From: an uncultured virus (IMG/VR IMGVR_UViG_3300037541_000827)
Taxonomy: Duplodnaviria; Heunggongvirae; Uroviricota; Caudoviricetes
Direction: 5' to 3' (one strand)
DNA: 20,000 nucleotides
IMG/VR virus record: IMGVR_UViG_3300037541_000827
Below are positions 1-20,000 of this stretch, one piece after another. Position 1 is the first letter of the stretch. Every line of letters begins with the position of its first letter. The notes beneath the pieces are model-generated. The model was not told where the DNA came from. It saw only the letters and a program-made list of their open reading frames with translations, and ran no database searches. The position numbers and the translations under genes are program-made.

Positions 1-1
1 G

Positions 2-432
2 GTGATCACGCTGGTGCAGCTCGAGCAGCTGGTGCCCGGGTGGTGGTGCAGCCTGAGCGATCTGGCGGAGCAGCTGGGCACCGATCGGGCCAGCCTGAAC
101 CGCAGCCTCTCGAAACTGGCGGCCTGGGCCTGCTGCGCAGGGTGAGCAGGGGCAACAGCGGCGGCACCTGGATCTGGTGGGTGAAACGCTCCGCCGATGA
201 CCAACCCAACGACCTTGAGGCGCCGCGGTGGCGGCTGAGAGATGTGGTTAGTTGCCGGGGCAACCTGGAGGTGATCCTGGGGCAGGAGCGTGCCTTTGCC
301 GCGGCCAAGGGGATCCCGTTGGCCACGGTGCGGGCCTTTCTGGCTGGCCACCGGCCGCTGCTGGCGAAGCGGTGGAAACTGCTCAGCTCCCCCCTGCAGC
401 TCGCCGACGAGAGCGAGCAACTCGCTGCCTGA
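2..432 (+). pseudogene. Winged-HTH DNA-binding protein, 5'-truncated, with a 1-nt frameshift near 124 (pseudogene or sequencing error)
   Basis: Frame from nt 2 reads ...WWCSLSDLAEQLGTDRASLNRSLSKLAA and stops at 143-145. The frame from 124 continues LGLLRRVSRGNSGGTWIWW...FAAAKGIPLATVRAFLAGHRPLLAKRWKL to the stop at 432. One extra C (gcc ctg) joins them into a canonical wHTH. Confidence 0.7.
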
Positions 433-847
433 GGTCTTCCCGGCCGGCTGGCGTGACAGCCCAGCAGCGGGAGCAGATGCCATCACGGCCCGCACCACGG
501 ATCTTTCGGCCGCACGTGGGGCACAGCGGCACCGGGGGAAGCGTGATCCAGTCCCACCTGACCTGGAACCACATCCAGCACCACATCCACTCGTAGGGCT
601 CACGCCTTGGAATCAAGGGCAAGCCCCTGAACCTGCCTGCTTCAGGGAAGAACGACACCGAGACCCGAACCGCCATCACGGGCTTCCCGTGAAGCTGGGG
701 TCGACGGAACCAACCCCACTGAAGGCCGGAGCCGAAAAGCATGTGCCAGGCAAGGCAGGCCAGCCAGAGCCGCACCACAATTCCGGTGTATGCCTGCACC
801 ACGGCGCCGGCGGCCATCAATCCGTGGTGAACGTCGAGAAGGGTCAT
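383..847 (-). CDS. Hypothetical protein with hydrophobic N-terminus and C-terminal CxxC...CxxC zinc finger
   Basis: ATG overlaps the upstream stop (ATGA, 844-847); CPTCG...CSRCW motif; Trp-rich. Confidence 0.6.
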   Translation of the reverse strand: MTLLDVHHGLMAAGAVVQAYTGIVVRLWLACLAWHMLFGSGLQWGWFRRPQLHGKPVMAVRVSVSFFPEAGRFRGLPLIPRREPYEWMWCWMWFQVRWDWITLPPVPLCPTCGRKIRGAGRDGICSRCWAVTPAGREDLRQRVARSRRRAAGGS

Positions 848-1122
848 GGCTGCCCCTCCAACTCGGCGGCGATGGCGAGGGCGTCGGCTTCATCGATGAC
901 CATCTCGTTGAGCTCGCTGTTCTCGGGGTGGTAGCGGGCGGTGTAGGCGCATTCTTCGACCAGGGCGCGGATGACGGCCGCGGCCAGGGCACGTCGAGTC
1001 TCCTCATGGTCGTAACTCCGGCCCATGGCATCAAGCACTTTCTGGGCGCGAGGGGAGAGGGGTTCAGCGCAGTCTGTGGAGCGGAAGAGGGGCATCATCA
1101 GGTACTGATGTTCTGGGTTCAC
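844..1122 (-). CDS. Hypothetical phage protein
   Basis: GTG at 1122 overlaps the terL stop (GTGA) and its own stop overlaps the next ATG. Helical, acidic C-terminus. Alternative ATGs at 1098 and 1095. Confidence 0.7.
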   Translation of the reverse strand: MNPEHQYLMMPLFRSTDCAEPLSPRAQKVLDAMGRSYDHEETRRALAAAVIRALVEECAYTARYHPENSELNEMVIDEADALAIAAELEGQP

Positions 1123-2678
1123 ACCATCTTGACCCATTCGGCCATCATCGGCCGCGTTCGGGCGCCGGCTTCACAAGCTGCAGCCAGCGACATCACTGCG
1201 TCGTCGTGGCAGCCGGCCGCGGCCTCGCGGGTGCCGTCGGCCCCTTGGCGGAAGGTGCGCATTTGCTTGCCAAAGATGTCGTCCGGGGGGATCCCCAGCT
1301 CGCCCTGCTCAAGCAGCAGCAGCACCCGATCGGTCATGCGGATCTTGGAGGGCTTGGAGGTGGCAAACTCCTCGATCGGCACCCCGGGCCGGAGGATCGA
1401 CAGGGCCTCCCCCACGTTGGCCCCGACGCCGTTGTTCTCGATCGCCACCATCTCGGGGCTGTACTCGTCGATCAGGCGGGCGGTGCGCTGCAGGCCGTAG
1501 TCCCGGCTGCGCCGGGCGTCGTTGAAACGGGCCACCACCTGCCAGGGGTTGGAGGTGATGTCGAGCACGGTGGTGACCCATTCGTCGTCTCCGGAGCCGT
1601 TGGGGTCGATGCCGAGCACGTAGGAGTGGCCCCTGGTGGACAGCTGCAGGCCGCCGATGGCCTCGGCCGCTTCGATCAGGTCGTGGGGATAGACCTCAGC
1701 GTCGGTGGCGGCGAAGTCGAGCTCGAACTCCTGCCGGTAGCGCTGCTCAGTGAGCTGTTGCGCCCGACGGGTGTTCTCGGCGAAGTTCGGATCCTGGGCA
1801 TAGATCGGGTGTTGGGACCAGTGAATCGCCACCTTGGCGAACTCACGATCAGGGCTGCACTGCAGGGTGGGGATGCCGTTGACGGTGGCCTCCCCCATCT
1901 GCACCTCGCCGTGGTCCGTGCTCCAGTGCTCATGGAAGCGGCCGCTCCGGCCGTTCGGTGTGGTAGCCCAGACGGCACGGGCCCTGCTGCCGAGCATCTT
2001 CAGAGTCGGCATGGCGCCGGTCTCGATGCCCGCGAGCTTCTCGATGTAGCCGCCCTCATCGAAGAACAGCATCGAGGCTGAGGGGATGCCCCGGGCGGCC
2101 CGTTCGGTGGGCGGCAGAAAGTGGAGGCTGCCGCGGCCCTGGAACTGGATTTTTCTAGCGGAGTCTTTCGGAAGTGGCGGGCAGTAGCGGCCCAGGGAGG
2201 CGGCCTGGCCCTTGATCCGTGCCGCCAGCTCGGAGGCGTCCTCCCCGGTTTTGGAGAAGACGATCCCCGTCCAGGCAGGCCGCTGGATGGCCTGCTGGAG
2301 CATGTAGGAAATGATCGTCTCGCTTACGCCGGTTTGCCGGCTCTTGAGCACGTATGTGTTCTGGTAGGCCCGGATCGTGCGGACCAGGTCCAGCTGGTAG
2401 TCCCAGGCCAGGAAGGGGAGGAACTTCCCCTGGGAGGCAATGAAAGTGCGGGCGGCAAACTCAGGCCAGCGCTTCGGGAGCTGGTCCCATGGCTGAACCG
2501 CTTGGGCCTGGGTGAAGATCCCCCGGCGGGGGGCGTACTGCAGCAGGGGGCGAAGAACCGCCTGCTTCCGGGGGATGTGCAGCCCGGCGGGACCGGTCCG
2601 GGGCCAGCTGTAACAGGAGGTCTGGCTGCGGAGCTGGGCGTCGTACTCAGCCCAGGCCTCGTCGTCCCAGTCCATCAT
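1119..2678 (-). CDS. terL: Phage terminase large subunit (ATPase plus RNase H-like nuclease)
   Basis: Walker A-like YVLKSRQTGVS, Walker B MLFFDEGG, motif III ATTPNG, nuclease acidic motifs LGIDPNGSGDD, IENNGVG and HDDAVMSLA. Confidence 0.95.
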   Translation of the reverse strand: MMDWDDEAWAEYDAQLRSQTSCYSWPRTGPAGLHIPRKQAVLRPLLQYAPRRGIFTQAQAVQPWDQLPKRWPEFAARTFIASQGKFLPFLAWDYQLDLVRTIRAYQNTYVLKSRQTGVSETIISYMLQQAIQRPAWTGIVFSKTGEDASELAARIKGQAASLGRYCPPLPKDSARKIQFQGRGSLHFLPPTERAARGIPSASMLFFDEGGYIEKLAGIETGAMPTLKMLGSRARAVWATTPNGRSGRFHEHWSTDHGEVQMGEATVNGIPTLQCSPDREFAKVAIHWSQHPIYAQDPNFAENTRRAQQLTEQRYRQEFELDFAATDAEVYPHDLIEAAEAIGGLQLSTRGHSYVLGIDPNGSGDDEWVTTVLDITSNPWQVVARFNDARRSRDYGLQRTARLIDEYSPEMVAIENNGVGANVGEALSILRPGVPIEEFATSKPSKIRMTDRVLLLLEQGELGIPPDDIFGKQMRTFRQGADGTREAAAGCHDDAVMSLAAACEAGARTRPMMAEWVKMV

Positions 2679-3166
2679 CAGAAGTCACCGGCCCGGTCCT
2701 CGGCCTCCTGCTCCTCTGGGCTCAGCGGTTCAGCCCCAGCGCCGCCGTCGCCGGCCTCTTCCAGCGCCTTCTCGAACTTCTCGATGGTGAGGATCAGCTG
2801 GTTGATCTCGCGGTTCGTCGCCAGGGCAACGCCCAGCTGCTTGCTGGCCATGGCCTTCTTCAGGAGGTCTTCCATCCGGCAGAGCTGGATGGAAGACAGG
2901 CGCAGCTTGTCGTAGAGGCTGGTGCTGGTGATCGCCAGTTCATAGGCCTCGCCGACCAGCTTCGAGGCAACGGCAGGGCTGACCCGCCAGCCCCGAATAG
3001 CAACGTCCAGCAAATCCTTCGGCCCGAAGCCCTGCCTCACCGCCATGCCCAGCAGGGCATGCACCCGGTAGTTGCGCTCTGCCGCCCTGGAGAGGGTTCG
3101 ATCTCGCGCAGGCTTTGGGCTGGCCCCGGCTTTCTTTTTCGCCACCCCGGGGTTCCTCCTGCTCAA
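2678..3166 (-). CDS. Probable terminase small subunit
   Basis: 162 aa directly upstream of and coupled to terL (TGATG). Basic N-terminus, HTH-like segment (GFGPKDLLDVAIRGWRVSPAVASKLV), helical middle and acidic tail. The call is mostly positional. Confidence 0.6.
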   Translation of the reverse strand: MSRRNPGVAKKKAGASPKPARDRTLSRAAERNYRVHALLGMAVRQGFGPKDLLDVAIRGWRVSPAVASKLVGEAYELAITSTSLYDKLRLSSIQLCRMEDLLKKAMASKQLGVALATNREINQLILTIEKFEKALEEAGDGGAGAEPLSPEEQEAEDRAGDF

Positions 3167-4017
3167 AGGTTAGGAACCTGTAACAGCGGCATCCCGCGAG
3201 GTGGCAGGGCGGCCGCGGCCTGGCGCAGGCGGTTGGGGTTGGGGCCCCGTTTCACGGGGATCCCAGATCGCTTCAGGGCACCGGAAACGATGGCGGATGG
3301 GATGGCGAACTCCCGGGCCATGGCGGCAACGGTCTGGCCCTCAATCCAGCCCTTGCGCAGCTGCTCGAGCAGCTCATCTGATGGCATTTCCTCCGGCAGG
3401 AGCTCACCGCGGCGGCGGCGGGCCCGCTCGACCGTCCGGGCCGAATTGTTGGGGCGATCGTGCTCCTGCAGCCAGGAGCGCACCGCCAGGGTGCTGCGAT
3501 TGATCATCTGCCCGATGACGGAGGCATCATGGCCCAGCGCCCGCAACCGCAGGCAGGTGGAGCTCTCCTCCGGAGTCCACTGCCGGTGGCCGTCGGTGAC
3601 GCTGCGCCTCTGCGCCCGGATGGTGACGCCGGCCGTCACCAGCAGGCTGCGAATCGCCGCACGGCTCACCTCATAGCTGCTGGCCAGGGCCTCGATGCTC
3701 TCCTCGGCCAAGTAGCGGTGCACCACCACCGCCACCGGGAGCCGGGGCTTCTGGGTGACGATCCCATCTCCACCGGCCTGGAGGTGGTTGGTGAAGCACC
3801 GGAACCTAAGCACCTCCCCACGGCTCCGGCGGGAATCGGCGAGGCTTGCGTAGATGCAGCTAAGGCTCCGCCCCAGCTCGTCCGCGATTGCACGGGCTGA
3901 GACGCCCTGCTGGTGAAGGGCATAGATCCGGGCATGCTCCTTCAGGCTCATGTCGCTGCCGCGGCGAGCACGTGGGGGAGCGGCGGGCGGAGCAGGCAGG
4001 TAGGCGGTGGCTGCCAC
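3163..4017 (-). CDS. Multi-HTH DNA-binding protein (about four tandem HTH units)
   Basis: GVSARAIADELGRSLSCIY; ESIEALASSYEVSRAAIRSLL; WTPEE...GHDASVIGQMINRSTLAVRSWL; GQTVAAMAREFAIPSAIVSGALKRSGI. Confidence 0.8.
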   Translation of the reverse strand: MAATAYLPAPPAAPPRARRGSDMSLKEHARIYALHQQGVSARAIADELGRSLSCIYASLADSRRSRGEVLRFRCFTNHLQAGGDGIVTQKPRLPVAVVVHRYLAEESIEALASSYEVSRAAIRSLLVTAGVTIRAQRRSVTDGHRQWTPEESSTCLRLRALGHDASVIGQMINRSTLAVRSWLQEHDRPNNSARTVERARRRRGELLPEEMPSDELLEQLRKGWIEGQTVAAMAREFAIPSAIVSGALKRSGIPVKRGPNPNRLRQAAAALPPRGMPLLQVPNL

Positions 4018-4020
4018 GGC

Positions 4021-4671
4021 TCAGCGGCCCATGTGGGCCAGTAGGGCCTCCGCAGCGCGGGCCAGGCGGGCTTCGGTGCTCTCCTCCTCCGGCAGCGCCT
4101 CCGCCAGGCGGCCCATCAGCTGCTGGAACTCCACCAGGGCCTCCTGGTCAGGAAACACCAGCTGGACCGTCAGGCCCGGGGAAGTCTCCGGGGGCGCTGG
4201 TGGATCGGGCATCTCATCGATCCCGTCGACCAGGGCCTTGAACTCGTCCTCGGTGAACCACGGGCTCAGGTCCAGCTCCGCATGGCCCTCCAGCAGGGCC
4301 GCCAGCGCCGCGCCGTTGAACTCCGAGGTGTCACTTGAGCGGTTGTCCGCCACCCCATATTCCGCCTTTTGTGCTGGGGAAAGATCTGTGCGCTGCACGG
4401 CCACCAGGGTGCGGCCATCGGCCGGGACCACCAACACCTTGTCGATGCCGATGGCGGCGGCCGCCTCGGCGGTGCCGTTGCCGGCAAGGATCACGCCGTT
4501 CTCATCCACCACCAGGGAGCGGGCGGCGCCGAACTCGCGCAGCGAGCGCTCGATCATCCCGGTGCTGCGCTGGGTGCGGCGCCGGGCGTTCGCGGGGTCC
4601 TGCAGCAGGGCCTCCAGCGTGGTCTCGGTCGGGGCGGTGACTGCTGCCAGGGGGGTGCGGCGTTTGGCCAT
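4021..4671 (-). CDS. ParB N-terminal-like (ParB/Srx) domain protein of the phage packaging region
   Basis: LQDPANARRRT...IERSLREFGAARSLVVDENGVILAGNGTAEAA...YGVADNRSS matches phage ParB-like proteins found upstream of terminases. Start chosen at ATG 4671 (MAKRRT). Confidence 0.85.
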   Translation of the reverse strand: MAKRRTPLAAVTAPTETTLEALLQDPANARRRTQRSTGMIERSLREFGAARSLVVDENGVILAGNGTAEAAAAIGIDKVLVVPADGRTLVAVQRTDLSPAQKAEYGVADNRSSDTSEFNGAALAALLEGHAELDLSPWFTEDEFKALVDGIDEMPDPPAPPETSPGLTVQLVFPDQEALVEFQQLMGRLAEALPEEESTEARLARAAEALLAHMGR

Positions 4672-4747
4672 GCGTGCAGAAGCAGAGCTATCGCACAACG
4701 TAGCCGAACCAGTACATACTCAGTCATTGAGGCGGCATCACACAGCG

Positions 4748-5617
4748 ATGACTTTCCGCACATCTTGCGGTGAGATCAATCCGGGCGGAAAATCACCCGT
4801 GGACGCCGCATCACGGCTGCAAACCCTGATGGAGTCAGGATTTCACTGGTCATCTGCAGGTAAAAGACTCGGGCTCACCAAATGGCAGATGAGGTGGTGG
4901 TGGAAGCAGATCGGATCGCACATTGCTGATCCTGTTGATCTGGCGCTGGCTCAGCGACTGATACAAGCGAACTACCAATCCAACGGGCCAGAGTTGTTCG
5001 ATGGCCTGATGCTTTGCCGCTGCGGGCGCAGGATGAAGCGGCCTGACCGTTGCGGGGCCTGTGGCAAACCCCATCGCTGGTCTTGCCCGGTCTGCCGGCT
5101 GCCCTGCGGCAAGCGGAACTGGGTACAGGCCGCGGCCATCAAGCGGGCGGTGTTTGAGGCCTTGCAGCGGCGGCTGCCGGAGCTGGTCCGGCTATGCGAG
5201 CACCGCACGCCGATGCAGCGGCAGCGGGAGCAGCAGTGGCTGCAAAAGCTGGAGGACTTCCTGAAGCTGAGGAGGGAGCTCCATGAAGCGGGCCTGCCAC
5301 GGATGGGCTATCCGACGATGGCAGCCCGAATGCAGCTGGTCTGGGACCAGGTTGGGGAGCCGTCTGAGCGCGACTGCTGGGGGAGGACGTTCAGAAGCTG
5401 GGGGGCCTGGGAGGGAGCCACCTCACACCAGTGGCGGATGGTGGCCGTCTACTTCTGCCGCAAGATCGTCTGGGATGGCGAACGGGTCAGAGTCCAGCTC
5501 TTCAAGCGGCGCTTTGTCGATCCACTGCTTATGAATGCCCAGCAGGACCCAGTTGATCGAGGACTGTGGCCAGTTCACTCCCTCCCCCCGAGTCACCCGG
5601 CTCATCGGGACCGCTGA
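4748..5617 (+). CDS. Large-serine-recombinase C-terminal-like protein (Zn ribbon plus coiled coil) lacking the catalytic domain
   Basis: ATG at 4748; LFDGLMLCRCGRRM Zn-ribbon start, CGAC/CPVC cysteines, WVQAAAIKRAVFEAL, charged helical region and C-terminal FCRKIVWDGERVRVQL. No Y-x-R-x-S resolvase motif. Confidence 0.65.
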   Translation: MTFRTSCGEINPGGKSPVDAASRLQTLMESGFHWSSAGKRLGLTKWQMRWWWKQIGSHIADPVDLALAQRLIQANYQSNGPELFDGLMLCRCGRRMKRPDRCGACGKPHRWSCPVCRLPCGKRNWVQAAAIKRAVFEALQRRLPELVRLCEHRTPMQRQREQQWLQKLEDFLKLRRELHEAGLPRMGYPTMAARMQLVWDQVGEPSERDCWGRTFRSWGAWEGATSHQWRMVAVYFCRKIVWDGERVRVQLFKRRFVDPLLMNAQQDPVDRGLWPVHSLPPSHPAHRDR

Positions 5618-5955
5618 CGCCGGAGGCAGGAGAGCTGCGCAAAGCGAGGGGTGGGGCCTCGCCATCGCTGCGGGGGGCCCACCTCATCGATAACCAGGAA
5701 GGGCGGATCCGGCCGCCGGGCGGGATCTGCGCCATCTCCCTCTCCAGCAGGGCCATGGCCCGCACCGTTCCCGTCTGGCGGCAGGCTTTCAAGAAGGCCA
5801 GACTGCAGGATCACCTTCTCCTGCGGGGCGTCCTGCGTGCTGCCGCTGCAGCTCATGGCTTTCACGGTGCCGATGCGACGACCCGCAAAGCAAAGATCCC
5901 CGTAGCGCAATAGGCCTTCGGCCTTGTAGCTGCACATTTCTTGAGCCCTGTCCAT
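5602..5955 (-). CDS. Hypothetical protein
   Basis: ATG at 5955 is coupled to the PolX stop (TGATG); no recognisable motif. Confidence 0.45.
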   Translation of the reverse strand: MDRAQEMCSYKAEGLLRYGDLCFAGRRIGTVKAMSCSGSTQDAPQEKVILQSGLLESLPPDGNGAGHGPAGEGDGADPARRPDPPFLVIDEVGPPQRWRGPTPRFAQLSCLRRQRSR

Positions 5956-6482
5956 CACCCCCTGACCTCCCGTGCGATTGGATCTACCCAAGGTATCCCG
6001 ATCATCCGGAACAGGGCCTCTTCAGTGGGTGTGGGGCAGATAGCCCCGTCGCTGCTCCTCCGCAGCAACCCACCTTCAGAGCGATAGCAGGCCCGAACCC
6101 AAGCCGGTGCCAGCACGGTGCGGCACCAATCGGCCGAACCGGTCCTGATTGCCAGCTGAAGGCCGTAGCCGTCAGGGTGAGGCATGAACAGATCGAGTTT
6201 CATCCCATGCCACGGCAGGACCCGCTGGGTGTAGCGGCAGGGCAGCTCCCCTTTCACCTTCTCCCACTGGTTCACCACGGTGGCGATGCCAGAGCAGAAC
6301 AGGGGAGAGGCGTCGTAGGGCTTGGGGATGCAGACAATCTCAAGGTCGCCGATGGTTGGCCGCCGGCGGCGAATGCTGCCGGCGATGTCGATGCGCTCGC
6401 AATGAGGCTTCAGCAGCTCCAGCACCTTGGCGGCGACACCATCGGCGGTAGCCAGGGGCAGGCGGGTGGTGGTGGTGCTCAT
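5955..6482 (-). CDS. Minimal family X DNA polymerase (Pol beta-like palm plus thumb only)
   Basis: IAGSIRRRRPTIGDLEIV, third acidic residue in KLDLF, LAIRTGSADW and C-terminal PTEEALFRMIGIPWVDPIARE; 175 aa. Confidence 0.9.
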   Translation of the reverse strand: MSTTTTRLPLATADGVAAKVLELLKPHCERIDIAGSIRRRRPTIGDLEIVCIPKPYDASPLFCSGIATVVNQWEKVKGELPCRYTQRVLPWHGMKLDLFMPHPDGYGLQLAIRTGSADWCRTVLAPAWVRACYRSEGGLLRRSSDGAICPTPTEEALFRMIGIPWVDPIAREVRG

Positions 6483-6778
6483 CCCTTCACGTCCTCCAGC
6501 AGGTCGAGCAGGAGCATGCGGCGGGTGTCAGAGGGCCGGGGGTACTGCTCCAGGCGATCTAGCAACAGGGCCATCACGCGCAGGCGCTCCATCTGCTTGC
6601 CCTCGGCCATGGCCTTGCGGAGCAAGACATCACCGCTCAGCTCGGCGGTGGCTGCCTCAAGCAGGCAGGCGACAGCTGCATCCTGCTGTTCACGGGCCGC
6701 GGCCAGCGGATTGGGCTGCTGCAGCCTCTGCCAGGCGGGGTCTGTGAATCTGTGGCAAGCCACAATTCCCTCAGCCAT
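6479..6778 (-). CDS. Hypothetical helical protein
   Basis: ATG at 6778 preceded by GGAGG/GGAG; stop overlaps the PolX ATG (ATGA). Confidence 0.65.
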   Translation of the reverse strand: MAEGIVACHRFTDPAWQRLQQPNPLAAAREQQDAAVACLLEAATAELSGDVLLRKAMAEGKQMERLRVMALLLDRLEQYPRPSDTRRMLLLDLLEDVKG

Positions 6779-7025
6779 CTCCAGGCCTCCCCATCGAAGT
6801 GCTGGCCAGGGGAGGTGGGCCGCCATGGCCAGGCCGTTCACGGGTCACTCGCCAGCCCGGCATGGGCGTGGCAAGGAACCCATCGCTCTCCACGGTGATC
6901 AGCGCCGTGGGGGAGCCGATCAGGTGGAGATCGATTTCCTGCATCTGCATCCGCTTCCACTCAGCCTGGCCCACAAACCAGACCCACACCTGCACCATGG
7001 GCGGCCGCGGCTTCGAGGGGCTCAC
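6771..7025 (-). CDS. Hypothetical protein
   Basis: GTG at 7025 overlaps the upstream stop (GTGA); stop overlaps the next start; fills the operon gap. Confidence 0.55.
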   Translation of the reverse strand: MSPSKPRPPMVQVWVWFVGQAEWKRMQMQEIDLHLIGSPTALITVESDGFLATPMPGWRVTRERPGHGGPPPLASTSMGRPGDG

Positions 7026-7696
7026 AGCCGTACCCTCCAGTTCAGGGTTTTGGCCATGAAGCGGTAAGCATCGATCGCATCGATCCAGCAGCACAGGGCC
7101 TTATCCACATCGATCATTTCCACCGTGGTGCGCTCACTGCAGAACAGGACGAACGCACGCCGCGGCCACCAGGAGCAGCTGTCGCCCAGCAGGGCGATCG
7201 CCGCTCCAACTTCGGCGGCAACTCGTATCGGATCGAGCTGATCGCTGGCAGCGCTCTGGCAGAGGCCAATGCCGATGTCCCCGCCATTGGAGAAGCGGAC
7301 GAGGAGCTCGGCGGTGGCGCCCAGGGGCAGGCGACGGTGACGCACATGGATCGGTGCTGCCAGCACCTTCAGGTTGGCCCAGAACGGATGGCCGATCAGC
7401 GGGGCGATGGTGCTGAGCTGATCGGTGAACGGCGCCACAGCGGGCAACCAGGGCCCTGCTGCGCTCACATCCGGGTTGTGGAGACTGTTGGCATAGGCAA
7501 CGCAGGCGCGCAGCACCACCGGGTTGCGGGCCAGTTGCAGGGCAGTGTGGGGATAGACCCGATCGAGGATGCCTCGGGCAGAGAACAGCTCCTCACCGCT
7601 GGGGGTGATGTAGCCACCGGCCGCGGCCGGTTGAACGGGCTGGTCCTGTGCCGGTAGCCAGGTGGTGGGTTCAGGTCGGAACAGGGTGCTCACCAT
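7022..7696 (-). CDS. PD-(D/E)XK (phage Cas4-like) exonuclease-fold protein with degenerate active site
   Basis: ATG at 7696 with upstream GGAGG. GYITPSGEELFSARGIL resembles the N-terminal Y-x-T-P-x-G...SVT-x-IL motif. HRRLPLGATAELLV...IGIGLCQSA aligns to H...YAGTxD...I-x-D-x-K-T, and AEVGAA to Q-x-x-A-Y. Confidence 0.6.
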   Translation of the reverse strand: MVSTLFRPEPTTWLPAQDQPVQPAAAGGYITPSGEELFSARGILDRVYPHTALQLARNPVVLRACVAYANSLHNPDVSAAGPWLPAVAPFTDQLSTIAPLIGHPFWANLKVLAAPIHVRHRRLPLGATAELLVRFSNGGDIGIGLCQSAASDQLDPIRVAAEVGAAIALLGDSCSWWPRRAFVLFCSERTTVEMIDVDKALCCWIDAIDAYRFMAKTLNWRVRL

Positions 7697-7845
7697 GTTG
7701 TTCTCTGCCTCCAGCAACCATGACGAGGCACGGCGACAATGGGGCGGTTGGGGCATTGCCAGCGGATCTCCCACCCAAAGGGGAGCGGCTTGCGCCAACG
7801 GGCACCGCAGGGGTGCACCTCTTGGGTTCGGCAGACAATGAGCAT
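7690..7845 (-). CDS. Small hypothetical protein (51 aa, Trp/Cys-rich), not in the ORF track
   Basis: MLIVCRTQEVHPCGARWRKPLPFGWEIRWQCPNRPIVAVPRHGCWRQRTTW; C-rich leader; stop overlaps the start of the next gene. Confidence 0.45.
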   Translation of the reverse strand: MLIVCRTQEVHPCGARWRKPLPFGWEIRWQCPNRPIVAVPRHGCWRQRTTW

Positions 7846-7865
7846 GGGGGTGGGGAGCGAGGGGG

Positions 7866-8201
7866 TTACCAGTTCTCGGTGGGCTCTGGAAGGCCAACCG
7901 GTGGCGCGGGGGGCTGCCAGGGGCCCCGAGAAGCCGTGACCCGCTCTGCCTGGAGCTTCTCCAGGGAAGCCTGCTCTTCAGGGCTGGACAGCCAGACCAT
8001 GGCCGCGGCCGTGCGCCAGGTGTGGCGGGTGGTGCGCACCACCCAGTCGTCGTAGACGTGGAAGCGGTGACCACCGGCAAAGAAGTAGCGGCCCAGGTGC
8101 CGCTCGACCGTGACGGGATAGGCAGTGGAGCCAAGCTCCAGGCACAGCAGCACGGCGCCGATATCTGGCAGCGGGCGGGCGGGGGCGATGTGGTTGGCCA
8201 T
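7866..8201 (-). CDS. Hypothetical phage protein
   Basis: ATG coupled to the upstream stop (TGATG); globular-looking composition. Confidence 0.7.
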   Translation of the reverse strand: MANHIAPARPLPDIGAVLLCLELGSTAYPVTVERHLGRYFFAGGHRFHVYDDWVVRTTRHTWRTAAAMVWLSSPEEQASLEKLQAERVTASRGPWQPPAPPVGLPEPTENW

Positions 8202-8692
8202 CAGAGGCTCCCGGGCATGGAGGGCAACAGGCCGGCAACGGCTGCCAGGCTGTTGGCCTTCAGCTGGCGGACCTGCTCAGCGGTGGCCTGAACACCAGCG
8301 AGGGCGCGCTGGCGGCGATTGCGGTGGATGGTCTCGATGGCCTGCTGATCCAGCTCACAGCCCACCCTGCGAGGCCCGGCCGTGGTCTCGAGACGGCAAG
8401 GGCCGGCGGAATCGCGAAAGCCGCCGCGGCCTTCCCTGGGGTAGGCGGCATTGCAGCAGCAGATGATCGCCGGATCAGACCCGGGACAGACCTCCCCGGA
8501 AGGGAGGACGTCGTAGTCGGGGATGAAGTCGTTGATCGCCCGATCAGAGTTGCCGACGATGCCGGTGTCCGCGCAGGCAAAACACGCGAAACCAGGCAGG
8601 ACGAAAGCGGGGCCGGCGGCTGGGCGGCGCTTGTGCGGGGCTAGGGGCCCAGGTGCTGGAGCTGAGGGGAGCAAGGCTGAGGGGAGCGTCAT
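8201..8692 (-). CDS. Zn-binding replication-associated protein
   Basis: CFACADTG ... IICCCNAA motif; coupled (ATGA) directly downstream of the initiator. Resembles the Zn module preceding phage DnaC-like loaders, but no Walker A motif is present. Confidence 0.65.
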   Translation of the reverse strand: MTLPSALLPSAPAPGPLAPHKRRPAAGPAFVLPGFACFACADTGIVGNSDRAINDFIPDYDVLPSGEVCPGSDPAIICCCNAAYPREGRGGFRDSAGPCRLETTAGPRRVGCELDQQAIETIHRNRRQRALAGVQATAEQVRQLKANSLAAVAGLLPSMPGSL

Positions 8693-9972
8693 TGGCCGGT
8701 GACGTGACGGTGGTAGGCGAACGGGTCCGGGGCGCCGGTTTCTGGATCGATCGGGGCCTCGAATGCGGCGGAGGCGACGGGCTGGTTCTGCTGCAGGTAG
8801 GCGATGAAGCGCCTCTCCTTCAGCCAGCGAGCGATGTCAGGCAGGGATGGGGCAAAACCCGTGGAGGCGTGCTGCTGGTCCTGAGCGCGGATTTCAGCGG
8901 CCAGGGCCGCTACCAGCTGCTCGGCGGTGTGGCCCTCAGCCAGCACGGCGGAAAACTCTCTCTGGGCAGCGGGCAGAGATTGACAGGGGACCCGACGGGG
9001 CGCCGCCAGGTAGGAGCTGCGGAGGGTGTCGAAGGCGCCGGCGGCTGCAGGGCCGGCGCGGAACTGCTCACAGCGACGGCGGTAGCCGGTGACCAGGGTT
9101 TTGCAGCCGCTGGCGGCGGCGTGTTCGAGGAACGGCCGGAGGACCCCCAGGGCGTCGGCATGCTGAATGGCCTGGATGTCGCCAGCGCTGAGCTCGTTGG
9201 CCGCGGCGGGGTGCTTGCTGCGGCGCCTGAGCCACCACTCGCGCAGCAGCTGGCGGTATGGGTGGGCGCAGTCGGGAAGGGCTGAAGCGGTTGCTGGGGG
9301 CTGGGTTGCCGGTTGGGCATGGCGCTGGGGAGCGTCGTTGTGAGCTGAGGTTATCACGATCTCGACCGCTGTCGCGACGGGCTCGGCCGTCGTGACCGTT
9401 GGCGCAGCGGCATCGATTTTCTCGACGCGGTGGTGGATATATGTAGTGGAGTAATCAATTAACCCTTCTTGGATTTCTTCTTCTTCGTTTAGAGGTTTAT
9501 TGATTGGGTCCCCCCCAGGGGGAGTCCCCTCAGGGGGGAGGGGTCCCCTTCCGGGGGAGTCCCCTCCAGGGGGAGGGGGGGGGCCCTGGGGGGGAGTCCC
9601 CTCTGGGGGGAGGGGGGTTGCTGACTTGCGTTGCACTGCAATGGGTTTCGCGGTTCGCTTTTTGCGGCCTGTTTCCATACGGACCCGATACCGGTTTGTC
9701 CCGCCGGCTCCGGTGCCCGATTTGATGATCCAACCCTCACTAAGAAGGGTCGAAAGTGCTGTGCGGATGTCCCGTTCCTTCATGCCGCACTCCAGGGCGA
9801 GCCGAGGAACCGAAGGAAATGCGTTATCCGATTGGCCGGCGTAAAACCAGAGCCATCCATATACAAATACTAACCTCCTGCGTCCTATCTGTGCACAGCT
9901 GCTAAGTAAGTCGAGAGGGATTTGTGCAAACAGAGGGCGGTGCAACTCACCGGTAAAATCTTTGGTTGGCAT
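8689..9972 (-). CDS. Phage replication initiator (N-terminal winged HTH, internal origin, C-terminal domain)
   Basis: FAQIP...VYGWLWFYAGQSDNAFPSVPRLALECGMKERDIRTALSTLLSEGWII...GTNRYRV wHTH; repetitive linker; C-terminal LPDIARWLKERRF. Start chosen at ATG 9972. Confidence 0.85.
   Translation of the reverse strand: MPTKDFTGELHRPLFAQIPLDLLSSCAQIGRRRLVFVYGWLWFYAGQSDNAFPSVPRLALECGMKERDIRTALSTLLSEGWIIKSGTGAGGTNRYRVRMETGRKKRTAKPIAVQRKSATPLPPEGTPPQGPPPPPGGDSPGRGPLPPEGTPPGGDPINKPLNEEEEIQEGLIDYSTTYIHHRVEKIDAAAPTVTTAEPVATAVEIVITSAHNDAPQRHAQPATQPPATASALPDCAHPYRQLLREWWLRRRSKHPAAANELSAGDIQAIQHADALGVLRPFLEHAAASGCKTLVTGYRRRCEQFRAGPAAAGAFDTLRSSYLAAPRRVPCQSLPAAQREFSAVLAEGHTAEQLVAALAAEIRAQDQQHASTGFAPSLPDIARWLKERRFIAYLQQNQPVASAAFEAPIDPETGAPDPFAYHRHVTGQ
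9436..9617. repeat. Putative replication origin: iteron-like repeats plus adjacent AT-rich segment inside the initiator gene
   Basis: GGGGGAGTCCCCTC at 9518, 9553 and 9590 (35-37 bp period); GGGTCCCC at 9506 and 9541; AT-rich tract at about 9436-9505. Same layout as the lambda ori within gene O. Confidence 0.75.
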
Positions 9973-10036
9973 GTCAGGATCTGAGGTGGGTGGTTCCACT
10001 CCCTGAAGCCTGCGGATCGCGGCTGTTGCAGTAGGA

Positions 10037-10260
10037 TTGCCCTGTTGCGGCCATTGGTCCTGCTGGGGAGCGTGCCCGGTGGTCGCAGCCCGCGAGGGCA
10101 ACACTGGCTCCGTTTCGGCGGGGCCTTTGTTGTTTGCGGGAAACCGACCAACAGATCTGGACCGTAGCGGATTCGAGATGGTATGGACCAGTGCTGTCTC
10201 AAATCTGCTGCCGCACCGTTCCCTCGCATCTGCTGCATGGCGCTATGTGGTTGTTGCGAG
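10037..10260 (+). ncRNA. Candidate structured leader or small RNA
   Basis: Consecutive long hairpins at 10037-10101, 10106-10125, 10165-10210 (19 of 20 pairs) and 10223-10260, whose many G-U pairs form only on the + strand. Confidence 0.4.
10106..10135 (+). terminator. Intrinsic terminator-like hairpin
   Basis: GGCTCCGT-TTCG-GCGGGGCC (8-bp stem with two G-U pairs, UUCG loop) followed by TTTGTTGTTT. Confidence 0.6.
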
Positions 10261-10351
10261 TGCGCTTCGTAGGGTGGCGGCGTGATCTCGCTTAGCACTT
10301 ATGTTCGGTTCCAGATGGACCCGTTCCCGGCCCTCGCGGCTCAGAGCACCT

Positions 10352-11275
10352 ATGGATCAGCAGCAGCAACTGTCGCGGCCGCCAGGGTCAGAGCCCCTCA
10401 CCTCTGCTGCTCGAGGCCACTGGCTGATCACTGAGCAGAGCGGCCGTGAGGTCTTGCGCTCGTTGATCGAGCAGTGGCTGGACCACAACGGCTGGAGCCT
10501 GGCTGTCACTTCACGGCTGGCTGAGCTGGCCCTGCTGGCGCGATCCTCAGAACCGATCCTGGAGTGGGTCGCTGGCATGCCTCTGCAAGCCGGCCAATGG
10601 GTCAACCACCGCGGCCATGTCTGGGAGGCAATCGGAACACCAGCCTCTGAGCCCGCAGATGACGTCCCAGGTTGGCGTGATGTCAGCCTGAGCAGCCGCC
10701 TGCATTCCAGTGGGCTCAACCTGTTCCTGCGGCGCAAGAGCCGCATTCTGGCCAGCACGTTTTTTCTGGAGCTTGGGCGGCTGAATGAATGGGTCGCGGG
10801 CGTGCAGGCTGGCAGGCACGCGGCACCGACAGATCAGCGGCTCCGGGACTGCGTCGCCAGCGCACACGTGCTGCGCGATCAGCAGGGCGTCTTTGGGCCC
10901 GAAGAGCTCCTGTCCATTGCCATCGGTCGCCTCACCCCGGAGCCGCTTGTCAAAAAGCAGGCAGCAGCAGAGCAAGAGAGGCCTCCGGAGTGCATCTCAG
11001 GCCGCACGCTGCGCCAGGCCGCAAGCGCCGCTGGTTTGGACATCGTTGAGGACTGGGCCCAAATCAGCGAGCTCTACCCAGGCAAGGAGCCCGAGCGGCA
11101 GAATTTTCTCCGGCAGGTGCTGCTTGGCCTCGAAACCTGGGGACCTGAGCAGGTAGAGGGTGAGCAGCTCGCCACCCAGGTGCTGCTGCAGCGCTTGGAA
11201 GATCGAAAGGCGCAGCAGCTTGCAAAGGCCTCAGCCAAGCAGAAGGGCGCGGAAACGGCGATCAGTGTCGACTGA
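10352..11275 (+). CDS. Repressor-like (XRE-type HTH) protein with an inserted CBM5/12-like domain
   Basis: Divergent from the replication operon. LIEQWLDHNGWSLAVTSRLA ... LHSSGLNLFLRRK...TFFLELGRLN flank the segment EWVAGMPLQAGQWVNHRGHVWEAIGTPASEPADDVPGWRDV. Confidence 0.6.
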   Translation: MDQQQQLSRPPGSEPLTSAARGHWLITEQSGREVLRSLIEQWLDHNGWSLAVTSRLAELALLARSSEPILEWVAGMPLQAGQWVNHRGHVWEAIGTPASEPADDVPGWRDVSLSSRLHSSGLNLFLRRKSRILASTFFLELGRLNEWVAGVQAGRHAAPTDQRLRDCVASAHVLRDQQGVFGPEELLSIAIGRLTPEPLVKKQAAAEQERPPECISGRTLRQAASAAGLDIVEDWAQISELYPGKEPERQNFLRQVLLGLETWGPEQVEGEQLATQVLLQRLEDRKAQQLAKASAKQKGAETAISVD

Positions 11276-11540
11276 TCGGTGGATCGTTCAGTGGCCTGGC
11301 CTCCGGCGGGCGGCTCCATTCCATCTGGATCGGTTCTGCGCTGCTGTTTTCTGGCCTGAGCAGCAGTAGGCGCAGAGCGCTGCAGCTGAAGGCTTCTGTC
11401 AACACCTGCCGCTGTCGCCAGAAATAATCGGCGGCCGTAGCATGAAGAACTGTGACAGAGAGAACCCCCTCGCTGGTAGCCATGACGCAGCCAGGAGGGC
11501 CGTTAGGGACTTGATTCACGACGGCATGAACCGGCGACAT
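11262..11540 (-). CDS. Hypothetical protein
   Basis: ATG start, 92 aa, fills the gap between the repressor-like gene and the ERF promoter region. Confidence 0.45.
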   Translation of the reverse strand: MSPVHAVVNQVPNGPPGCVMATSEGVLSVTVLHATAADYFWRQRQVLTEAFSCSALRLLLLRPENSSAEPIQMEWSRPPEARPLNDPPISRH

Positions 11541-11556
11541 TACGAAGTCACAATGG

Positions 11557-11602
11557 TGCTAGTGTTCGGTGAGTGGGTCGGTGCAGCGTAACCGATGCAC
11601 TA
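11557..11602 (+). promoter_or_regulatory. Extended -10 promoter candidate overlapped by an inverted repeat
   Basis: TGcTAGTGT (TGnTAnnnT) at 11557-11565, about 60 nt upstream of the ERF ATG. TAGTGTTCGGT (11560-11570) and ACCGATGCACTA (11591-11602) form an imperfect inverted repeat. Confidence 0.45.
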
Positions 11603-11625
11603 CCAACCTCTCTCGCAACAGCTCG

Positions 11626-12645
11626 ATGGATCCCAGTACCCAGCCAGGGGCGCCACCGCCGCATCCTCCACCGCCTGCCTCCGGGGCGCCGGCCGCGGCC
11701 AGTCCACAGCTCTCCCACAGGGCACTGGAAGACTTCGCCCACCGCGCCAACCAGCAGATCGGCGTTCACGACCAGCAGATTCGCAACCAGGGGGCCGTGA
11801 TTGCCCAGCTCCGTTCAGAGATCCACGTGCTGGCCGAAGCGCAAGCCCACCACGACCAGACCAGCCGCCAAGAACAAGTCTTCAAGGACGACCAGCGGCG
11901 CCGGCTGATCGAGTTCCTCAACTACGAACCGGAATGCGAACAGCAGATGCAGCTATTTGCTGCATTCGCAGCATGGCACGCCACAGAGCCACGTTTGGTG
12001 GAAAACCGCCAGGCGGAGTACGCCACCAAGAAAGGCGGGACCATCTCCTACGGCTACGCCGATCTCGCCAGCGTCATCGCCACCGGCCAGAGCGCCGCCG
12101 CCATGGGCCTGTGCGCGGTCACCCGCCAGGAGCTGGATGACAACGGCACTCCGGTGGTTACTGGCTACCTGATCCACTCCGGCGGCGGTTGCGTCAGCAG
12201 CGGTCCCGTCCCCCTCTACATCGGCGAAAGCGATCGCCGCGGCCAGGCCCATGCCGCCGGTCTCACCACCTGCCGCCGGCTGGCCCTGCAGATGGTCCTT
12301 GGCCTTGCCGCTGAGCGTGATGACGATTTTAACGCCCCAGGCGACAGCCAGCCCCGCCATGCGCGCCAGGGCAACGGCCCACAGCAACAGCCGGTGCGGA
12401 CGGGCACAACACCCTCCCGCTCCGCTCCAGGCCCAGCAGGCGCCACCCAGCGCGGCCCTGCCGCCGCAGTCCGCCAAGGCCCACCGCCTGGGTGGATCAG
12501 CAAGGACGATCGCCGCGCCCTCGAGCAGGAGTTAGCGGATCCCGCCATCACTCCGCAGCGGTTCCAGGAGATCGAGGCGAAGCTCTTTGCCGCTGATCAG
12601 TTGGCCAATAAGGCCGCGGCAGCATCACAAGGCAACGCGCCATGA
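11626..12645 (+). CDS. erf: ERF-family single-strand annealing protein (divergent) with N-terminal coiled coil
   Basis: SYGYADLASVI...GL...LIHSGG...GQAHAAGLTTCRRLALQMVLGLAAERDDD follows the ERF pattern (Y-x-YA-x-L; H-x-SG; GSA-x-TYARRY-x-L...G...DDD). Confidence 0.8.
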   Translation: MDPSTQPGAPPPHPPPPASGAPAAASPQLSHRALEDFAHRANQQIGVHDQQIRNQGAVIAQLRSEIHVLAEAQAHHDQTSRQEQVFKDDQRRRLIEFLNYEPECEQQMQLFAAFAAWHATEPRLVENRQAEYATKKGGTISYGYADLASVIATGQSAAAMGLCAVTRQELDDNGTPVVTGYLIHSGGGCVSSGPVPLYIGESDRRGQAHAAGLTTCRRLALQMVLGLAAERDDDFNAPGDSQPRHARQGNGPQQQPVRTGTTPSRSAPGPAGATQRGPAAAVRQGPPPGWISKDDRRALEQELADPAITPQRFQEIEAKLFAADQLANKAAAASQGNAP

Positions 12646-12892
12646 CAGGCACCAGGCTTTCCCCAGCACGGGGCCCCTAGGCCCTGCTGCTGGTGCTGCC
12701 GCGCTTGCGCGTGTTGTGGCCTCCCAGGTGACGCCAGCCCACTGCTCGGACCAAGCGGTGGACGCTGCTGGCCTCTCTCAAGTAACGGGCCCCATCGAGG
12801 GATCCGGTTGGCTCCAGGGCGACTGCACCGAACGGGACCGGACCAAGGCCATTTGCAGCAACACAACCTGTTTTCCCTTTCATTCCATCCCC

Positions 12893-13753
12893 ATGGACCT
12901 ACCAATCAGAACCGAGGCTGACGCCGTCATCGAGCAGACTCTGCTGGGGGTGCCGCCCGTAGAGCTCACCCCCGGCCACTTCTATGCCGTGCGCACCAAT
13001 GACGGGTTCAGGACCATCAACCTGACCACGCCTGAGATGTTGAAGGTCGCCGGCTTCCCGCGGCTCGAACCTCAGGCCCATTACGCCTTCCACGACATCC
13101 AAAGCTTCACGTCCTACGTGCTGAGCGTCTTCGACAACGACCCCGAAGGCTTAGATGATGATGCCTACCGGCCCAGGCGCAGCAGGGCCCTTTGCATCGC
13201 TGATGAAGCCAGAGAGACCATCCGGCTGATTTTCGACGCACAGCCCAACGAGTGGGGCAACGTCTACGCCGACCTGAAGCTCTTAGGCAGCTCCGAGGCG
13301 AAGCGGTGGGCGGAAGCCAGCGGCACCTACATGGCGCAGCAAGATTTCGCCGAGTTCTGTGAGATGAGCCTGGAGACCTTCTCCAGCCCAGATGCCGCCA
13401 CGATCCTGGAGATCGCCCAGACCTTCCAGGCCAAGTCCACCGTCGATTTCAGCAGCGCCGTTCGGCTTTCCAATGGGGCTATCAAGTTGAAGCGGGAGGA
13501 GCAGATCAACGCCACCGCCGGGGAGCGCGCTGACATCTCCATCCCCGAGGTGCTCACCGTCGCCATGCCGTTGTTCAAGTACGGCAAGGCCTACGCCGTG
13601 AAAGCTCGCCTCCGCTACCGGATTGTGGACTCCGCCGTGAGGCTCTCTGTCCTGCTGGTGGACCCGGAGATGGCGATCGAGCACGCCTTTAAGGAAGTGG
13701 TCGACGAGGTCTCCAGCCTGTTGGGGATGCCCGTCTTCTACGGGAAGGTCTGA
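12893..13753 (+). CDS. DUF2303 (YfdQ-like) phage protein
   Basis: W...MAQQDFAEFCE...PDAATILEIAQTFQAK...FSSAVRLSNG...IPEVLTVAMPLFKYG...VKARLRYRI...EHAF. ATG at 12893 follows a pyrimidine-rich leader. Confidence 0.85.
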   Translation: MDLPIRTEADAVIEQTLLGVPPVELTPGHFYAVRTNDGFRTINLTTPEMLKVAGFPRLEPQAHYAFHDIQSFTSYVLSVFDNDPEGLDDDAYRPRRSRALCIADEARETIRLIFDAQPNEWGNVYADLKLLGSSEAKRWAEASGTYMAQQDFAEFCEMSLETFSSPDAATILEIAQTFQAKSTVDFSSAVRLSNGAIKLKREEQINATAGERADISIPEVLTVAMPLFKYGKAYAVKARLRYRIVDSAVRLSVLLVDPEMAIEHAFKEVVDEVSSLLGMPVFYGKV

Positions 13754-13828
13754 ACTCTCCCAACCACCCCATCAAATCGAGCTATCCGGGATTTCCGGAG
13801 AACTGAACCTGATCCCCCCCATCTCACC

Positions 13829-14305
13829 ATGAACGCCGAGCCCATGGACACCGATATGGAAGAAGCCCTGGAGGCCTCTCCCTTCGGACAGTTCCTCTTC
13901 TCCCAGCGCAATGGCCTCACCCACACCGAGCTGTCTGAGGCCCTGGCAAAGGTCGGTGAGGCGGTGCTGGCCAACGGCGGCACCGGCACCATCACGTTGA
14001 AAATAACGGTGCAACAGCTGGGTCACGAAAACCGCCTGGTCGTAAGGGATCAGGTGAACGTGATTGCCCCCAAGCCGCCCAGGGAATCCAGCATCTGGTT
14101 CTACAACAAGGGCCAGAGAGGCTTCAGCCGCAGGGACCCCAATCAGGGGGAGCTGGAACTGGCCGTCATCCCCATGCGCCCACGGGGTGGCTCTGCGATT
14201 GCGACGGATCGCAGCGACAGCGACGGGGAGCTTCCCCAGTCGCTCAACCCCACCATGCGCCCGCGCGTCTGCACGGTCATCGCAAGCGACAAAACCAGCG
14301 CGTGA
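13829..14305 (+). CDS. YfdP-like partner of DUF2303
   Basis: GLTHTELSEALAKVGEAVLANGGTGTITLKITV...PKPPRESSIWF...FSRRDPNQGEL; adjacent to the DUF2303 gene. Confidence 0.75.
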   Translation: MNAEPMDTDMEEALEASPFGQFLFSQRNGLTHTELSEALAKVGEAVLANGGTGTITLKITVQQLGHENRLVVRDQVNVIAPKPPRESSIWFYNKGQRGFSRRDPNQGELELAVIPMRPRGGSAIATDRSDSDGELPQSLNPTMRPRVCTVIASDKTSA

Positions 14306-14338
14306 TCTGCATCAACCCCTCCCCTCCGCATTGCAGCC

Positions 14339-14830
14339 ATGGACTCCTCCACCGATCAGCCCATCACAGGGTTCGCCCTGTTTGCCGATGGCAGCCTCCA
14401 CCTGCAGCGTGGCTACGGCCAGCAGCAGTTTCAACCCTGCTGCCCTGACCAGCTCCCGGCCAACGATTTCAAGAACTTGCTGTGGGTCATCGAGGCCGCC
14501 CTCGGCGCCTGCCACAACGAGCTTCAGCAGACCATGCCGGAATCCATCCAGTCGTTGTTGCGTGTGATGGCCCTTTGCCACGCCAACTGGCTCTCGCTCA
14601 TTGCAGGCGATCCCCCTTACCCGATCACCGGCGCGGTGTTGGTTTGGGTTCGCCCCTCTCCTATCGCGATCGATTGCACCGAGGCCACCAATGCCAAGCC
14701 ATCTAGAGGAAGCTTTTGCCAACCAGTGGTTGGTCTCCTTCCCCGGCCTGCCCTTCCACAGGGAGTTCACCCTTCCCGTGTGGGACACCTGGGCCTCGTA
14801 CCAAAAGCAGGAAGGGCTGCAGTCGCGTAG
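14339..14830 (+). CDS. Hypothetical protein
   Basis: ATG after a C-rich leader; 3' end overlaps the endonuclease gene by 140 nt. Confidence 0.65.
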   Translation: MDSSTDQPITGFALFADGSLHLQRGYGQQQFQPCCPDQLPANDFKNLLWVIEAALGACHNELQQTMPESIQSLLRVMALCHANWLSLIAGDPPYPITGAVLVWVRPSPIAIDCTEATNAKPSRGSFCQPVVGLLPRPALPQGVHPSRVGHLGLVPKAGRAAVA

Positions 14831-15293
14831 ATCCACCTTCCGCGCTGATTTTGCCTGGCCGGATGCGCAGGTGGCCGTCGAGATCAACGGCGGCATCTGG
14901 CGGCCCGGGGGGCACTCCACAGGCCAAGGCATCACTAGGGACATCACCAAGACCATGCTCGCCCAGCTCTCCGGTTGGGTCCTCATCCCCCTTTCCGACG
15001 CACACATCTTCGATGGCACCCCCTACTGGCTCGCGCTCATTGCAGACATCATCGAGAGTCGCAGATCTGACCGTTTCAGCGGACACTCCGCCAGTGCTGC
15101 AACTAGCTGGTGTGGCCCTGGACCCCAACCAGCACATCCTCAAACCGTGGCTGACCCGTTCGCCGTTGGATCGAAACAGCATGGGCCGACCGTGCGTCGG
15201 AAAGGGCGTGCTCAACGGGATCGAGTGGATCTCCGTCAGGAACTCAAATCCCTCCGAAGCGGGCCAGGACCGGCGACTGATTTACAACGGTAG
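14691..15293 (+). CDS. DUF559/Vsr-like endonuclease-fold phage protein
   Basis: LEEAF...HREF...FRADFAWPDAQVAVEINGGIW..GGHSTGQGITRDITK...AQLSGWVLI; ATG at 14691. Confidence 0.85.
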   Translation: MPSHLEEAFANQWLVSFPGLPFHREFTLPVWDTWASYQKQEGLQSRRSTFRADFAWPDAQVAVEINGGIWRPGGHSTGQGITRDITKTMLAQLSGWVLIPLSDAHIFDGTPYWLALIADIIESRRSDRFSGHSASAATSWCGPGPQPAHPQTVADPFAVGSKQHGPTVRRKGRAQRDRVDLRQELKSLRSGPGPATDLQR

Positions 15294-15711
15294 TTCGGCG
15301 CTGCTGATGCGTGCTCCACATGAACCGGAAGCCCTGCAGCAGATCACGATCAACGACGGGGACTTCACCCTCCACGCACCCTTCCCAGGCATCAACATTC
15401 CCGAGGAGGGCCGGCACTTCCCGCCGGGGTCGCTGCAGCTGATCGTGGATGAGCACGACCGGCAGATCATCGACGTCACCACCACCCTGCCGATTCCTGA
15501 GCGGGTGGCCACCACACCCTGCAGCGGCTGGTGCCGCAAGCAGCACATCTATTTCGATTTCGGCATGACTGAACTGGCGGTGATCTTCTTCAACAGCAAC
15601 GGCTGGCCCATCGCTTGCCGTGAAAATGTCCTCAGCAACGACCTTCGCACTGGTGTTTGCTGGTGGCGCTTTGATTACAGCCGGCCCGATCCGGCGGTGG
15701 TGGTTCGATGA
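15013..15711 (+). CDS. Hypothetical protein (start uncertain)
   Basis: Long open frame with globular beta-rich composition. Possible starts at ATG 15013, GTG 15094 and ATG 15181. Confidence 0.6.
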   Translation: MAPPTGSRSLQTSSRVADLTVSADTPPVLQLAGVALDPNQHILKPWLTRSPLDRNSMGRPCVGKGVLNGIEWISVRNSNPSEAGQDRRLIYNGSSALLMRAPHEPEALQQITINDGDFTLHAPFPGINIPEEGRHFPPGSLQLIVDEHDRQIIDVTTTLPIPERVATTPCSGWCRKQHIYFDFGMTELAVIFFNSNGWPIACRENVLSNDLRTGVCWWRFDYSRPDPAVVVR

Positions 15712-15863
15712 CTGATAAGTAAGTTTATACGCTTTGCGGTGTGATTCTGCTTTCTGCGTCGCTTATTGCATGGTCTCCGGAAGCCGACATAAATATTCCT
15801 TTAGCCATCGTCTCTTTTGCGTTCTTCATTGGTTCAATTGCTAGTAATGCTGACAAACCATGA
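15708..15863 (+). pseudogene. Small two-TM membrane protein gene interrupted by TAA at codon 5
   Basis: MTDK*VYTLCGVILLSASLIAWSPEADINIPLAIVSFAFFIGSIASNADKP*; ATGA overlaps at both ends; AT-rich. Confidence 0.65.
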
Positions 15864-16879
15864 CCACCAACCCCGAACACATCAACCAGCTGGCCGCGAT
15901 CATCCGAGAGGTTGACCGGCGTTTGCCCGCTAACTACATCGACCCCGAGCACCAAGGGGGCGATCTCAAGTTGTTGCAGACCTTCTACCAGGCCTGCCAT
16001 ACCGAGGGCGGAACGGCCGATGAGATCCACCTTCGGGGTCTCCGGGCGGTGCTGGCTGCCCGTCCCGCCGCTCCCTCAGCGCCGGAACCCGTGCCCGACA
16101 AACCCGCCGATTCCCTTGCTGCTCGCCCGTTGCTGGAGAAGCTGGCCCGACTGGATGATTTGGTAGGAATAAACGTTGCCGAGGTGCGCCAGCTAGCCGA
16201 TCAGGCCGCCGCGTGGCTGCGGGCGAACCCGCCAGGCCAGCCGGTAGCAATTGAGCCGCGAGGCTGCCCGTTGCCGGGGGCCTGCTCCTGCGTTGTGCCC
16301 GGCGCCCGGCCAGCGCCGGAGGTGGAAGACCTAATTCGGTGTCTACAGATTCGTGCCCATTTACTGGGCGCGGAGGGTGCGAGCCTGAGCCAACGAGGTG
16401 ATGCGTACTACTTCGACCGCGCCGCCACCCTGCTCCAGCAGCGCTCCGCGCCCGCCCCGGCGGTGGCGCCGGTGGCCACGGATAAGGAGCTGCGCAGTGT
16501 TTACAGCGGCGGTCAGTGGGGTGCCCATGGCCCCGCCCTCCGCGATGTCTACAATCTGGGCCGCAAGCACGGCCCCCCCACCGCCCAGCCCGCCCCGCCG
16601 GCCGCGCCCGCCCCGGCGGTGGTGCCGGTGGCGGCCCGGCGCGGATGCGACGACGGTTTGATGGCCGGCGTGTGCGTAGCGCTGGCAACGGTAACGCTTC
16701 ACCATGACAGCGTTATCTGGAAAGAAATTGTTCAATCAGTTGGCGACGGCCTCTTGAATTACGCAGCCAACGTAAATCCCGAAGATTGGGATCTGGCCGG
16801 TTTTAGTAAGTATGCCCAAGCCGAGCTGGGCAAGGACAGGCCAGGCCCGCTACCCCAGGCCGGGGAGGTGGAGCCTTGA
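15860..16879 (+). CDS. Mosaic modular phage accessory protein (short domains joined by Ala/Pro linkers)
   Basis: Modules separated by AAPSAPEP, APAPAVAPVA and APAPAVVPVA linkers; ATGA-coupled start. Confidence 0.8.
   Translation: MTTNPEHINQLAAIIREVDRRLPANYIDPEHQGGDLKLLQTFYQACHTEGGTADEIHLRGLRAVLAARPAAPSAPEPVPDKPADSLAARPLLEKLARLDDLVGINVAEVRQLADQAAAWLRANPPGQPVAIEPRGCPLPGACSCVVPGARPAPEVEDLIRCLQIRAHLLGAEGASLSQRGDAYYFDRAATLLQQRSAPAPAVAPVATDKELRSVYSGGQWGAHGPALRDVYNLGRKHGPPTAQPAPPAAPAPAVVPVAARRGCDDGLMAGVCVALATVTLHHDSVIWKEIVQSVGDGLLNYAANVNPEDWDLAGFSKYAQAELGKDRPGPLPQAGEVEP
16446..16632 (+). repeat. 31-bp in-frame direct repeat (one mismatch)
   Basis: CCGCGCCCGCCCCGGCGGTGG(C/T)GCCGGTGGC at 16446-16476 and 16602-16632, 156 nt apart. 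Confidence 0.9.
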
Positions 16880-16965
16880 GCGACCACACCACTTGGGCCG
16901 ATGTTGCAATGAATCTCGTATTCCTAATCCCCACATTATTACTTATTTGGAGCCTGCGACGATGA
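16876..16965 (+). CDS. 29-aa single-TM peptide, not in the ORF track
   Basis: TTG overlaps the upstream stop (TTGA) with GGAGG upstream; MSDHTTWADVAMNLVFLIPTLLLIWSLRR; stop overlaps the next ATG. Confidence 0.65.
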   Translation: MSDHTTWADVAMNLVFLIPTLLLIWSLRR

Positions 16966-17543
16966 CCGTTGCCGATCGCCTCGCCCTGGCGGTGTGCCGA
17001 CTCATTGATCCAGCAACAGGCACATGCGCCACGGGCGAAATCTGCCAACGCTGCCGCCGCGACTCCGCCGCCGTCGCCCATAAGCTGGCCGCCATTCTCG
17101 GGGAGGGCCATAGCCTCAGCTCAGTAGACGCAGCAACAAGGGTTTCGTTGCTCATTGCTGAAATTCCTGCGCCGGGAACCATGTTGGTTGCTGCCGATGA
17201 AGTGTCGCCTGTTGAGCAGGAAATCACCGGCAACGGCAGTGGCGCATCGCTGCCGCCATTCAGCAATGAGCCACGGGTATGGGAGCCACTGCCGTTGTGG
17301 CTCGTTATGGCCAGAGCGGAAGCCAAGGAGAGCGGAAGCGACGCATACCTGCCCCTGAACTTCAGTAGTCGTTGCATCCAAGCGTGGGCGCCTGTGATCG
17401 AAGCCCTGGGCGATTGGTTGCTGCCGGATTCAGAGGCTCTGCCCATCAATGAGCTGGCCGCAGCCCAGCAGCACCTGCGCCATGCCCTTCGCGCCCGGTT
17501 GCTGCAACAAGCGCAAGTGGCAAGGGGGGCAGGCCCACACTGA
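16962..17543 (+). CDS. Hypothetical protein with N-terminal Cys cluster
   Basis: ATG at 16962 (MTVADRLALAVC...C...CQRC) with GGAG upstream. Confidence 0.7.
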   Translation: MTVADRLALAVCRLIDPATGTCATGEICQRCRRDSAAVAHKLAAILGEGHSLSSVDAATRVSLLIAEIPAPGTMLVAADEVSPVEQEITGNGSGASLPPFSNEPRVWEPLPLWLVMARAEAKESGSDAYLPLNFSSRCIQAWAPVIEALGDWLLPDSEALPINELAAAQQHLRHALRARLLQQAQVARGAGPH

Positions 17544-17567
17544 GACCAGGTTCATCCTTGCCTCGCA

Positions 17568-18341
17568 ATGCCGCCAACCAGCTCCAAGCCCGCCGCGGCC
17601 GCTCCTGAAGGCAAAGCGATCGAGGCACCGCAGAAGCCGGTGATCTTCACCTTCCAGGCCGTGCAGGACACCTGGCTGAAGAAGAGCACGGCCGCCGCGG
17701 CCGATCTTTCCGAGGATCAGAAGGTCATGGTGCCTGCGGGGCACCAGATGCCGGTGGTCGCCAGCACAGAGCTGCCTGGGCAGGCCCATGAGCTGGTGGA
17801 GCTGGGCCATGGTGCCGGCCAGTGGCATGCGTTTTCCCCCCACTTCCGGCGGTTGCAGGCCAAGGCGCCGGCGGCGGCCCCTCCAGCAGCGCTGCTCCTG
17901 CAGCCGGGAATGATCGACTGGAGCGACTTCGACGCCCTGGTGACGCCAAACCTGACGGTGGGGGAGGTGCTGCAGTTTGATTGGCGGCGGCGACCGTCGG
18001 CCCAGAGCTCGGTGATCCCCCGGATCCTGGGCACGGCGGCAGAGTTCCAATCGATCCGGCAGGCCTGGGGCCGCCCGTTGGGGATGACCAGCTTCTACCG
18101 GCCGGAGCCGATCAACCGGGAGGTGGGCGGTGTGCCCAACAGCTTCCACGTGACCGGGATGGCGATCGACATCTACCCGATCGGCCTGCCCCTGCAAGCC
18201 CTCTACAACTGGCTGCTGGTCCGCTGGACCGGTGGCTTTGGTGACGGCCGGGATCGTGGCTTCATCCACCTGGATCGCCGCAATGGCGGCCGCTTTGTGC
18301 CGGGTGCTGGTGTGCGGCCCGCCGCGGTCTGGACCTACTGA
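17568..18341 (+). CDS. Peptidase M15 family cell-wall peptidase (endolysin-like)
   Basis: TSFYRPEPINREVGGVPNSFHVTGMAIDI (S-x-H-x6-D) and GFIHLD Zn ligands. N-terminal AVQDTWLKKS...L...QKV accessory domain of the type seen in cyanobacterial cell-wall enzymes. Confidence 0.9.
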   Translation: MPPTSSKPAAAAPEGKAIEAPQKPVIFTFQAVQDTWLKKSTAAAADLSEDQKVMVPAGHQMPVVASTELPGQAHELVELGHGAGQWHAFSPHFRRLQAKAPAAAPPAALLLQPGMIDWSDFDALVTPNLTVGEVLQFDWRRRPSAQSSVIPRILGTAAEFQSIRQAWGRPLGMTSFYRPEPINREVGGVPNSFHVTGMAIDIYPIGLPLQALYNWLLVRWTGGFGDGRDRGFIHLDRRNGGRFVPGAGVRPAAVWTY

Positions 18342-19064
18342 TCAGGCCTTGGCTGGGCTCAGCACCCGGGCTTTGGAGGCCTGCAGCGCGCCGATCACAT
18401 CGGCCAGGCTGCCGTGGGCCTTGTTCCCGCCCTGGTCGCCGTCATACCAGCCCTGGCCCTGGCTGTTGGGCAGGCTGGCCCACTCGAAGGCCAGGTCGTC
18501 GATTGCGGCGGCCTGGTTGGTGCCCTGGAGGAGAAACCGCGCCAGCATGGGCCGCTTGCCCCGCAGCAGGATGGCGGTGGTCAGCCGATCCTGGTTCACG
18601 GCACTGAACAGATCCGCATCAGAAAGACCGGCCAGCGCTTGCTGCTCGAGCAGGGTGGAAGGGATCAGCTGAGGGGCCCCGACGGCAAACAGCTTCCCGT
18701 CCCGCTGCAGGGTCTTGATCTGGCCGATGGTGAGGTTCTGGAGGCCGCCGGGGTAGAGCTTGCCGAGACTGTCGCCGGCGCTGCCACGGTTGTAGGCCTC
18801 GTAGGGGCTGGCAAAGCCGCCAGCTTCGTGGCGGTAGATCAGATCCAGGAGAGGCCGGCAGGCCGTGATCTCCCTCTCCCATGGGCCCTGGGTTGCTGGC
18901 CTGGTGGCGGTTTTGAGCCAGGTGTCTTTGCGGATGTCGCCCCCATCGCCGAGCCGTTGAAGCTGCTCTGGCGTGAGCATCGCTTCAACAGCTCGCCAGA
19001 AGGCTTCATGGCCAGGATGGCCCGCCACCGTGTGGATGGCGTAACGCATGAGGGATGGAGTCAT
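18342..19064 (-). CDS. Lysozyme-like endolysin (lambda-R/GH104-like fold)
   Basis: LLDLIYRHEAGG (catalytic Glu), LTIGQI, AVGAPQLIPSTL, FSAVNQDRL and LAFEWASLP...GN; lies downstream of membrane genes. Confidence 0.85.
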   Translation of the reverse strand: MTPSLMRYAIHTVAGHPGHEAFWRAVEAMLTPEQLQRLGDGGDIRKDTWLKTATRPATQGPWEREITACRPLLDLIYRHEAGGFASPYEAYNRGSAGDSLGKLYPGGLQNLTIGQIKTLQRDGKLFAVGAPQLIPSTLLEQQALAGLSDADLFSAVNQDRLTTAILLRGKRPMLARFLLQGTNQAAAIDDLAFEWASLPNSQGQGWYDGDQGGNKAHGSLADVIGALQASKARVLSPAKA

Positions 19065-19408
19065 TCGTCTGCTGTGGTGGTGGGTTGCTGGTGCTCAGCG
19101 GCAATGGATGGATCAAACAGCAGCTGCAGAACACGCAGCTCCATGTCGCTGGGATCCCGGTGGACAACATGCTGCACCGAGGTGAAAAACACCATGTCTG
19201 TGGCTCGGGTGCCGCGCTGCATCGAGGGGATGATCTGCTCGTCGATCAGCGCAAACACCTGCGGCAGTAGCCGGCACAGATCACGGCCCAGGGCGTGCAG
19301 CAGCAGGCTGAGCAGCCGGCGCAGAAGCCAGGGGATCAATGGTTTGAGCAGCATTCCGATCAATGGTTTAGAGGATGGGGTTGGTGGCGGTGATGGCCTA
19401 GGTGGCAT
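19061..19408 (-). CDS. Hypothetical lysis-cassette protein with amphipathic/hydrophobic N-terminus
   Basis: ATG at 19408; LIGMLLKPLIPWLLRRLLSLLLHAL; stop overlaps the lysozyme ATG. Confidence 0.7.
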   Translation of the reverse strand: MPPRPSPPPTPSSKPLIGMLLKPLIPWLLRRLLSLLLHALGRDLCRLLPQVFALIDEQIIPSMQRGTRATDMVFFTSVQHVVHRDPSDMELRVLQLLFDPSIAAEHQQPTTTADE

Positions 19409-19640
19409 TGGATTCCTCCTCCTCACGGCGCAATGCCGGGTTGTAGGTGTTGTAGCCCTCCACAAACCCGGATTTTTCAGCCATCCTTTTGAAAAACGGC
19501 ACGCCGGCCACGCTGCCGCCGATCACCCAGCACGTGGGCCAGCCACCAGGAAGCGTTGGGGACAGCTCACAGCGCACGGTGAAGGCAAACCCCACCAGGG
19601 CCAGCCAGACGGCGGGGGGGAGGATGACGATCTTGCTCAT
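19398..19640 (-). CDS. Putative holin (two hydrophobic segments, charged tail)
   Basis: 80 aa; IVILPPAVWLALVGFAFTV and WVIGGSVAGVPFF; tail LRREEEE; upstream of the lysozyme. Confidence 0.55.
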   Translation of the reverse strand: MSKIVILPPAVWLALVGFAFTVRCELSPTLPGGWPTCWVIGGSVAGVPFFKRMAEKSGFVEGYNTYNPALRREEEESNAT

Positions 19641-19999
19641 TGCCCTTTCCTCTCGCTCAACTGTTGCTGAATAGCCTGAAGCCGAAGGTCTGACTGTGAA
19701 ACCATATTTCTTACCTCTTTAATTTCGTTTTCATTGCGTTCAAAGCGCGTGAATACAACATCGCGATGCTCTCTCATGTCATTGCGAATACCTTCAACCC
19801 CACCTACAAGGTGTTCCATGCCTGCGGCCAGCGTTGCGATGGCTGTAGAACTTGTCTTGTCAAGCTCTGCCATCTTATCGCGCAATTTGGTGCCTTCGGT
19901 TGCAAGGTTCTTGTCGCTGTCATCCGCCTTTTTGGCGCGATCGGCAACCATCGCGCCTATCCATTGCAGGATGGCGCCCCCAACGAGGAGTGCTACTTG
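19637..19999 (-). CDS. Membrane-anchored coiled-coil protein, 5'-truncated (lysis region)
   Basis: The frame stays open to the window edge: QVALLVGGAILQWIGAMVADRAKK..., followed by a coiled coil; stop overlaps the holin ATG. Confidence 0.7.
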   Translation of the reverse strand, partial: QVALLVGGAILQWIGAMVADRAKKADDSDKNLATEGTKLRDKMAELDKTSSTAIATLAAGMEHLVGGVEGIRNDMREHRDVVFTRFERNENEIKEVRNMVSQSDLRLQAIQQQLSERKGQ

Positions 20000-20000
20000 C

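Follow-up and report, generated by a model that had tools for sequence, protein, structure and literature searches.

POU-specific domains keep DNA binding with a lengthened link between helices 2 and 3, and the HNF-1 homeodomain keeps it with a 21-residue insertion between the same two helices. Since both bind DNA despite these additions, an insertion at this position of a helix-turn-helix (HTH) need not abolish binding. The additions in the POU and HNF-1 proteins are loops, whereas the phage protein described here is predicted to carry an independently folding beta domain at this point; those proteins are also eukaryotic and unrelated to it in sequence. Modules of the CBM5/12 type, which the beta domain resembles, occur in chitinases, chitin deacetylases and phage tail fibers. 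The HTH scaffold around the module has a homolog in cyanophage P-SS2, for which the published description reports no identifiable repressor (PMC2784084).

We analyzed a 20,000-nucleotide stretch of DNA (the window) from a lake cyanophage, in which the open reading frame at 10352..11275 (+ strand) encodes a 307-aa protein, designated P0001. An earlier note, made from the sequence alone, had described a repressor-like protein with a carbohydrate-binding-module-like domain inserted inside its HTH, and its coordinates are exact: the codons it assigned to the insert, 10562-10684, encode residues 71-111, EWVAGMPLQAGQWVNHRGHVWEAIGTPASEPADDVPGWRDV. Judged by its 80 homologs of ~300 aa, the ORF is a real gene. 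The majority of these homologs begin at a methionine equivalent to ATG 10352, and this start is preferred over an in-frame ATG further upstream at 10301, which falls within a conserved promoter-like box. All 24 sequencing runs were DNA metagenomes from lake or freshwater.

P0001 matched no Pfam family, no entry in PHROGs, NCBIfam or PADLOC, and no PDB sequence at E values up to 10. Neither the window DNA nor P0001 matched any GenBank phage, and the same was true of P0082; the nearest related virus record (4.7 kb) has no counterpart of the gene. A cluster look-up of 10 distant members of the family returned no informative names. The NHL-repeat protein P0099 was dismissed as a relative because its match was spurious.

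Predicted fold of P0001 and its nested module

We modeled P0001 with AlphaFold2 (pLDDT 85.8) and assigned secondary structure with DSSP. The model opens with a long helix 1 (residues 18-46) and helix 2 (50-62, LAVTSRLAELALL); this segment, residues 18-62 (10403..10537, + strand), contains the superfamily motif NGWS, which is common to insert-free families. Residues 116-198 (10697..10945, +) make up the helix 3 region, helix 4 (135-152), a beta hairpin and a further helix (183-190). Helix 3 itself spans 119-126 (SSGLNLFL), and its region, RLHSSGLNLFLRRKSR, is basic, with a net charge of +5 when the turn is included. The [LI]HSSQ-type start of helix 3 is the superfamily's most conserved motif, and the helix is nearly invariant among phages otherwise diverged to ~50% identity. 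A weakly HTH-like helical domain follows at the C-terminus (residues 211-299; 10982..11248, +), ending with a long helix (265-299).

Structural comparison in VIA pointed to an XRE-type domain. Of the 50 matches listed for P0001, 34 were XRE-type HTH chains aligned with model residues ~21-203, for example 2ofy_B (Z 6.5, 80/80 residues) and 3f6w_A (Z 6.2), although the tool calls Z 6-7 common for helical domains and a Z below 8 may reflect a common arrangement. At Z 5-7.3, solved chains were covered in their entirety (80/80, 77/77, 66/66) and had the five-helix arrangement in common with P0001; besides 2ofy and 3f6w, the XRE-type matches listed include C.BclI (2b5a), C.AhdI (1y7y), HigA (2ict/6chv), TP901-1 CI (6tri), SinR (1b0n), P22 c2 (2r1j) and the 434 repressor (1per). 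POU-specific domains (Oct4, Brn-5) ranked 3 and 7 for P0001, and 6, 16 and 30 for the model of an insert-free relative (pLDDT 88.9). For that second model, 47 of the 50 listed matches lay on the N-terminal domain and nearly all were XRE-type (top Z 7.3). On the evidence of these two models, the N-terminal part is a lambda-repressor-like (XRE-type) five-helix fold, and the earlier reading of the sequence flanking the insert as an XRE-like HTH is borne out structurally. The C-terminal domain accounted for 5 of the 50 listed matches of P0001 (Aca10, HNF-1A, FocB, C.Kpn2I and Aca2; Z 4.8-5.6) and for 3 of the 50 of the insert-free model. No S24 chain was among the 50 listed for either model; with no S24 match in Pfam and a helical C-terminal part in the model, the absence of this autocleavage domain, remarked on earlier, held up.

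The XRE likeness has limits. No Pfam HTH family was matched by P0001, by any of 19 relatives (E values up to 10), or by P0098 and P0100, and NCBIfam gave none either. When the canonical HTH_3 protein that the phages themselves encode, represented by an alignment of only four near-identical rows, was compared in hhalign, the probabilities were 0.8% and 0.2%. The fold matches also include members that do not bind DNA, namely RodZ, HppE, HEPD, MPnS and cyanase. The link between helices 2 and 3 takes up residues 63-118 (~56 residues) in P0001, compared with residues 51-60 (10 residues) in the insert-free model, so that the tight turn between these helices is absent even without the insert. P0001 thus resembles XRE domains in its basic helix 3 and in a predicted dimer formed via helices 4 and 5, and differs from them in lacking a Pfam HTH match, in having a folded domain in the helix 2-3 link and in its extra C-terminal domain.

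The nested module occupies residues 63-115 (10538..10696, +), with a core at 71-111. As the earlier note had placed it, the module sits in the AlphaFold2 model between the helix at 50-62 and that at 119-126. It is acidic (net charge -4) and predicted to form a three-stranded antiparallel sheet (83-86, 89-93, 108-113). In a Foldseek search of the PDB, 33 of the 36 listed matches were chitinases, chitin- or cellulose-binding domains or chito-oligosaccharide deacetylases; E values for the CBM-type matches were 0.03-0.5 (best 0.032). VIA aligned 49 residues of the module with 8yug_A (Z 7.3, rmsd 2.6) and 49 with a further match (Z 7.1), and superposed 4hmc_A with an rmsd of 1.5 over 42 residues at 26% identity. 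For the whole P0001 model, 10 of the 50 listed matches were CBM5/12-type modules confined to residues 49-118 (top Z 7.3). Among viral models in BFVD, the closest were tail-fiber, baseplate and ChiA1_BD/ChiC_BD proteins (rmsd 1.1-1.2, 44-49 residues), and the ChiB module is 27-30% identical to the insert.

The sequence of the module carries the same signal. The CBM pattern W-x5-[YL]-x2-G-x2-V-x3-G-x2-[YW]-x-A turned up a single time when the window was translated in six frames and never in 300 mononucleotide shuffles, and across related loci it was found only in homologs of P0001. All 24 aligned homologs keep the core stretch: G81, G88, H89, W91 and A93 are invariant, and conservation is 90% or higher at W72, H86, P97, S99, E100, P101 and W108. 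The module's loops differ by up to ~20 residues among distant insert-bearing members. We conclude that the module, as modeled, has a CBM5/12-type fold, and the CBM5/12 assignment made earlier for the insert stands at the level of fold (33/36 listed Foldseek matches, VIA Z 7.3, pattern in 24/24).

The cut-off of Pfam CBM_5_12 (PF02839; ChtBD3 in SMART) was reached by no member among P0001 and 19 relatives searched at E values up to 10; the sole sub-threshold match, in P0083 (E 5.7e-4), scored 20.3 bits against a cut-off of 26.2 and lay at residues 37-56, within the insert. Taken alone, the module could be aligned with each of the two CBM repeats in a chitin deacetylase from Vibrio (E 0.43). The A2 profile reached only E 0.47-2.1 against PDB sequences, the best match being All3316 of the Anabaena injection system, aligned over the module. 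The remaining PDB matches of this profile look like noise. Viral CBM_5_12 clusters in the ESM Atlas scored 0.79-0.81, under the tool's trusted level, and serve as a lead only. A search with residues 62-116 among 78 longer candidate proteins found no donor of the module at E values up to 10. Fold and core pattern are therefore what the module has in common with the CBM5/12 domains of chitinases, chitin deacetylases and phage tail fibers; unlike them, it is nested in the HTH domain of a protein that has neither a secretion nor a virion context, is acidic, and falls under the Pfam cut-off.

P0001 is probably a homodimer of cytoplasmic type, to judge from structure prediction. The homodimer scored 0.72 against 0.00 for the best of three controls. 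Of 30 benchmark proteins whose structures were solved as pairs of one chain, 20 reached that score, compared with 1 of 23 for those solved as a single chain; these counts hold only roughly because our alignment was self-built, and resemblance to solved XRE dimers may raise the score. Runs agreed in at least 85% of contacts, with a partner pLDDT of at least 79. The predicted interface comprises residues 22-32, 61-65, 90, 111-114, 132-139 and 183-193, where 132-139 and 183-193 belong to helices 4 and 5, and does not involve helix 3. Within the module, residues 90 and 111-114, together with those at its base (61-65), would contact helix 1 of the partner chain, for example residue 90 with residue 25.

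Insert-free relatives in phages and hosts

Natural homologs exist that have no module, and the module is thus, by sequence comparison, a true insertion into the scaffold. An alignment of homologs with and without the insert had been proposed as a check on this; when insert-bearing (A1) and insert-free (A3) alignments were compared in hhalign, they matched at 99.2% probability (E 2.2e-19, 204 columns) with a gap exactly over the module. In a 41-row tree, one branch (support 99/98) parts 26 insert-bearing from 15 insert-free rows. The module is kept in all 26 insert-bearing rows, and also in an insert-bearing copy found amid host genes. The helix 2-3 loop is already long, and variable in length, in the insert-free relatives. 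The ~50-residue CBM5/12-fold beta module would have entered this loop in the lineage of P0001, most simply in a single event.

Two insert-free relatives place the scaffold in a wider setting. The first is gp103 of cyanophage P-SS2 (NC_013021), annotated as a hypothetical protein, which matches the insert-free alignment A3 at 98.9% (E 3.7e-17) and the insert-bearing A1 at 72% (E 3.3e-5), and is at most ~23% identical to P0001 relatives. The second is chromosomal: an insert-free scaffold gene is present in 345 of the 401 host-family genomes sampled, a family that we take, partly from MAG titles, to be Prochlorococcus/Synechococcus/Cyanobium. The host protein, which has no CBM insert, matches A3 at 99.4% (E 2e-21). 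In 4/4 loci examined its gene adjoins a DesA-family desaturase gene in a non-prophage context, and it is divergent from the desaturase in the three loci where the ORF call caught the gene (L088, L096 and L097), a layout that is usual for a local transcription factor. Neither gp103 nor the host homolog matched anything in Pfam, NCBIfam or PHROGs.

Gene neighborhood and conserved intergenic elements

The P0001 gene lies between replication and recombination genes. Its divergent neighbor (8689..10104, - strand) encodes a replication-initiator-like protein (HTH_36, E 1.1e-7; phrog_270, E 7.6e-13), starts at GTG 10104 or ATG 9972, and is found in 20 of 21 loci. Downstream, at 11569..12645 (+), is a gene for an ERF-family single-strand annealing protein (Pfam ERF, E 8.2e-6; phrog_2324, E 4.7e-11), possibly starting at ATG 11626 and present in 19 of 21 loci; this flanking by Rep and ERF genes is common to the window and 19-20 of the 21 loci. 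Between P0001 and ERF, a 92-aa ORF (11262..11540, -), conserved by tblastn in 18/21 loci, is convergent with the P0001 gene, their 3' ends overlapping by 14 nt, and divergent from ERF. Its relatives have a VTVLHAAAADL-type motif in common; it has no match in Pfam, PHROGs, NCBIfam or PADLOC, and the ESM Atlas returned only unnamed cyanobacterial clusters.

This arrangement extends beyond the insert-bearing phages. As in the window, gp103 of P-SS2 is positioned between replication and recombination genes, with dnaB/primase on one side and RecT and int on the other, and all four annotated insert-free contigs have a Prim-Pol helicase on one side and an SSB-like protein and exonuclease on the other. 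In all three annotated phage lineages the scaffold gene heads the recombination operon and is divergent from the replication genes, which are mutually unrelated between the lineages.

A promoter- or operator-like box, CTTATGTTCGG (10298..10308, +), lies 44 nt 5' of the P0001 start codon and is conserved across loci. A second copy, CTAGTGTTCGG (11559..11569, +), precedes the ERF operon and reads GGTGCTAGTGTTCG in related loci. Exact matches to CTWRTGTTCGG in the window are confined to these two boxes; with at most one mismatch there are four sites against 0.49 expected, a number reached in 0 of 200 shuffles. A repeat search of both flanking regions turned up short two-copy families only and no convincing dyad operator.

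Between the rep gene and the P0001 gene lies a conserved structured-RNA-like element (10046..10207, +). A terminator scan found a terminator-like hairpin in it at 10106-10125, followed by a T run. Paired cells make up 96.1% of the element, compared with 38-55% after sliding, and six pairs have changed on both sides. Its core pattern occurs in exactly 17 viral contigs (loci L001-L017), and it corresponds to no Rfam family and no tRNA. Among 201 host-family genomes it was found only in G007, two other 35-nt matches lying inside a coding region. The idea that it is an attP core derived from a host RNA gene was unsupported, as it occurs once per Cyanobium MAG, on a phage contig.

Candidate roles for P0001

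The reading we prefer, which we consider to have about an even chance of being correct, is that P0001 works as an early regulator, binding DNA as a dimer and docking a partner on its acidic CBM-like knob. Built on a scaffold of an N-terminal XRE-type domain with an unusually long helix 2-3 loop and a C-terminal helical domain, the protein would regulate the phage's early replication and recombination region. The basic helix 3 would recognize DNA in the divergent control regions on both sides of the gene. The acidic knob lies right next to this helix and would serve to dock a partner, more likely a protein than a glycan, that tunes how P0001 binds DNA or how stable its dimer is. The analysis showed the gene, its fold, the point of insertion, the relatives lacking the module and a conserved gene order, and it predicted the dimer; that P0001 binds DNA, where it would bind and whether it has a ligand are what we infer here. 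In favor of a regulator are a conserved helix 3 with a net charge of +5 that the predicted dimer leaves free, the identical box type preceding the P0001 gene and the ERF operon, the gene order in three lineages, and the desaturase-side layout of the host homolog. Against it are the lack of a match to HTH sequence models, the modest Z scores and non-DNA-binding members of the fold, a loose helix 2-3 link, and no convincing dyad operator; an acidic 50-residue knob by helix 3 could impede the approach to DNA, and the near-invariance of helix 3 is unlike the pattern of immunity repressors.

This last point bears on the proposal, made in the earlier note, of a lysis-lysogeny regulator at the CI position. 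A CI-type repressor whose CBM module senses a sugar or cell-wall fragment would agree with the repressor-like fold, the matches to which include TP901-1 CI, P22 c2, the 434 repressor, Stl and ImmR, with a free-standing gene between two outward-facing early operons, and with the chitin-type glycans bound by solved CBM5/12 modules according to their entry titles. The position itself is unsupported, the gene being divergent from a replication-initiator gene rather than a cro-like gene, and a scan of 88 small ORFs in the window revealed no cro- or CI-like HTH at E values up to 0.001. We also examined five related phage records (58-69 kb; CheckV completeness at least 96% in four and 82% in one). 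A large serine recombinase is encoded in two of them, as a temperate reading would allow, but none of the five showed ParB or a tyrosine integrase scoring over the Pfam cut-off, and three, the closest relative G002 among them, have no recombinase of either kind. The only match to an integrase PHROG in the window, in the ORF at 4007-5617, is weak (E 5.6e-4). Also in favor of the lysogeny proposal, gp103 adjoins bet and int in a phage whose authors identified no repressor (PMC2784084). The tyrosine-integrase result, a canonical HTH_3 protein of 75 aa that all five related phages encode separately at another place in their genomes, and the insert-free chromosomal homologs in 345/401 host-family genomes speak against it, as do the lack of S24, a helix 3 that is conserved rather than diversified, and a CBM_5_12 cut-off met by no member (20.3 vs 26.2 bits in the one of 19 relatives that came near). 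We regard a sugar-sensing CI-type repressor as distinctly improbable.

Two other accounts dispense with either DNA binding or a ligand. P0001 could be a protein-protein adaptor of the replication and recombination machinery, for instance a partner of the annealing protein or the initiator. In three lineages the gene lies directly 5' of one for an annealing or ssDNA-binding protein, the fold matches include the protein-binding pairs RodZ-MreB (2wus), Stl with the Sak annealing protein (8qe9) and Stl-dUTPase (8p8o), and the module is acidic; the helix 3 motif does not vary among widely differing phages and the host, which is what a conserved protein or structural target would lead one to expect. 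We nevertheless find an adaptor role fairly unlikely, given that the host homolog adjoins a desaturase gene rather than recombination genes and that the dimer model leaves the basic helix 3 region free. Alternatively, the insert may have no ligand and act as a structural add-on that steadies the dimer or the long helix 2-3 loop. Its predicted contacts with partner helix 1 (residues 90, 111-114 and 61-65), the long and length-variable loop of insert-free relatives, and the ~20-residue variation of the module's own loops in distant members would suit such a role, yet positions that need not belong to the core are strongly conserved (H86 and S99-E100-P101 at least 90%, H89 invariant) and the module persists in 26/26 insert-bearing rows and in the copy among host genes. 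A purely structural insert seems to us rather unlikely.

A more far-reaching reading, which we hold to be quite improbable, is that P0001 mimics a core regulator of picocyanobacteria in a ligand-gated manner, with the nested CBM-type module coupling the switch to a signal. Having kept the host's DNA-reading helix ([LI]HSSQ), P0001 could take over the sites of the host protein, or form pairs with it, in the course of infection, and would also control the phage's own replication and recombination promoters. The module, probably from a phage tail-fiber gene, would link this switch to a glycan, envelope-derived or protein signal. If true, this would be a previously undescribed sensor design, with a binding domain inside the helix-turn-helix itself.

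A folded module between helix 2 and the recognition helix is an unusual architecture, and our search of the literature for a folded binding module at this position of an HTH found no description of one. Should P0001 still bind DNA, it would provide a naturally occurring case of a sensor domain grafted where DNA is read. Picocyanobacteria have few transcription factors, and most of the host-family genomes sampled carry the scaffold, an unnamed family whose fold now points to a regulator. In phages, gp103 becomes a testable candidate for the repressor left unidentified in the P-SS2 paper (PMC2784084), which bears on the question of lysogeny in picocyanobacteria.

A carbohydrate-binding-like module nested in an XRE-like fold

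The window, with a G+C content of 58-69%, is phage DNA. It encodes terminase-like, DUF2303 and M15 peptidase genes, a replication-initiator-like gene (rep; 8689-10104, minus strand; HTH_36, phrog_270) and an ERF annealing protein (11569-12645, plus strand). Between the last two lies the gene under study, whose 307-aa product we call P0001 (10352-11275, plus strand). The peptide singled out in an earlier note is exactly residues 71-111 of P0001. A six-frame translation of the window contains a single match to its CBM5/12 pattern and 300 shuffles contain none; among related loci, the pattern is confined to P0001 homologues. A large protein collection holds 80 such homologues of about 260-350 aa, all without a name, and P0001 has 23 matches among 50%-identity representatives. 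Residues 71-111 are among the best-conserved parts of the protein in a 24-row alignment, in which G81, G88, H89, W91 and A93 are invariant. This is a genuine gene, and its motif is not a chance match.

AlphaFold2, given the 24-row alignment, produced a confident model (mean pLDDT 85.8, pTM 0.60). N-terminal helices (18-46, 50-62) precede the module strands (83-86, 89-93, 108-113), which are followed by helices 119-126, 135-152 and others, ending in a long helix at 265-299. The module strands fall between helix 50-62 and helix 119-126, and what the earlier note had observed (gene, peptide, motif and placement) is borne out in full. Foldseek against the PDB returned nothing at E 0.001 or better; 33 of the 36 matches listed are chitinases, isolated chitin- or cellulose-binding domains or chito-oligosaccharide deacetylases (about 45-54 columns, 18-30% identity, best E 0.032), and of the other three, one is a phage tail fibre and two are chains from an Anabaena contractile injection system. 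VIA, a Foldseek-independent structure search of 48,161 chains, listed 50 matches. Ten are CBM5/12-type modules within residues 49-118, led by 8yug_A (Z 7.3, rmsd 2.6, 49 residues), and 34 are XRE-type HTH chains that align over about residues 21-203 and so bridge the module. The XRE-type group includes 2ofy_B (Z 6.5, 80/80 residues), C.BclI, HigA, TP901-1 CI, SinR, P22 c2 and the Oct4 POU-specific domain; five further matches lie on the C-terminal domain (Z 4.8-5.6) and one is ambiguous. No full-length match came from BFVD; the module itself was matched by many tail-fibre, baseplate and ChiA1_BD/ChiC_BD proteins (44-49 residues at rmsd 1.1-1.2, 25-31% identity). Sequence comparison points weakly in the same direction as the fold: Pfam CBM_5_12 appeared inside the insert of one of 19 relatives (E 5.7e-4; 20.3 bits, under the cut-off of 26.2), and the module alone could be aligned to each of the two CBM repeats in a Vibrio chitin deacetylase (E 0.43).

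HTH family models in Pfam and NCBIfam matched neither P0001 nor the relatives scanned, and an hhalign comparison with the canonical 75-aa HTH_3 protein that the phages themselves encode, represented by just four near-identical rows, found nothing. VIA Z scores of 6-7 are in a range common among helical domains, the fold match lists also hold non-DNA-binding users (RodZ, HppE, HEPD, MPnS, cyanase), and the link between helix 2 and helix 3 is long in insert-free members too. On these grounds we file P0001, as modelled, under an XRE-like fold and do not assign it to HTH_3.

Insert-free relatives in phages and hosts

The search of 50%-identity representatives also yielded short relatives without the module, P0098 and P0100, the former with 52 relatives of about 240 aa. 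Profile-profile alignment of the insert-bearing and insert-free families (99.2% probability, E 2.2e-19, 204 columns) contains a sole large gap, which is exactly the module. This comparison of homologues with and without the insert, which the earlier note had proposed, establishes the CBM-like module as an insertion. The insert-free family gave a confident model (pLDDT 88.9) in which a 10-residue loop joins helix 39-50 to helix 61-68; 47 of its 50 listed VIA matches are on the N-terminal domain, almost all of them XRE-type HTH, with a top Z of 7.3 and whole chains covered. A maximum-likelihood tree of 41 rows, which does not fix the position of the root, has one branch (support 99/98) parting 26 insert-bearing from 15 insert-free sequences. 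As the module is absent from the canonical domains of the XRE-type fold, a single gain is the simplest reading.

The family extends into hosts. Its profile found matches in 345 of the 401 genomes sampled from the taxonomic family of a Cyanobium MAG; nearly all of these matches cover the region behind the insert and lie in ORFs of about 256-280 aa. One such host protein is homologous over its full length and lacks the insert (hhalign 99.4%, E 2e-21). Its gene (L088:1390-2160, L096:5027-5803, L097:5140-5916) adjoins a DesA-family desaturase gene in all four loci examined, and is divergent from it in these three; rplI is nearby in three of the four, and dnaB was identified in one. The setting is an ordinary chromosomal one, arranged as for a local regulator. 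Neither Pfam nor NCBIfam names the protein, which has the look of an uncharacterised XRE-like regulator in picocyanobacteria. Upstream of it (L096:4965-5026, L097:5076-5139, L088:1335-1389) we noted by eye the sequence AATGGTAGCAGT[AT]CGG, resembling the phage AATGGTGCTAGTGTTCGG at 11552-11569 of the window, and, in two genomes, the palindrome ACGGATCCGT with a flanking 9-nt inverted repeat. These are possible shared operators.

Insert-bearing copies were found in just two of the 401 genomes, one on the phage contig of genome G007 and one in genome G128. The latter (P0153; L100:16590-17465, equivalent to G128:C61:36590-37465) is surrounded by ordinary host genes: on its upstream side ndhM and the genes for phytoene desaturase and phytoene synthase, on its downstream side those for a hydrolase and an RRM protein. 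Of the 76 ORFs of at least 100 aa on this 80-kb contig, 46 were scanned and showed no phage gene; the CBM-bearing form therefore occurs outside phages too.

Gene placement and control regions

Of 21 related loci, 19 are on viral contigs and two on contigs of Cyanobium MAGs. They keep one gene order: minus-strand rep (20/21), the plus-strand P0001 gene, a minus-strand 92-aa ORF (18/21) and plus-strand ERF (19/21). The 92-aa ORF (11262-11540), convergent with the P0001 gene and divergent from ERF, shares a common VTVLHAAAADL-type motif, matched no family in any library searched, and carries one internal stop in L020; together with the P0001 gene, it occupies the space between two outward-facing early operons. 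Elsewhere in the window, a conserved 536-aa ORF (4007-5617, plus strand) has matches in 9 of 21 loci at 60-81% identity, two of them covering just 33-73 residues. Its sole family match is a weak one to the integrase PHROG phrog_95 (E 5.6e-4, residues 314-400), with none in Pfam or NCBIfam.

The insert-free family was found in 31 other viral contigs, which have no further protein in common with the window. In all four that were annotated, the gene is divergent from a replication gene (Prim-Pol/AAA_25 primase-helicase) and heads a run with an SSB-like protein and a PD-(D/E)XK exonuclease. The sole cultured relative found is gp103 of cyanophage P-SS2, annotated as hypothetical (L079:5938-6678; tblastn E 3e-10). 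It is insert-free, aligning by hhalign at 98.9% (E 3.7e-17) with the insert-free family and at 72% (E 3.3e-5) with the insert-bearing one, and is divergent from a dnaB/primase run and followed by a RecT-like bet gene and an integrase. According to the P-SS2 genome paper, the phage encodes int, exo and bet and has no repressor that could be identified (Sullivan et al., 2009; PMC2784084); gp103 is a candidate for that repressor. The rep/ERF, P-SS2 and Prim-Pol lineages share this placement, indicating that the scaffold gene has been kept at the junction of three unrelated replication/recombination modules.

An 11-nt box, CT[AT][AG]TGTTCGG, has exact plus-strand copies at 10298-10308 and 11559-11569, upstream of the P0001 gene and of the ERF operon; related phage loci retain it. 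At up to one mismatch there are four sites against 0.49 expected, a number reached in none of 200 shuffles, and the box may be a shared early promoter or operator. An alternative ATG for P0001, at 10301, is inside the first copy, which favours the start at 10352. Between rep and the P0001 gene, 10046-10207 is conserved far above coding DNA and folds on the plus strand with G-U pairs and GNRA-type loops; pairing holds in 96.1% of cells, against 38-55% when slid, and six pairs are changed on both sides. The element contains a terminator-like hairpin (10106-10125) and is antisense to the 5' part of the rep ORF in its longest form. It has no match in Rfam and was not found in 200 other host-family genomes searched, and the viral contigs that carry its core are exactly the 17 behind L001-L017. 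It could be a rep countertranscript, a leader or an origin element.

A predicted dimer and the role of P0001

P0001 passed homodimer prediction with a score of 0.72 against a best of 0.00 for three controls, at least 85% of contacts agreeing in the runs and partner pLDDT being at least 79. Of 30 proteins solved as one-chain pairs, 20 attained this mark, as did 1 of 23 solved as single chains; these counts hold only roughly here since the alignment was custom-built, and resemblance to solved XRE dimers may lift the score. The predicted interface is symmetric and comprises helix 1 (22-32), the module base and one edge (61-65, 90, 111-114), helix 4 (132-139) and helix 183-193. Helix 3 lies outside it, and its region, RLHSSGLNLFLRRKSR, has a net charge of +5; the module has -4. 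In this model, a basic, exposed helix 3 is compatible with DNA binding, and the acidic knob beside it would fit partner binding or gating better than a DNA-contacting "wing".

We place roughly even confidence in P0001 acting as a dimer that binds DNA and regulates the early replication/recombination region, with the nested CBM5/12-fold knob as a partner-binding surface; its scaffold is one that it shares with a widespread host protein. An adaptor without DNA binding is unlikely. Next in our ranking, and about as unlikely, is a purely structural insert, whose base and one edge contribute to the predicted interface. No published description of an XRE fold combined with a CBM5 insert was found in the literature searched.

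The earlier note had described P0001 as a repressor-like protein in the CI position that may sense a sugar; it was right about the architecture and probably overstated the CI analogy. A sugar-sensing CI, which the chitin-binding matches of the module would suit, is improbable, and the lifestyle of the phages bears on it. Five related phage records (58-69 kb; direct terminal repeats in three; CheckV at least 96% in four and 82% in one) include no tyrosine integrase above cut-off and no ParB, and two encode a serine recombinase. All five also encode, far from the P0001 locus, the separate 75-aa HTH_3 protein, more than 90% identical when their other proteins share just about 50-65%, conservation that is unusual for a phage regulator. 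From the recombinase and ParB counts and the P-SS2 context, a lysogeny-repressor role is possible in some lineages, P-SS2 among them, and is not indicated for the closest relatives.
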